From a virus (lineage: Duplodnaviria; Caudoviricetes), in the IMG/VR virus record IMGVR_UViG_3300045594_000116, positions 128,001 through 192,000 of that record: a stretch of 64,000 bases of DNA; one strand, given 5' to 3'. The first letter of the stretch is position 1. Each line of letters starts with the position of its first letter. The translations under genes and the position numbers were made by a program. Positions 1 to 64,000 of this stretch are shown piece after piece. The notes under the pieces are model-generated. The model ran no database searches. It was not told the DNA's origin and worked only from the letters and a program-made list of their open reading frames with translations.

Positions 1-366
1 ACTGAAGATGGCGGAGGAGACGATGAGATAGATCAGCTCCAGCAGGATGTATTCTCCGATCTTACCCCTGCTCAGATTGCTATTAAGAACAAAGAGCTTA
101 AGGGTAACTTCATCAATCTCTATACCGACATCACATCTATCCTTGATAGACTTACCTCAGTGAATCGTACTTCTGATAATATCAGAACAATAGAGTTTAT
201 CACTCGTAAGTTTATGGATCTCAAAGATATAGTCAAAGATTCATTGGTCTTTACCTATGATCAGAAAAGCTATGTGCAGAATCAGATTGATCTTCAGAAG
301 TTTATCTCTATTTATGCTGGACTTACTCAGATGATTGAAGAACTTGGAGAAGAAGCCTCTAAATAG
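1..366 (+). CDS. hypothetical protein, 5'-truncated by the window edge
   Basis: Frame 1 is open from base 1 (TEDGGGDDEIDQLQQDVFSDL...) to TAG at 364-366. Confidence 0.75.
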   Translation, partial: TEDGGGDDEIDQLQQDVFSDLTPAQIAIKNKELKGNFINLYTDITSILDRLTSVNRTSDNIRTIEFITRKFMDLKDIVKDSLVFTYDQKSYVQNQIDLQKFISIYAGLTQMIEELGEEASK

Positions 367-399
367 CCAAATTAAATTCAAATGCGATTAGCTTAAATA

Positions 400-411
400 A
401 ACAATATAGTA
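400..411 (+). promoter_or_regulatory. late-type promoter AACA-N6-TA upstream of the capsid gene
   Basis: aacaatatagta matches the AR9 late consensus AACA-N6-TA/G; the motif recurs upstream of most structural genes here. Confidence 0.6.
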
Positions 412-435
412 AATATTTAGCCCAATCTCGGCTTG

Positions 436-445
436 ATATATTATA
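436..445 (+). promoter_or_regulatory. early-type promoter ATATATTATA
   Basis: One of ten exact intergenic copies found; resembles early promoters of phiKZ/AR9-like phages. Confidence 0.5.
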
Positions 446-480
446 TCTGAAAATAAGAAATTACTAAGGAGGAAATAAAC

Positions 481-2463
481 ATGTCTGTTGTAGGAACTAG
501 AGAAAATAACAAAGACATTATGCGCGGCTATGAGCAGGACGCCATGGCCCCATTTGCCGAAGCATTCGTAAACGTTGCAAAAGCTGGTATTGATGAGGGG
601 TGCAACTTCTTCGGAGATACGAGTGACTTTTTGCGTAATCGCTCCACTCGTGATGAGCTGAAGAAATTCTTCATGGAGCAGTCTTTCGATAAGGAAGATC
701 CGCGTTTCTGCCAGGAAGGCAAAAATGCAAACCCGAACGCTGCTGCTAACATCAAAGAGCATATGGACGAGATGTCTGCACTGTTCGAGAACGATGTTGA
801 GAAGATCATGACAGAGGCTTCGCCGCTGGGTGCTTTCAACAACGTTGTTGGTCTGGCACTGCCGATTCATAAGAATATTCTTATGAGTGCTGTGTTTGAT
901 CAGATTCTGCCGAAATCGGTTGCTCAGAGCCCGAAATTCACGCTGTCCCTTGAGACTCGTGAAATGATCGACATTCACGGCAACCACATCGATATGTTCA
1001 TGGAGCAGAACAAGATGACTCCGGCCATCAACGAGTCTGTTCCGAACCAGGATGTTATCATCCCGATTCCGGAAATGAAATCCGTGAACATTCTGAAAGA
1101 TACGTTCAACCTCGTTGGTCAGAAATATCATCTGTCCATCAAATCGGCTGTAACGGGTATCATCGTTGAGTCCATGTGCAAAACTGGCGATACGTATTAT
1201 GATGCAACGACGAAGACGATGAAGCAGGTTACGGCAGCAGCTGATGAAGGTATGAAACCGGTTCTGTTTGAGTGCGGCGAGATTCAGTTCCTGCCGGGTT
1301 ATGGCGAGATCGATCGTCAGATCAACAAGACGATTGGCTTCACAATCACGAAGGCTGATGGAACGACTGTTCCGGTTACCGGCGTACTGGCTGGTGGCGC
1401 TTACAAGGATGATACGTTCTACTTCACGTTCACGCCATCCACGGCTGAAGCTAAAGTTTCGGCTATCCGCTTCCATGCTGTCGTAGACACGACGTCTGCA
1501 GCATTCCCGACGGTCCGCTTCGAATGGGCTGCGAAGACTGATATCTTCCAGATCCCAGAGCAGCCACACGTTACGGTTACGGTATCCCCGGAATCCGTAA
1601 AAGATATCCAGGCTTCGTACGATGTAAACCAGATCACGAAGCTCATGAGCATGATGCAGCTTGCACTTGTTCATTGGAAAGATGACAATATCCTTATGGA
1701 TCTTGATCACAGCTTCAAGACGATGCCGGCAAGCCAGAAGGTCACCGGTGCAATCGATTGGGCTCCACCTCTCCAGTTCCTCGGTACGCCGAAGCAGTGG
1801 AGAACGGAAATGGGCATGGACCAGCTCGACAAGTACGTTACTCGTATGCTTCAGGTTCTGAACGACGAGAACATGACGATCCTTGTTGTTGGTCGTCCGG
1901 AGATCATCCGCAACATTGTTCCGCAGGAATATACGTACCAGGCTCCGAGCAACATCGGTCCGGTGCAGCTTGACTACACTCGTACGGTCGTTTCGACTGA
2001 TAAGCGTGTGTACAACTTCGTATCCAGCCAGAAGATGCGTAATGATAACAACCTTATCCTTATGCTGATTCCGCGCAACACTATGCGTATTACGTACAAA
2101 CTGATCGATTATCAGCTGTATGTATCCAATGAAATCCGCGATACTGTTAACTACGAGCTCCCGGGCATGACCTGCTTCGAGCGCTGGTTGTTCCTCCAGT
2201 ATCAGCCTGTACAGGGGAGAATTCAGATCATGAACGTTATGGGTACTCGTGAGCAGATCGAGAACAACAACCCGGTTGCTGATCGTGCTATGCATGATGA
2301 TACGGCTAACTACAGCTCCTACGCTTCTAGCGTCAATGGCGTTGTTAAGACGAGCGATGGTTCCTTCATCGGTGTCGCAAAGACGGCTACGCCGGCTGCT
2401 GCACATGAGAACAAAGCTGTTGTCGGTAACCCGACTGGCTTTGCTGCTCCTGACCAGCATTAA
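481..2463 (+). CDS. major capsid protein precursor (jumbo phage)
   Basis: 660 aa, strong RBS, very strong codon bias, late promoter and terminator, candidate propeptide cleavage site IMTE/AS; assignment from size, context and resemblance. Confidence 0.65.
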   Translation: MSVVGTRENNKDIMRGYEQDAMAPFAEAFVNVAKAGIDEGCNFFGDTSDFLRNRSTRDELKKFFMEQSFDKEDPRFCQEGKNANPNAAANIKEHMDEMSALFENDVEKIMTEASPLGAFNNVVGLALPIHKNILMSAVFDQILPKSVAQSPKFTLSLETREMIDIHGNHIDMFMEQNKMTPAINESVPNQDVIIPIPEMKSVNILKDTFNLVGQKYHLSIKSAVTGIIVESMCKTGDTYYDATTKTMKQVTAAADEGMKPVLFECGEIQFLPGYGEIDRQINKTIGFTITKADGTTVPVTGVLAGGAYKDDTFYFTFTPSTAEAKVSAIRFHAVVDTTSAAFPTVRFEWAAKTDIFQIPEQPHVTVTVSPESVKDIQASYDVNQITKLMSMMQLALVHWKDDNILMDLDHSFKTMPASQKVTGAIDWAPPLQFLGTPKQWRTEMGMDQLDKYVTRMLQVLNDENMTILVVGRPEIIRNIVPQEYTYQAPSNIGPVQLDYTRTVVSTDKRVYNFVSSQKMRNDNNLILMLIPRNTMRITYKLIDYQLYVSNEIRDTVNYELPGMTCFERWLFLQYQPVQGRIQIMNVMGTREQIENNNPVADRAMHDDTANYSSYASSVNGVVKTSDGSFIGVAKTATPAAAHENKAVVGNPTGFAAPDQH

Positions 2464-2483
2464 TCAAAATCATAGTAGAATAT

Positions 2484-2514
2484 ATAGAGGTACTGTCTAT
2501 GCAGTACCTCTTTA
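2484..2514 (+). terminator. intrinsic terminator
   Basis: agaggtactg-tctatg-cagtacctct followed by ttatt. Confidence 0.65.
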
Positions 2515-2549
2515 TTCTACGTTAAATTTATGGTAAAGGAGGAAATAGC

Positions 2550-3713
2550 ATGCTTAATGAAACTATGCAGAATAGAATTGGAGATCTTTCAGGAGCTTTG
2601 ATGACCCTGAAGATGCATCCGAAATCTGCTATTGTGCTTCAGGATATTCGCTCAGCAATCAATGCTATCTTCAAGAACGATAAAGGAGATGGAGTCTGCA
2701 AGCAGGTTATCTTTACTGAGAATACGGATAAACTCTTCTTCGGCATTGTAGTTATGCCTGTTATCCCAGCTGATAAGATCATCGATATTCTTATGAATGA
2801 TGAGCACTACATCATTCCAGAGGTATACGTAGAGCTTGATTCCAAACTGTTCTCTGAGATGCTTGATCTTGATGTCAATGAGATTACTGCATTGGTATTG
2901 AGAGAAGTAGACCATATGGTATCAGATGCACGGCCTATGGAGCAGATCAAGAATGATATCGATAATTACCTTTATAAGAAGGGTGAGAATATCAAGCTGT
3001 CTGATTCTGTTCACTATAAGGAATTACTTTCCTTTGGTGTACGTGATGCTATCCGCAAAACGGTATCTATCTTTGAAGCTACGAAAGATCATATCACTGA
3101 TCAGTCTGATGATGATATGGAAATCGCCGAGGATCTTAGATCTGCAATGAATAAGATCGATAACAACGGTTTCAACTTCAATAGCGAGATTGATAACAAA
3201 TTGATCTTCTTGTCCTGGGTGCTGCGCTTGTATAGAGACGTATTGACGTATCGTGTTAATGCTATCTATACGTTGAAGCATAGCATTCGCTTGACTCCAT
3301 CTGTTCTCGAGCAGAAAGAGATGAAGAATATCATTTCTCGCCTGGAAAGAATCGATGATGATAGTTTGCTTCAGGAAGGTAGTGTGCTTGGAAACATCAT
3401 TGATGCATTCAGACGTACTTCTGGGGATATGAAGCGTAATGGTATCAAACGGTATGAAGATGATTTCTATGAGATTCAGTTTGAGGTAAATAACATCGAG
3501 ACTCAGGAAGAGGCTATGCTGCTGTTGCATCGTATCAACTCCCGTATGTCTGTTATCGATGATTACATCAGCACTGAGGAAATGAATAAGTCTGATTACC
3601 ATCGTTGGACCGGACTGTACCAGAAGTATGGTGCACTTAGAGCTACTCTGGCAAAGAATAAGATCTACCAGAACAAGACTCGTCTCTATGTCAACTATGG
3701 CATGGATGATTAA
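2550..3713 (+). CDS. putative virion protein with a degenerate zincin-like motif
   Basis: AAGGAGG RBS; EITALVLREVDH resembles a degenerate HExxH; directly follows the capsid gene. Confidence 0.5.
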   Translation: MLNETMQNRIGDLSGALMTLKMHPKSAIVLQDIRSAINAIFKNDKGDGVCKQVIFTENTDKLFFGIVVMPVIPADKIIDILMNDEHYIIPEVYVELDSKLFSEMLDLDVNEITALVLREVDHMVSDARPMEQIKNDIDNYLYKKGENIKLSDSVHYKELLSFGVRDAIRKTVSIFEATKDHITDQSDDDMEIAEDLRSAMNKIDNNGFNFNSEIDNKLIFLSWVLRLYRDVLTYRVNAIYTLKHSIRLTPSVLEQKEMKNIISRLERIDDDSLLQEGSVLGNIIDAFRRTSGDMKRNGIKRYEDDFYEIQFEVNNIETQEEAMLLLHRINSRMSVIDDYISTEEMNKSDYHRWTGLYQKYGALRATLAKNKIYQNKTRLYVNYGMDD

Positions 3714-3798
3714 AAATATAAAGTATACAACAAGAATATATCAGGCATAGCTTGAATGCTATGCCTTTATATTTTGCTAGGAGGTTAAATAGAAATAC

Positions 3799-4009
3799 AA
3801 TGAATAAGAAACTGGTATCAATGACAAGAGAAGAGATTATGGATGAGCTTAAAGAAGGAAAGTCTGATTTCATTTCCTCACATAGATTAGAGCTGATGTT
3901 ACTCTCAATGCGTGAGAGATATGATAAAAATCTTTGGATATTGCCTAAAGGTGAAACATCTGCTTTACACCTTCCTATTACCCACTTAGATCTTGATAAA
4001 AACAATTAA
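3799..4009 (+). CDS. hypothetical protein
   Basis: Short ORF; start MNKKL chosen from the upstream gaggt, start uncertain. Confidence 0.45.
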
Positions 4010-4022
4010 ATTTCTTTCATTC

Positions 4023-4032
4023 ATATATTATA
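4023..4032 (+). promoter_or_regulatory. early-type promoter ATATATTATA
   Basis: Exact motif followed by TGAATGAAGGAGG. Confidence 0.6.
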
Positions 4033-4127
4033 TGAATGAAGGAGGTTTAAATAGAATTTAAACAGAGTGTCTACAATTCTATTAATCAGGCCCAAATTAG
4101 GTCAAGTAATGAGAGGAGTCATCAATC

Positions 4128-4928
4128 ATGGCATTAGGACAAACGTATGACAACAACAAAAATGAGGCTTATCGCCCTACAGTGTATGGTATTTCGATGA
4201 GCAATACAGGAGAGAGCGCAGTTGACAAAACTCAGTTGTCTTTCTCTATGTGGAAAGGTACTATTAAAGTACAGATCGCACCAATGGTTAAAGCATCATC
4301 GTCTGACGATTTCCCGAAAGCAGATCGTGATTCTGCTGCATCCATCTATCTTAGCCCATCTAAGGCTTATATGCTTTCGCAGATTATGCGTAAGTGCTTG
4401 GATGATATTAAAGCCTTCCCGTTGGATGGCTATTCCATCAATGCTGGTGGTGGTCTTATCACTATCAGCTCTGGTAAAGATTTCGGAGCTAAGAACCCAT
4501 GCATCGTTCTTCGTTCGATCAATCCGGATACCGGCAAGGTTGAAGCGATGTATGCATATGAGTTCAAGACTGATTACCATACGGTAATTGAGAACTACAA
4601 TGAAGAGAAAGGTAGCTATACTGAAAATGCAAAGATGTTTGCAAACATCGAGATGCAGCAGGTGATTGAGCAGCTTGAAGACTATGCTCGCTCTTCCAAT
4701 CACGCATATGCATTCTCTGTATGTGATAGCATGTCTTTCCAGCTGAACTCTGTACGTTCTGACATTGGCAAAGTTGCTGAGAAACTTGGCGTAACGCTTG
4801 GTAGTAAGGGCGGACGCAAAGGAACATCTCGTAGCTTCTTCAATAAAGGCGGAAATGGTGGAAACGCCAGTGAGAGTGTAGCTCATCAGACTGCGACCAT
4901 TGATGATATCGTTGGTAACGACGACTAA
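4128..4928 (+). CDS. putative single-stranded DNA-binding protein
   Basis: Beta-rich N-terminus, Gly-rich linker, acidic C-terminal tip (TIDDIVGNDD) typical of SSBs; inference from architecture only. Confidence 0.4.
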   Translation: MALGQTYDNNKNEAYRPTVYGISMSNTGESAVDKTQLSFSMWKGTIKVQIAPMVKASSSDDFPKADRDSAASIYLSPSKAYMLSQIMRKCLDDIKAFPLDGYSINAGGGLITISSGKDFGAKNPCIVLRSINPDTGKVEAMYAYEFKTDYHTVIENYNEEKGSYTENAKMFANIEMQQVIEQLEDYARSSNHAYAFSVCDSMSFQLNSVRSDIGKVAEKLGVTLGSKGGRKGTSRSFFNKGGNGGNASESVAHQTATIDDIVGNDD

Positions 4929-4978
4929 ATTAAAAGGAGGATAAAGAGTGTACTTAGGTGCACTCTTTATTTTTTGCC

Positions 4979-5623
4979 ATGAGTAAAGTAAATACTATAA
5001 ATAATCTTGTAGAGTTTAATTGCATTCTTGGCACTGATGTCGGTATAGTTAAGGTACTATTGAAGCACTATGGTAAGTCTGGGTATTTCGATATCCATTA
5101 TTCTACAGAGAACTCATTGAAAAATAAGTTACTTTGGAGGGATAATTGGAATCCTCTTACTATAATGCTTAAACCGGATTATATGGATAGTGCCAATGAT
5201 TTATACAAAGAGGTAGTTAAGAAGTATGAGGATGAGATATATGAGTTATCTCCTTATACTGACATTCTAAGATTCATGAATCTTATGCAGAATAATGATG
5301 ATTGGAAAACCAACTGTTGCGTAAATTGTAAAAATGAACGACAAAAACAAATCGTTAAACAGATCAATTCGAGATTTCAAATCTCGATAGATCAAATTAG
5401 CATGAGAGAGTATACGACTCTCTTTATTAATGAGATAGAGAATATTGCTAAGTATCGAGATCTTGGAGGGAAGTATATCTTCATATCTAATTATAGATTC
5501 AACCTTACTGAAGACTTTGTACCTAAACCGGTCATACTCTTAGAAGGTGGTTATAATAAGGTGAGAATGATAGATCCTTATAAAGGTCTACGATTACCAG
5601 TCAAAAACGAAGGAGATATGTGA
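4979..5623 (+). CDS. hypothetical protein
   Basis: Open frame that overlaps the start region of the chaperonin gene. Confidence 0.65.
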   Translation: MSKVNTINNLVEFNCILGTDVGIVKVLLKHYGKSGYFDIHYSTENSLKNKLLWRDNWNPLTIMLKPDYMDSANDLYKEVVKKYEDEIYELSPYTDILRFMNLMQNNDDWKTNCCVNCKNERQKQIVKQINSRFQISIDQISMREYTTLFINEIENIAKYRDLGGKYIFISNYRFNLTEDFVPKPVILLEGGYNKVRMIDPYKGLRLPVKNEGDM

Positions 5624-7533
5624 ACACTATGGGAACTGAATTAGTTACTAACGTTGTAAGCAAAACAAATCTGAGAAAGGCTCAGCTGAATGCATTCCGC
5701 ATTGCTGCTGAAACTCTTACGTGTGCTTTCGGACCGTATGCATCTACTACGGCTATTCGTCATGGCGAAACCGAGAAAGATCAGTTCGGTGGCACTACCT
5801 ATACTAAGGATGGTCATACCATTCTTAAAAGCCTGCTGATCAATCGTCCGATCGAGATGTCTGCTATTGAAGATCTGAAACGTATTACGTCTGAGACTGT
5901 AAAGAAGGTCGGCGATGGAACGACTTCTGCGACCATTCTGTCGTATATCATCTATCAGTGGCTTACGTTTGCCAACAATAAGTTTGGCATTCCTGAATCT
6001 CGTCTTGTACGTGATCTACAGAGTACGACGAAGCAGATCATCGATCTGATCGAGACGAAGAAGCGTCCATGCACCTCTATGGATATCTTCGAGATTGCCA
6101 TTATCTCCACGAATGGCAACGTAGAAGTTTCTAATGCCATCAAGCAGCTCTATGAGAAGCATGGCATGGGTGTATTTATCGACGTAGGCATTTCCAATAC
6201 GGAAGAGCATGTAGTCAAAGAGTACGATGGCCTGACCTTTGATCAGGGCTATTACAATGCTGGCTTCATCAACAATGAGGCAAAAGGTACTTGCGAGATC
6301 GATCGTCCGAAGATCTATGTATTTGAAGATCCGGTAGATACTCCATCTATGCGTACATTCTTTGATAAGATTCTGTATGACAATATCTGGGGTCCGCTCA
6401 GCTCTTATGCTTCCGCTAAGCAGCAGGGTAAAGAAACGAAGGTATCTATCGTTCCGACTGTTATCTTCAGCCCGGCATATGGCCATGATATGAAGTCTAT
6501 GGCTGATGATGTAATGGCACGCTTTGGCCAGTTCCCGGTCAACCAGAAGCCGCCATTCCTTTCTGTAACGAATATCCATGATAAAGATGCTCTGTCTGAT
6601 CTTTGCACTTTGACTGGAGCTCGTCTTATCAAGAAGTATCAGCTTCCGGAAGAGGAGAAAGAGGATCAGGGACGTGGTCTTGCTCCGACGCTTGAGACTA
6701 TTCATGAGTTCTCTGGCACGGCTGGCCGTGTAGTTGCAGATGCGGCAAAGACTAAGGTTGTAGATCCTGGCCTGATGTTTGTATACAGCTCTGACGGTGA
6801 AATTGAGAAGGATGAAAACGGCAATCCTGTACACAGTAATGTGTATGAGAATCTGGTCAATGCTTGTGAACTCCAGCTCAAGCAGCTTGAGAACGAGCAT
6901 AAAGAACTGACTCAGATCTATCTACTGAAGAAGAGAATCAACTCTCTTAAAGGAAATATGGTAGAGTATCTGGTTGGTGGTGTATCAACGTCTGATCGTG
7001 ATTCTGTTAAGGATCTGGTTGAGGATGCTGTATTGAACTGCCGTAGTGCTGCTGCTGAAGGTGTTGGCTATGGTGCTAACTTTGAGGCTCTGCGTGCGCT
7101 CAATACTCTCGCCAAGAAAGAGTCTCCGGACAAAGCTATTGATCCGAATACGCAATATTCCATGGTTTCTATGCTGCTTGATGCATATACTACCATGGCA
7201 CAGACTCTGTATAAGAGTGCTCTTGATGGTAATGCTCAGGAGGCGCTTCAGCTTGTTGCACTTAGTGTAGCAAAAGATCGTCCTTGCAATCTTGCTGAGC
7301 TTGTTGTCACCTCTGATGGTGCTGGTGGACACAATATCACTGATGCAGCTATCGATGCAGCATTCAATGAAGCTCGTCCGGTTCTTAGCTCCATCAAGTC
7401 TGATGAGGTAATTCTCAATGCGATTTCCAAGATCATTGGCGTTACGTTCGCAACGAATCAGTATTTCGTTCAGGACCCGCGCTATAACATCTATGAAGAT
7501 GCTCCGGTAGTTGCAGCCGCAGTAACGAAATAA
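5620..7533 (+). CDS. groEL: GroEL-like phage chaperonin
   Basis: FGPY, TKDGHTI, GDGTTSAT, VEDAV chaperonin motifs; true start may be ATG at 5629. Confidence 0.92.
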   Translation: MNTMGTELVTNVVSKTNLRKAQLNAFRIAAETLTCAFGPYASTTAIRHGETEKDQFGGTTYTKDGHTILKSLLINRPIEMSAIEDLKRITSETVKKVGDGTTSATILSYIIYQWLTFANNKFGIPESRLVRDLQSTTKQIIDLIETKKRPCTSMDIFEIAIISTNGNVEVSNAIKQLYEKHGMGVFIDVGISNTEEHVVKEYDGLTFDQGYYNAGFINNEAKGTCEIDRPKIYVFEDPVDTPSMRTFFDKILYDNIWGPLSSYASAKQQGKETKVSIVPTVIFSPAYGHDMKSMADDVMARFGQFPVNQKPPFLSVTNIHDKDALSDLCTLTGARLIKKYQLPEEEKEDQGRGLAPTLETIHEFSGTAGRVVADAAKTKVVDPGLMFVYSSDGEIEKDENGNPVHSNVYENLVNACELQLKQLENEHKELTQIYLLKKRINSLKGNMVEYLVGGVSTSDRDSVKDLVEDAVLNCRSAAAEGVGYGANFEALRALNTLAKKESPDKAIDPNTQYSMVSMLLDAYTTMAQTLYKSALDGNAQEALQLVALSVAKDRPCNLAELVVTSDGAGGHNITDAAIDAAFNEARPVLSSIKSDEVILNAISKIIGVTFATNQYFVQDPRYNIYEDAPVVAAAVTK

Positions 7534-7614
7534 ATCATAAAATGATGGTAAATAAAGGCTACGAGTTTCTTCGTAGCCTTTAAATACCGCGTTTTAAAAT
7601 CGAGGTGAAATTAT

Positions 7615-8409
7615 ATGCGTATGACATTTAATGAGTATATTAAGAATCCTGCTGGTAAGGATAATGCTGTATACAGCGCTAGAGAAATGTTCAAAAAGAT
7701 GTATACTGAGAAGTATAGCAAGGTAATGACTAGGGAAGCTGGTCATATGTCCACGTCGATGTATATCAAAGGCAACAGTGTTCTCAGTGCCAGTGATTAT
7801 ATCATTCATCTCAGAGTTCCATCTGAAACTGTAGCTCATTTCTTCTATGATGTGGTGATAAGCTTTAGTACATCTAATGCTATTCATGCTATCGGAAATG
7901 ACTTGTTCGACTATGATGCTAAGTTCTATAGCAATGATCCAGCATTCGTATTCACTTTTGCTCATTCGTTCATAAAGAACAAGATGTTCTTCGAGGATCT
8001 TAGATCTAAGATGAGTAAGATAGCTATTAGGGATAAGGCTAAAGTACGCAATCCTAAAGATGTAATCGGATACGTGAAGACAATCTACTTCGCTTATCTG
8101 TATATGAAGGATCATGGGCTTAACAATAAAGCACAGTGGAGCACAGCTGTATCGTACAATCCAAAGTATCTTCTCGACAATGTAATGCCGGCAGATAATA
8201 AGGTAGCTCTTCGTCAGGAAAAGCGTGGAGAAAAAGCCGATAACTCCAAACCTATTGAAAAGAAGAAGAAGCATTTTGAAGTTCAGGGTGCTACTAGTAA
8301 CATTACTCGTCGTAAAGGTGCCGGTAAGCTTACAAGAAAGGCTAATAGAGTCAATAAAGCTAAGCGCGCAGGTATGGTAAACACGGTTCGTTCGGGACGT
8401 ATCGTATAA
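7615..8409 (+). CDS. hypothetical protein with a basic C-terminal tail
   Basis: gaggtg RBS, 264 aa, K/R-rich C-terminus. Confidence 0.75.
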   Translation: MRMTFNEYIKNPAGKDNAVYSAREMFKKMYTEKYSKVMTREAGHMSTSMYIKGNSVLSASDYIIHLRVPSETVAHFFYDVVISFSTSNAIHAIGNDLFDYDAKFYSNDPAFVFTFAHSFIKNKMFFEDLRSKMSKIAIRDKAKVRNPKDVIGYVKTIYFAYLYMKDHGLNNKAQWSTAVSYNPKYLLDNVMPADNKVALRQEKRGEKADNSKPIEKKKKHFEVQGATSNITRRKGAGKLTRKANRVNKAKRAGMVNTVRSGRIV

Positions 8410-8423
8410 ACTGCAAGTAGATT

Positions 8424-8433
8424 ATATATTATA
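8424..8433 (+). promoter_or_regulatory. early-type promoter ATATATTATA
   Basis: Exact motif. Confidence 0.55.
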
Positions 8434-8436
8434 ATT

Positions 8437-10164
8437 TTGAAAGTAAAAATCTCAATAGGGAGGAATTTACAATTGCAACAGACTGCTATGAAACTTGTAG
8501 AACCATCAGAGGTTATACCAGTTGACCAATGGTTACCAGAGAGCCCGTCAGATGTATTATTTGACCATGCTCGATCTGCGATTATCCTTAACATTGCTCC
8601 ACTGTATGGTTTGGAGAGTGAGAAGGAAAATATCAACTATTTCGTTATGTCACCAAATCGGTGCTATAATGGAGATACAAAAGTTAAGTATAAAAAGGAA
8701 GGTAAGAACGTAGCAGACGTATATCATACGATTACGGATGAGGTTCTTGCTAAGTATGATGAAATGGTACAAGCCGGATTGATCAAAGAGTACAGTACAT
8801 CTGTAGGGTTCAGAGATCATTTTTGCCGTTACATCAATTATTTCGAGAAGTTTTATGATAAAGATCACTGGCTGTTTGCATTCTATGCAAGAATCAAATT
8901 CATGATTGACTATATGCCTGGATATCCAGAGTATACAGCAGAGGGTTTGATCAGTGATCTGAAGAGATGTATCATTGACTACAGAAACAAAGATGGTTCG
9001 TTCTCAATGCTACATGCATGTATATCCAATATGGTTAATGATAATTATTTCATTAATCAGACTTATGAGAATTCGATGAATGAATGCTTGGCGTATAATA
9101 ATCACCATGCAAAAATTCTTATGGAAATCTCTATCATCTTTAACATGGGAATTCCTATTCTCTCTCATTATGCATTCAAAGCCGGATTGGCATCAGTGGA
9201 TGTCAACCGTCTGTTCATGATGTTCTTCGATGAAGTCTATAAGATGACTAAAGAGAAGCATGGAGTTGATATGTTCAGTAAGCTTTATGAGACTACTGAA
9301 AGCAATGTCATCAAGAATGTAAAGAGAAATGGAATGCTCTGGGATATGCAGGATATCCGTGGTATCAATCCTACTACCTTGATATTCAAGATTGTAGAGC
9401 AGATTACCAGACAGCTTATTCCTAAGTATGTATTTGATAAGAACGTAGTGTTCTTTAACTTTAATGCTATTCTCAGTGAGCTTAGATATAAGGTTACTGA
9501 TAATGAGTATGAGTTTAAGCTTGCATCTGTATCATCATCTGATAGAGATGAAGATAATAACTCTGCTGCTGATAAGTTTGAAGCGCATATCTCTAAAGTA
9601 AATGAAGCATTGGTATTGCAGTCAAATGTAAACTGCGATAGTACAATGGAAAAGATAGAGCAGCTCTATGGGCCATTCTCTAATGAGGAGATTGAGTTCT
9701 ATAAGAAAGAGCTTACTCGTAATGGAAGACCTATCAAGACCGAGTATCAGACGTATCTTATCTCTTACTTGTTCTTGAAGTATTTCAAAGATAAAGGTGC
9801 TACGACACTTGTAAACAACCGTAACTATATCAAACTTATGATTGCGGCTAAGAGATTTCTCTATAGTGCAGGACTAACCATTCTGCCTGAGATTATCGCT
9901 GGTCGTGCTGAGCGTATTGTTACAAAGAAAGTTGTAAACAAGAAGATCAAGCTCCGCATTCAGATGTCCGAAATGTATCCACGAGTTCAGGCTAAATATC
10001 AAAACCCGAAACTTGAGGATAATATCTTCGGACATATTGCAAAGATTCTGGCATCAGATTTCAGAATGATTGATTTCCACCATCCGGAACTTAATGGCCG
10101 GAAGTTGGAACCTATTCCTGAACTTCTCTGCGAAGAATTCTTGCAATTTGTAATGATGATTTAA
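8437..10164 (+). CDS. large helical protein; candidate promoter-specificity (sigma-like) subunit of the non-virion RNAP
   Basis: Early promoter; two genes from the chaperonin, as gp226 is from chaperonin gp228 in AR9; function by synteny only; true start likely ~8473 after ggaggaa. Confidence 0.4.
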   Translation: MKVKISIGRNLQLQQTAMKLVEPSEVIPVDQWLPESPSDVLFDHARSAIILNIAPLYGLESEKENINYFVMSPNRCYNGDTKVKYKKEGKNVADVYHTITDEVLAKYDEMVQAGLIKEYSTSVGFRDHFCRYINYFEKFYDKDHWLFAFYARIKFMIDYMPGYPEYTAEGLISDLKRCIIDYRNKDGSFSMLHACISNMVNDNYFINQTYENSMNECLAYNNHHAKILMEISIIFNMGIPILSHYAFKAGLASVDVNRLFMMFFDEVYKMTKEKHGVDMFSKLYETTESNVIKNVKRNGMLWDMQDIRGINPTTLIFKIVEQITRQLIPKYVFDKNVVFFNFNAILSELRYKVTDNEYEFKLASVSSSDRDEDNNSAADKFEAHISKVNEALVLQSNVNCDSTMEKIEQLYGPFSNEEIEFYKKELTRNGRPIKTEYQTYLISYLFLKYFKDKGATTLVNNRNYIKLMIAAKRFLYSAGLTILPEIIAGRAERIVTKKVVNKKIKLRIQMSEMYPRVQAKYQNPKLEDNIFGHIAKILASDFRMIDFHHPELNGRKLEPIPELLCEEFLQFVMMI

Positions 10165-10225
10165 AAGGGATTTAGGGTAAGCAGTAATGCTTACCCTTTA
10201 TTTTTCTTTTTAAGGAGGCATTAGA

Positions 10226-11287
10226 ATGGAACTGCAAGAACAACTGCGTTCATTCTTATTAGAAAAACTATCCGATGCTATACCAGCATCTGGTGGTAAA
10301 GAGGTTGTAGTGCGTTGTCGATTCTGTGGCGATAGCCAATCAGATAGAAATGCACGACATCTCTATATTTCATTAGGATCTAAAGAAAAACCTCCTATGT
10401 ATAACTGTTTCAAATGTGGAGAGCACGGAATTCTTACAAAATCTGTGTTAGAAACGCTAGTAGATACGGTTGATGATGGAGAGTTAGTTGGTAATCTTAA
10501 TACAGCATTGAGTAAGTATTATAAGATGCATAAAACACATGGAAAGAATACTGTATTCAATATAAGAATAGATTACAATAACACAGACGCATTAGACGAT
10601 GCTAAGCTACTGTATATTAACAAGAGACTTGGCTTGAATCTGACATATAGTGATTTGGTAATGAATAAGATAGTGCTGAATCTTAGAAACTTGATTATAG
10701 ATAATCACATTACTGAACTCACTAGAGATGAAAGAAGCGTTATGGAATTGGCTGAAAGCTTCTTAGGATTTCTGTCTATGAATAATGGATATGTAACGAT
10801 GAAGAACCTTAGACCCGGTAAGGTGTCTAAGTACGTTGATCATAAATACGTCGATTACGCTTTGTTCGATTCAGAGAGTAATAGCCGTAGATTCTATAGC
10901 ATTCCAACTACGGTTAATTTGTTGGACCCAACTCCTATTAAAGTTCATATTGCAGAAGGATGTTTTGATATACTTGGAATATTCTATCATGTATGTAATG
11001 GGAATAGGTATCAGAATCTGTATATAAACTGTGGGGATAAAGCATATAACAATGTAGTGAAGATGCTATTGAAAGAGTATGGACTGATCAATTGCGAGTT
11101 CTATCTATATCCAGATAACGATGTGCAAACTAAAGATATTTATATCAATACTTTTGGTAGACCATTGCACATAATCAGAAATAGATATCCTGAAGAAAAA
11201 GATTTCGGAGTACCCGAATCACGCATTAAACCGATGCCTGAGGCAAGTTATACCGGAAACCGGTTCAATCGCACAAATCGCTATTAA
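10226..11287 (+). CDS. DNA primase (Zn finger + TOPRIM)
   Basis: CRFCGDS...HLY...YNCFKCG Zn-binding domain; IAEGCFD and YPDND TOPRIM motifs. Confidence 0.88.
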   Translation: MELQEQLRSFLLEKLSDAIPASGGKEVVVRCRFCGDSQSDRNARHLYISLGSKEKPPMYNCFKCGEHGILTKSVLETLVDTVDDGELVGNLNTALSKYYKMHKTHGKNTVFNIRIDYNNTDALDDAKLLYINKRLGLNLTYSDLVMNKIVLNLRNLIIDNHITELTRDERSVMELAESFLGFLSMNNGYVTMKNLRPGKVSKYVDHKYVDYALFDSESNSRRFYSIPTTVNLLDPTPIKVHIAEGCFDILGIFYHVCNGNRYQNLYINCGDKAYNNVVKMLLKEYGLINCEFYLYPDNDVQTKDIYINTFGRPLHIIRNRYPEEKDFGVPESRIKPMPEASYTGNRFNRTNRY

Positions 11288-11340
11288 TGACGTTTCTAAT
11301 CCCATTGGTTCAGCACCAATGGGATTTTATTTTTTGTGGA

Positions 11341-11352
11341 AACATCGAAGTA
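11341..11352 (+). promoter_or_regulatory. late-type promoter AACA-N6-TA
   Basis: aacatcgaagta. Confidence 0.6.
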
Positions 11353-11366
11353 AAGAGGTGAAAACG

Positions 11367-12611
11367 ATGGGTAGATTTATAAATACCACTTATAATAATA
11401 CAGTAAATTCACTAGTGACTGCAGCTAATGAAAAACTGCAGAATCCATTTACTACCTTCCCTGATGGGAAAGGACCTACAGAGGTAACGTTCTTTAATAT
11501 CAATAAAGATAAGAGTACCTTTGATAAAGCTACAGGAGATACGTACGAAGAGTACGGACCAGATTCTTCCTTATTCTATGATAAGATTGAGAAAGTTTTC
11601 TTATTCGGTCTTGCACATATCGAAATTGATATAGAGCAGGGTGAATTTGGTTCTGAATCTAATAAGGTTCAGGGAGAGTGCTATCTCCCGCCTAATACAT
11701 TCAAACCGTACCAGTCTAGTTATTTTTTGATCAATTATCTCAAAGGTAAGAGAATTCTCTTCCGTGTAGTCAATGTGAATAGAGATACACTGGACAACGG
11801 TGGCAACTTCTATAAGATTGATTACGAGGCTGATCTGGTTGGTGAAGCAGCCATAGCCCAAATTGAAAGATCTGTAGTTCGTAAATTTACGATGCTTGCC
11901 AACTTCATTGGTACTGAAACCAGATGTGTTATTCAGAATGATGAATACCAAACAATAGTTAAGATTCAGAATGCATGTGACGAACTTCGTAACTACTATC
12001 ATGATATGTTCTTCAAGCCAAAGGTTCAAACCTTTGTCTATAAGTATTCTGATAGAGATAAAGGGATTTATTTCTATGATCCGTTCATGATAGAATTCCT
12101 TACGAAGAATGGGATACTGTATGGATCTAATAAGTTTGAGTATATATCTCAGGCATGTGTATTGCCACAATCATTTACAATAGATTATAATAGATCTGTA
12201 TTTAGAATGATTGAGACTCAGAATGCTAATCAAGAGATCTATCGGGTTTATGCTACAAGAATATATGATCCGATGAGTTTAATGACTGTGCGACTTGAAG
12301 ACTACTATTCGATCTCTATACGTGATGAATCTGGAGAGCGTATTAGCGGTGTATTAGCAGATCCAATTGATTGCTTTGATACCGTATTTATAGATGCTTT
12401 ACAGGGTAATAAGATATTCGATGAAAATGATTTCAGATACTATATGAATATCACTCTTGATTCTTTCTATAATAGAGATATCACAGAACATCAAGTTGAT
12501 TCTATCTATAAGATAAACTTTGTTCCTTGCAAAGAGCTGTTCTACATGATACCTCTAACGATATTTTCCCTTGAAAGGTACGTTTACAGACGGCTTAAAA
12601 CTACGTCGTAA
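11367..12611 (+). CDS. putative virion structural protein
   Basis: Start MGRFIN after gaggtg RBS; late promoter. Confidence 0.55.
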   Translation: MGRFINTTYNNTVNSLVTAANEKLQNPFTTFPDGKGPTEVTFFNINKDKSTFDKATGDTYEEYGPDSSLFYDKIEKVFLFGLAHIEIDIEQGEFGSESNKVQGECYLPPNTFKPYQSSYFLINYLKGKRILFRVVNVNRDTLDNGGNFYKIDYEADLVGEAAIAQIERSVVRKFTMLANFIGTETRCVIQNDEYQTIVKIQNACDELRNYYHDMFFKPKVQTFVYKYSDRDKGIYFYDPFMIEFLTKNGILYGSNKFEYISQACVLPQSFTIDYNRSVFRMIETQNANQEIYRVYATRIYDPMSLMTVRLEDYYSISIRDESGERISGVLADPIDCFDTVFIDALQGNKIFDENDFRYYMNITLDSFYNRDITEHQVDSIYKINFVPCKELFYMIPLTIFSLERYVYRRLKTTS

Positions 12612-12645
12612 ACATAAGAGTAAATTGCAAGGAAGGAGATATATC

Positions 12646-12978
12646 ATGACTAAACAGGTTGATGAATTTCTTTTGCGTGAAATGGAAAGTGAAGATGTAG
12701 CAGACACGATCCATTCATGTGTTGATGGTACTGATGAAATCATAGAAGCTATGATGGAAACAGAGAGCAAAAAAGAAGTTTCTGATAGGGTTTTCCCGGT
12801 AGCGGAAAAATACCAAGAGACTATAGATCCAGAAACTCTTCGTATAGCCGAGTCCTTATCCAAAGATGAGTATAGCTGCGAATGCGGTGAACTCGTTGGA
12901 GAGAAGAACGAAGGTTGTACATGTAAGAGTTGTGGCAAAAAAGTAACAAAGGGAGGAAAGAAACATGCATCCAATTGA
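12646..12978 (+). CDS. small Zn-ribbon protein resembling the RNAP beta-prime N-terminal Zn finger
   Basis: YSCECGELVGEKNEGCTCKSCGKKVT; RBS aaggag; late promoter at 12611-12622. Confidence 0.55.
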   Translation: MTKQVDEFLLREMESEDVADTIHSCVDGTDEIIEAMMETESKKEVSDRVFPVAEKYQETIDPETLRIAESLSKDEYSCECGELVGEKNEGCTCKSCGKKVTKGGKKHASN

Positions 12979-13237
12979 TGAAGAGCTTATTGGAATCGGC
13001 GGAAGCGATATTATCGCTGAAGAAGCTTCTGGAGAGGCTGAAGACGTTGATCACATCATCGATGACGAGGAAGAAGAAGAGCAGGAAGCTGAGGATGAAC
13101 TCCTCGGCGATAGCGCACGCGATGATGAAGTTGATATTGTTGTAAACTCTGACCTCGAAGAGCATCCTGAAGAGGATAACGATGATGACGAGGCCAAAGA
13201 GATTACTATAAAAATTAAATTTGGAGGTAAAGACTAA
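12965..13237 (+). CDS. highly acidic small protein (possible prohead core or scaffold component)
   Basis: Very D/E-rich; ggagg RBS; close to the prohead protease. Confidence 0.6.
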   Translation: MHPIDEELIGIGGSDIIAEEASGEAEDVDHIIDDEEEEEQEAEDELLGDSARDDEVDIVVNSDLEEHPEEDNDDDEAKEITIKIKFGGKD

Positions 13238-13719
13238 TGGAAATCACGACAAAGAAAGTTAATATGTATGCAGCCAGCCCGACGACTGTCGGATTTGGTA
13301 TTCCTAGAGTTGGAAATCTGAGAGGCATTACTATGACGGTAGCTGACATTCGTCAGGCTCTGCGTAGTCATGCGCATATCGAAGAGATCATGGACGATGG
13401 CCGTCTGGTTCCGCTCGATTTCTCGAACTTTGACAAAGACAATTCTGTTGCCAGCGAACTGACGCAGGCAGCTCCGGTTGTAAGCATTGTTACTCCGCTT
13501 GGTGAGCAGACTCCGATCGATGTCGCTAAGAAAGCAGAAGCTGCTAAAGCTGCTGCAGAGGCTGCAAAACCTGAGACGACTGTAGAGGTTCATGAGCCGC
13601 CGGCTTGTGATCCGTTTGCCGATGTAGCTGCTGATGCTAAGAAAGCAGAAGCAACTGTTACAAAGGTAGAGGAAGAGAAGAAAGCTGACGACAAGACGGC
13701 TGATTCGAAGAAAAAATAA
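13237..13719 (+). CDS. hypothetical protein with an Ala/Lys/Glu-rich tail
   Basis: ggagg RBS; TAATG coupling to the upstream gene; terminator follows. Confidence 0.75.
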   Translation: MEITTKKVNMYAASPTTVGFGIPRVGNLRGITMTVADIRQALRSHAHIEEIMDDGRLVPLDFSNFDKDNSVASELTQAAPVVSIVTPLGEQTPIDVAKKAEAAKAAAEAAKPETTVEVHEPPACDPFADVAADAKKAEATVTKVEEEKKADDKTADSKKK

Positions 13720-13770
13720 AAAATAAGAGACTGGGTAAGGCCATTTGCCTTACCCGGTTTCTTGTGTCTC

Positions 13771-13830
13771 TTAACAAAGTATGATATCACCCATGTGATC
13801 ACCATCTTTGCATAGATAAAAACTGAGCAT
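13771..13830 (-). CDS. possible 19-aa peptide MLSFYLCKDGDHMGDIILC
   Basis: GGAGGAG RBS; lies between early promoter 13914-13923(-) and hairpin 13731-13757. Confidence 0.3.
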   Translation of the reverse strand: MLSFYLCKDGDHMGDIILC

Positions 13831-13992
13831 CTAACTCCTCCCAGGATACCTTTTCTATCAGGCAGTATAAAACTACCTATCACATCATCTTGATGCTCAC
13901 CTCTTACCATTATTATAATATATAATTCTAAATACGCCAATTTACAATGCTTTACTGAAACATACGAGTAAATGGTAAAGGAGGTAATATGA

Positions 13993-14841
13993 GTGAATCC
14001 GTTAGCTTATATAATTTGTGAATCTACAGCTCAGGATGTAGAATTCAATATTGTAAATCAAAATAGAAACTTTGTAATTGCTGAGGGTATTCTCCAGGAA
14101 GCCGAAGGCGAAAATCGTAATCATCGCTGCTATGCTAGGGAAGATCTCTTCAAAGAGATTACCTCTCCGAGACAGCAGGAATTGGTTCAGAGCGGAAACT
14201 TCAAAGGAGAAGCAGGCCATCCAATGGATGTGAATCTTGCTCGTCAGCAGACTATTGATCCTACCCTTGTTCAGGTTTGGTATACTAAACTTTGGATGGA
14301 CGGCAACTTGGTTAAAGCCCATTTCAGAGGTACGAACAATGAACTTGGTCGTGGATTCAATGCAGACCTTCTGGATGGTCAGAAACCATCATTCTCTCTT
14401 CGCGCTCTTGGCAGAATTGAGAATCAGAAGGGTAAAGCGTATGTAAAAGGGCTTAAGATCGTTACATATGATCGTGTATACTATCCGTCTCATTCAAAAG
14501 CATACACTAGTAAGATCATCAGTGATGATGCTGAAAAGGTAATGGCGAATAGTGCTAAGTTTAGCACTCCTATTAGTGTCAAAGAAGCCGGCAATAATAT
14601 GGTGATGACAGAGAGTGGTATTCTTTCGCCAATTTGCTCTGAATCTGTTCGTAACTATCTTATCTCTGAATCTGCAAACATCGATTTCATTCGTAAGAAT
14701 TTTGATACCTTCTATGAGAGCATCAAACTTACGGAAGATGGAAACAGTGTTGCTTTGACGACTAAAGACTATGATACGATTCTTGTTCCGGTAGAGCGTC
14801 ATATCTCTAACGAAATTATGGAATTTTGCTCGAAATTATAA
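13993..14841 (+). CDS. prohead core protease (T4 gp21 family)
   Basis: NRNHRCY, GEAGHP, PSFSLRALG, TYDRVYYPS motifs; late promoter at 13959-13970. Confidence 0.88.
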   Translation: MNPLAYIICESTAQDVEFNIVNQNRNFVIAEGILQEAEGENRNHRCYAREDLFKEITSPRQQELVQSGNFKGEAGHPMDVNLARQQTIDPTLVQVWYTKLWMDGNLVKAHFRGTNNELGRGFNADLLDGQKPSFSLRALGRIENQKGKAYVKGLKIVTYDRVYYPSHSKAYTSKIISDDAEKVMANSAKFSTPISVKEAGNNMVMTESGILSPICSESVRNYLISESANIDFIRKNFDTFYESIKLTEDGNSVALTTKDYDTILVPVERHISNEIMEFCSKL

Positions 14842-14880
14842 AAAATAAACCCCAGCCACATAAAGGCTGGGGATATTTTT

Positions 14881-15684
14881 TTAGCTCATAGCTATTAAGT
14901 CATATGGTGTTCGTGTGTATCGTCTATTTATTTCATGAACAGTACATCTGACATCTACTGCATTAGTTCTAGGGAAGAAATACCCTTTACAACTAACCTG
15001 ATAGTAATCTTCTATCGTATCGATGATAGGAGTTAACTGATTAGGATCTATAACGGCATTTCCTCTCTTAACAACCCAGTGTTCTGGCGGTGTTGTATAA
15101 CCATCCTTCTGGGTGCTAAGAAGTACAGTTGTATAGTCCCTGAATAAGCGATCATCATTTATCTGAGCTATATACTTATTCATGATCTTTGATACTAAAA
15201 CTGCAGGGGTCATCGAAATATATCCAGTGTTCCCATCTTTTTGAAGCAGCTCGTATTTACCCTTCAAAATATCAATGTTGAGAGGTCCAAGACATCTCTG
15301 AAGATAATTAGCATGATCGATTATCCACTTGATAGCATTCTTATTATTAGAATCCTCTATCCAGTTATGATATGCTATATCATTGTGATATCTTATCATA
15401 TTGATATCCTGATCAAGATGAGATTTCTCATGCGCTACTATATACAGTATGCTAGTAATCATATCTTTATCTTCTTGATATTGACACTCTTCAACACAGT
15501 AATTGTATAGACGCGGTATATGGAATATAATGCTTCCTGTACTAGACGATGACCAGGCCATCGTACCTTTAGTTGGTGTACATTGAAATTTGACCTTATT
15601 ACATTTCACCATTGGGTTCAATGCACCTTCTATCAAATTAGAAATATACATGATTGTTCTAACGATCTTTTCTTCTGTTATCAT
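14881..15684 (-). CDS. hypothetical protein with an HExxH motif (possible zincin metallopeptidase)
   Basis: AHEKSH; start MITEE after aaggagg; early promoter 15708-15717(-). Confidence 0.55.
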   Translation of the reverse strand: MITEEKIVRTIMYISNLIEGALNPMVKCNKVKFQCTPTKGTMAWSSSSTGSIIFHIPRLYNYCVEECQYQEDKDMITSILYIVAHEKSHLDQDINMIRYHNDIAYHNWIEDSNNKNAIKWIIDHANYLQRCLGPLNIDILKGKYELLQKDGNTGYISMTPAVLVSKIMNKYIAQINDDRLFRDYTTVLLSTQKDGYTTPPEHWVVKRGNAVIDPNQLTPIIDTIEDYYQVSCKGYFFPRTNAVDVRCTVHEINRRYTRTPYDLIAMS

Positions 15685-15763
15685 ATTATTGATTCCTCCT
15701 TCATCTATATAATATATGGCCAGACTGATTTTTACATTTAGGTAATAAAGGAGTTGATTAGAA

Positions 15764-16528
15764 ATGTCAATGAATAGAATGACTTCTCTTCTTAACAAGA
15801 TAGAGCGTCGACTTGGTACAAAGCCTCTGGGCTTGCCAGATCATTTGACTAAACCTGTATGGGCAACAGATATCATAGCCAACGATACATTAGATACATT
15901 CAGTAGATACTTTCCTCATGCAATACCATACGTCTTAACACCAGAAAGACGTAAAGGAGAATGCTGGCTTATAGATGAGAACTTATGTGATTCTATAGTT
16001 ATCCTTGGATGTGGAGATATTGACTGGCATGCATTCAGCACGAACAATCCTTCATCTGTAACGTGTGGCGGTATGTATACGCCATTGGATATGCTTACAT
16101 CTGACTATGATGTAGAAGATGTAATGATGCAGCAGATGCTTGCCGATCATACATCTATATTCAAAACCAGCATCTATCCTGAGTTCTTTGAACCGAATAT
16201 GATTAAGATGCATAGTATCGTTTCTAATAACAATCTTAACGTTCTTCAGAACATCCCAATCAGATTGTTTGTAAAGCATAGTGAAAATCTTATGACTATC
16301 CCTGCAATGAAGATGGAACTGTTTGAAGGATTGGCTACCGCAGATGTAGCAGGATTCTTGTATGAGAATCTTAAGAATTATACTATTGATACCGTGTATG
16401 CTAATATCGATATCAAAGTAGATGAGCTTAAGGATAAAGCTTCTGAACGTGAGAAATACGTAGATGAACTTAAAGAAAGCTTCGTATCCTTCAGCAATCA
16501 CTATCAGCCAATGGTAATAGCAATGTAA
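15764..16528 (+). CDS. putative virion (neck-like) protein
   Basis: RBS aaggag; TACA-N6-TA late-type site; role inferred from context. Confidence 0.45.
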   Translation: MSMNRMTSLLNKIERRLGTKPLGLPDHLTKPVWATDIIANDTLDTFSRYFPHAIPYVLTPERRKGECWLIDENLCDSIVILGCGDIDWHAFSTNNPSSVTCGGMYTPLDMLTSDYDVEDVMMQQMLADHTSIFKTSIYPEFFEPNMIKMHSIVSNNNLNVLQNIPIRLFVKHSENLMTIPAMKMELFEGLATADVAGFLYENLKNYTIDTVYANIDIKVDELKDKASEREKYVDELKESFVSFSNHYQPMVIAM

Positions 16529-16570
16529 TAGAAAAAAATAAAAGGGAAGGCACTACGCCTTCCCTGATAT

Positions 16571-17170
16571 TTATAATTTCATTGCTTTGACCACATCAGA
16601 GATCCTCCGCTTACCAATGGTAGTTATATTGATAACATCAGTTCCAATATAACCAGCCTCTGTATAGGCATTGAGTCTCTCTTGGTAGATCTCATTTTCC
16701 TTGAACTTATACGGATCTACTTCTTCCCCACGTTCAGCTTTCTCTTTCCTTCTCTTAGCGATAAAGGAATTCACAGTATCCATATCAGGATGTAGCCAGA
16801 TGACTCGGCTCGGATCTACTTGAGCATTCAGCTTAGTGCTCATTTTGATGCATAGATCCCTGAAGAACTTCAATTGCTCTTCCGTAATATATCCACAACT
16901 CTCCAGTGCAGCGGCTTGAGCCAGCGTATCCATTTGAGACCTGATAAAGATAATCTTCTTATCAGGATTGCATTTGGCTATCTGATTAGCCCTGACCATA
17001 TGAGCTACGTTCTTATCAAGAGATACAAGCAGCGAAACGAACTTATCTTTGACCTTACCACATTTGAGTCCATCAGCTGGAATACATTCACGCTCTTCCA
17101 CTAAATACTTCTTGAGCGTGCTCTTCCCAGCTCCGTGAATACCACTAATGATCCATACATTTTTCTCCAT
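16571..17170 (-). CDS. P-loop nucleoside/nucleotide kinase-like protein
   Basis: N-terminal Walker A GIHGAGKST; layout like dNK/TMK family. Confidence 0.65.
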   Translation of the reverse strand: MEKNVWIISGIHGAGKSTLKKYLVEERECIPADGLKCGKVKDKFVSLLVSLDKNVAHMVRANQIAKCNPDKKIIFIRSQMDTLAQAAALESCGYITEEQLKFFRDLCIKMSTKLNAQVDPSRVIWLHPDMDTVNSFIAKRRKEKAERGEEVDPYKFKENEIYQERLNAYTEAGYIGTDVINITTIGKRRISDVVKAMKL

Positions 17171-17187
17171 TTATAAATCCCCTTTGT

Positions 17188-17955
17188 TTAGTCTTCAAAG
17201 AATGAACGCTTCCCTGACTTCATAAACGTTCTTCCCTTCTTAGCAGTCATGTTATCCTCTACATTCTGCTTGGACGTCATGTCATACATATTCGTCCCAA
17301 ATGCTGGTCTACCGATATATGTACTAGCATTCTGTGAGTACAAGAACATATTCGCATTATTTAAACACTCTATCAAGCCAGACCACTTCTTCATATTCAT
17401 CAGTACATAGAGATTAGGATTTCCTAATGTAACTCGTACTGCAGCTGATGTACTTCCATTGAAATTCTCAACCACATCAGGAGTGAATACTAAATACTTA
17501 TTCAATGCCAATCCAGTTATCTCTAATGGCTCTTGAACTTTACGCACATGAACATTTCCTTTGCTGACCACGTATATCTCTTTGAAGTGATCAACTATAT
17601 GAAGTTCCATATCTTCAACGGCTTTTCTCAGCATTCGTATATCCTCATTACGTATCATAACGAATCCCTTTTCTCCGTTGACAGGATGAGATTGCTCGAA
17701 ACTGATGTATGAATCGAACTTTCTCTTTATATTGACCAACTTAGAATTGGTAGATTCATTATAATACTGAACTTCCGAATGATAATACGATCTACCAAAT
17801 TTCTCAGACTCACTATAGAGTCTCATATTGAATAGAAGGTTGGCATTCTTCCCCAGGTTCATCATCACATCTGAGATCTTATTATAGTTCTCGAATGTTA
17901 ATTCTTGCAATTTCACACCTCCTTTACAAAATAAAAAGAGGGGATGATTTTTCAC
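17188..17955 (-). CDS. hypothetical protein
   Basis: Long ORF; true start probably ~17910 after ggaggtg. Confidence 0.7.
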   Translation of the reverse strand: MKNHPLFLFCKGGVKLQELTFENYNKISDVMMNLGKNANLLFNMRLYSESEKFGRSYYHSEVQYYNESTNSKLVNIKRKFDSYISFEQSHPVNGEKGFVMIRNEDIRMLRKAVEDMELHIVDHFKEIYVVSKGNVHVRKVQEPLEITGLALNKYLVFTPDVVENFNGSTSAAVRVTLGNPNLYVLMNMKKWSGLIECLNNANMFLYSQNASTYIGRPAFGTNMYDMTSKQNVEDNMTAKKGRTFMKSGKRSFFED

Positions 17956-17981
17956 CCCCTCCTTCTACCTTTGATCGATGA

Positions 17982-19250
17982 TTATGCTACCTTTTTGCTA
18001 GCCGCCTTCTCAGCTTTCTTCTTGGATTCAGCAAGGAACTTTTCCAGCTCCTCATTGTTTACATCCTTGCGGAAGAACTGAGACCAGCTCTTGTCTCCAG
18101 TGATTGCAATGCCCCAACGAACATCGCCATAGCCGAAGAGTAATAAATTAGGATTACTGTTCGGTCCAAGATCGAGCTTATGCTCGAACTTTTCCTTATG
18201 GCCTTTCAACACAAACTCCAACTCACGCTGAATAGCCTTGAAGATCTTCGTCTTCACTGCCATGTCTACTCCGTTTAGTACCGTATCAAGAGACTCCTTG
18301 GTAATGTACTGATAAATGAACTTCGGATCGACGATTATCATCGCCGTCTTTTCGTTCTTTACGAACTTAGGCATGACGATCTTGACAAGTTCAAAGACCA
18401 TCGCCTCAAGCTTCTTCTCGTCTTCAAGCTCATTGGCTTTTTTGATGCCGGCTTTCTTGAAAGCCTTGCTGAGATTCTTGATATCGGCAAAGGCATTTTT
18501 GACCTCCGGCTTCTTGCCAATTTCTTCCATCTCCTTCACCGTTACCCCAAGCATTTTGGCAATCTTATCGGAAATTGCAGGATCGCTGTCCAGCTTGGTC
18601 ATTGCTGCTTCTACGGCTTTGAGATCGATACTATCAGCATCTTTCATACCGGCTTTGTCATCGGCCTTTGATTTTTCATCGAAGATAAGATGCATGACGT
18701 CCAACTTTGTTGGAGCGCCACCGTGAACCTGCTGGAATCCAGCCTTATCATCTTTATGAGAGACGATAACCTCCCTGGACGTTTCAATACCCTCTTTCCA
18801 GAGATTGAATTCGTCCATGGTTTTAAATTCCTTGACTCCGGATGGGAGGTTCACAGTAACCTTTCCAGTCTTTTTGTCAAGATGGCATTTAACCTTCTCC
18901 GTCTTTTTAGACGGTTCAGGCTCTTCCTTCTTTTCGATGTCTACCATCGTCGGAAGGAACTGCTTAAGTGATTTCTCAAACAGTTTCAATGCCGGGTTAT
19001 TCTTTGAGGAAATAATGTCATCTTCATCAAAGATTTTAGATTCCGATCCAAGCTGAACCTGCTCGAACCCCTCGATTCCTTTCCATACATGGATAGGAAC
19101 CACCCAGCCATTACACATGGCTTTAATAGCATCCTTGCTAAAATACCATCCTGCTTTTGCATACTCTGTGAAGGAACCGCCATCGATTCCTTTTACTGCT
19201 TCCAGATATGCTGCGATCTCTTTTTCGTTTTTCTTTACCATTGTTGACAT
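17982..19250 (-). CDS. Lys-rich hypothetical early protein
   Basis: Start MSTMVKK after ggagg; early promoter 19306-19315(-). Confidence 0.75.
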   Translation of the reverse strand: MSTMVKKNEKEIAAYLEAVKGIDGGSFTEYAKAGWYFSKDAIKAMCNGWVVPIHVWKGIEGFEQVQLGSESKIFDEDDIISSKNNPALKLFEKSLKQFLPTMVDIEKKEEPEPSKKTEKVKCHLDKKTGKVTVNLPSGVKEFKTMDEFNLWKEGIETSREVIVSHKDDKAGFQQVHGGAPTKLDVMHLIFDEKSKADDKAGMKDADSIDLKAVEAAMTKLDSDPAISDKIAKMLGVTVKEMEEIGKKPEVKNAFADIKNLSKAFKKAGIKKANELEDEKKLEAMVFELVKIVMPKFVKNEKTAMIIVDPKFIYQYITKESLDTVLNGVDMAVKTKIFKAIQRELEFVLKGHKEKFEHKLDLGPNSNPNLLLFGYGDVRWGIAITGDKSWSQFFRKDVNNEELEKFLAESKKKAEKAASKKVA

Positions 19251-19345
19251 AATTAACCTCCTATAAATATACAGTTTACTTATACTATTGATCATCGATC
19301 ACTGTTATAATATATCATTGAAATTAATTACTCTTACAAATTATC

Positions 19346-19606
19346 TTATGCATCTACAAGAGCGAATTCTACACTTACTTTACTAAGTTTAACAGAAACG
19401 TAAATCTTAGTTTGACGCAGTTCAGTAATCAAAGTAAGGGGTGTATTTTCCCTCATATAGATGGCAGCCTCATTATCGATATTCTCATCTTTGATCAGAA
19501 GTTCATTAGCAAGTTTAATTACTTTATTAGCTCTGATTAATCTCCATGCATTTCTGGTATTAAGCTGTCTCATAAGCTCAGCTAGTAGATCGAACTTTTC
19601 TTTCAT
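19346..19606 (-). CDS. hypothetical protein
   Basis: ORF with a ggggaa RBS-like site. Confidence 0.5.
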   Translation of the reverse strand: MKEKFDLLAELMRQLNTRNAWRLIRANKVIKLANELLIKDENIDNEAAIYMRENTPLTLITELRQTKIYVSVKLSKVSVEFALVDA

Positions 19607-19684
19607 TTCTATTCCCCCTGGATATAGACAATAAGTACCCCATATCCAATTAAGGATATGGGGTATTATCTTGCTTTGTGTGGA

Positions 19685-19954
19685 TTAAAGGTACTTCTTA
19701 ATGATCAGTACATAAGCCGGGTCCATGTACTCAGATTTGATCATTTTCTTCAGGAACTTCTTACCATTCGTAAGCTCAGCGATATGCTTTGCTTTCATGG
19801 AAACAAGTCCATTTACATTCGGACGAACAACAAGCTTCAGAAGAGTATCCTGAGCTTTTGCAAGAGCAAGATGCTCTTCGACCCGTACACGGTTAGCAGC
19901 GCTCTCTGCCAAGTATTCATCGAGTGCTTTCAGAAAATCTGCTTTCTTAGCCAT
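19685..19954 (-). CDS. hypothetical protein
   Basis: ggagg RBS, biased codons, downstream hairpin. Confidence 0.75.
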   Translation of the reverse strand: MAKKADFLKALDEYLAESAANRVRVEEHLALAKAQDTLLKLVVRPNVNGLVSMKAKHIAELTNGKKFLKKMIKSEYMDPAYVLIIKKYL

Positions 19955-20050
19955 TTTCTTTCCTCCATTTAAAATCAGGATATGATTTCATATCCCTTAA
20001 TTTAGTAAGGGGTTATCCCCTAATTACTCTTAAGTTATAAGTTTTGTAAA

Positions 20051-21741
20051 TTATAACGTCAAAAGATTAGTGTATGGGATATTACCATTACCAAGGGTAT
20101 TGATGCCTACTTCATCAGTTGGGAATCCTTTAAGATTATCATTAATGATATTATCGTAATCAATAAATCTAATGATCCATTCAGGAATAGGATCGCCAAA
20201 CTGAATAGCTATTGAAGTGATTCCAGCTTTATACTCTTTAGCAGAAAGAAGTTCTACTGCTTTTTTATACATAGCAGGATCATCGTTCTTGATATCTTCT
20301 ACTGTTTTCTTATCAAGTTTAGTCTTAATAATCAGAAGACTATTTCTCTTCTCAAGATCGATAGGATCGGAATCTGCCGGCCGCAATGTGTTATATGCAT
20401 ATGCTGCTTTTATACCCTGAATTCTCATTGGCATTGCATATGAAGTCATTGGTTTGATCCGTGCTGGTTTATGATAAGTGGTTTCACCGCTCACCAGAGA
20501 TTTGAAAATCTTCTTTTCCAGTACAGCCAAGCTGTTAAGAATCTTCATCTGATCCACACCAGTCTCAGAATCAAGAATCTCTTCAAAGAGAATTCTCTTA
20601 AGCTCATCAGCAGTTGACTTAGGTGTACCGGCTTTATCCAATTCCAATCCTGTTACCGATAATGCTGCACTCTTAGGAACCATGTTTCCTTCCTGAACCA
20701 ATGTATTAGCGGCATAATGCTTCTTTACATAGGTAAGAAGAATAGACTTAAACAAAAATTCATTTTTCATGATCAATAAGCATTTCCGGCCAGGACTGGA
20801 AGAATAATGCTTATCGCAGAAGTTGCGCATATAATCAAGGATAAGCTGACTGATGGTGTATGACATAATATCTATAATCGAGCACCTGAGTCCATCTTGC
20901 GGAATAAGCTTTAGCGGTTCTACCGCACGATGAGTAGCTACAAGCTTATCGTTATAGAAATCATAGTCATAATCAAAGTCGATTAATTCCACTACCTTCT
21001 TTTTAGGCATATCTCCAAACTCATCAGCTTCTATGAGTTTAATGATATCATACTTCTGGTGCTTGATAGCCATATCAATTCCCTTAGTTTTTTCTGCTAA
21101 GAACTGATACCATGCTTCAAGAGAGATTATGCAAGAATCTGTATCTACGATCAACACTGTATCTCTCGGCATAGTCTCTATGCGATCAAGCTTATCCAAA
21201 GTGATATACTCGTAATACACATATTCTTTTACCCATGCTAAGAAGATATTCATATGATCTTTAATCTCTTCTGGAACCTTATTAGGATTCAAGAATGGAG
21301 TTTTTAAGGTCATAAGCATAGAGACAAGAAATGAATTTACCTTTTTATTTTCACAGAACTCAAACAGATTATTCTTGTAATAGATTCTGTTCAAATCTTC
21401 CTGTGATACTCGGCTAAGCATATCCCAGATTATCATGGCTTCCTTCTCACTCGGAACCCACATATAACCGGTTGTTGCCATTATCTTATAGAAACACTTC
21501 GTAAGACTTATATTCTCATCGATGATATCATTGTCATTAAGCTTTCTTATTGCTTTTTCCATTCTGATATTATCGATGAATGTTACTACCTCATCCAGAG
21601 AACCAAACTGAACATTATTCGCTAAGAATGATTCAAAGAATGTAATTGATGCCGAGATAATACTCTTACCCATAGTTGTAATACTCGGCGCTACATGTAA
21701 ATTGAAGAACACCGAAGACGGTGCCCCGAACGTTCCATATA
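20051..21741 (-). CDS. family B DNA polymerase C-terminal subunit, exon 2
   Basis: Motif C (DTDS), KNEFLF, KKHYA; reading frame begins ta-TAT-GGA (L-Y-G of motif B) after the intron. Confidence 0.88.
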
Positions 21742-22146
21742 CGAAATCTTAAGATAGGTCTACTGTGGATATCCACTCATTACCTATCCCTCTATTGCTA
21801 GAGCTTGATCTTTTCGATCAATGTCGAGACTATCTCTTCAACTCTAGATTCCTCTAGAGTTGGGTGGCACTTCCAACCCGTTTGGGCCGTACTTCCTTTC
21901 GGAATAGTCGTTGAACCTTCAAAAAATGTAATCTTTGAATTTGATACTGATTACAATTTAAGCTTGGCTGCTGATTGCCCATTGTACAAAGCACTTAGAG
22001 TTACTATCCCCATATGCTATCTTATAGTTTGTTTCTGCATTTCGCGACCTTTGTAAGGTACTATAAGCTTTAGGACTTCCCAGCAATTCACTCACCTTTT
22101 CGACGACCCTCACGAGCCGAAGGACCTATTGTTCTTTTGAACGTCA
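21742..22146 (-). ncRNA. group I self-splicing intron (405 nt, no homing endonuclease)
   Basis: Minus-strand core elements P (AAUUGCUGGGAA), Q (AAUCAGCAGCC), R (GUUCAACGACUA), S (AAGAGAUAGUC); exon ends in U and intron ends in G; splicing restores KIDMNGLYG. Confidence 0.9.
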
Positions 22147-22582
22147 AGCCATTCATATCAATCTTTGCTAACAACTGCAGCAGATTGTATTTGTTAAACA
22201 TCTCCGTACCTTTAGGATACTTGAACATCTCATTCTTGTATTTGGTACGTAAGTCTGCAAGACTTTCAATGAAGTTATAGTATGGGTTTACTACATCTCC
22301 ATGTCTTGCAAAGAGAACACCATATGCAGTGATGATCGGCTTTTTACTAGATATATAATCCACCATCTGCTTAAGTGTTGAGGTAACCTCTTTGTTTTTG
22401 TAGTTATTCAAGAGAGTGCAATCTGCATCCTTGAATCTCTTTTCCATAGAGAAGTCTATCACCTTTGCGATTTCATCTTCCAATAAAGATGGAAATGCAA
22501 GTTTAAGACTTCGCATCATGACGTTTTTGTACTCTTTAAGCGGGTCGTCATCCCGCAGCCCAAGATTAAATAGTTCAGCCAT
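22147..22582 (-). CDS. family B DNA polymerase C-terminal subunit, exon 1 (spliced product 708 aa)
   Basis: RTKYK...QLLAKIDMNG is the first half of motif B (KxxxNxxYG); aaggagg RBS. Confidence 0.88.
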
Positions 22583-22660
22583 TTGTCTATGTTCCTCCTT
22601 ATAATTGATTACTACCTTGTGAAGACCGGTCTAAAAAACTATAGTTACCTCCTTCAAGTA

Positions 22661-22670
22661 TATAATATAT
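22661..22670 (-). promoter_or_regulatory. early-type promoter for the polymerase gene
   Basis: ATATATTATA on the minus strand followed by TACTTGAAGGAGG. Confidence 0.55.
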
Positions 22671-22693
22671 AATAGAGATTGTCATTGTTCTAA

Positions 22694-22813
22694 ATTTCAG
22701 TTATGTATAATATAAGTGAATAAAGAATATGCGACACAGAAAACCCCTCTACCATCGCAAGTGGTAGAGGGATATCTGCTGTCACTATTCTAGGAAGAGA
22801 GGTGACAATTGTG
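22694..22813 (+). repeat. conserved structured leader, copy 1 (promoter-like start, long hairpin, RBS)
   Basis: Near-identical to the reverse complement of 44840-44958. Confidence 0.85.
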
Positions 22814-22966
22814 AACCATTCAGAGTTCTTGCCTAATTACATAGACAAGCATGGACCTGGCAAAGATGCAAAGTTTGATTCGAAAGAATCAGCTTTCGCC
22901 AGCATGTGGGATTTAATTTCCGCTGCCCAGGCGGCTTGGAAAAAAGAAATCTCGTTATCCCTGTAA
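22811..22966 (+). CDS. 51-aa small protein MNHSEFLPNYIDKHGPGKDAKFDSKESAFASMWDLISAAQAAWKKEISLSL
   Basis: GAGGTG RBS, GTG start, terminator at ~22995-23030; below the ORF-track length cutoff. Confidence 0.6.
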   Translation: MNHSEFLPNYIDKHGPGKDAKFDSKESAFASMWDLISAAQAAWKKEISLSL

Positions 22967-23163
22967 GACGCTTACTTAGATAATTGAGATTTGAAAAGAA
23001 GGGAGCCGAAGCAACTCCTTTCTTTTTTATTCAATATGTATATCTTATTATTTTTTCTTAATCGTAGCCAACCCTGTGCTAATTTTACTGTTTAAACATA
23101 AAAATAATCTACGGTAGTAGAAAACTAAATAGGCCTATTTAAAATATAAAGGAGGAAAATTCA

Positions 23164-23595
23164 ATGTTTATTGAAGGAAAGAATTCTGCTGTTCAGGTGG
23201 AAGGCACCGGTGTTGCCGATGAATCTGAGCTTAGAGGTTATATCTTCGAGAGCGCTGTATCTGCTATGCCGGATGAAGCTCGTAAAGCTTATCTGGAAAG
23301 CGAAGAGTGCAAGGCTGCTGTCGACGAGGGTGTTGTTGGCCGTCGTTCTATCATGCGTCTGAACAAAGCTGACGATCTGACTCGTCGTACGAAACTTGCT
23401 TGCCTGCAGAAGGCAAAGGAAGACAATACGGCAGAGTGGCAGCAGCTGCGTAAAGTTCAGGCTAAGCGCAAAGCTCTTCTGGCGAAGATCACGACGAAAT
23501 ATCAGAGCCGTGTACAGCGTGATGCTGTTAAGGCTCAGCGTGCTATGCTGAAGGTAACTCCTAATGCATTCACTGCTCCACTGAAGTTTAACTGA
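23164..23595 (+). CDS. putative virion/head protein
   Basis: Late promoter 23095-23106, aaggagg RBS, strong codon bias, IFE/SA cleavage-like site, terminator. Confidence 0.6.
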   Translation: MFIEGKNSAVQVEGTGVADESELRGYIFESAVSAMPDEARKAYLESEECKAAVDEGVVGRRSIMRLNKADDLTRRTKLACLQKAKEDNTAEWQQLRKVQAKRKALLAKITTKYQSRVQRDAVKAQRAMLKVTPNAFTAPLKFN

Positions 23596-23822
23596 TGTGA
23601 AGGTGGGGAGGACTTCGGTCCTCCTCTTTTCCTTTCGTTAGAATTTTAAGTATTCTTAACATTATGGTAGTGAATACTTTTTTGCCATGAAAGGTATACG
23701 CTCCTTAATTTATTATAACCTGATATCCGGGATGGGTCTAGGCTCATCCTGGATACCTGTGCAATTTCGATTTGAAGGATATATTATAGTATTGGTAAGC
23801 AAATATTCTATGGAGGTACAAG

Positions 23823-24152
23823 GTGAAAATAGGTATGACTATTGCTAACAAGATTGATTCATTTGGATCAAAAGCAAATTTTAAAGAATTCGAGGTGCAT
23901 CTTAGAGAAAAAGAAGATGGATATAAGTCTATCTTAGTTGCTGCTAAGACTACGTCAGCAAGAGCATTGATTACCAATGCCAACTCATTGAATGATACAG
24001 CCTATAAAATGATGGCTGGGCTTATACGTAACATAAAACCCGATGAGAAAAGATTAATCACAATGGCTAGAAATAGCAAGGTGGTATTAGTCCGTGGAGG
24101 ATATGAGAAATGTGCGGATTTAATTGGCAAATTCGTTACAGCACTATTGTAA
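23823..24152 (+). CDS. hypothetical early protein
   Basis: Early promoter 23779-23788; ggagg RBS. Confidence 0.65.
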   Translation: MKIGMTIANKIDSFGSKANFKEFEVHLREKEDGYKSILVAAKTTSARALITNANSLNDTAYKMMAGLIRNIKPDEKRLITMARNSKVVLVRGGYEKCADLIGKFVTALL

Positions 24153-24217
24153 GTTTTGAATAGTATTCCAACTTCTAATTAACCTAATATAGGGATAATA
24201 ACTTAAGGAGGATAATA

Positions 24218-26353
24218 ATGGTTGCATCAAATGAAGTAGTATATTTTATGTATGCAGAATTATTAGAAACTGGTCACATGGCAATTAAGACCAGTGAAAT
24301 CAACAGATCCACATGGCAGGATCATTATGATGGCATCATGAATCTCATGAAAGATCATATTGAAACGGAGCAGTTGCAGAGCAGCTTTGTTACTGTTGAC
24401 TTTGGTAATGGGGATATTGTAGAGTTGTCTGTAATCGATCTCTATATAAATCTCATTATGTGGTATCCACTTGTATCATTGAATATTCCGATCACCGGTG
24501 AGCATTTGTATTTCAATGAATGCGAAACCCAGGATACGATTAAGAATTTCTTTGATACGTATATCATCGAAAGGTATCGTCAGTATATTGATAACACAGT
24601 GCTGAACAATATCCTCGACGATGCAGTACATAAGTTGATTGAGACAGATGCATTTGGTATGTATCTGGCTAACACAATCAATTTAAAAGATACGATTGAA
24701 CTTATGCAGGCCAATCCTGAGTTCAATAACATTCTTCATACAAGTTTGGCTAATATGCCAATGGAAGATGTTAAAGAGATCGGTATGCAGTTGACTAATC
24801 GTAGTATTGATATTATCAAAGATGCTAAGAAGTATATTGGTCATGATCACTGTCTGGCTAATAGCTTTAGAGCTCAACAGGGTATCAATATTCGTCAGTT
24901 CAAAGAGTTCCTTTTGAATATTGGTTCCAAACCTAATGGTATGGGTGGTGTTCATCCATCTATTATTGATGGATCTTATGTCGGTGGAGCACTGAACAGC
25001 ATCCTGGCTCAGTTCATTGATTCTAGTGCTTCTCGTGTAGCACAGATTCAGACTAAGGGTAACACTGGTGAATCTGGTAAGTTTGCACGAGTATTAGGCT
25101 TAAATAATATCGATAGTGATATTATGCAAGACCCTGACTATGATTGTCACACAAAGAATTTTATCGTACTTCAGATTGTTGATAAGAAGCACTTTGAAGA
25201 GCTGATCGACCGTTACTATAGATTCGATCCTGATGGTATCGATCATCTGATCACTCCTAAGGATACATTCTTGATTGGTAGAATCATTTATCTGAGATCT
25301 CCGATGACTTGTGCATCTAGTGCACGAGGCCATGGCGTTTGCCATAAATGTTATGGTGAACTTGCTTATACAAATCGGCACATCAAAGTCGGTAAGTATG
25401 CAGCTGAGAAGTTATCTGCAGAGATTACTCAGCGACAGTTGTCGGCAAAGCATCTGCTTGAAACCATCATTAAGAAATTAACTTGGTTTGGTGGGTGGGA
25501 TAGATTCCTTGCTGTAAATATGAATATCATTCAGCTTAGCAAAGAAGCTATCATCAAGAAGAATACATTCCTTATCATAGATCCAGAGTCGATCGATTAT
25601 GTGAATGAGGATGATTATGATACTGATGGCGACATCAGCACTACAGATGAATATAATGAGTATATCACTGAGTGCCGTGTTGAAACTCCTGAAGGAGAAT
25701 CGGTAATCATTGGTACTGAGAATAAGGATAAACTTTATCTCAGTAATGAACTTAAGAGTTATATGACTCATTTCGGTAAAAGAACAGAGGATGGACTTAT
25801 CTCTATCGATCTGTTCCATATCTATAATGAGAATGATGAGTTCAGCTTCTTCCTGCTCGATCTGGACAATAACGAGCTTAGTAAGACCCTTGATGATATC
25901 AGAAATCTCATCGATCTTAAACCTGTAGTGCAGTCTCATAATAAAGACAGTATTCTGCAGGAGATGCTTAGACTCGTAATCGAAGGTAAACTTCATATCA
26001 TGTCTGTGCATCTTGAGATGCTTCTTATGGATCAGATCAGAGACGCTGATAATGTATTGGAAAAACCTGATTGGAGTAAGAAGAATGCTCCGTATCAGCT
26101 TCTGACGCTGAATCAGTCTCTTCTCAAGAATCCGAGCGTTACAGTAACGTTACTTTATCAGTATTTGAGCAAGGTACTTTACAATCCGTTGACGTTTAAG
26201 AAACATGCTCCATCCAGACTTGATCTGTTCTTCATGAAACAACCTCAGCAGTATCTCTCTAATCAGAGCAATATTGCTGAAACAAAACCAGTCAACACCG
26301 GAAAGACTAGGGTAATCACGAAGTATAGAGTTCCTGGAGAGCCAGATTGCTAA
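24218..26353 (+). CDS. multisubunit RNA polymerase beta-prime C-terminal subunit (probably the non-virion RNAP)
   Basis: Bridge-helix-like NTGESGKFARVL; DCHT...RSPMTC...GVCHKCYG Zn site; trigger-loop-like GKYAAEKLSAEITQRQLSAKH; lies downstream of an early promoter. Confidence 0.9.
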   Translation: MVASNEVVYFMYAELLETGHMAIKTSEINRSTWQDHYDGIMNLMKDHIETEQLQSSFVTVDFGNGDIVELSVIDLYINLIMWYPLVSLNIPITGEHLYFNECETQDTIKNFFDTYIIERYRQYIDNTVLNNILDDAVHKLIETDAFGMYLANTINLKDTIELMQANPEFNNILHTSLANMPMEDVKEIGMQLTNRSIDIIKDAKKYIGHDHCLANSFRAQQGINIRQFKEFLLNIGSKPNGMGGVHPSIIDGSYVGGALNSILAQFIDSSASRVAQIQTKGNTGESGKFARVLGLNNIDSDIMQDPDYDCHTKNFIVLQIVDKKHFEELIDRYYRFDPDGIDHLITPKDTFLIGRIIYLRSPMTCASSARGHGVCHKCYGELAYTNRHIKVGKYAAEKLSAEITQRQLSAKHLLETIIKKLTWFGGWDRFLAVNMNIIQLSKEAIIKKNTFLIIDPESIDYVNEDDYDTDGDISTTDEYNEYITECRVETPEGESVIIGTENKDKLYLSNELKSYMTHFGKRTEDGLISIDLFHIYNENDEFSFFLLDLDNNELSKTLDDIRNLIDLKPVVQSHNKDSILQEMLRLVIEGKLHIMSVHLEMLLMDQIRDADNVLEKPDWSKKNAPYQLLTLNQSLLKNPSVTVTLLYQYLSKVLYNPLTFKKHAPSRLDLFFMKQPQQYLSNQSNIAETKPVNTGKTRVITKYRVPGEPDC

Positions 26354-26471
26354 TCTATATGTAAGAGATATTAAGGCTGCTCATCCGGGCAGCCTTTTTA
26401 TTTTTTCTGACATTTCAATAAAAATGATGGGTATCTTATCCATCCTCTACCTTTATACAAGCAAAGGGGAA

Positions 26472-26831
26472 ATGAACATGGAAGAACAGCAGAAAACGCT
26501 AGGATATTACATGTCGCTTGTCTACCCAACTAGGTTCATAGAACTTAATGATGGTGGATTTAAAGCTATGCATCCGATGTTACATGGTTGCTCTGTAACT
26601 GGAACTACCATCACTAACTGTCTCGAAGAGTTGAAGAAGACTCGACGACTATGGATGATAAAAGCCATGGAGGAACATATGGATATTCCTAAACCAGACG
26701 ATTATCCATATCTGTATTTTAGATATGTGCATGTGTATTCTGAAGACGGAATTATGCTGTATTCGGTTCATATCTTCTTAGATGGATTCAAATCTAAGAA
26801 GAAAAATAAGAAGAAGAAAAAGGTATCTTAA
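26472..26831 (+). CDS. hicB: HicB-family antitoxin-like protein (orphan)
   Basis: YYMSLVYP...GGFKAMHPMLHGCSVTGTT...LWMIKAMEEHMDIPKP matches the HicB N-terminal domain; no hicA neighbour. Confidence 0.75.
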   Translation: MNMEEQQKTLGYYMSLVYPTRFIELNDGGFKAMHPMLHGCSVTGTTITNCLEELKKTRRLWMIKAMEEHMDIPKPDDYPYLYFRYVHVYSEDGIMLYSVHIFLDGFKSKKKNKKKKKVS

Positions 26832-26837
26832 AAGGAG

Positions 26838-27386
26838 TTGTTTACATTGTTCGATAAGGTTTCTCCAAAAAGAAATGCTGTCACCACTATGGATGTATAC
26901 GAGATTGCTAAAGACACGGATGATCAGGCTGTAGTCGATTATCTTAAGCAGGGAAATACGAGTTTCTCTATCGTTCGTTTTCATTTTGGTGAGGCCTATT
27001 TGTTTGCCCATATCAAAGAAGCTGCAGACCTTGAGTACATCAAGAAGATTGCGGACTTTATCCATGGTACGAATGGCAATATCTTCCTGTATGAAGCTAC
27101 TGTTCTTGGCTACATTTCCAAGCAGTCTGGCATTACCTTCAAATTGTCTATCGACGATGATTTGGAATACGAGCGTAAAGAGTTCGGAATTGATTCTTTT
27201 GTCGCTGAACAGGAGCCTGAAGACGTTATCAAAGTTTGCAATGAGATCAATGAAATCAAACCTAAGTTTGATATGCGTACGTCTCTTGCAGTGCGTCTGT
27301 ATCGTCCGGAATCTATTGAGTATGATTTTGCTGCTAAAGCTGAAATCATGTTCAAGCGTGTTGACGGCGAAGTAGTTAAACAGTAA
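26838..27386 (+). CDS. hypothetical protein
   Basis: ORF with phage codon bias; start uncertain. Confidence 0.7.
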   Translation: MFTLFDKVSPKRNAVTTMDVYEIAKDTDDQAVVDYLKQGNTSFSIVRFHFGEAYLFAHIKEAADLEYIKKIADFIHGTNGNIFLYEATVLGYISKQSGITFKLSIDDDLEYERKEFGIDSFVAEQEPEDVIKVCNEINEIKPKFDMRTSLAVRLYRPESIEYDFAAKAEIMFKRVDGEVVKQ

Positions 27387-27470
27387 AGTATCAATATGGA
27401 GCAGCCTTATACGGGCTGCTCTTATACTTTTTGATTGGCCCTAAAACACCATAATGTGAGGTGTTGATAA

Positions 27471-29024
27471 ATGCAGAAGCATAAATTAGAAGTTAAGCAC
27501 ACTTGTATTAAGATAAATAACTATGAACTAGGAGATCTTCCCAGTACAGAGAAGTTTTTCTCCATATGGGACCCTGTAAGATTTCAAGCATTTCCGAAAG
27601 GAATAAAATACGATCAAGAAACAAAGACTCTATATCTGCCTAGAGGAGCTAGCATCCCTAGGTTAGAGAAAGATTTAGGGGTAAATGCATTTATAGATCA
27701 GAGCCATGATCCAGTACAAAGGGTAAATCCTATTATGCTCAGATATATGCCTAGAGATGATATCCAAAAACAGGGTATTCAATTTCTTCTTGGAAAAGGA
27801 GAGTATGAGTATACCGCTAGAAAGTCTCAGCTATCTGTAAATCTAGGGCCTGGGGATGGAAAGACATATCTCTCTGTTGCAGCAGCTGCATATTATGGAG
27901 TTCGTATGGCTATGATCACTTCTGCTGGTGGTTGGATAGAGCAGTGGGCAGAGCGTATCCAAGAGTATACTGATACAACGAGAGAAGAGATCTATATAAT
28001 CAAAGGTAAACCATCTATAGTTATGCTACTGAATGGAGTTCATGATATATCGAAGTACAAATTCGTACTTTGCTCTCATAATACATTAAAGTCGTATGGC
28101 GATAAGAATGGATGGGATAAGATCGGAGAACTATTCAAGATGATGGGTATCGGGTTAAAGATATATGATGAGGCTCATCTATACTTCGATAACATTTGTT
28201 CTATAGATTTCGCTACAGATACTCTGAAGACTATATATCTTACTGCCACCCCAGCCAGAAGTGATAGAAACGAAGATAAAATATATCAAGCTGCATTCAG
28301 TAGTGTTCCGGGATTAGATTTGTTTGACGATGAGCGAGATCCTAGAACACACTATGTAGCTTTCCATTACAGTAGTAATCCATCTCCTATTGACGTTCAA
28401 CGGTGCAGAGGAGCATATGGATTCTTGGCAATCAAGTATATAGATTACGTAGTCAAACGCCCTAACTTCTATGAACTATTGTTCATACTATTGGAGATTG
28501 CTAAGACTAAAGGAAAGACTCTTATCTATATAGGCAAGGTGGATGCTATCTATCGAGTATATAATTGGATTATGTACAACTTCCCTGAACTGAATGGAAT
28601 GGTTGGAATGTATCATTCTAAGATGGACCCAGAGATAAAGGAAGCTGAAAAGGAAAAGCTTATCATCTTATCTACGATAAAGTCATGTGGAGCGGCTACT
28701 GATATCAAAGGTCTTCAGCTTACCATCAATCTGGCTAATCCTTTTAGCTCTAATGTAATTGCAAGGCAGACTCTTGGAAGGACTAGAGATAAAGGAACTA
28801 TGTACATAGACGTAGTAGATACAGGATTTGCAACTCTTAGAGGATACTATAAGCATAAGCAAGGAATATTCTCTAAGTATGCTTTAGACTTTAGAGATGT
28901 CATCTTGCGAAAGGATATGCTGCATGAAAAGTACATGCAGATGTTCGCTAACAAGATGGAATGGTATAACAAACTCTACTCTAAGGATTCAGATAAAAAG
29001 AAGAAAGTAATGCATTTAGTGTGA
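27471..29024 (+). CDS. SF2 DEAH helicase (UvsW/XPB-like)
   Basis: GPGDGKT, IYDEAH, LTATP, QTLGRTR motifs; AACA-N6-TG site at 27445-27456. Confidence 0.9.
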   Translation: MQKHKLEVKHTCIKINNYELGDLPSTEKFFSIWDPVRFQAFPKGIKYDQETKTLYLPRGASIPRLEKDLGVNAFIDQSHDPVQRVNPIMLRYMPRDDIQKQGIQFLLGKGEYEYTARKSQLSVNLGPGDGKTYLSVAAAAYYGVRMAMITSAGGWIEQWAERIQEYTDTTREEIYIIKGKPSIVMLLNGVHDISKYKFVLCSHNTLKSYGDKNGWDKIGELFKMMGIGLKIYDEAHLYFDNICSIDFATDTLKTIYLTATPARSDRNEDKIYQAAFSSVPGLDLFDDERDPRTHYVAFHYSSNPSPIDVQRCRGAYGFLAIKYIDYVVKRPNFYELLFILLEIAKTKGKTLIYIGKVDAIYRVYNWIMYNFPELNGMVGMYHSKMDPEIKEAEKEKLIILSTIKSCGAATDIKGLQLTINLANPFSSNVIARQTLGRTRDKGTMYIDVVDTGFATLRGYYKHKQGIFSKYALDFRDVILRKDMLHEKYMQMFANKMEWYNKLYSKDSDKKKKVMHLV

Positions 29025-29134
29025 TATTGCCCGTATCCTATCCAAGGATACGGGATTCCCTTTGTTTAGCGTCAATTCGTTTTTACACAACTTTAAAGTA
29101 ATGCAATTACGTTAAATCAAGAAGGTGAAAAAGC

Positions 29135-31405
29135 ATGGCAAACGGTTTTATAACCCCGCCTAGAACACAGCAGCAGATACCTGCACAAGAAATCAGAATC
29201 TGCTATCAGATGACAACAAGAAACAAATCGTTTCTTGAGATGCATTATTATCTGAAAAAGAAAGGCATTAAAAATAACGCTTTCATGCTTCAGCTATTAG
29301 ACCCAGACTTAGCCGGTATCGACCCACATGATCCGATGCTAAGTAGAACTATGAAGATGAAGGTACAACGAGAATGCATGTTTAACTTCTGGTATTATGT
29401 ACGAGAGGTTGTTCGTGTTACTCACTCTGGTAGCCCAAAAGGTATACCATTCATGCTTCACAGAGGAAACATGGCAATGTTCTTCTGTATGCTGCAAAAT
29501 ATCAATACATTTATAGAACTACCGCGTCAGCAGGGTAAAACACTTGGTGCGTGTGTATTCTATTCATGGGCATATAATTTTGGTACTGCTAACTCTGAGT
29601 TACGTTTCATGAATAAGGACTTAGCAGGTTCTAAAGATAACTTGGCCAAAGTCAAAGAGATTATCGGTATGCTACCATCCTATCTTCAGATGACTCGTGA
29701 ATACACGATGGTCGGAGATAGAAAGAAGAAAGCTACTGCTAACGTAGAGACTATAGCTCATGTAATCAACCATAATAAGATTAGAACCGTAGCCTCTGCT
29801 AGAAGTAGAAATGCTGCTGGCAATCTGTTACGTGGTAAAACTATTACGTTCTGGTGGATGGACGAGTGGGCATTCATTGGATACAATGATGCCATCTATT
29901 TATCAACATATCCTGCATTGAAAACAGCATTCGATAATGCTAGAGCAGCTAATAAACCATATGGTATTCTTATTACAACCACTCCTGGTATACTGAGTAC
30001 AACTGAGGGTAAGTATGCATTTGAAATGAAAGAAGATGCATCTGAGTTCTCTGAGACTTGGTATGATAAAGCCCCTATGCAGATTAGATCTATACTTGAT
30101 GCTAATCAGAAGAGTGATTTCGTATATATAAGATTCAGCTACAAGCAGTTGGGTCGAGACGAGCAATGGTTCTTCGAGATCTGTAAAGGTTTGCAGTGGA
30201 AGATGCGAGACATCAGACGAGAGGTCTTACTTGAGTGGACTGATATGCCTGAGAATTGCCCATTCTCCCCTGAGGATCTTGAGGATATTGAGAAGAAGGT
30301 CAATGAGCCTATCAATCGTATTGAGTTCTTTGATCGTTATATCTTAAATGTGTATAAGCCAATTCCTCTTAGATCTGACTATGTTCCTAAGTATCCGCCA
30401 ATCATTGGTGTCGACGTTTCTGGTGGTTATAGACGCGATGCATCTGCAATCACCGTTATAGATTCTAGAACAACTGAAGTTATCGCCGATTTCAATTCTA
30501 ACCATATCTCTCCGATAGATCTTGCTAGATTGGTACTGGATATAACTTGTAGATTCTATCCTAATGCAGTAATCAACGTAGAGCGAAACGGCGGATTCGG
30601 TGCTTCAGTAATAGCTAAGCTCAAAGAGTCCAAAGTCAAAAAGAATCTGTATTTCGAGATGAAAGACCGTGTTGTAGAAGAGCAGACCGATGGCATTAGA
30701 ATTCGTAAGAAGAAGATGCTTACAAAGGTATTTGGCTTGGATTCTACTAAAGACGTTCGTGAACTCTTAATAGAGATTCTTAGAGAGCGCGTTCAGTATC
30801 ATAAAGACAAGTTCAACTCTCCTACGATACTGAATGAAATGAAGAGAATGGAGATCAAAAGAACCGGTAAGGTTGAGCACTCCGATAACTCTCACGATGA
30901 CCAGGTGTTCTCTTACCTGATGGCTCTCTACGTATGGTATGAAGGTAAAAACCTTAGAGAGAATTTCCATATTGAGAAGCAGAGTATTAAGGTAGAAGAG
31001 GGCGTTGATGATACAATCACGGCTCTTGACCAGAAATATACGTCTGTTATCGATGAGGTCGTAGGACCTGCTGCAACTCCTGAGGAAGATGCAAGGAATG
31101 AAGAAGTCAATCAGATGCTGTCAGAGCTGAAGAAAGGACAAGGCATTCTGTTCAATGAGTTTGCAAAGCGTAGGGATGAAGAAGAGGATCGTATGTTTAA
31201 GATGCTCTTACGTTCCAAACCCGTTTTAAAGTCTTATTGTAAAGAGCACAACATCTCAGAAGAAGAAGCTAGAGAAGAAGCCTTTGGTGGAGAAACCGAC
31301 ATCCCAGATTCTGTCTTCACTGGATTCAATTCCGATGTAGAGATGGATCAAGCGAACAAACTGAAGCGTAATTTTAACATGCTTAACTTCCCAACTGGAA
31401 GATAA
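29135..31405 (+). CDS. terL: terminase large subunit
   Basis: PRQQGKT Walker A, WWMDEWAF Walker B, TTTP, IGVDVSGG and HDDQV nuclease motifs. Confidence 0.92.
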   Translation: MANGFITPPRTQQQIPAQEIRICYQMTTRNKSFLEMHYYLKKKGIKNNAFMLQLLDPDLAGIDPHDPMLSRTMKMKVQRECMFNFWYYVREVVRVTHSGSPKGIPFMLHRGNMAMFFCMLQNINTFIELPRQQGKTLGACVFYSWAYNFGTANSELRFMNKDLAGSKDNLAKVKEIIGMLPSYLQMTREYTMVGDRKKKATANVETIAHVINHNKIRTVASARSRNAAGNLLRGKTITFWWMDEWAFIGYNDAIYLSTYPALKTAFDNARAANKPYGILITTTPGILSTTEGKYAFEMKEDASEFSETWYDKAPMQIRSILDANQKSDFVYIRFSYKQLGRDEQWFFEICKGLQWKMRDIRREVLLEWTDMPENCPFSPEDLEDIEKKVNEPINRIEFFDRYILNVYKPIPLRSDYVPKYPPIIGVDVSGGYRRDASAITVIDSRTTEVIADFNSNHISPIDLARLVLDITCRFYPNAVINVERNGGFGASVIAKLKESKVKKNLYFEMKDRVVEEQTDGIRIRKKKMLTKVFGLDSTKDVRELLIEILRERVQYHKDKFNSPTILNEMKRMEIKRTGKVEHSDNSHDDQVFSYLMALYVWYEGKNLRENFHIEKQSIKVEEGVDDTITALDQKYTSVIDEVVGPAATPEEDARNEEVNQMLSELKKGQGILFNEFAKRRDEEEDRMFKMLLRSKPVLKSYCKEHNISEEEAREEAFGGETDIPDSVFTGFNSDVEMDQANKLKRNFNMLNFPTGR

Positions 31406-31664
31406 GACAGTAATACTCCCACTACCCGTTATTGGGTAGTGGGATATTGCATGCATTTGCCCCTCTGGTAATACCAGAGGAGCGAATACAGATTCGAAAT
31501 GAAACCAACGTAGGGAAACACCCAATCAACCGAAATCAAACAGATGAAGCATATATCTCTATTTGATTTACTTCAATGTTTCAATTATATATCATAATAC
31601 TGTAAGAGGATATATTGATATATCATTCTTAACAAAAGCCAGTACATGGCGAGGAGGAGATCAC

Positions 31665-32186
31665 ATGAGAAAGTGGTGTAAAGAACTGTTCGGGATGGAC
31701 TATTCCGAGATAGTTCGAAACCACAAAGCACTCATAGCGAAAGAGCTGAACGAGCCTTTCGTTATGGTATCATTCATAACCTTATTACCGTTAGACGGAT
31801 TCACCGTTGAAGCGACAATAAGACTGTGTACAGAAAGGGGGCGTAGGGTATTTATCGATGGGATCATCGATGGTAATCAGGTAAGAAGCCATGGTAGAAA
31901 CCATAGCTACTTTTATGAAATGGAAGATGCAGAAGCTGATGTAGCGGTCTACCATTTCATCAAGTTGTGGATGAGAAATACTGATATCCATAACTTTGCT
32001 CAATCATTCAGATCATTCATTTGCACCGATTGGCTGATGGAGCAGGAGATAAAGTTCGTCCTGTCCTACGCCAAAACAGTAGGCCCTGATTCAGCAATGT
32101 CTGAAGCTCAGAAGGTGTTTGAGTTTAGGCAGCCAATCAGAGACGCTATTGAATCTAAAGTAAAGGAGATGATCAAGAATGTTTAA
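31665..32186 (+). CDS. hypothetical early protein
   Basis: Start MRKW after gaggag; early-like atatatcata site upstream. Confidence 0.65.
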   Translation: MRKWCKELFGMDYSEIVRNHKALIAKELNEPFVMVSFITLLPLDGFTVEATIRLCTERGRRVFIDGIIDGNQVRSHGRNHSYFYEMEDAEADVAVYHFIKLWMRNTDIHNFAQSFRSFICTDWLMEQEIKFVLSYAKTVGPDSAMSEAQKVFEFRQPIRDAIESKVKEMIKNV

Positions 32187-32679
32187 GGACGAAAAAGACG
32201 GAATGTATGCGACGCTCTTCAAGTCAAAGGATAAGGTAATCGATATTCCCGTATCCGATGATAAAATCCTTATGGTATCTGTAGATATCAATAAGGATTC
32301 ACTGATTGTTCTGGCAACAACAATCAGCAAGCGTGAGCCAGATGTAACGGCTGAAACTACATCATTGGTAGTTAAGCCAGGGACCTGGTTGGAAAAGGCC
32401 TACATTAAGGTCATTTCCGAATCACTGCAAGGCACTGAGTATGAAAGAGTATACCAGCGTCTTGCTGGGGTTGCAAATGGAAGATATGTCAAGCGTATCT
32501 TCTATAAGAACGTAATCCTTGCCGGACTGCGTGCAGAGGGTTTCACAACTCCTTTCGACAAGTTTCTTGAGAAAGTCGTGTATACGACAGTAGAGGAACT
32601 TGAAGCCACGTTAGATATAATCAGAAACGAATATAGCCGCTCTATATTCACTGTCGTAAAGGAGTTGTTGAGAAAATGA
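32179..32679 (+). CDS. hypothetical protein
   Basis: aaggag RBS; overlapping operon structure. Confidence 0.7.
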   Translation: MFKDEKDGMYATLFKSKDKVIDIPVSDDKILMVSVDINKDSLIVLATTISKREPDVTAETTSLVVKPGTWLEKAYIKVISESLQGTEYERVYQRLAGVANGRYVKRIFYKNVILAGLRAEGFTTPFDKFLEKVVYTTVEELEATLDIIRNEYSRSIFTVVKELLRK

Positions 32680-33194
32680 ATTTGATTAACCTTTATCCAT
32701 ATGAGGATTATCTCAAAAGCCAAACTATTCATCTTGAAGTAGGTGGGTATATTTCGTATGAAGCCCATCCAGATGAATATGAAGATGGCTACGTAGTAAT
32801 GAGAATTGTTGAGCAGAATAACGGAACTTCTGTGTTCCGGCTTAACAATGGTAAGCTCATTACAGACCTTACAGTAGTGGATCAGGATCTGCTCGATTAT
32901 CTCGAGAAAGAGGGAGATGATCGATTTAACGCTGCAGTTAAAATGTTTAAGGAGGCGACATTTGAAAACGACATGCAGCAGTATTTATATAATGAGCTCA
33001 AGGAGATTGTCTTTATGACACTACGAGAGCTTATTACGAAGCGAGATATGTTAGATTCGCTTCTGTACAGCATCCCAAAAGTGAATCTCACTATTGGGAA
33101 ACATATGGTAGAAAAGTTGGCAGCTAATGAAAACGATATCAATCGTTGTAAGCTGTTGACCATGTCTGCCAATATCTTAGCCGAAGTAAAGTAA
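32676..33194 (+). CDS. hypothetical protein
   Basis: ATGA overlap with the upstream gene. Confidence 0.7.
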   Translation: MNLINLYPYEDYLKSQTIHLEVGGYISYEAHPDEYEDGYVVMRIVEQNNGTSVFRLNNGKLITDLTVVDQDLLDYLEKEGDDRFNAAVKMFKEATFENDMQQYLYNELKEIVFMTLRELITKRDMLDSLLYSIPKVNLTIGKHMVEKLAANENDINRCKLLTMSANILAEVK

Positions 33195-33215
33195 ATTATT
33201 TAGGAGGAATTTAAA

Positions 33216-33593
33216 ATGAAAAATGTAAAAGCAATGGTAATGGTATTCGCAGTGGCACTGATGATGATTGGTGTTGTTGGAACGGCACAGGCGTCGATGT
33301 ATTACAATGGGGATGAAAATTTCCCATCGGTATACTCAGATGGATATGGTACTACGTACTATATAGATCGTAGTAGTGCATGCTATGGTACCTATGACAA
33401 TAGTGGCGATACTGAATTTGCTGCTATTTTCATTGAGGAAAATGCTCGTGGTGGTTCTGCAAGAACCACGTACCAGTTCAAAGATGCTTCTGACGCATCA
33501 TATTGGTCCACTACAAGTAGCAGTTCTTGGCATCGCATTAGCAATAAAGTTATGTGGATGTTCCACAATGCAGCTAAAAACTGGGCTCGGTAA
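33216..33593 (+). CDS. secreted protein with a Sec signal peptide
   Basis: MKNVK + hydrophobic core + AQA cleavage site; ggagg RBS. Confidence 0.75.
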   Translation: MKNVKAMVMVFAVALMMIGVVGTAQASMYYNGDENFPSVYSDGYGTTYYIDRSSACYGTYDNSGDTEFAAIFIEENARGGSARTTYQFKDASDASYWSTTSSSSWHRISNKVMWMFHNAAKNWAR

Positions 33594-33693
33594 TTTAGCG
33601 TAGTTCTAAATAAAGGGGAATCATATGATTCCCTTTTATTTTTTATTTGATTCTGTACAAATGAGTAAACTGAACCATATAGGGGGAGAAAAA

Positions 33694-34452
33694 ATGGAAG
33701 AATATATTTGCAACTCTAGAGCCTTCGGTATCAAGGAGGAAAATGAGGTTGCGGTAATCTTGTCGAACTTTAGCTCTGACTATGTCATGGGCGCTATAGA
33801 TGACATTCTCGAAAAGAGAATGTCTAATTTTGAAGCCACAACCAAACCTAACTTTGTTGGTGGGTTTGAACAGAGCTTTAAGAATATGGAAGCTACCTTT
33901 CCAAGTGATATAAAGAATATCAGAGAGGTACGCGATAATACCTACCTTCAGATCGTAAATGTTATTTCTAAAGCATTTGATCTTGATACGGATTTTCAGG
34001 TTGAGGAAGATAAGTATCCAGTAGCATACTTCTTGTTTGACTTCTTCATCTCTAATTACGATATCTATCTTTCTCGCTTCTTTACCAACTATATCATCAG
34101 GGAGAAAGACTCTTTGTTCAAAGCTCTTGAGCTTGATGATATGGCAAAGAGCAAAGATGTTACCACATTCTTCAACAAGAACTTGTTCTCTGATCAGACT
34201 CTTGCTGTGCTGTCGGCTAACCTTGATAAATGCATCAAGTATATCTCGGCTATGGACTTTACCGAAGAGAATATCTTCAGTTCTGTATATCAGTATGAAA
34301 TCGTTACGATGCTTTGCAATCATGTACGTCCTCTACAGGATATGTTCAGATCGTCATTTTTGAGGACCCTGTCCAATCCTATTGTTTGGCCTATCGCAGC
34401 AACGCAGATCAAATTCAACCTTCAGAACGAAGCCATCAAAAATAAAATTTAA
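33694..34452 (+). CDS. hypothetical protein
   Basis: Start MEEYI after gggag; TACA-N6-TA site upstream. Confidence 0.7.
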   Translation: MEEYICNSRAFGIKEENEVAVILSNFSSDYVMGAIDDILEKRMSNFEATTKPNFVGGFEQSFKNMEATFPSDIKNIREVRDNTYLQIVNVISKAFDLDTDFQVEEDKYPVAYFLFDFFISNYDIYLSRFFTNYIIREKDSLFKALELDDMAKSKDVTTFFNKNLFSDQTLAVLSANLDKCIKYISAMDFTEENIFSSVYQYEIVTMLCNHVRPLQDMFRSSFLRTLSNPIVWPIAATQIKFNLQNEAIKNKI

Positions 34453-34467
34453 GGGAGTAATAAAAAC

Positions 34468-35475
34468 ATGAACAATGCCAAGGTAGTTAAGGAAATCAAT
34501 ACAAAAGAACAACTCAAAAACATGGAAGATGTTTCAAAGAAACTTGAAGATATGCCTATGGCAATTGATCCGATGCGTGCTAGCCTCGATAAGCTTTCTT
34601 CAGCACAGATCATGGCTCTGTATGAGCTGTCTGTACGTACAAAGAACGATAAGAACTTCAACCCTATTCCTGAGATTCCAGAGGAGATCTTCAATGTCAT
34701 CCAGGAAGATGGTAAAGCTCTCGGATTGAATTCTTCTGGCATTGCTATCCTTGCCAGAGAAATGGTAATGAGCTTCGGCGAAGAGATCATGCTTGATAAA
34801 GAGCTTAAGGAGCTTAGCAAAGAGATTGATCATGCCAAGGCCCTTCCTGAATTCATGGATCTTTACGGAGAAGCACTCCGCGATACGTATGAAGTAAAGA
34901 TCGGTGAAGAAGCTGAGAAAGAAACCGATCCTGAGCGGAAAGCCGCATTGCTTTCTGTTCGTGATGCATTCATTGATTCTTATACTCTTGCCCCGCTTCT
35001 TCCTATCATCAGCTGCAAGGAAGAGGGATCTCGTAAACGTCTTATCAAGACAATGTACAAGAAGGTCAATCGCCTTTGTGATGATTTCGATTTCACTTTG
35101 AACAAAGTCATTGCAAAGAAGACCTCTATTCGTTCGATCATCAATTCTCTTCACACCATCTATCCAGAGAATGAGGTTTGGAGAGATGAGCTCTTCATTG
35201 CTTGCTTGGCACTCGCTTGCCAAAATGCAAGAGTAGAAGATAAAGGGAAGATGATGTATATGTATGCATCTATCTTCAATATCAATACTCTGGCTATCAA
35301 CAAGAGCAAAGGCGTTGAAGAAGATATCGAGTTTACGAAGATTCGTAAAGAGAAACTTGATCAGTTCTTTGATGTTACTCGTGAAGTATTCCCGGATAAA
35401 GAATTCCCTGCGTATGAGTCAATGGCCGCAAAGAAGAAGAATAAGAAGGCGCGCGAACATCAATGTAAATCGTAA
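34468..35475 (+). CDS. hypothetical protein
   Basis: Long ORF with RBS. Confidence 0.75.
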   Translation: MNNAKVVKEINTKEQLKNMEDVSKKLEDMPMAIDPMRASLDKLSSAQIMALYELSVRTKNDKNFNPIPEIPEEIFNVIQEDGKALGLNSSGIAILAREMVMSFGEEIMLDKELKELSKEIDHAKALPEFMDLYGEALRDTYEVKIGEEAEKETDPERKAALLSVRDAFIDSYTLAPLLPIISCKEEGSRKRLIKTMYKKVNRLCDDFDFTLNKVIAKKTSIRSIINSLHTIYPENEVWRDELFIACLALACQNARVEDKGKMMYMYASIFNINTLAINKSKGVEEDIEFTKIRKEKLDQFFDVTREVFPDKEFPAYESMAAKKKNKKAREHQCKS

Positions 35476-35490
35476 AGGAGGTTTACAGAA

Positions 35491-36963
35491 ATGGATGATA
35501 TCACAAACTTTCCACTGACCCTTATAGATGTGGAAACGCGGCCTAATCTGAGACTATTGCTTAGATTCAGGTATTCAGATCCAAGCCACGATTATAATGT
35601 CATGCTTGAGAATGGCGTGCTGTACGATGTAATTTTCTTGCATCGTGGAGTTCTCAAAAAAGTAGTAGGAAGAATCATCGGTGTATCAAAAGTCCATAAT
35701 GTCGAGACAGTTGAGTATCCTCAGCGTCCTACGGAATGGCTCATTAGAGTTGATGCATCATCTGCTAATAGTTCATTAGTAGTAGATATCCTCAGTGGTC
35801 AGATTAGATTGCTTCGTAAGTATACTCCTCATATGGATGAGGACAATACCATTGCATCTGGAACGACTACTGGCGGGATTACCCACGGTGATGTTTATGA
35901 TGTAACAATCAAGAATCCTACCACTGATGATAAAGGCAACACTAATGGCGGAGATATTGACGATGGTAAAGTAGGTCCAAAGCCTACACCAGATCCTACA
36001 GATCCGACTAAAACCATCGTCACGCCTATCTCTCCGATCACAATCACCGAAGGTGGTTGTACAGCTGGTAAGAATAATTCCGGTAATGATGTCGTTGTTG
36101 TAAATGGCAATACTACCGGAGGTACTATCACTGGCGGTAAATTCGTATCTGGCAATATTTTGTCTCATGATACGGATGAGAATGGTAACTATACCCATTG
36201 CGTTATCAGCTATGCTGTAATTAGTAATAGCACTATCACTGGTGGTAAGACTACTGGTGGCTCAGTTATTGAACCTAAGTTCACTAACGTAACTGTTACA
36301 GGTGGTACTAGAACTGGTACCGACATGGTTACACATGGCGCAACTGTTGTTGGAGATATCGGAACTGGTGGGTATACTGAAGGAGGCGTCAATCACGGTG
36401 GGTCGGCTACTGGCGAAATCAATGGTAATCCTTATACTATTAGTGGAGGTACCTCTACTGGTGGTAAGTGTACCGGCTGTACTGTTATTGGTGGCGTTGT
36501 ATCCGGTGGAACTGTCGTGGGTGGCGCTATTATTAATGCCACTATTACTGGCGGTACTGCTACTGGTGGTACTACAATTAACGCTGACATTACTGTCGAC
36601 GGAGGTACGATATCGCCTGGCACTCACATCGATACCGTTAATCCTATCAGCGCTGTCGTTGTACCTACTGCCGTAGATCCGCTGACTCCAAACACTCCGG
36701 GTGGTAGTTCTACTGCTCCAACAGATCCTGTTATCGGGCCTACACATGTAACGCCTGGAACATCTACCAGACCTATTGGGCCTAATACCCCATATAACCC
36801 AATTGATCCATCCAATCCTAATAATCCTAACCCTCCTACTTACCCTAACGGTAATAGCACCGAAGCGTATTGGGATGGTCTTACCATTTATGGTAGTGAT
36901 GAAGGTATTGGATCAAATATTAAAACCTGGGACGGCAGACCTGGAGCCTGGGTAGAGAAATAA
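35491..36963 (+). CDS. Gly/Thr-rich repeat protein with a Pro/Asn-rich tail (possible virion appendage)
   Basis: Many (I/T/V)TGG repeats; PxNP repeats near the C-terminus. Confidence 0.65.
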   Translation: MDDITNFPLTLIDVETRPNLRLLLRFRYSDPSHDYNVMLENGVLYDVIFLHRGVLKKVVGRIIGVSKVHNVETVEYPQRPTEWLIRVDASSANSSLVVDILSGQIRLLRKYTPHMDEDNTIASGTTTGGITHGDVYDVTIKNPTTDDKGNTNGGDIDDGKVGPKPTPDPTDPTKTIVTPISPITITEGGCTAGKNNSGNDVVVVNGNTTGGTITGGKFVSGNILSHDTDENGNYTHCVISYAVISNSTITGGKTTGGSVIEPKFTNVTVTGGTRTGTDMVTHGATVVGDIGTGGYTEGGVNHGGSATGEINGNPYTISGGTSTGGKCTGCTVIGGVVSGGTVVGGAIINATITGGTATGGTTINADITVDGGTISPGTHIDTVNPISAVVVPTAVDPLTPNTPGGSSTAPTDPVIGPTHVTPGTSTRPIGPNTPYNPIDPSNPNNPNPPTYPNGNSTEAYWDGLTIYGSDEGIGSNIKTWDGRPGAWVEK

Positions 36964-36979
36964 AGTAAGAAGGTGCTGT

Positions 36980-37168
36980 ATGATCAAGTTCACTGATGAC
37001 CTACAAAATTCTAAACTCAGGGTCAATGCGGAACGACTTGTATCGGCTCTAAGCAATATGATGAAAGAACATCCTGAGCTTAGAATGAAAATAGAATCCA
37101 TGGATAGAGAATCGTGCAGAAACATTTCAGTTTGCTTTCAAATCACAGATACGGAAGAAGAGAATTAA
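36980..37168 (+). CDS. hypothetical protein
   Basis: aaggtg RBS, 62 aa. Confidence 0.5.
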   Translation: MIKFTDDLQNSKLRVNAERLVSALSNMMKEHPELRMKIESMDRESCRNISVCFQITDTEEEN

Positions 37169-37233
37169 AAGTATTGGCTACAGCATAATCGCTGTAGCCT
37201 ATATTTTTGCTTGTAAAAAAGGAGGAAGAATCA

Positions 37234-38043
37234 ATGGAAATAAAAGATGCAGAAGGTCTTACTCAATCAATACGAAAGAAATTTGGAATGCATGCAGATG
37301 AATCAACAGTTCTTAGTGCATTTGCTAATAATCCAACCAAGTATAAGGATGAGGTTACATACATCGCTAAGTATGGATTAGTTGATGAAGAGGGAAATAA
37401 AGGAGAGTTTATTGAAGAGTGCATGCCTCATTGGATCAATAAGAATGGTGCATTTGCATTTATGCTCTCGGTAACATATGCTAAGCATCATTGCTTAGGT
37501 TCTGACTATAAGGAAAGTGGCTATTTTACTACGTTCCTTCAGGACTCTATGAAGTTTGGAGTCAATAAGAAAAAGAGCAAAGATGTACAGGAGCAGATCA
37601 TAAAATATATGAATTTCTGTGTACGCAATGGCATAGACTTCAATCAGAAGAATGGTGTACTTATGCGAGCTACCACTGGCCATCTCTATAAAGATGTGGT
37701 AAAGGCGATGGTCAAACTGCATAAGATTCCACACAATGAGCGTATAGACATTGTTCTGGAGAGATTGATTGCTAATAAGGCATGGGATCTTGCAGAAGAC
37801 TTTATCCGCATGGGGGCTAAACTCTATACGAATAATGCTCATCTTGATTCGTATCTTGTTGAGGACGAAGAACTTCTTAAAGATGATCATATATCATTTT
37901 GTGCAAGATATGTCAAATCGGTTATCGATGAAAAAGCAAAAGAGCTTGTTAGCGTAGCTCCAGCTCAGACATTCATCGTAGATCCGAAGACATTCGCAAT
38001 GAAAAGAAAGAATTCAACTTTACCACCTTTGACAAATAGGTAA
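37234..38043 (+). CDS. hypothetical protein with weak ankyrin-like helices
   Basis: Start MEIKD after aaggagg; GIDFNQ...DVVKAMV and GAKL patterns. Confidence 0.6.
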   Translation: MEIKDAEGLTQSIRKKFGMHADESTVLSAFANNPTKYKDEVTYIAKYGLVDEEGNKGEFIEECMPHWINKNGAFAFMLSVTYAKHHCLGSDYKESGYFTTFLQDSMKFGVNKKKSKDVQEQIIKYMNFCVRNGIDFNQKNGVLMRATTGHLYKDVVKAMVKLHKIPHNERIDIVLERLIANKAWDLAEDFIRMGAKLYTNNAHLDSYLVEDEELLKDDHISFCARYVKSVIDEKAKELVSVAPAQTFIVDPKTFAMKRKNSTLPPLTNR

Positions 38044-38056
38044 GAGGTGATAGATC

Positions 38057-38785
38057 ATGGCTAAATGGCCTACGTTTTTAAAGAAAGATGGAGACAAAGT
38101 TCTCTTCAATGCACCAGGAGAGCTTTTATTTTTTCTTCCTGAGAAGTTATTCGATCTTAGATTAGCTTTCCCAGCCGGAGACTATCAGAATGTATTTGGT
38201 CTGCTGAACTATTGTTTGGTAGATGCTAATGGTAAGAAAGGGAAACTTAAACTGCTTAAGCTCCCTACAAGATTTCTTACTCAGCCGTATAAGATTGATA
38301 AGATTAAAGAAGCAAAGCTTATTTCCACTTCTAAAGTTCAGGATTACAGGGTATTCCGCTTTAAGAAGGGAGATGCTGTCATCGTAGAAACACGAGTTCC
38401 TATGGATATCAAGAATGTAGAGGACTTCATTAATCTTATTCTTATTACTGGTAATATGACAAACAGCGTTCCATATGATAAGATTCAGGATATGTTCATG
38501 AAGAATATGGAGATCAATGGCAATAACTATAACGTTAGTGCACAGATGTTTGGTATCATATTCTCGGAATGCTGTAGAGCTTTGAATGATCCATCTAAGC
38601 CGTATCGACTCAGTAATACGAATGACTTAACAGCATACGTATTGATGAGTGTAAAGAAGGTATCTCGACTCATCAGTTCTTATTCTGCATTTACATCGGA
38701 GAACTTTATGGAATCTATTACGCATGCTATGATGAATGATAAGAAAGTGGATCAGCCATTAGAGCGTGTAATGACAGGAGATTGA
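38057..38785 (+). CDS. late protein; candidate C-terminal beta-prime fragment of the virion RNAP
   Basis: C-terminal SSYSAFTSENFMESITHAMM resembles the beta-prime SAASFQ/E region; GACA-N6-TA site upstream. Confidence 0.4.
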   Translation: MAKWPTFLKKDGDKVLFNAPGELLFFLPEKLFDLRLAFPAGDYQNVFGLLNYCLVDANGKKGKLKLLKLPTRFLTQPYKIDKIKEAKLISTSKVQDYRVFRFKKGDAVIVETRVPMDIKNVEDFINLILITGNMTNSVPYDKIQDMFMKNMEINGNNYNVSAQMFGIIFSECCRALNDPSKPYRLSNTNDLTAYVLMSVKKVSRLISSYSAFTSENFMESITHAMMNDKKVDQPLERVMTGD

Positions 38786-38791
38786 TTTAAA

Positions 38792-39295
38792 ATGTCATAT
38801 CCAACTTCGGGAATCAAAGTCAAATTTGATGAAGAACCTACCAATAAGTCTAAAGATAAAACTCCATACAAAGGACTTTCTGGTTGGCTCGATTCAATGC
38901 CAAAGGAAGAAAGAACTGGATTCGCAAGATCTACATTCGCGCCGTTGAACAACCTTCTTAAGAATGCAGCTAAGAAAGATGACTTACCTAAACCAGATGC
39001 TATACTAAAGAAACAGTATATGCTCAATGCTTCTGATAAGATCGTGTTAGATCCAGATCAGAAATATGCATTGGTATATGATGAGCATGGCAACAGAAAA
39101 GGAATCATCGAAGGAAAGTTAGCTGGATTGATCGAATGTAAGCTCAAGAAGGTTAACGATAAAAACTCAGCGGTATATGCTAAGGATGGTTATCTTAAAG
39201 GAATAATCACTGGGCCTGGTAGTGACCTTAGCAAATATAGCTTAGATCCTTTAAAAGTTATGCCTCCTGTTGAAAAGATTGAAAAAATCGAATAA
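38792..39295 (+). CDS. hypothetical protein
   Basis: Follows in the operon; short internal duplication (ALVYDEHGNRKGII / SAVYAKDGYLKGII). Confidence 0.65.
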   Translation: MSYPTSGIKVKFDEEPTNKSKDKTPYKGLSGWLDSMPKEERTGFARSTFAPLNNLLKNAAKKDDLPKPDAILKKQYMLNASDKIVLDPDQKYALVYDEHGNRKGIIEGKLAGLIECKLKKVNDKNSAVYAKDGYLKGIITGPGSDLSKYSLDPLKVMPPVEKIEKIE

Positions 39296-39310
39296 GAAAA
39301 GTACATTTAT

Positions 39311-39350
39311 ATCCCTCTACCTAATGCTGGTAGAGGGATTTTCTGTGCTC
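39311..39350 (+). terminator. hairpin + TGTG-tail terminator-like element
   Basis: atccctctacc-taatgct-ggtagagggat-tttctgtg. Confidence 0.65.
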
Positions 39351-39451
39351 GAAAACGTATTAGCTGTAGGGCGTTAAAGCTAACATATCATTAAAGTTAC
39401 CTTTTCTAGGGGAACAAATAAAAAATGAAACCAATAAAGGAGGAAACATAA

Positions 39452-41335
39452 ATGGCTTACGCTCAGACTAAAATCATTTGGGATGACCAATCTGATATCA
39501 CTCCTATTAGTGAGACAGTTGAAGATTCCATTGATAGACCGGTCTTGTTCTTCGCCTTTGCTTCAGAAAAAGGTCCAGAAGAATATAAACCGCAGGTAAA
39601 AGGTGAAAACTTCTTCAAGCTTTATGGCTCGAAGCCAAGCTTCACTACTTACGGTCAGCCGTTGCTCGGTGCTGCTGCCTGCATCAATGCTGGTGGTCTT
39701 GCTGATTGCAAACGTGTTGTTGCTGACGATGCTACGCTGGCAAATATTGCCGTTGTTGCAAAAGTCAAGAAAATTGCCCCGCAGGATCACAACTCATATG
39801 GTCAGCCTCTGTGGCTGGATGGGAATGGTGGGGTTACAACCGATCGTAACATTACTGGAAAACCGGCTCCGGTTCAGAAATGCCAGATCGAATACGAGCT
39901 TCGTGCTGTAAACCTTGCAGGTAACTCTGTTAAGGCTATGGCAAAGGCTTTCCTTGGTGATGCTACTACCACTCATACTCTTGGTGCTGACGAAGAGTAT
40001 CCGCTGTTCTTCTTGGCCGATAATGGCCGTGGACTCTCTGCAAAGAGATTCAAGATTGTATCCGATAGCTCCCAGACTCGTCCGATGGACTACGTGAAGT
40101 ACATCATGACTATTTCTGAGAATGGTACTGATCTTGAGCATTATGCATTCACGATCAATCCGGATATCATCGAGAGCGGCAAGAACCTGTCATTGCAGAG
40201 CACGATTCGTCAGTATGCTATGCAGATTCGTGGCGAAATCTTTGAAGATCAGATCGATGCATTCATTGAGAACGTTGCTTACATCGCCGGTATCCCGTAT
40301 GAAACGTTCAAGTATTCAGATGCTCTGTTTGGCTCTGACCTGTATGGTAAAGCTTATGACACCATCGTCATGACTGGTTCTGTTCAGCTCGATACGTCGG
40401 CTGGTATTGCACTTGTAAATGGTAGCAACGGCGATTTCGCTAATGCTCCGTTGAGTGCTCTTACTTATAGCACTCAGCTTCTGAAGGCTTTCAACGGCAC
40501 TGATGGTGATGAGATCTATGATACGGATAACTTCCGTATTGATGCTGTCTTCGATTGCAATTATCCGGCTCCTGTAAAGAGAGCTATTGAGGATCTGGCT
40601 GCATTCCGCCAGGACTTCATGTACTTCCGTGATATGGGTACGGGTCTGGAATCGATCGATGAGATCAAATTCGCTAATACGGATAATCTCAAATCGAAGT
40701 TCTGCTCGACTTATCATAACTCTTGGGATATCATCGATCCGTATACTCGTAAAGAGATTACGGTTACTGCTACGTACTCCCTTATCGAGAAATTCGTAAA
40801 GCATTTCTTGAATGGTGTATCTCGTCCGTTCTGCGGCCAGCAGTATGGTGTAACCTGGACGAAAGATGATGTCATTGAAGGCACCGTAAACTTCAACCCG
40901 AAGAATACGCCAGCAATGGATCAGAAGCAGTGGTTCGATGATAATCGTATCAACTATGTAAGCTATTACAATGGCTTGCTCTCCATGGAATCTCAGTACA
41001 CTTCTCAGGAGCGTTATACGCAGCTGAGCTGGTTGAGCAATGTACTTAACGTACAGAGCATCATCCGCGAAATTCGTGTACAGTGCCCGAAGAATCGGTA
41101 TAAGTATATCGATACGAAGGGTCTGGCCAACTACCAGAAGGATGTTCAGACGCTGCTCAATAAGCATTCGGCTGATTTCCAGGAGATCTCTCTGGTGTAC
41201 GCTAAAGATTCGAATTATGAGAATAACAAGATCTATTATGCATACATCTACGTTCGCTTCAAGAACTTCGTTCAGAGCGAAATCTTCAGAATTACGGCGC
41301 TCAAGACGAATGACAATACGTCGGCGTCGGTATAA
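39452..41335 (+). CDS. tail sheath protein
   Basis: FASEKGP N-terminal motif, RQDFMYFRD, RINYV, sheath-like C-terminus; late promoter 39382-39393; followed by a tube-sized gene. Confidence 0.82.
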   Translation: MAYAQTKIIWDDQSDITPISETVEDSIDRPVLFFAFASEKGPEEYKPQVKGENFFKLYGSKPSFTTYGQPLLGAAACINAGGLADCKRVVADDATLANIAVVAKVKKIAPQDHNSYGQPLWLDGNGGVTTDRNITGKPAPVQKCQIEYELRAVNLAGNSVKAMAKAFLGDATTTHTLGADEEYPLFFLADNGRGLSAKRFKIVSDSSQTRPMDYVKYIMTISENGTDLEHYAFTINPDIIESGKNLSLQSTIRQYAMQIRGEIFEDQIDAFIENVAYIAGIPYETFKYSDALFGSDLYGKAYDTIVMTGSVQLDTSAGIALVNGSNGDFANAPLSALTYSTQLLKAFNGTDGDEIYDTDNFRIDAVFDCNYPAPVKRAIEDLAAFRQDFMYFRDMGTGLESIDEIKFANTDNLKSKFCSTYHNSWDIIDPYTRKEITVTATYSLIEKFVKHFLNGVSRPFCGQQYGVTWTKDDVIEGTVNFNPKNTPAMDQKQWFDDNRINYVSYYNGLLSMESQYTSQERYTQLSWLSNVLNVQSIIREIRVQCPKNRYKYIDTKGLANYQKDVQTLLNKHSADFQEISLVYAKDSNYENNKIYYAYIYVRFKNFVQSEIFRITALKTNDNTSASV

Positions 41336-41353
41336 AGAAAGGGGGAGACTTAA

Positions 41354-42199
41354 ATGGCTGATATTACAGTAGACAACATTTTTGCGAATCAGGTATCACT
41401 GCCTGACTTTACGAAATATACGCTCGGTCGTGGCGTAACGGATTATACGCAGCTCGCACAGTTCGATATGTACGAGAAAGGTTATCCGTTCATGATCGTT
41501 CTCAAGATTCCGAAGTTTATTGAAAAGCTGGCTACGGCTAACACCGAGTATGCTAAGCTGATCAATGACTACGTTCATGTTCTTGAATATGACTTCCGTG
41601 GTCTTGAAGGCCTGGAGAACATGACTGCTGATACCACCGAGATTACCAATGGTAATACGAAGTTGGATATCATCACGAAGGTTAACTGGGAATCGGCATC
41701 TAAGTTCAGCATGAAGTATCAGGAGCGCAAAGGCTCTCTGTTCGCTCGTATGCATGAGCTGTACCTCCGTGGTATTAAAGATCCGAAAACGCAGGTTAAA
41801 CGCTACAACGGTCTTCTGAAGACCGATGGTTCGTCTATCCTGGATGCTGGTTATGAGAACGAGGTATTCGAATTCCTGTACTTCGTAACTGATAACACGG
41901 CTCGTTCTATCGAGAAAGCATTCCTGCTTACGTCTTGCCAGCTTACTGAGTGTAGCTTTGATCAGTACAATCAGGAGAAGGGTCAGATTGAGTGGCAGGA
42001 TGTCAACCTCCAGTTCAATGGCTACTCTATCACGAATCCGTTGGTTACGCAGAAGGCTCAGACCTTCCTTAACTGGATGAATGAAGAGAATCGTGTCATC
42101 TTCGAAGAGACTAAGTTCGCTTATGATTCTCTTACGGATATGCCGAGTGTCGATGAGCTGCCTGGTCCTCAGGTTGCTATGAAGGCAATCACGTACTAA
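41354..42199 (+). CDS. tail tube protein
   Basis: Directly downstream of the sheath, 281 aa, high-expression codon bias. Confidence 0.72.
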   Translation: MADITVDNIFANQVSLPDFTKYTLGRGVTDYTQLAQFDMYEKGYPFMIVLKIPKFIEKLATANTEYAKLINDYVHVLEYDFRGLEGLENMTADTTEITNGNTKLDIITKVNWESASKFSMKYQERKGSLFARMHELYLRGIKDPKTQVKRYNGLLKTDGSSILDAGYENEVFEFLYFVTDNTARSIEKAFLLTSCQLTECSFDQYNQEKGQIEWQDVNLQFNGYSITNPLVTQKAQTFLNWMNEENRVIFEETKFAYDSLTDMPSVDELPGPQVAMKAITY

Positions 42200-42210
42200 C
42201 GTGCAAAGAA

Positions 42211-42250
42211 TACCCCTGTACTCGTAATGAGTACAGGGATATTTTGTGTC
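42211..42250. terminator. hairpin between the convergent tube and portal genes
   Basis: ccctgtactc-gtaat-gagtacaggg-atattttgtgtc. Confidence 0.7.
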
Positions 42251-44566
42251 TTATTGTTCTTGCTTTTCGTCTTCCTTCTCTTTGACAACCTCCATTTGCA
42301 CTTCATCAATGAGTGCCTGCATGTCATCTGCCGGGAAGAACAAACTAGTGTATTTCTTTTTAAGCTCTGCAACAAGTTTAGGTTTGATAAGATCAGCATC
42401 CTTAGCATTATCACTAACGTACATATTCGTTATTGCTTCTGATATATCATTAGCGCTTGTAAGAATCTGAGTAGTATTCATTGTCATAAGGTAAGTCGGT
42501 ACATTAGGAACGTACTCGATTTCCTCATTACTGTCAAACTCTGCATTGTAAATACGAGTAAGAATAGTGCTGAACATCTTCTTTACTAATGCCTGCAGAT
42601 TATAGATAGTCTGCAAGAATCTCGTATTCGTCATTGTAAGTCTAGTTGCATAATCGGTAGCCTGATGGGCCTGAATATAATCATATGGAACACCAGTAGA
42701 TTGAACAGCCATCTCTTCGAGAGCATTCATAAGATCAGTCTTGACCTCTACATTCTGCCCAGGAATGGTTTCTACATCTATTGGAGCGTCTCCAGATGGG
42801 GATTTAGGAATGAGCAGGTCATTGAACCTACCAAGCATACCAAGAACGTTATTCATCGATTCAATCTGTCTAACACCGAAGTTAGAACGCTGAATCTGAT
42901 TGATAGCATTCATCAATGTATCTGAGATATTCGTATCTACCATCTGTTTTACATAATAAACACGCTTATCATTTCCTCTTGTAAGGATAGAAATTACATT
43001 GGAGATATACAAGCAGCTATAGAGTTTAGCCGGGAACAACGCTTTACGAAGAGACGAAATACCACGATGTGTTTCATCATCTTGCTCAAAGAAGCAATGA
43101 ACCATATCATCCGGAGGGATGAATGTAATACGCATCTTAGAGATACGTCCTTCTGCATTCATAGTAGAGTTATACTTCAAGATAGCATAGATCTCTTTAG
43201 TCAGGTCCTGATTAGCATTGACGAAAGTCTTATCGATCTTACGTGAAATAGCCATAGCAAGATTCTTGAGTAATCTAGTCTCCTGAGTATCCTGATAGAA
43301 TGGATCTCTATTCTTATCTTTGTATGCACCGCCTGGGCGAATACCTCCAATGGTATTAGAAAAAGTAGTCTTCTCAAGATCAAATTTTCTATCACATTCG
43401 ATATAGAAATACCCAATGCAGATATCATCGATATACAGCGGTTTAACCATTGTATGATCAAGAATCTTTACAACGCAGCCAGGAACCTTGAGCTGCAGTT
43501 CTTTGTCATCTCCATACCCAGGGGTCTTGAGCCCATCCTGTGTTAGCCCATCAAGCTTATAGAAGTTATCGGAGCCTTTCTTGATACTATCGCCAATAGA
43601 GATATTTTTTGTAACATCGTTCTTCTTACCTTCATTATCTTTTTCGGTCTTGAGAACTGTTTCATTGATAGCAAGACTTGCTGCTTCTTTAAGAATGCTA
43701 TTAGCTTTCTTATATCCTGATAAAGCAGACTTGATAACACAGCTTTTATCCATCTCTACAATGAAGTTACTTTTACTTGGTTCTACGTTATCAGTGAAGA
43801 ATCCTTCGTCAACCGCATGTACCTCTGTATCTCCACTGGTAGGGTCCATTCCGATCGTAAACGCTTCATTGACTGGTCCTGGATCGCTTACTGAAGCCTC
43901 ACCTAGGAATCCAGAAGTAGGACCTAACCCAAATCTTTCATTATCCGACAGTAATCTTTTGATTGCTTTACGGTATGGAACTACATATACAAAGCACTCT
44001 CCGAGTTTATCAGTTTGACGATAAACTTTATCGAGAATCAGATCGAGTTTGTACTTCTCTTTCATATCTTTGATATTGTTTGCCACGCCGATATCTTTTC
44101 CGGCAGCAGACTTAGATCTAATATGAAGCGTAGTGCTTGTAAAGTTATCAGAGCATAATACATGCTCACGACGAGTTGTCAAAGCATCTTCCAGCTTTGG
44201 CATGTATTTCAGAATCATTTCGATTTCACGGTCAATGTCTCTTAACCATGAATTCTGGGTATACGTTTGCATTATAGAACTCATGATAGATTCATTCTCT
44301 AATGACGCATTGATACCTTGTACAACATCCTCATCATTCTGCATGCTGCCAAGTTTAGTTTTCGTCAAAAGAGCAGAAATGTTGGTAGTACCAACATTGC
44401 TAATATTATTACCTATCAGATTATCTATGCTACGGTGTGCTCTTGTTCTCATGTAGGACAGAGTCTTGCTAACACCAGGATCTGTGTAGTATGTACTACT
44501 ATACATATCACCCATGCCAGTGTCAATAGACTGCTTCAGTTTGTCCATATCTTTTTCACTTGCCAT
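42251..44566 (-). CDS. portal protein (T4 gp20-like)
   Basis: TRGNDKRVYYV corresponds to the T4 gp20 RAPERR motif; DVETIPG and TGVP motifs; late promoter 44591-44602(-). Confidence 0.75.
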   Translation of the reverse strand: MASEKDMDKLKQSIDTGMGDMYSSTYYTDPGVSKTLSYMRTRAHRSIDNLIGNNISNVGTTNISALLTKTKLGSMQNDEDVVQGINASLENESIMSSIMQTYTQNSWLRDIDREIEMILKYMPKLEDALTTRREHVLCSDNFTSTTLHIRSKSAAGKDIGVANNIKDMKEKYKLDLILDKVYRQTDKLGECFVYVVPYRKAIKRLLSDNERFGLGPTSGFLGEASVSDPGPVNEAFTIGMDPTSGDTEVHAVDEGFFTDNVEPSKSNFIVEMDKSCVIKSALSGYKKANSILKEAASLAINETVLKTEKDNEGKKNDVTKNISIGDSIKKGSDNFYKLDGLTQDGLKTPGYGDDKELQLKVPGCVVKILDHTMVKPLYIDDICIGYFYIECDRKFDLEKTTFSNTIGGIRPGGAYKDKNRDPFYQDTQETRLLKNLAMAISRKIDKTFVNANQDLTKEIYAILKYNSTMNAEGRISKMRITFIPPDDMVHCFFEQDDETHRGISSLRKALFPAKLYSCLYISNVISILTRGNDKRVYYVKQMVDTNISDTLMNAINQIQRSNFGVRQIESMNNVLGMLGRFNDLLIPKSPSGDAPIDVETIPGQNVEVKTDLMNALEEMAVQSTGVPYDYIQAHQATDYATRLTMTNTRFLQTIYNLQALVKKMFSTILTRIYNAEFDSNEEIEYVPNVPTYLMTMNTTQILTSANDISEAITNMYVSDNAKDADLIKPKLVAELKKKYTSLFFPADDMQALIDEVQMEVVKEKEDEKQEQ

Positions 44567-44692
44567 TGCTAATCCTCCCTTGAATAAGTTTATTAAGATG
44601 TTCAAGTAGCATAAATTGACAAAAAAGAAAGAGGGTTTAGCGGATATAATATCTCGTACCTCTATCTTACCTTGTAAGCAGATGATAAAAAT

Positions 44693-44842
44693 TTACTTGG
44701 CTAAGCCAGCGTAAACATTATCGTAATATGCATTAGCATATTTCTGCATCTCTAGCAAGCGGGTTAGCGGATCGCTAAAGATGGTACTAAAATATGCATC
44801 GTTCTTTTGAACAAACATATTAAAGTAGTCAGTTCTACTCAC
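44693..44842 (-). CDS. 49-aa small protein MSRTDYFNMFVQKNDAYFSTIFSDPLTRLLEMQKYANAYYDNVYAGLAK
   Basis: Same GAGGTGACAATT-GTG initiation region as the ORF at 22811; below the ORF-track cutoff. Confidence 0.6.
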   Translation of the reverse strand: MSRTDYFNMFVQKNDAYFSTIFSDPLTRLLEMQKYANAYYDNVYAGLAK

Positions 44843-44958
44843 AATTGTCACCTCTCTTCTTCAGAGTTGTGGCAGCAGATATCCCTCTACCATGCTACGG
44901 TAGAGGGGTTTTCTGTGTCGCACATCTGTTATTCACAGTTATTATATATAACTGAAAT
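44840..44958 (-). repeat. conserved structured leader, copy 2
   Basis: Near-identical to 22694-22813. Confidence 0.85.
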
Positions 44959-44969
44959 AGCAGACTATA

Positions 44970-45710
44970 TCATCTCTGAAGAATCTTTACGATTGTGGTG
45001 ACCTTGACATTTTTCTTTGGTTTGGCTACAGTATAGGAAGCATATGTATCTCTACCATACTCGGTATCCGCATACTTAATTCCTATAGAGCATGAATCAC
45101 CCTTATTCATATTTACCAATCCAGACCATACTGGAACGATATTATGACCAATAGGGATAAATCTAAGCCCTTGCTCTGCCTTTGCATTAACCGCATTCAT
45201 AAAGTCTTCTCTTGTAGATACATCTTCTGAATAAGCAACTGCTACCTTATTGGTATTGGTCAATATCATAGCAGCTACCCGGCCAAAGTTAGTATCATTA
45301 AGTGCAATAGGTATATTAGCCTTAAGAGCATTAGAAGCACTTACTACACTTAATCCTGTAGAGAATGCACCATAATCGTTTTCAAAGTTAATGAGAGTGA
45401 ATCTATCAGATTCCTCTGTAGCTTCTTTGACTACCGCATGTAGATCATTGATACTGATAGCAAACATTACCCCTTGCTCTGGAGTGTTTCTAAGTACAGG
45501 AGTTCCATCTGAAATGTTTGACGCGTACTTGATAACTGAAAGGTTAAGATTAGACATACCCATTCCGAGCATGTCAATCTCACCAGTTATCGCATCAGGC
45601 CAAACAAATACCAGATCCTCCTTACCAGTTTTCACCAATTTAGATCTTTCATCTAAGTTTCGTATGAAAGCAGTGTCTACGTATCTGTATGAGTTAGGTC
45701 TTGCAATCAT
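44970..45710 (-). CDS. hypothetical protein translationally coupled to the DNA polymerase (possible sliding clamp)
   Basis: ATGA overlap with the polymerase gene; 246-aa alpha/beta protein; the clamp role is speculative. Confidence 0.55.
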   Translation of the reverse strand: MIARPNSYRYVDTAFIRNLDERSKLVKTGKEDLVFVWPDAITGEIDMLGMGMSNLNLSVIKYASNISDGTPVLRNTPEQGVMFAISINDLHAVVKEATEESDRFTLINFENDYGAFSTGLSVVSASNALKANIPIALNDTNFGRVAAMILTNTNKVAVAYSEDVSTREDFMNAVNAKAEQGLRFIPIGHNIVPVWSGLVNMNKGDSCSIGIKYADTEYGRDTYASYTVAKPKKNVKVTTIVKILQR

Positions 45711-47653
45711 TTGTTCATTACCTCTTTGATAATTCTTTTATATTCACTTTCTACGTCTTTAGGCATCTGCTGATAGATGCTGATTACTTCCTTCTTGAAG
45801 TTAGGATCTACAAGGCGCAGCGGAGTGAACTTCTCGTTATTGTGCCAGAAGCGTAATACTTCTTTCTTACCACGAGCCATTCCTTCTCGCAAACCATGAG
45901 CAGAGTTATGAGTTTCAAAGTATTCATGCACATCATTCATCATTTCTTCGAATGAAGCTAGATGGAACCAGCGATGTCCAAAGCTAATATAATCACATGC
46001 ACAATAGTCTTCGAAGAATGCAGTGGTTCTAAAGAACTTCGGATTATTACTGAGATTTTCCTTATCATGAATCTTCTTATCGATAAACATACGTCCGATC
46101 TGCCCATTGGTGCAGATATTGAACTCCTGCATAATAGATGGATACAGACGTTTGTAATCGAAGTCATTTGCATTCTTTACAAGCATAATCGGCTTGCCAT
46201 TAACTTTAACCTTAGGTTTATCGGTTACCTGAGTCAAAGCTGCTACGAATGCACCAGGGAATTTCTCATTTGGCTTTTCTTTGAACTTGTTGCAGTTATT
46301 GCCCATAACAAGATCATTCTCTGCAAGCATAAACTTAGAAGCTCTGTTTGCAAGATACATTGTCTGACGATGAACCTTCGGATACATCGTGTCGTTTACA
46401 ATAGCCTTATTGAAAACGTAGTTGATATCGCCAGTTTTCTCTTCAATGCATTTCTGAACCATGACATCCATCATATTGTATTTGATGAACGTTACGAAAT
46501 CTAAGTATGGGAACTCAACGATATCATTGGTGATATCATGATAGTCTAACTTTCTAGCTCCGGCTACCACACCACCAATGTAGTCCAATCCAAACGTAGC
46601 AAATGCTGACTGTCCTTTACGTCTAGATGCAAACTCAATCATCTGATCAAGATACACACTATAAGAACTGATGTCTGCATAATCACCACGCTGAGCAAAT
46701 TCAGCTTCATGATCTTTATCGATCTTATAGTAACAATGCTTCTCTTCAAAATCCGGATGACAGATAATATCAGCCGGATCATATCCTAAGTTAATAAATC
46801 TTTGAATCAGATATGGAATATCAAATGCCATGTTCCATGCTAAGACAAAGTCTGGTTGCAGATGATTGATGATGTTAAACATACTTACCAACATCGTAAG
46901 CTCATCATCAAATACAACGACCTTCACTTTGATATCCTTAAGATGCATGCGGTATGCTTTCTTCCAACCGCCTACATTGTTAAACAGAAACTCTTTGAAT
47001 TCCTGCTCCATATTATGACTAGCGATATACTCTTCAAACTTTGCCACCTGAGGATTATTTGAATCCCTGAATGTAAATGTATACAGAGTATTATCTACTT
47101 CATTGAACATCGAGATTGCATTTACAGGGCACTCTCCAGGCTGTGGAAAATCCCCTACCATATATCTACCATCAACCTCGATATCGAGATATGCTTTTGT
47201 AACGGGAACCGTTGGATTCTGATATTGCTCATCAAACAACTTACGATAGTAGTTGTTGATATTCATATCTGAACTCATAAGAGATGGATGCGTATGAAGA
47301 ATCTGATTAGCCCTTCTATTACCACTTCTGATATTATCATAGAAGAACTCTTTCATATTCAGCTCTTCTGCAATGCTCTTTTCCAAATCATGGAACGGAA
47401 CTGTTATAGGATCGCACTTCGAGCGTTCTATGAACACCTGTGGATAATCCTTCACGAATTCAGGCTTAATTTTGTAATAGGTATACTTTGGCTCTTTGAT
47501 GACCTCTATACCTTTCTTTCCAGTTTCATTGTCCTTATACACTATCGTCATCGTATCTGGGTGAAGATTACCTTCCTCATCCTTACGTGGATAGTGATAC
47601 ATATTGTTCATAATAGTGATATTACTGTCCTTATTATAACCTTTGATTAACAT
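45707..47653 (-). CDS. family B DNA polymerase N-terminal subunit (3'-5' exonuclease + motif A)
   Basis: Exo I LDIEVD, Exo II AWNMAFDIPY, Exo III YNMMDV, FPGAFV, motif A DFDYKRLYPS. Confidence 0.92.
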   Translation of the reverse strand: MLIKGYNKDSNITIMNNMYHYPRKDEEGNLHPDTMTIVYKDNETGKKGIEVIKEPKYTYYKIKPEFVKDYPQVFIERSKCDPITVPFHDLEKSIAEELNMKEFFYDNIRSGNRRANQILHTHPSLMSSDMNINNYYRKLFDEQYQNPTVPVTKAYLDIEVDGRYMVGDFPQPGECPVNAISMFNEVDNTLYTFTFRDSNNPQVAKFEEYIASHNMEQEFKEFLFNNVGGWKKAYRMHLKDIKVKVVVFDDELTMLVSMFNIINHLQPDFVLAWNMAFDIPYLIQRFINLGYDPADIICHPDFEEKHCYYKIDKDHEAEFAQRGDYADISSYSVYLDQMIEFASRRKGQSAFATFGLDYIGGVVAGARKLDYHDITNDIVEFPYLDFVTFIKYNMMDVMVQKCIEEKTGDINYVFNKAIVNDTMYPKVHRQTMYLANRASKFMLAENDLVMGNNCNKFKEKPNEKFPGAFVAALTQVTDKPKVKVNGKPIMLVKNANDFDYKRLYPSIMQEFNICTNGQIGRMFIDKKIHDKENLSNNPKFFRTTAFFEDYCACDYISFGHRWFHLASFEEMMNDVHEYFETHNSAHGLREGMARGKKEVLRFWHNNEKFTPLRLVDPNFKKEVISIYQQMPKDVESEYKRIIKEVMNK

Positions 47654-47777
47654 AAGTATTCCCTCCTAATCGGCTTGTTTCGGCTTTATCTAGATGTATC
47701 AGCATCGATATTTTTCTAGTTGTCGCGAAAAAAGAAAGGATGGTCTAGATCCTTTCTTTTCCAAGCCAACTGGTTGA

Positions 47778-48170
47778 TTAGCGCATTAGGTCAACTACTT
47801 TGTTGCAGATGATTCTGAATGCCTTAAGTTTTTCCTCACTATCAAGCACCATCCTACCAAGAGAATCATCCAGAGTGCGCTCACCCTTACCGGATGAATA
47901 TCGTACATCTAGAGTAGTGTCTACGGCATACTTCCCTTCAGACCCATCGCATATTGACTCTGATGATATCTGAATAGATCCTTTTTCAATAAACATAAGA
48001 TCATACGGCCCAGGTGGTTTCGCTAATACCATCCGATGGTATGTATCTATCTTACAAGATTTGAATGCCATCTTCAGAATTGGCTTTCCATTATTGAAGT
48101 AAGCAAACTTTCCCCAAAATAAGCCATCAGTAACCTTAATGCCAGTGATACTTAATCTTTCTTTCATCAT
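47778..48170 (-). CDS. hypothetical early protein
   Basis: Downstream of early promoter 48319-48328(-). Confidence 0.65.
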   Translation of the reverse strand: MMKERLSITGIKVTDGLFWGKFAYFNNGKPILKMAFKSCKIDTYHRMVLAKPPGPYDLMFIEKGSIQISSESICDGSEGKYAVDTTLDVRYSSGKGERTLDDSLGRMVLDSEEKLKAFRIICNKVVDLMR

Positions 48171-48274
48171 GATATCACCTGCTGATCATTTGGATAGTGC
48201 TCTATCGTAGTTATGCTGCGCACCTTCCGGCAAATACGCTTAAATGGTAAGGCTCTACCCATTAACAATTTCAT
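48167..48274 (-). CDS. 35-aa small protein MKLLMGRALPFKRICRKVRSITTIEHYPNDQQVIS
   Basis: AAGGAGG RBS directly after the early promoter; ATGA overlap with the next gene. Confidence 0.5.
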   Translation of the reverse strand: MKLLMGRALPFKRICRKVRSITTIEHYPNDQQVIS

Positions 48275-48387
48275 TTACAAAATTCCTCCTTTAAAATACA
48301 ATAAACATTCACCATTCCTATAATATATAATTGATATTTCGATTAGACAAAACGGAGCCCAGAAGGATTAACCTTCTGGGAATATCA

Positions 48388-48735
48388 TTATTGTCTATTG
48401 TAGCCTTCTACATTACGTTTGGTTCTATCTGCTGTTCTAGCATCAAGAAATTTAATAGCGTTGTTAATAGAATTGAGAGCATCGCTATTATATGTACAAG
48501 CAAAGGGACTTTTCTGGAAATTCTCTAAGCGATATTTAACAATCTCTAAGAGATCCCTTTCAGATAACCCATTCTCTCCAACTTCTTTGATCGGACCCTG
48601 CTGAAAGTCTACATTGCCGATAGTCTGGTTCTCAGAACCCTTTACAACAAAGTGATGGTAGTTATTATATGCTTTACTATCTTCATGCACAATGGTATGA
48701 TTTCCGACGTTGTAATTCATTTTAATCTGTTCCAT
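48388..48735 (-). CDS. tad1: Tad1-family anti-defence sponge protein
   Basis: YHHFVV...FQQGP.KE...NG....DLLEIV..RL..FQ..PF....N..AL......RT.DR..RNVEG matches the Tad1 pattern along its whole length. Confidence 0.85.
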   Translation of the reverse strand: MEQIKMNYNVGNHTIVHEDSKAYNNYHHFVVKGSENQTIGNVDFQQGPIKEVGENGLSERDLLEIVKYRLENFQKSPFACTYNSDALNSINNAIKFLDARTADRTKRNVEGYNRQ

Positions 48736-48759
48736 TTTGTTATTTCTCCTTTAATAGAT

Positions 48760-49281
48760 TTAGGGTTTCATAGTCCCTTTAACCTGTCTTGCTTCTCTAT
48801 CTTTATTGCGCTTCTCTATTGATTTCAAAGCACCCTTGATATAGATCATCGCTTCATCCGTTTCTTTACAACGAAGATTAGTCTTCTGGAATGCTTGCAT
48901 CCTCAAAAGCACAGCAGACAACAGTTCTTCATTGGTTACCCCATTAACCTTATCAGATCCATGCTGAAAATTTATAGTCTGGATAACCTCTCCAGACTTT
49001 GCATCACAGATAACGAACTGACCGTCTTTGTCAGTCTTTATAACAGCCGTTACATCATCAGAATGAATAGATCTAAGCTCATCTATCATATCATTCTTCA
49101 GCTCTTTGATTTCAGCTTCGATGTCTGTATAGGATATAAGCTTCTTGCAATCATCACAGATTGTAAGAAGAAAATCATGATTCATATTGTCTTTATCGGT
49201 TACTGTGAACAAGATATCAAACGTATGCTTGTGTTTACATCTGTTGCTGTGTCTAAGCATAGCTATAATCTTATCTATCAT
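48760..49281 (-). CDS. Tad1-like protein with an N-terminal Cys/His extension
   Basis: C-terminal INFQHG...NGVTNEELL...RMQAFQ...R..DREARQVKGT; N-terminal CKHKH...CDDC. Confidence 0.75.
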   Translation of the reverse strand: MIDKIIAMLRHSNRCKHKHTFDILFTVTDKDNMNHDFLLTICDDCKKLISYTDIEAEIKELKNDMIDELRSIHSDDVTAVIKTDKDGQFVICDAKSGEVIQTINFQHGSDKVNGVTNEELLSAVLLRMQAFQKTNLRCKETDEAMIYIKGALKSIEKRNKDREARQVKGTMKP

Positions 49282-49378
49282 TTAGAGTCATCTCCTTTAA
49301 ATTCTCTCATTCCTTATTTAAAGTGTTTTTTCTTCTGCCAAACACCTAAATAAATTACTATAGGGAGGTTAAGCAATA

Positions 49379-50335
49379 ATGAAAAAGAAAGAAGTTATGC
49401 ATCTCGTTCCTGAAAAAAATGAGAAGCGCGAAGATAGTGGATTTGGATTTAATGCATCTTCATTGGTTGGAGATGGAGACGCTCTTCCTGCATTAGAAAC
49501 CAATGAGCCGGCTAAAAAGAAAAGAGGCCGTCCACGTAAAGAAGATAATGGCGATGGATTTACGGTAGCTAAAAAAGCTGATCCGAATCCTATCAATTCT
49601 GATATGCCTTACGATCAAACGTATAAACAGAATATGATGATGATGTCTGGTACAGTTGCTCAGATCGATGGTCTGAGTTCACAACTTATGCAGGATCTTG
49701 GAGCGGTGCGTAACCTACGTAATAGCTTTAAGAAGTATGAGTATATGGGAACAATCGCAGGAGCGGTTACTAGTCTTATCGGTAATAAGATCAGCGCTGT
49801 ACGAGAGATGAACAGCGTTATCACAAAGTGTCATGACCTTGAGCTTAAGCGTGCTAAGGAGCTTAAAGCCGGAGTGGATGACGGTGATGATGATAAGAGA
49901 CTCATGGATCTCTACTCTGCATTTATCAACAATCCGATGGGTAACCCTGGAGCAAGCATGCCATATGCTAATGTATCTCAGGCTGACCTTATGTCTGTTG
50001 GTGCTAGAGCAAATACCACGAATCTGTTCTCACAGAATGAAGATCCGGGATTTACCCATTATGAACAGAACCTTACTCCTCAGCAGAACGCAATGCTGAA
50101 TGAGGGCAATCCAAACATTGAAACTGTTCTTGTATATGATCAGAGCACACAGGATAAGTATTTTGAGGTAATCGATAAGAGTACCGGAATGCCTATTCCT
50201 AATATGCCTACACCTGGAGAGTTTATCCTTGAAGGATGCGTGCCAGATGTAGTACGTGGCATTGCACGTAACTCAGACTTCAATCAGAACTTCCCATTGA
50301 AGCTAGTTGGACAACGAGCAGCAAACGAGTATTAA
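49379..50335 (+). CDS. hypothetical late protein with an AT-hook-like motif
   Basis: KKKRGRPRK; late promoter 49341-49352. Confidence 0.7.
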   Translation: MKKKEVMHLVPEKNEKREDSGFGFNASSLVGDGDALPALETNEPAKKKRGRPRKEDNGDGFTVAKKADPNPINSDMPYDQTYKQNMMMMSGTVAQIDGLSSQLMQDLGAVRNLRNSFKKYEYMGTIAGAVTSLIGNKISAVREMNSVITKCHDLELKRAKELKAGVDDGDDDKRLMDLYSAFINNPMGNPGASMPYANVSQADLMSVGARANTTNLFSQNEDPGFTHYEQNLTPQQNAMLNEGNPNIETVLVYDQSTQDKYFEVIDKSTGMPIPNMPTPGEFILEGCVPDVVRGIARNSDFNQNFPLKLVGQRAANEY

Positions 50336-50414
50336 AGCAATATAAAGAGAGGTCATTACGACCTCTCTATTGTTTTTTTTTGACAAATTAGTAATTATAA
50401 AGGAGGATTTTATC

Positions 50415-50960
50415 ATGTTAGAAACATATTTTTCTGGTGATAGCAATTATGCTGTATTAACCATACCAAGTTTTGTTGCAAAAGTATACTTAGAATATAA
50501 AGTCGCAGACTTAAATTTCAGAGATCCTATAGACGATCAGCTTGTTTTATATTCAGATAATGGAGATAATGCTAGATATCTTTTCTATAATTGCTATGGT
50601 GGTTGGGACGCACGCACAATGTACTATAATGGATCTGAAAGTCAGGTAACTAGAAGAGGAGCAACCTGGCCTGGAGATGGGATCATAGGGATGGCGATAG
50701 ATTACACTAATAAGTATGTGAACTTCTATTATGACAATACATTATTTGGTAGTGTCACACTACCTAATACCACATTTAGAAAAGTATTCATTGAAAGTAG
50801 CTGTGAAGGCAGATTACACCACGAACTTACGGTAGAACAAAGACTCAGCAAAGAATCGATTACCTATCCAAAAGACGGATTCCCATGTTATCTTGATGCA
50901 CTCAATGTGTATTCAGCTTTGCACGATATCCCTACAGATACGATTAGATGGTATATGTGA
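50415..50960 (+). CDS. SPRY/concanavalin-like domain protein
   Basis: KVYLEY and GDGIIGMAIDYTNKYVNFYYDN SPRY-like motifs; aaggagg RBS; GACA-N6-TA site. Confidence 0.6.
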   Translation: MLETYFSGDSNYAVLTIPSFVAKVYLEYKVADLNFRDPIDDQLVLYSDNGDNARYLFYNCYGGWDARTMYYNGSESQVTRRGATWPGDGIIGMAIDYTNKYVNFYYDNTLFGSVTLPNTTFRKVFIESSCEGRLHHELTVEQRLSKESITYPKDGFPCYLDALNVYSALHDIPTDTIRWYM

Positions 50961-51007
50961 CGCACAGTAAAGGAGAGAGCCAATGCGGCTCTCTCCGATA
51001 TTGTGTT
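50961..51007. terminator. bidirectional hairpin with TGTG tails on both strands
   Basis: ggagagagcc-aatgc-ggctctctcc flanked by gcacagtaa and gatattgtg. Confidence 0.65.
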
Positions 51008-51050
51008 ACGACAGAAATAAACCGTTTACAACGGCATTCATAAATATTTA

Positions 51051-51491
51051 TGCTGGTATGACTGCTTAGGGAAGAAACCCATGCTTGACTCACTGGCAAA
51101 AACCTTGATCTAAGATTTTATAATTGGATTGTGATGATTAACTTTTAAGATCTTAAGTCTACTGGATTAACAAAAAGTTTAACGGCTTAATAGCTTAATG
51201 ATAATTGATTAAATCTTAATGATTATCTCTTCATCTTAATTTTAATCAGAACTGGGGCTTGAACCCAGAGAGTAACATAGAGTATCTATGCCATGCGTTT
51301 ACCAATTTCGCCATTCTGCTTAAATAAAGTATGTAGATTTTTGGATCATCTACAATGCTATCTTTGTTTGATAGTTTGCTTTTTGTTTTTGATTCAACTG
51401 ATCAAAAGTTAAGCGATAGCTTTTGTTTTGTACGGTAAAAGCTATCGAAAGACCGCTGAGCCTTTTCTTGGATTTTTACATCATATCAGCA
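51051..51491 (-). ncRNA. putative ~440-nt structured non-coding RNA
   Basis: 5' UGCUGAUAUGAU pairs with 3' GUCAUACCAGCA; internal hairpins; periodic UUAA motifs; no ORF; contains a tRNA-like domain. Confidence 0.65.
51245..51320 (-). other. tRNA-like domain without a canonical anticodon loop
   Basis: Acceptor CAGAA/UUCUG, D arm UGGCGAAAUUGGUAAACGC, T arm CUGGG-UUCAAGC-CCCAG; anticodon arm replaced by an 8-9 bp hairpin with a 3-5 nt loop; no CCA. Confidence 0.7.
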
Positions 51492-51501
51492 ATGATACTT
51501 A

Positions 51502-52170
51502 TCAATATTCGATTTCAATCTCCGTGATCTCAGTCATATGACCAAGAGCAGCGTCGATGTTCACCAGATAGGCATCGATTGCCTCTGCGGCATTTTTCAT
51601 CTTCTTAGTGATCTCAGCCGGATCAAGAAGATCTACCTTGTACTGTGCATTCAGCTCAGCCTCACGATTAGCGCGCTGAGTCGACGATGCATTCGTAGTA
51701 TTGCCGAATTCGTTGTTAACACGCTCGACAATGTAACGATCAGTTTCTTTGACACGCTTGGTATACATCTTGGATACCGAGCTAACGCCATTGGTGATAG
51801 TACGCATGATGCTCGTAAGTTCATTCTTGTAGTAGTTCTTACGAGCGATAGCAGCAGCGAATGAAAGCGATTCTTTCTCATCCCCATTGATGTCGTCGAA
51901 TGACTTGAACTTCGGTACTTCGATGTACGTCTTTGCATTTGCATTGAGAATAGCATTTGCAATGGCTTCACGACGAACGATCTTATCGTTCAGGGACTGC
52001 CAACGAGCTTTAGCGTCAGCTTCCCAGTCTTCAACAGAGAGACCATTGATGATCTTCTCGGTATTGTCTTTTGTTGTGGTAAATGCTTTCATAGAAGCAG
52101 AATCAATCTGCTTATCGAGCATCTTCTTCTGCGCGAGCGCAGCTCTGAGTGTCATGGTTTCTTTTACCAT
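51502..52170 (-). CDS. helical/coiled-coil protein directly upstream of the ncRNA
   Basis: MTLRAALAQKKMLDKQI...IDAALGHMTEITEIEIEY; strong codon bias; ggagg RBS before MVKET. Confidence 0.8.
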   Translation of the reverse strand: MVKETMTLRAALAQKKMLDKQIDSASMKAFTTTKDNTEKIINGLSVEDWEADAKARWQSLNDKIVRREAIANAILNANAKTYIEVPKFKSFDDINGDEKESLSFAAAIARKNYYKNELTSIMRTITNGVSSVSKMYTKRVKETDRYIVERVNNEFGNTTNASSTQRANREAELNAQYKVDLLDPAEITKKMKNAAEAIDAYLVNIDAALGHMTEITEIEIEY

Positions 52171-52338
52171 TTTACATTCCTCCAATTTAACAATTAATAG
52201 CTTAACCTTTGCTACTATAGTGTATATGCTGTAATAAATTTAAATTATTACTTTTTTCGTTATCATAATCAGATACCCGCCGGATTCGACATTAAATTAA
52301 AGCCAAAATATTATATGTTGAAAGGTTGTGTTTTTACT

Positions 52339-52992
52339 ATGAGTGCACCAAATTCAAACGGGGTATTACGTACTAATCTGAAAGATATGAAAATCGGGGA
52401 TTATATCAAGTGGCAATATAATGGCGGGTCTGATACTGCTATTGGAACTTTAAAGGCTGATGATGGAACAGAAAACGAATTGCCATCTATGCCATCTACT
52501 CCTTTAGCTACCGGAATTACAGGGTATTTCTACTTCATAAAGTGGAAGCAGGGATTACTAGTAGCGGATAGAGGCATTCATGCCAATATATCGGCCCAGA
52601 TGCTTAATAAAGTTGGCTATTTTAAAGGCAGTCAGTATTTTTGCCCATCTTTCGCCCAGTTCCAAGCATTCTGCGCCGATGATTTTAACGGCAATTTCAA
52701 ATTTAGCAATGCTAATTTTCCAATAGTGGCCGAATCCCTTACGCGTCCTGGTGTTAATATGGGCGAGGGTGGAGATCTTAAAGGAAGGCCCATTACCCAA
52801 GATTTAAAAATCGTTAGAGAGATAGGATATGCTCACATGACTGGTTATTACTTTGATACTACTGATCACATAGAATTTGCACAAAGGCAGAAAGATACTA
52901 TTGTAGCTGGCTGCCATGTATATCTTCCGACATATTTCTTGCCTTGCATGGAATATGTGGACAATTCGAAATCAACAAATATCTATTATTAA
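52339..52992 (+). CDS. single-domain relative of the adjacent repeat protein
   Basis: IGDYI...GYFYFIK...LLVADR.I..NIS...LN..G is shared with the repeats of 53002-55050. Confidence 0.65.
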   Translation: MSAPNSNGVLRTNLKDMKIGDYIKWQYNGGSDTAIGTLKADDGTENELPSMPSTPLATGITGYFYFIKWKQGLLVADRGIHANISAQMLNKVGYFKGSQYFCPSFAQFQAFCADDFNGNFKFSNANFPIVAESLTRPGVNMGEGGDLKGRPITQDLKIVREIGYAHMTGYYFDTTDHIEFAQRQKDTIVAGCHVYLPTYFLPCMEYVDNSKSTNIYY

Positions 52993-53001
52993 GGAAATTA
53001 G

Positions 53002-55050
53002 GTGATTAACTTGGCTGATATAACTTCACTAACTAAAGTGACAGACCCATACAATATCCAACCTGGCCAATACATTACCTGCGATTATACAACTACAGCA
53101 GCTAATGCCTTAGGTACTTTTAGTAACCTTGGCAAAGCTACTAAAGATCTTTTAGCAACTCCTCTTACAGGAGCAGGTGAGGGATCTTTTAACTTTATCT
53201 GTATCGGATGGGACTATGCGGGTAGACCTTATCTTATCGCTGATAGAGTTATTCAGACTAGCTTTAGCTTATCAAGCAATTCAGCTTTGAACACTACCTC
53301 TGGTACTACGGCTACGATCGATAGTTCAGTATCAGTCAACTTGCGTGTACTCAATAGAGACACATGGGATAAGGCAGTTGTAAAAGGCGGAGTGACTGGT
53401 ATAGCTGCTGGTGATGCATTATGGAATTTCTCTATCCCATCATGGACATTTGAACTTCCATCGGATAGCACTGATGGAACAGCAAACTATATCCTTGGTG
53501 GTGCAGCTGTTGATACGATTGCTACAAAAGCGATTAACACAACAGATGCAACGGTAGGATACCGTCCTGTAATGACCATCAATTCAAAGCCAGCATATCG
53601 CGGTAATCCTGGTCTTGCTGCAGGCATTACGCTTGTGACAGATCCAGCCAAATTAGTTCCTGGTACGGCTATCTCATGCGAGTATACTGTAACTACTAAG
53701 GGAGCTATCGGAACATATGCAAATCTTGGTAAAGCTACCAAAGATCCTTTACCAGATTACCCAGTAGATCTCCCAGATGGAACATTCTACTGGATCTGCG
53801 TTGGTTATACTCCAGCCGGATATCCGAAGTGCTTTGCCGATAGAAACATTCAGGCAAACATTTCATGGTCGACTTTGGCCACTGCAGCGCTTACCACTAC
53901 CTCTGGTACTGAAACTACAGTTAGCGGCCACAAATGCAATTTACGCATTCCTAATTCCATCCCAAATAGGCATATTAGCTTGCCAGATTCCAAGTATGGA
54001 GAGTGGGATGCAATCTTTACTACTTATAATGCAATGGGTATTAAAGCAAGTAATGACGTATGGAATACTAAATTCTCGCAGTCCTTTACGACAGCTATTC
54101 TCTCTGACGTAGATGATGCCGGCAATCTTGCAGATGGTACTTATATCATCGCTAGAGGTTGTCAGGATGGAACTGATGGAGTATATCAGGATAAAGAGGA
54201 TGCACAGGCTAAGTATACTCAGTCTCAGACACTCTCTAATGTAGGTTTCCGTCCTGTATTTATCTATACAGAGATCGATGCTAACTCAAGAGGTAAAGTA
54301 GGAACTACACTTCCATCTTTCGACTTTAAACCAGGAACGTATGTACAACCTGGTGAGGTTATTCCTTGTACCTATACGGTTACAACTAAAGGAACTCTTG
54401 GCAAGTTTACCGAATTTGGTGGAAAGTCTGACAAAGATTGGATCTTGGCAGAGGGTGAAGATCTTCCGGACGGTCGCTTTAACTTTATCTGTGTAGGTTA
54501 TACCCCTGATGGTTGTGCTAAGTTAGTAGCTGATAGAAACATTCAGACGAATATTTCTTGGACTGCTCTTAACAATGCTGGGCTTTGTCTCACTACCGGT
54601 AGTGATGTTCCTGTAGATGGAACTAACTGGAAGATGAGATTGTTCAACACTACCACTACCAGATTCGTATCTGAAACTGATTATGGTGAATGGGATGCTA
54701 TCATTAGTCTTATGACTAGAGCTGGTATTACTAAGCCATCAGATCCAGAGATATGGAACTGTGGTAATAACCGTAGTTGGACGCTTGCTACCATTGCTAC
54801 TATCGATGATGCTGGTACTCTTGGAACACAGGATAACTGTATTACTAGAGGCGTGCAGGATACTGCATTCAATATCAAGGACGCAAGCTTTACGAAGCAG
54901 GCTTTCCAAAGCGCTGCATATGCTTCTAAGACTATCGGCTTTAGACCAGTAATGTGGTTCAAACAGAAACCTGTATCAAGCACTAACCCTTATCGTGCAT
55001 TCGTACGTATTGAGGATGATGCTTTGTTCGCAAATCAGAATTTCTTCTAA
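53002..55050 (+). CDS. three-repeat putative adhesin or tail-associated protein (C-type-lectin-like repeats)
   Basis: Three ~220-aa repeats: PG..I.C.YT, FIC.G, ADR.IQ, W, ending G(Y/F)RPV. Confidence 0.65.
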   Translation: MINLADITSLTKVTDPYNIQPGQYITCDYTTTAANALGTFSNLGKATKDLLATPLTGAGEGSFNFICIGWDYAGRPYLIADRVIQTSFSLSSNSALNTTSGTTATIDSSVSVNLRVLNRDTWDKAVVKGGVTGIAAGDALWNFSIPSWTFELPSDSTDGTANYILGGAAVDTIATKAINTTDATVGYRPVMTINSKPAYRGNPGLAAGITLVTDPAKLVPGTAISCEYTVTTKGAIGTYANLGKATKDPLPDYPVDLPDGTFYWICVGYTPAGYPKCFADRNIQANISWSTLATAALTTTSGTETTVSGHKCNLRIPNSIPNRHISLPDSKYGEWDAIFTTYNAMGIKASNDVWNTKFSQSFTTAILSDVDDAGNLADGTYIIARGCQDGTDGVYQDKEDAQAKYTQSQTLSNVGFRPVFIYTEIDANSRGKVGTTLPSFDFKPGTYVQPGEVIPCTYTVTTKGTLGKFTEFGGKSDKDWILAEGEDLPDGRFNFICVGYTPDGCAKLVADRNIQTNISWTALNNAGLCLTTGSDVPVDGTNWKMRLFNTTTTRFVSETDYGEWDAIISLMTRAGITKPSDPEIWNCGNNRSWTLATIATIDDAGTLGTQDNCITRGVQDTAFNIKDASFTKQAFQSAAYASKTIGFRPVMWFKQKPVSSTNPYRAFVRIEDDALFANQNFF

Positions 55051-55060
55051 AGCAAAATAA

Positions 55061-55099
55061 ATCCCTCTACTCACTGCGAGTAGAGGGATATTTTGTGCC
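55061..55099. terminator. hairpin between convergent genes
   Basis: atccctctactc-actgc-gagtagagggat-attttgtgcc. Confidence 0.7.
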
Positions 55100-55685
55100 T
55101 TATTTATAGCCATACGCGAATTCATTCTTATCCTTCATGGCATCGTAATAAAGAATATTAAGATGATTACTAAGAGTGAACACCCCAGGAACTGGATAAG
55201 TGATTGGATTGCTTGGAGAACCATCTTGGAACCAAGCTTGGCCATGTGGATCTGAATAGAAATTTTGCATAATGCATCTAATATCTTTTCCATTCAAATA
55301 TGATATGTCGCAATCCTTACCAATAAGAGTGCCATTCCGATATGTAGATGCACGATTCGTTGTAAAATCAAATACAATAGTGCACCAACTAGTATCTTGC
55401 GTTCTTCCAAGGCTTATACCATCTATAGCACTATCTGGTCCATACGAACCAGATATATACGAATGGCAATAAGCCGCATTATGTGCGTATGCCGTATATC
55501 CCTCAGCATTATACGTTCCAGGAAGGTTATTAGCATCCTCGAATAGTATATCCATACAATTATGGCCAGAGGCACATCCTAAGCCCTACCTGCCAAATTC
55601 CTGTTCCAGGAATGGTATTATCAGAAAGGATTATTCCTCCTCCCATACTTACATAACTAGCTCCATTGAATAATATTTGCTTCAT
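55100..55685 (-). pseudogene. SPRY-like gene with a frameshift near its 5' end
   Basis: RBS-led ATG at 55685 stops at 55560-55562; removing one base in 55563-55587 (e.g. from GGG 55584-55586) joins it to ORF 55100-55555. Confidence 0.55.
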
Positions 55686-55697
55686 GTATATCTCTCC

Positions 55698-56245
55698 TTA
55701 TTTGTATGACCATAAAATGTCCTTTCTGTCTTCTATAGACATAGTAGGCATTAGGTCACCGAGTACAGTATATCCATCTGGTATACTAGGAAAATCAGAT
55801 CTAAATATAGTTTGGGTTTCTCCAACTAATGGTTTGAAAATATACGTTTTCAAATCTGCACGAGCACCCAAATTTATAGAATAAAATAATGTACCATTAA
55901 AAAAGAAATTCATTATATTGGAATCATAATCAAATCCATACCCATATCTTCCGGCCTTTTGGTACGTAGGGCTTGTAGTAACATAGTTGAATGTGGTACC
56001 ATCTGTCCAACAAAAGCCTATATCTCCTTTAGAGTCCCAACCAATCACATTGGTAACATGCTGAAATATCAGATACCCAGGTAATTTTCCATATGGAAAA
56101 CCTCCGAAGTATTCATCCTTTTGATATGGATATATCTCGGGTATATTGTATTCAATATACAATTTGCCCGACTTATCCACTACCTGAGGGATTCCCCCCT
56201 CCCCAATACTAAATCTTTGTAGCTTACCGATGGATCTATTCTCAT
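55698..56245 (-). pseudogene. SPRY-like gene frameshifted at a GGGGAGGGGGG tract
   Basis: RBS-led ATG at 56245 lies 65 nt from the GTG at 56180; one extra G in the tract at ~56194-56204 restores the frame; SGKLYIEY and GYGFD...NFFFNG motifs. Confidence 0.6.
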
Positions 56246-56331
56246 GATAACCACCTTAACCTTTCTCGAAATTCATTTACTAATTTGTCAAAAAAAAAAG
56301 AGAACTCGTAATGAGTTCTCCTTTTTTCTAC

Positions 56332-57243
56332 TTATTTACTATTGATCAAATAATTTACAGTAGTCTCCATCAATGCTAGTAACAGCATCTTGGCCATATT
56401 ATCTCCACCACCGATAGCTCCTTGTACTATTCTACCAGTTGTTTTGTTCGGCTGATAGAGAACGAGGCATTTGGTATAGTCTGATTTACAATCATTTATA
56501 CCATTAGGTACAAAGGCAACCTTGTACTTAAGAGATTCGCGGCACGTTCCTTTATGGAGCCAATATCCAAGATACTTACTATCTCCGATAAGATCACGAG
56601 CCTGATGATACATACAGTCAAGCTGCTTGTCGCTGATGTACTTATTACCATCCCAAGTATCATCATAGAGTGATAATGCCCAAAGTAGAGCGACTACGAT
56701 CGGAAATGATTCGCATCTTTCACCAAGAAACTTAAGCACCTTACCGAGTTTAGCCCTGTCTACCTTTGGCATCCTTACAGGAATCTCTAAGTAATCTTTA
56801 TACTCCTTAGATGGACTAAACTGCTTGAAGAAGAATAAAGACTGCTTATCTGATATCAGATTGAACAAGGCGCTAACAACCTTTGGATTTGCAGTATGCG
56901 GATTGATTCTGAAGATATCATTATCTCTTTTTGGATCTCCGTTTACGATAGCCTTACGAATGTCAAGTTCTAATCCCTCTTTTGACGCTCGTTTCAATTC
57001 GTTAGGAGCAGAATCGGTTCTTCCTTTTGAATCGATCAGGCACATAACTCAATGGAATATCAAAAGCACTATACCTACCGATGGCCCATGCTTCTGCTTT
57101 TCAGACACATGCATATTGAATGAAAAGTCATCAAACCATCCGATGTTTTCGCTACGGCCTCTTCCATCTTCACTTAAACGACCTTTGATCCCTGGAGTTA
57201 CCATTACTCCTTTTGCATCTGCATTTAAAGTAAACAATTTCAT
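56332..57243 (-). pseudogene. hypothetical gene split by one in-frame TGA (57049-57051), or two adjacent genes
   Basis: ...IFH-TGA-V-MCLID are in one frame; no RBS before MCLID. Confidence 0.45.
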
Positions 57244-57259
57244 TTTTTATTCCTCCATA

Positions 57260-58048
57260 TCATTTACGTTCTACTGTTAATACTCCATCCTTTGTATAAG
57301 TAATTCTAGCTACAGTATCAATCTCTTCATTTATAGGAAGTAAGAATTCTTCCTCTCCTTTAAAATTAGCATCAAGAAAGTAGCCTAAGTTTAACCCGAT
57401 GAATACGTCTAAGCTTTCTCCTTTCTTGATGAATAACTGATCTACTACTGCACGCTTTATTTCATGCGGTGTATAATTGACATACCTAATTGCTCTCTTC
57501 ATATAATCAGATGATCTATTCTCCGCTACTCGTCTATCCAATTCTTCTCGTATGCTCTCATTAGTTTTTACTCTATATGCTTTACCATGCGTAGTATGCA
57601 TATAGTAATACTCGATAGACTTTCTTCCTCTTTTAACCATTCTCTTTAACTTTTCATCACAGATATCACAATACAAATTCTTGCCATCATGGATATTTCT
57701 ATGAGTATGGTTAACAGATATCTGCTCATTGATAAGAGGACATGTCGTAATGGTTATTTCAGAGAAAGGTATAGCTATAGTCATAGGCATATAGATCCAT
57801 GCTACATCTGATTCATCAGGCTCTGTCTCTTTCAGTGTATCAGTGTAGCAATTATGCTCGTCAATGAATACTCCATCGGTAATTGTGGTTTCAATCTTCT
57901 CATCTTGTCCCTCTACACTATTGATGAGTTTTACATTAGTTCTACCATGTAAAAATGATAAATCTAAGTATGGCACTTCTTCTTTTTCTACGTTAACAGT
58001 TACACCGGTCTTTACGGAAAGATCATTACTCAAAGTAAACAGTTTCAT
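57260..58048 (-). CDS. hypothetical early protein (MKLFTL start, CDIC motif)
   Basis: Early promoter 58092-58101(-); N-terminus shared with the next gene. Confidence 0.7.
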   Translation of the reverse strand: MKLFTLSNDLSVKTGVTVNVEKEEVPYLDLSFLHGRTNVKLINSVEGQDEKIETTITDGVFIDEHNCYTDTLKETEPDESDVAWIYMPMTIAIPFSEITITTCPLINEQISVNHTHRNIHDGKNLYCDICDEKLKRMVKRGRKSIEYYYMHTTHGKAYRVKTNESIREELDRRVAENRSSDYMKRAIRYVNYTPHEIKRAVVDQLFIKKGESLDVFIGLNLGYFLDANFKGEEEFLLPINEEIDTVARITYTKDGVLTVERK

Positions 58049-58171
58049 TACAATTACTTCCTTTCAAAAATCTATTTACACATCTCACATTTATAATATA
58101 TGCCTATAATTATCATAAAAAACAAAATAGATCCTGGGTATTAAACCCAGGGAAGTATTTATTGTTTCTTT

Positions 58172-60316
58172 TTAGATGGTCTTAAGCATCTTGCTAAATT
58201 CGTCTAAGAACTCTTCTCTTTCCATGATCTCTGCATCTTTGTCAGCATTTCCGATAGCTATAATGCGATACTCACCATTTGCATTCTTAAATGCCTTGGT
58301 AAAGAACTTATCTTTATCTAGTGGGACATCGCATTTGAGCTGAACCTCATCATCTGTACTTTCATAGCCACAAGAATTAAGGCAGAACTTAATCCCCATA
58401 GCAGCCTGCTTCGCACTATCCAAGGATACATTGTAGAAGCGCGTCTTATCTTTATTGGTGATAAAAGCAAACTTAACGGTATCCCCAAATTTATCGAAGC
58501 CAAATTCCTGATTCAGCCGTTCTCTTTGCAATCTAACTGAATTCATCTTGAACTTTCTAGAAGCAACAGAATCAGAAATACATTTCGTCATATAGCTTAC
58601 AGCACAGATAAGATCATTCTTTTCCATAACTTCATCTTCATCTGAACATGCAGCTAGCAGCATGATCTTACTATCATGGAATTCGTCCTCATATGTTCTG
58701 ATTAGGAATCCATTTGGATTGTTGAATTTATTAGTAGAGGCATTCGTCTCTACAATATTCTTGTAACCATACGATTCCAACGTAAGATCAAGTATGAAGA
58801 TAATGGACTTTGCATCTTCAATACTAACAGGATAGAATTCAAGTTTGTCATTTGGATAATCCATTAGAGCAAACTTAACCTTGTCCGTTCCCATCTTTTC
58901 AGGATCGAATTTTTCTTGGACTTTAGAAGGAGACTCTTTTGGATCTGCCTCCATATTGCTATCAGATTTGTTGATAGTTCTATCCCGTCTATAGGGAGGG
59001 CGAGTCTGAATCTTCCCTTTTTCATCATAGCTAATAGTGGAATTTACGTAGTTAGCATCGATAGCGTCAATAACTTCTGTTATTGTTAATACAGGATAAA
59101 ACCTAATATCTTGTGATGCTGTCTTCGTAAAAATGATCTTTAAGCTATGGTGCTCAGGATCGTCGAATCCAAAAGTTGTACCATTTGCCTCGCCATACAT
59201 CTTTTGTAGAGTTTCTTTGAATTTATCCATCTCTTCATAAAGAATAATAAAACTGCTTGTATTGATACTAGTGCCATCTTTGTCGCACAAGCTATACAAT
59301 CCAGAGATTACGGATTTCGTGTAACTCTCCTCTTTCTCCAGAGTTTCAAACATGCTAGCCTTGATGTCATTAACTATCTTGGTTATGGGTTCTTTCTTAT
59401 CCCCCTTATCATTTACAGAGTTTGCTTCTACTACATCTAATTTCCTTTTTATGGATTCAACAGACAATGCACCACCCCCAGTGATGATATCAATTTCTGT
59501 AACCAGACTATCACACGTTCTAGCAACCAAGCAGATATCTTCTACCATCTCAGCTGGAGTCTTTCCAAACTCATTGATAGGATGCTCTTCTTTGATCACC
59601 TCAATATCCAATGAGATTTTATTGTGCTTATATTCTATAACAGCTGAGCCTTTCCCGCTGAGAAACCAAGTCCCGAATTTTGTATTCAGTTCTTTTTTAG
59701 CATCGATGGTCTCGCATCTAAGATAATACTCAGAACGAGTCAGTAATCTAGGTGCATGGTTAGTAATATTCAGTGAGAAACCAACGATAACCTTTGTATG
59801 GGTGTACGAATCATCTTTAGGAATGATGGTTTTGCTTGGATCTTCTTCCTTGTAGTTATTCAGTTGACTTGCCTGAATATGCATGATTACTCCATACTTT
59901 GATTTGAATACGACAGTCTTGATTCCTGCATTCTTGATCATACGCTTACAGAGCAGGCATGGCGCTCCAGATGCCAACGTGCCATCTGCATTCTCTCCAT
60001 AGATATAGATGGTAGAACCAATCATACGCTGTTTAGTACAATTGATGATAGCATTCTGCTCAGCATGTACGGCTTTGCAGAGTTCGTATCTTTCTCCTTT
60101 TGGCACATGGAGTTCTTCACGCTTGCACTCTCCATAATCAGAGCAATTCTCTTCTCCCACCGGAGAGCCATTGTATCCACTAGATACAATGGCATTTGAC
60201 GTATCAACAATAACTGCACCGTATTTACGGCGCAGACAAGTGGATCTCATAGAAATTGCTTTTGCTACATTCAAGAAATATTCGTCCCATGATGGGCGTG
60301 CTGCTGTTGTTTTCAT
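58172..60316 (-). CDS. dCMP deaminase fused to long repeated domains
   Basis: N-terminal RPSWDEYF...RSTCLRR...GYNG...HAEQNA...PCLLC; ~560-aa extension with internal duplications. Confidence 0.85.
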   Translation of the reverse strand: MKTTAARPSWDEYFLNVAKAISMRSTCLRRKYGAVIVDTSNAIVSSGYNGSPVGEENCSDYGECKREELHVPKGERYELCKAVHAEQNAIINCTKQRMIGSTIYIYGENADGTLASGAPCLLCKRMIKNAGIKTVVFKSKYGVIMHIQASQLNNYKEEDPSKTIIPKDDSYTHTKVIVGFSLNITNHAPRLLTRSEYYLRCETIDAKKELNTKFGTWFLSGKGSAVIEYKHNKISLDIEVIKEEHPINEFGKTPAEMVEDICLVARTCDSLVTEIDIITGGGALSVESIKRKLDVVEANSVNDKGDKKEPITKIVNDIKASMFETLEKEESYTKSVISGLYSLCDKDGTSINTSSFIILYEEMDKFKETLQKMYGEANGTTFGFDDPEHHSLKIIFTKTASQDIRFYPVLTITEVIDAIDANYVNSTISYDEKGKIQTRPPYRRDRTINKSDSNMEADPKESPSKVQEKFDPEKMGTDKVKFALMDYPNDKLEFYPVSIEDAKSIIFILDLTLESYGYKNIVETNASTNKFNNPNGFLIRTYEDEFHDSKIMLLAACSDEDEVMEKNDLICAVSYMTKCISDSVASRKFKMNSVRLQRERLNQEFGFDKFGDTVKFAFITNKDKTRFYNVSLDSAKQAAMGIKFCLNSCGYESTDDEVQLKCDVPLDKDKFFTKAFKNANGEYRIIAIGNADKDAEIMEREEFLDEFSKMLKTI

Positions 60317-60318
60317 AA

Positions 60319-60528
60319 TTAATATATCCTCCCCTGAGATACTATAATCAAATTAGTAAGAAGCACGGTTAGCAATACCAATATCGCTATGATTAGCGTA
60401 TCGATATTGCAAAACTCGTGTTTAATCCGAAGCATCATGTATCGAAGATCTTCCTTAGCTCTTACCCTCGGATTCAACCTGCTCTGTATCCTCTTCAAAT
60501 GCTCCGGAAGTATCGTAATCTTTTTCAT
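60319..60528 (-). CDS. possible small membrane protein
   Basis: One hydrophobic helix; overlaps the upstream gene, so the start may be later (MMLRIK). Confidence 0.4.
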   Translation of the reverse strand: MKKITILPEHLKRIQSRLNPRVRAKEDLRYMMLRIKHEFCNIDTLIIAILVLLTVLLTNLIIVSQGRIY

Positions 60529-61810
60529 CTAATGCTGGCCTCCCGTCATTAAGCCAAACTAAGATAGGATGTTTTTGAATGGCATCCGTTGTATCGGTTG
60601 AATACAGATATGCTGCTGTGCATGTCAGTACAGAACGTCGAGTATCAATATTCAATACATCAATCTGCGCCAGATATCTAATGAAGTCTTCTGCTTTAGG
60701 ACCTCCTACAAATTCTGCCGGTTTCGAATCGGTTGGGTATCTGAACAGATAATCAAATACCAACTTTTCGAGATAGTCCATATAGATAAATTGCCTACGC
60801 ATGAAGATCATCTTCTTCATGGCTTCGACAAATTCTTTTGAGATCTCATTACTGCCATTGCAATAGTCTCTTACTGCTGTAATAAGAAGCTCCAAAAAAT
60901 CATTGATGTTCGCTTCGTTAAACCATATTTCCATCAGCATTTTTTCTCTTTCAGAATACTTATGCTTCTTATATGGCTTAGCAGTATTTGCTTCAGGCTG
61001 CTTGTTACCGTCAATGAAACCATCTTTATAATCCATCAGCCCTAATGTACGCAAGAACTTAACAAAATTAACTGTTCTAGATCCACCATTATAGTCTATG
61101 GTCAAAGCGTCTTCATGCAAGATAAAAGCATCGCGCGCCAGACTGATAAAGAGAGGCTTATCGATCTCATTTATCTTAAACGTAAGTATCCTCTTTATCG
61201 AATCGATGTATTCATCAGGAACGGAGCCTTCTTCATAAGCACAATAGTCTTTCACAATATCAATGATATCGCGTAAAATGCAGTTGATATTCATTGTCAT
61301 GCCTGAAAGCTCAATAGATTCTCCGTCATGCTCAATGAAAAAAGATATAATGCGTAGCACTTTTTCTCTTCGTTTAATATCTTCCACCGTCACATCTCCT
61401 TGTAATTTATTCCTAGTGAGGTCTTTCTTATGCGGCATTTCTTTCGGGGCACTCCCAAATTTGAAGCTCATCAATCCTAGTTCAACTAAGAATGAAATGA
61501 ACTGTCTTGCTTTGTCCCCTTGAACGCTTATTCCCGAAGAGTCTTCTTCCAGGATAATATCCTTACGTACCAATCCTGTAAGAAGGGGTATGTCTATATC
61601 TTTAGCTTTGTACTTGATCAGTTTCTTTATTGAACAGACATCTGCATCAGAGATGGCTCCATCTGCACCGGCACAATATTCTTTCATAGCACCGATGATA
61701 TCGTATAATAAAATACCATTGATGTCTATATAGTCACCTTGATCAGCTCCACCTTTACTCTCGAAAGATGCTATGACATCTAGCAATCTTTCTTTCCTAA
61801 GATTTTCCAT
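60455..61810 (-). CDS. protein of three tandem ~130-aa helical repeats
   Basis: Repeats contain (K/R)(E/D)YC, (S/A)(I/M)K(K/R) and FI.FL..LGLM-like endings. Confidence 0.75.
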   Translation of the reverse strand: MENLRKERLLDVIASFESKGGADQGDYIDINGILLYDIIGAMKEYCAGADGAISDADVCSIKKLIKYKAKDIDIPLLTGLVRKDIILEEDSSGISVQGDKARQFISFLVELGLMSFKFGSAPKEMPHKKDLTRNKLQGDVTVEDIKRREKVLRIISFFIEHDGESIELSGMTMNINCILRDIIDIVKDYCAYEEGSVPDEYIDSIKRILTFKINEIDKPLFISLARDAFILHEDALTIDYNGGSRTVNFVKFLRTLGLMDYKDGFIDGNKQPEANTAKPYKKHKYSEREKMLMEIWFNEANINDFLELLITAVRDYCNGSNEISKEFVEAMKKMIFMRRQFIYMDYLEKLVFDYLFRYPTDSKPAEFVGGPKAEDFIRYLAQIDVLNIDTRRSVLTCTAAYLYSTDTTDAIQKHPILVWLNDGRPALDEKDYDTSGAFEEDTEQVESEGKS

Positions 61811-61822
61811 CCCTACATCTCC

Positions 61823-62233
61823 TTATAATTTGCTCTTGATGATATCTTTCTTATGCAGCATTTCTTTCCACACACCGAGAGTATATCCCATTTTGATAAA
61901 CAGCATCTTAGCCTCTACTGTCATTCCGACAAGACCAGCTGTATGCATTTCATCGATTACCGCCTGCTCAAAGTCATAGGATGCTTTCTTAGCCAACTGC
62001 CAATTGATAACATCTTTTCCATAAAGATGAGTTACTGCAAGACTCTGATAAGTCTTTTGCTGAAACTTCGTCTTAATGAAACCATCACTGGTATCTTCAA
62101 TATTCTGGATAACGGCTTTACGTTCATTATCACTTGTGGTTTTCTTAAGATCCTCTACCAAGAGAATGATATCACCAAGTGCAACAACCATCTCGAAGTA
62201 TTCGGATTCCAATTCCTTAACGTCTACTAGCAT
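61823..62233 (-). CDS. hypothetical protein
   Basis: aaggag RBS; operon context. Confidence 0.7.
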   Translation of the reverse strand: MLVDVKELESEYFEMVVALGDIILLVEDLKKTTSDNERKAVIQNIEDTSDGFIKTKFQQKTYQSLAVTHLYGKDVINWQLAKKASYDFEQAVIDEMHTAGLVGMTVEAKMLFIKMGYTLGVWKEMLHKKDIIKSKL

Positions 62234-62405
62234 CTTTATTTCTCCTTTTTCTTATTATTAGCAAATAGCCAACTATCAGTATAGCATATAAGATAAAAAC
62301 GTAAATACCACCATTGCCAAATTGAAGCAATCCAAATATAGTATTTAGAAGTAAAGCAACGTATAGAATATTATTTCTTATACGATATTTCTTTTCTTCC
62401 TGCAT
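62217..62405 (-). CDS. small two-TM membrane protein
   Basis: Start MQEEKK after ggagg; two hydrophobic segments and a basic tail. Confidence 0.6.
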   Translation of the reverse strand: MQEEKKYRIRNNILYVALLLNTIFGLLQFGNGGIYVFILYAILIVGYLLIIRKRRNKDASRR

Positions 62406-62406
62406 C

Positions 62407-64000
62407 TTACATTCCTCCATATTGATAGATGACATTTCCATCTAGCTTCAATGTTGGATCGCTATTCCTGAGAACAATTAGATCCGCATCATACATGCTA
62501 AGTTCGCTGTTATGGCTGATCATTATACATTGCTCATATGAAAGCATTTTCATCAGAGTATTCAATACCGTGATAAACTGCAATCTGTTTTGTGGATCTA
62601 ATCCGCCATCAATCTCATCTAACTTGATTATAGAATAATCATTAGATGTAGAACGAAGCAGTGCAAAGCTAACAATCATGCTGATCATACATACTTGAGC
62701 TGTACTCATAGAAGAGATATCATCATTCATAATACCTCTTCCCAAGCATGGCATCTTAAACTCTTTCTCATTGATAATGAATGGATGTAATACGAATTCT
62801 CCATTGAAGAATGACTTTAGAAGTTCATTAGACGTAGAGAGAATCCCATTCATAAACATCTCCATATACACAGTCTGTATTCCAGTAGTTGGAGATGCAT
62901 AATATTTGATCTTCTCAGTCATGTCATATTCAGATGAATACTTCTTGTACTGATCGAGATAATCATTATAGAGTACGATCTTATACTTAGCCTTCTGCAA
63001 GTTATCCTGATTCTTTGGAATAAGATCAGTATTGATCATTTCCAATTCAGACATATCTGCATCCATAGTTTCTTTGATTGTTGTAGCCGCTGTAAAACTT
63101 GCTTCGAGCCTAGGTAACTTATCAGTTATCTCATCTATTCTCTTAGATAAGTTCTGATATTGAATCTTGGTCTGATATAGATTCGTATCAGTAGATAAGG
63201 ATTTGTTAAGTTCACTGATCTCACCAGCATAAGAATCTATCTTCTTCTTAGCATCTTCTTCATCATGACGATAAGCTGCATATGCCGCCCTATCTTTATT
63301 GATGGATTCCGTTAAGAATAAGATTTCTGCTTCATTCTTTGATAGCGATGACTTCTGATCTTTGAATCTCTGAATATCTGCCTTAGTAGTTTTAACAACA
63401 GTGATCAGATTAGAACGGTCAAGATAACCCTTCGTATCCATCATTACCTGCTGATTGCTAAGCATGAATTTAGCATAGCTATCAATATCTCTTACCCATT
63501 CTAACCCATGGAACTTAGTAAGAATAGTCTGAGGTATAGATTCATAAAATCTGAATACCTCCATTTTACATTGCATAACTTTACCGCTAGCTTTCTGCAA
63601 AGCTATCATATCTTGCAATGCATGCTCTTGCTCATCTAATGCAGCATTCAACTTGCTAAAGTCATCTTCAGATAGTAAGCAGCTCTTAGCGCTTACAACC
63701 TCTTCAATGAATGGGCAATCACTCAAATGATTACAGTCATCTGGAATCAGAGAGAATGTTTTGCATTGGTCTTTAAGGGTTCTTTGACGAACTATTAAAG
63801 CTTTAGAATCCGAAATAGATTCTCTAAGTTTCTCTATAGATTCATCTGATGGTGCTGCATTAGAACCAACTATCCCGAATGCCTCTTCTAAGATATTATC
63901 TTCGTAAGTATCTCTGATATATTGGATATGAGATTTGAGCCTCTGTACGAACTGAACCGCCGTATCATACTCATCTCTAGTTACATCATCATACTTATCA
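62407..64000 (-). CDS. sbcC: SbcC/Rad50-like SMC ATPase, 5'-truncated by the window edge
   Basis: Frame open to the window end; CNHLSDCPF hook-like motif, coiled coil, signature MSTAQ, Walker B IIKLDEIDGGLD, ISH. Confidence 0.88.
   Translation of the reverse strand, partial: DKYDDVTRDEYDTAVQFVQRLKSHIQYIRDTYEDNILEEAFGIVGSNAAPSDESIEKLRESISDSKALIVRQRTLKDQCKTFSLIPDDCNHLSDCPFIEEVVSAKSCLLSEDDFSKLNAALDEQEHALQDMIALQKASGKVMQCKMEVFRFYESIPQTILTKFHGLEWVRDIDSYAKFMLSNQQVMMDTKGYLDRSNLITVVKTTKADIQRFKDQKSSLSKNEAEILFLTESINKDRAAYAAYRHDEEDAKKKIDSYAGEISELNKSLSTDTNLYQTKIQYQNLSKRIDEITDKLPRLEASFTAATTIKETMDADMSELEMINTDLIPKNQDNLQKAKYKIVLYNDYLDQYKKYSSEYDMTEKIKYYASPTTGIQTVYMEMFMNGILSTSNELLKSFFNGEFVLHPFIINEKEFKMPCLGRGIMNDDISSMSTAQVCMISMIVSFALLRSTSNDYSIIKLDEIDGGLDPQNRLQFITVLNTLMKMLSYEQCIMISHNSELSMYDADLIVLRNSDPTLKLDGNVIYQYGGM

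Follow-up and report, generated by a model that had tools for sequence, protein, structure and literature searches.

A T5.085-like phage gene followed by a conserved, pseudoknotted RNA with a heptad repeat tract: a candidate ribonucleoprotein module

Results

The gene and its product

The window analysed here is a 64,000-nucleotide stretch of DNA, bases 128001-192000 of a 229.5-kb virus record that is 91% complete and in which a T4-like portal, a tail tube and a piece of a family B polymerase are encoded. On its minus strand, at 51502-52170, lies a gene of the T5.085 / PHROG1491 family (ATG at 52170, stop codon ending at 51502; ribosome binding site GGAGGA at 52178-52183) that encodes a mostly helical protein of 222 amino acids. 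A first-pass annotation of this DNA had called the gene strongly codon-biased, and this holds: the share of CGY among arginine codons is 0.91 compared with a genome median of 0.33, and for C-ending F/Y/N/D/I codons the gene ranks 12th of 153 ORFs. The PHROG 1491 profile matches the protein over its full length (residues 4-221, E 8.7e-26) and no family in Pfam or NCBIfam matches it; the annotation of a homologue (Serratia; Slocum) reads "similar to T5.085". A profile search retrieved 1998 representatives at 50% clustering, and homologues occur in phages of Bacillus, Vibrio, Clostridioides, Erwinia, Ralstonia, Pseudomonas, Serratia and Lactococcus as well as on Bacillus-type contigs. The Serratia homologue matches 746 phage records, many of them near-identical T5-like phages. 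The earlier placement of the family in Firmicutes is therefore only partly right: Bacillota are among the hosts, but the family is mainly phage-borne, extends to phages of Proteobacteria, and is found in just 4 of 401 sampled Bacillota-type genomes.

An AlphaFold model of the protein (pLDDT 97) consists mostly of long helices with four short strands, in agreement with the helical protein first described. Foldseek ranks the DIP1984 protein 3KDQ first for this model (probability 0.99, E 0.035), and VIA structural comparison with 3KDQ gives a Z of 11.9 (rmsd 6.3, 150 of 152 residues aligned) against 7.7 for the next match; helical folds can reach high Z by chance, and 3KDQ still stands 4 Z above the next match. 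Nothing except 3KDQ stood out as a fold relative in Foldseek or VIA, and others may exist. The model thus indicates that the window protein shares a DIP1984-like fold with 3KDQ. The motifs TxAxAL and NxxT are also shared with the DIP1984 family (NF038048, DUF6847), whereas the window protein is 70 residues longer and has no NF038048/DUF6847 profile match; the best of 149 relatives reaches E 0.0017 against the DIP1984 family profile, far below the curated cut-off. Among the same 149 relatives, the positions of the basic residues K16, R66, R67 and K111 are basic in 82-94%. A search for an internal two-fold repeat gave a 20-column match with a probability of 44%, and a predicted complex of four protein copies scored 0.30 (mark 0.42), which we count neither for nor against an oligomer. 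RefSeq and PHROG label the protein "tail fiber". We rejected this identity and regard the label as an annotation error because the model is helical and 3KDQ is the structure that it matches best; the gene also lies among tRNA and non-structural genes, both in T5 and in other phages.

Layout of the RNA in the window

Directly behind the gene, on the same strand, lies a predicted non-coding RNA of 441 nt (51051-51491). The coordinates first given for gene and RNA all proved correct on recheck, as did the description of the region as ORF-free and structured: the longest ATG frame has 39 codons, the fold reaches -102.6 kcal/mol (z -4.7), and 0 of 100 shuffles fold as stably. The ends are joined by the closing stem P1 (5' strand 51480-51491, 3' strand 51051-51062), which has 11 of 12 pairs and one A.C mismatch, exactly as noted before. 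The 5' strand of P1 is followed by the junction GUAA (51476-51479; family consensus YGAAA, with an invariant G) and by the 5' strand of P3, AAUCCA (51469-51474), which pairs with UGGGUU at 51076-51081. Towards the 3' end, a conserved AAAUC motif and the P2 5' strand CUUAG (51110-51118) face the P2 3' strand CUAAG and the conserved junction AGCAG (51062-51069; consensus GGCUG). P3 crosses P2 and so forms a pseudoknot; the first description included neither this conserved 3' core (51118-51062) nor the pseudoknot that it forms with 51474-51469.

The interior of the RNA begins with a variable domain, in which a 10-bp hairpin at 51415-51446 (51446-51437/51424-51415) is retained, with a compensatory change, in a 70%-identical relative (L296), and two small hairpins at 51332-51374 (51374-51358 and 51354-51332) are not family-wide; two of the three, the first and 51354-51348/51338-51332, had already been seen. 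They are followed by a tRNA-like domain at 51244-51320, with a D arm that has a GG loop and a T arm at 51268-51252, and by a YAA-centred repeat tract at 51120-51245 with a period of about 7-8 nt, 11 UUAA and up to 17 units by a chain model. The recurrence of TTAA that first drew attention to 51135-51245 is real, with 11 occurrences in 111 nt and at most 5 in any other segment of that length in the 229.5-kb genome. Downstream of P1, two terminator-like hairpins (51035-51021 and 50996-50972, together 50972-51035, minus strand) agree with the terminator proposed earlier; the stem at 50996-50972, which faces a convergent gene (50370-50960), scores on both strands. A search for sigma-70 promoters returned nothing above chance.

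The RNA accompanies the gene across phages

We took the DNA 3' of the stop codon at 279 loci and kept 115 whose proteins are less than 70% identical. A strict pattern, made up of an AAAUCC-like motif, the five-pair stem P2, a GGCUG-like motif and the closing stem P1, is present at 78 of the 115 loci and in none of the 106 upstream controls or 115 shuffles. With motif variants 102 loci could be anchored, and a covariance model of the 3' core adds 11 directly behind the gene, so that the core directly follows the gene at 113 of 115 loci. A further seven relatives of the window clade all carry the core, one of them (L298) weakly (E 0.07). The RNA is always in cis, starting 6-49 nt behind the stop codon, and in the strict set its median length is 333 nt (range 259-483). 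The copy in phage T5 occupies an unannotated gap behind T5.085, at 43142-43504. When 80 whole genomes were scanned with the core model, good scores came only from the three that have the whole gene, and three weak matches lie inside other ORFs. By this comparison, gene and RNA are inherited together in one order. Two of the 115 loci count against this: L013 has no detectable core, and at L088 the core is 2.2 kb from the gene. At L088 (3142-5480) tract and core both lie at that distance behind the gene, the usual 5' stem is missing at the stop codon, and the RNA was probably split by an insertion; L013, in a 284-kb phage, has closing stem-like pairing and a repeated 15-nt motif at 4678-5300, possibly a divergent type of the RNA. 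In Brevibacillus phage Jenst, a skipping-rope RNA (L015 3628-3705) sits between the stop codon and P1, and BsrG comes after the RNA.

No family in Rfam (Rfam 15) covers the core. The first-pass annotation had named as refuting its proposal, at the level of sequence, the lack of a conserved or covarying stem or repeat arm behind homologues and a match to a described Rfam family; none of these was seen, since the RNA is conserved and covarying, has a repeat tract and finds no Rfam match for its core.

The genomic setting varies. A tRNA gene lies within 1.5 kb at 45 of 96 loci, and among protein-coding genes PIN-PhoH (15 loci) and a phosphoesterase (12 loci) recur nearby. The RNA-repair genes proposed as neighbours in the first-pass annotation were not found: RtcB and TROVE/Ro60 are missing from the recurring neighbours in flanks of 2.5-5 kb, and searches of the 91%-complete genome found neither. 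The data show several other features. Next to the gene, at 52315-55050 on the plus strand, two adjacent genes share an unknown domain (PHROG 30895), and their order is kept in L296. A family B DNA polymerase gene on the minus strand (45707-47653, 648 aa, PHROG 3011 match) encodes an exonuclease domain; of the polymerase domain it has just a short piece, and it is probably part of a split polymerase. A group I intron is located at 21804-22158, also on the minus strand (Rfam RF00028, 66.9 bits). At L298, a reverse-transcriptase gene with an RT-18 RNA (1502-2668) lies on the other strand, 1.4 kb upstream of the homologue.

Helices and pseudoknotted core

P1 has at least 11 of 12 pairs at 78 of 101 loci, compared with 3.6% when strands are swapped between loci; its sequence is free, and its pairing is kept. 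With the register fixed by Watson-Crick pairs only, P1 contains 100 G-U and 7 A-C oppositions. Because G-U far exceeds A-C, selection acts on the RNA of the gene's strand, and the asymmetry rules out a DNA-level element. For P2, 139 cells with two-sided changes stand against 37 in shuffles; the comparison is partly circular, and the counts lean high because rows were selected on P2 pairing. Two-sided changes occur at four of the five P2 pairs, and the window copy has one of them (C-G to U-A). P3, between the bases after the 5' junction and a strand inside the P2 loop, has a helix score of 6.47 for own strands compared with 4.11 for swapped ones, with the own strand better in 84 of 89 cases, and its three top mutual-information pairs share one diagonal. 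An internal hairpin, P5, has modest support (67/89). A further helix, P4, in which the 5' strand would pair with GGUUU after P2, looked plausible by eye, failed the swap test (45/89) and was dropped. On this evidence, the DNA behind the T5.085-like gene almost certainly encodes a conserved functional RNA.

The anatomy of the core invites two further explanations. The core could be a catalytic RNA that processes, circularises or ligates itself, with the protein as cofactor or chaperone and the variable domain as a peripheral insertion. Invariant unpaired bases sit at the P1/P2/P3 junctions (the G of YGAAA, AAA, C and G), core spacing is near-constant (53-56 nt in 53 of 78), and together with the pseudoknot this would suit a catalytic RNA, as would the tolerance of large insertions (about 650 nt in L031), which recalls the loops of self-splicing introns. 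The invariant junction bases fit a protein-docking site equally well, however; no Rfam ribozyme or intron model matches, the hammerhead core CUGANGA is absent (downstream of CUG the sequence is free to vary and takes part in P1), and catalysis leaves the fixed number of heptads unexplained. We consider a catalytic core unlikely; hammerhead and group I ribozymes in particular were rejected, as the family has neither an Rfam match to them nor a catalytic core motif. A tmRNA, which would have tRNA-Ala-like ends with CCA and a tag reading frame, was likewise rejected: ARAGORN reports 0, Rfam gives no match, and the ends of the RNA pair in a 12-16-bp stem of free sequence. Secondly, the core could be an aptamer and the particle a sponge that soaks up a small nucleotide used as a signal in host immunity. 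A compact pseudoknot with invariant junctions and a spread over unrelated large phages (the 746 records), like that of counter-defence genes, would be in keeping with such a role, which we nevertheless regard as very improbable: the core matches no known riboswitch model, and the module is also present on Bacillus-type contigs.

The heptad tract

The repeats had been described as periodic TTAA motifs. The periodic tract is indeed part of the RNA family, but the family unit is a 7-nt, YAA-centred heptad and not TTAA. In the 100 nt before AAAUC, YAR triplets are enriched 3.6-, 3.0-, 2.35- and 1.7-fold at lags of 7, 14, 21 and 28 nt, in phase with the core, and the signal is flat in shuffles. The unit reads YAAUC in the window clade and YAAAG in most others (AAUC 46% in the window clade, AAAG 33% elsewhere); since kin share a unit, this association with protein clade is only suggestive. 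A reading of the UAA repeats as stop codons was discarded, as most relatives use CAA/UAAAG units. A type III toxin-antitoxin system was rejected too: such systems have tandem 34-57-nt repeats upstream of an RNase toxin, and here 7-nt units lie downstream of a protein that has no RNase family match.

The tract has a median of 11 units (interquartile range 10-12). An oligomer or filament of the protein had been suggested to bind the repeats; the fairly fixed unit count would favour a closed oligomer over an open filament. TRAP is a beta-sheet 11-mer that reads (G/U)AG at a period of about 5 nt in a 5' leader, and spaced short repeats are the hallmark of TRAP and HutP sites, both of which act on leaders. 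With its short units, about 11 of them, evenly spaced, near-fixed in number across the family and weakly paired, the tract resembles the trp and hut leaders and would suit a ring that offers one site per subunit; the differences are that the window protein is helical, that the period is 7, and that a stem closes the RNA, which follows the gene. Two observations count against the explanation we prefer: in the window copy the units are spaced more loosely (7-14 nt) and exceed the family median in number, and across the family the tract has a mean MFE z of -0.7 and is not measurably unstructured.

The same likeness suggests a cis-acting 3' element, in which the protein would bind the heptads of its own transcript and control its stability or read-through into tRNA genes. 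The TRAP/HutP-type repeats, the invariable position in cis 6-49 nt behind the stop codon, and the tRNA genes that follow at once in several phages would all be accounted for. Against this, in the window and at many other loci a terminator marks the end of the RNA and nothing co-oriented lies beyond it, the tRNA array is upstream in Bacillus phages, no switch-like alternative pairing was seen, and a closed RNA of 330-440 nt with exchangeable cargo far exceeds the needs of autoregulation. On balance we find this explanation quite unlikely.

Variable domain and tRNA-like cargo

Between P3 and the tract, the 5' domain of the RNA is folded (mean z -2.2) without being conserved, and it is freely exchangeable cargo. 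In the window, the domain at 51320-51244 had been called tRNA-like, and it scores 29.5 bits on the Rfam tRNA model, just above the gathering threshold of 29. ARAGORN finds 0 tRNA genes in the window and in the whole record and does not call this domain; its "anticodon" arm (51293-51273) has a 9-bp stem and a 3-nt loop in place of the standard 5-bp stem and 7-nt loop, and its acceptor stem is embedded, runs on into the heptad tract and has no CCA end. Judged by anticodon arm, ARAGORN and CCA, it is not a tRNA gene. The wider proposal, that a decayed tRNA gene lies in an AT-rich spacer behind a tail-fibre gene and that the pairing is due to chance, could appeal to the "tail fiber" label in RefSeq and PHROG and to a tRNA-like part that barely passes the Rfam cut-off. 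It is refuted by the strict-pattern controls, the P1 swap test, the G-U asymmetry and the P2 covariation; the helical model, the 3KDQ match and the position of the gene among tRNA and non-structural genes also speak against it, and its probability is practically negligible.

A perfect T arm is present in 13 of 102 variable domains and in 0 shuffles. The order D arm, middle arm, T arm is found in the window copy, L001 and L296: L001 differs from the window copy by fold-preserving changes, while L296 retains the D-loop GG and the T loop around a different middle arm unrelated to that of the window. A permuted order, with the T arm first, then an acceptor-like hairpin and then the D arm, is found in L299 (4814-4913), L306 (4803-4897) and L298 (4797-4901), and L027 has a permuted module as well; in L306 the hairpin loop of the module reads ACCAUAU. 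The permuted order is the one described for YrlA (PMC4201824). The variable domain of L177 contains two whole tRNA-like units in one RNA. The feature that persists is the corner of a tRNA and not an anticodon. In one subclade the cargo is of another kind: Rfam RAGATH-19 (RF03096) is the variable domain of L002 and L005 (115-116 bits) and covers 139-144 nt of the cargo, without P1, the heptads or the 3' core. Neither RAGATH-19 nor RAGATH-27 matches in the window by Rfam, and RAGATH-27 stays below the cut-off in T5, BCP8-2, G276 and G404.

Discussion

The likeliest account of these data is a two-part phage module in which gene and RNA form a ribonucleoprotein, an oligomer of the protein binds the heptads, and the particle displays the cargo; we put the probability of this reading at roughly 0.6. 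Its central step, that the RNA forms a ribonucleoprotein with its cognate protein, is probable. Co-occurrence as such does not separate a trans-acting ribonucleoprotein from a cis element or a ribozyme. In the ribonucleoprotein reading, the RNA would be co-transcribed with the gene and then cut back to the form that P1 closes. The helical protein would bind the heptads as an oligomer, at about one unit per subunit, through the conserved basic residues, much as TRAP binds its triplets, and the core would set the register and protect the RNA ends. The particle might then keep the RNA stable during infection and display the variable domain.

What the display would be for is the weakest step of the argument. 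Since the cargo can be a tRNA elbow and the module often sits in tRNA arrays, the likeliest job, which we propose tentatively, is that of a stable decoy, or of a display platform, acting against host defence and decay directed at RNA or tRNA. Anticodon nucleases are known to be countered by phage tRNAs. The decoy job cannot, however, be founded on tRNA mimicry alone, because a T arm is missing from 87% of variable domains and a nearby tRNA gene from half of the loci. A more specific version is rather doubtful: a ring of about 11-13 helical subunits would thread the heptads, the core would clamp the ends, and swappable modules (tRNA elbows in either order, RAGATH-19, hairpins) would neutralise host RNA-directed defences.

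Among known systems, the module works most like Ro60-Y RNA, with its cognate RNA and tRNA corner, and like TRAP, with its spaced units, and it is a member of neither. Like Ro60 with YrlA and Yrn1 (PMC4201824), it combines a non-coding RNA with a neighbouring protein gene, in bacteria and phages; the RNA ends are paired in a long stem, and CGAA adjoins the 5' strand of that stem. Mimicry of tRNA D and T arms in two orientations has been described for YrlA and Yrn1 (Chen et al. 2014, PMC4201824), and the window RNA has such arms, which in the family as a whole are confined to 13 of 102. The differences are several. The window protein is not a TROVE protein, and PF05731 has no match in the 91%-complete genome; the Y RNA motif GNCGAAN0-1G is replaced by NNYGAAA in the family, where the two bases before Y are free and G stands at -2 in 29%, and the window copy reads UGUAAAA at this position; finally, the heptad tract and the pseudoknot are features of the window RNA family and not of Y RNAs.

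GOLLD and ROOL are structured phage RNAs whose job is unknown and which lie in or near tRNA arrays. The stable RNAs of T5 (RNAX, RNA I-IV) are, by the T5 annotation, likewise structured and in or near the tRNA array, and all of these differ from the module in having no dedicated upstream protein; the window RNA has no Rfam match. PAK_P3 sRNA1/2 are RNAs of about 100 nt (PMC4933390), and we found nothing in that paper that links them to the module. DIP1984 genes are also trailed by a conserved RNA, whose motifs differ and which the model R1 does not find; that this fold relative has an RNA of its own speaks for the ribonucleoprotein reading. In Bacillota (L281-L291, 0-230 nt past the stop codon) this RNA is about 200 nt long, contains GGCGAG, ACUACC and GUGAGGGYGGG, has no Rfam match, occurs as tandem copies in two genomes, and shows a weak 7-nt period (1.5-1.7-fold on 9 loci).

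The pair fits no catalogued system among those tested and most likely represents a new kind. The case for newness is built on sequence anatomy and on finding no match in Rfam 15 and no description of the gene-RNA module in the open literature searched.

These results matter first because no fewer than 746 sequenced phage records, a large share of them from near-identical T5-like phages, contain the gene-plus-RNA pair, among them T5, Bacillus phage G, phiCD211 and PVP-SE1, with the protein mislabelled and the RNA unannotated. To this family the window adds, from a phage without tRNA genes, a tRNA-corner cargo that close relatives keep in one order or the other. The work also gives the DIP1984/DUF6847 fold a first lead to a function and, if the ring reading is true, T5 would possess a natural modular device for RNA display.
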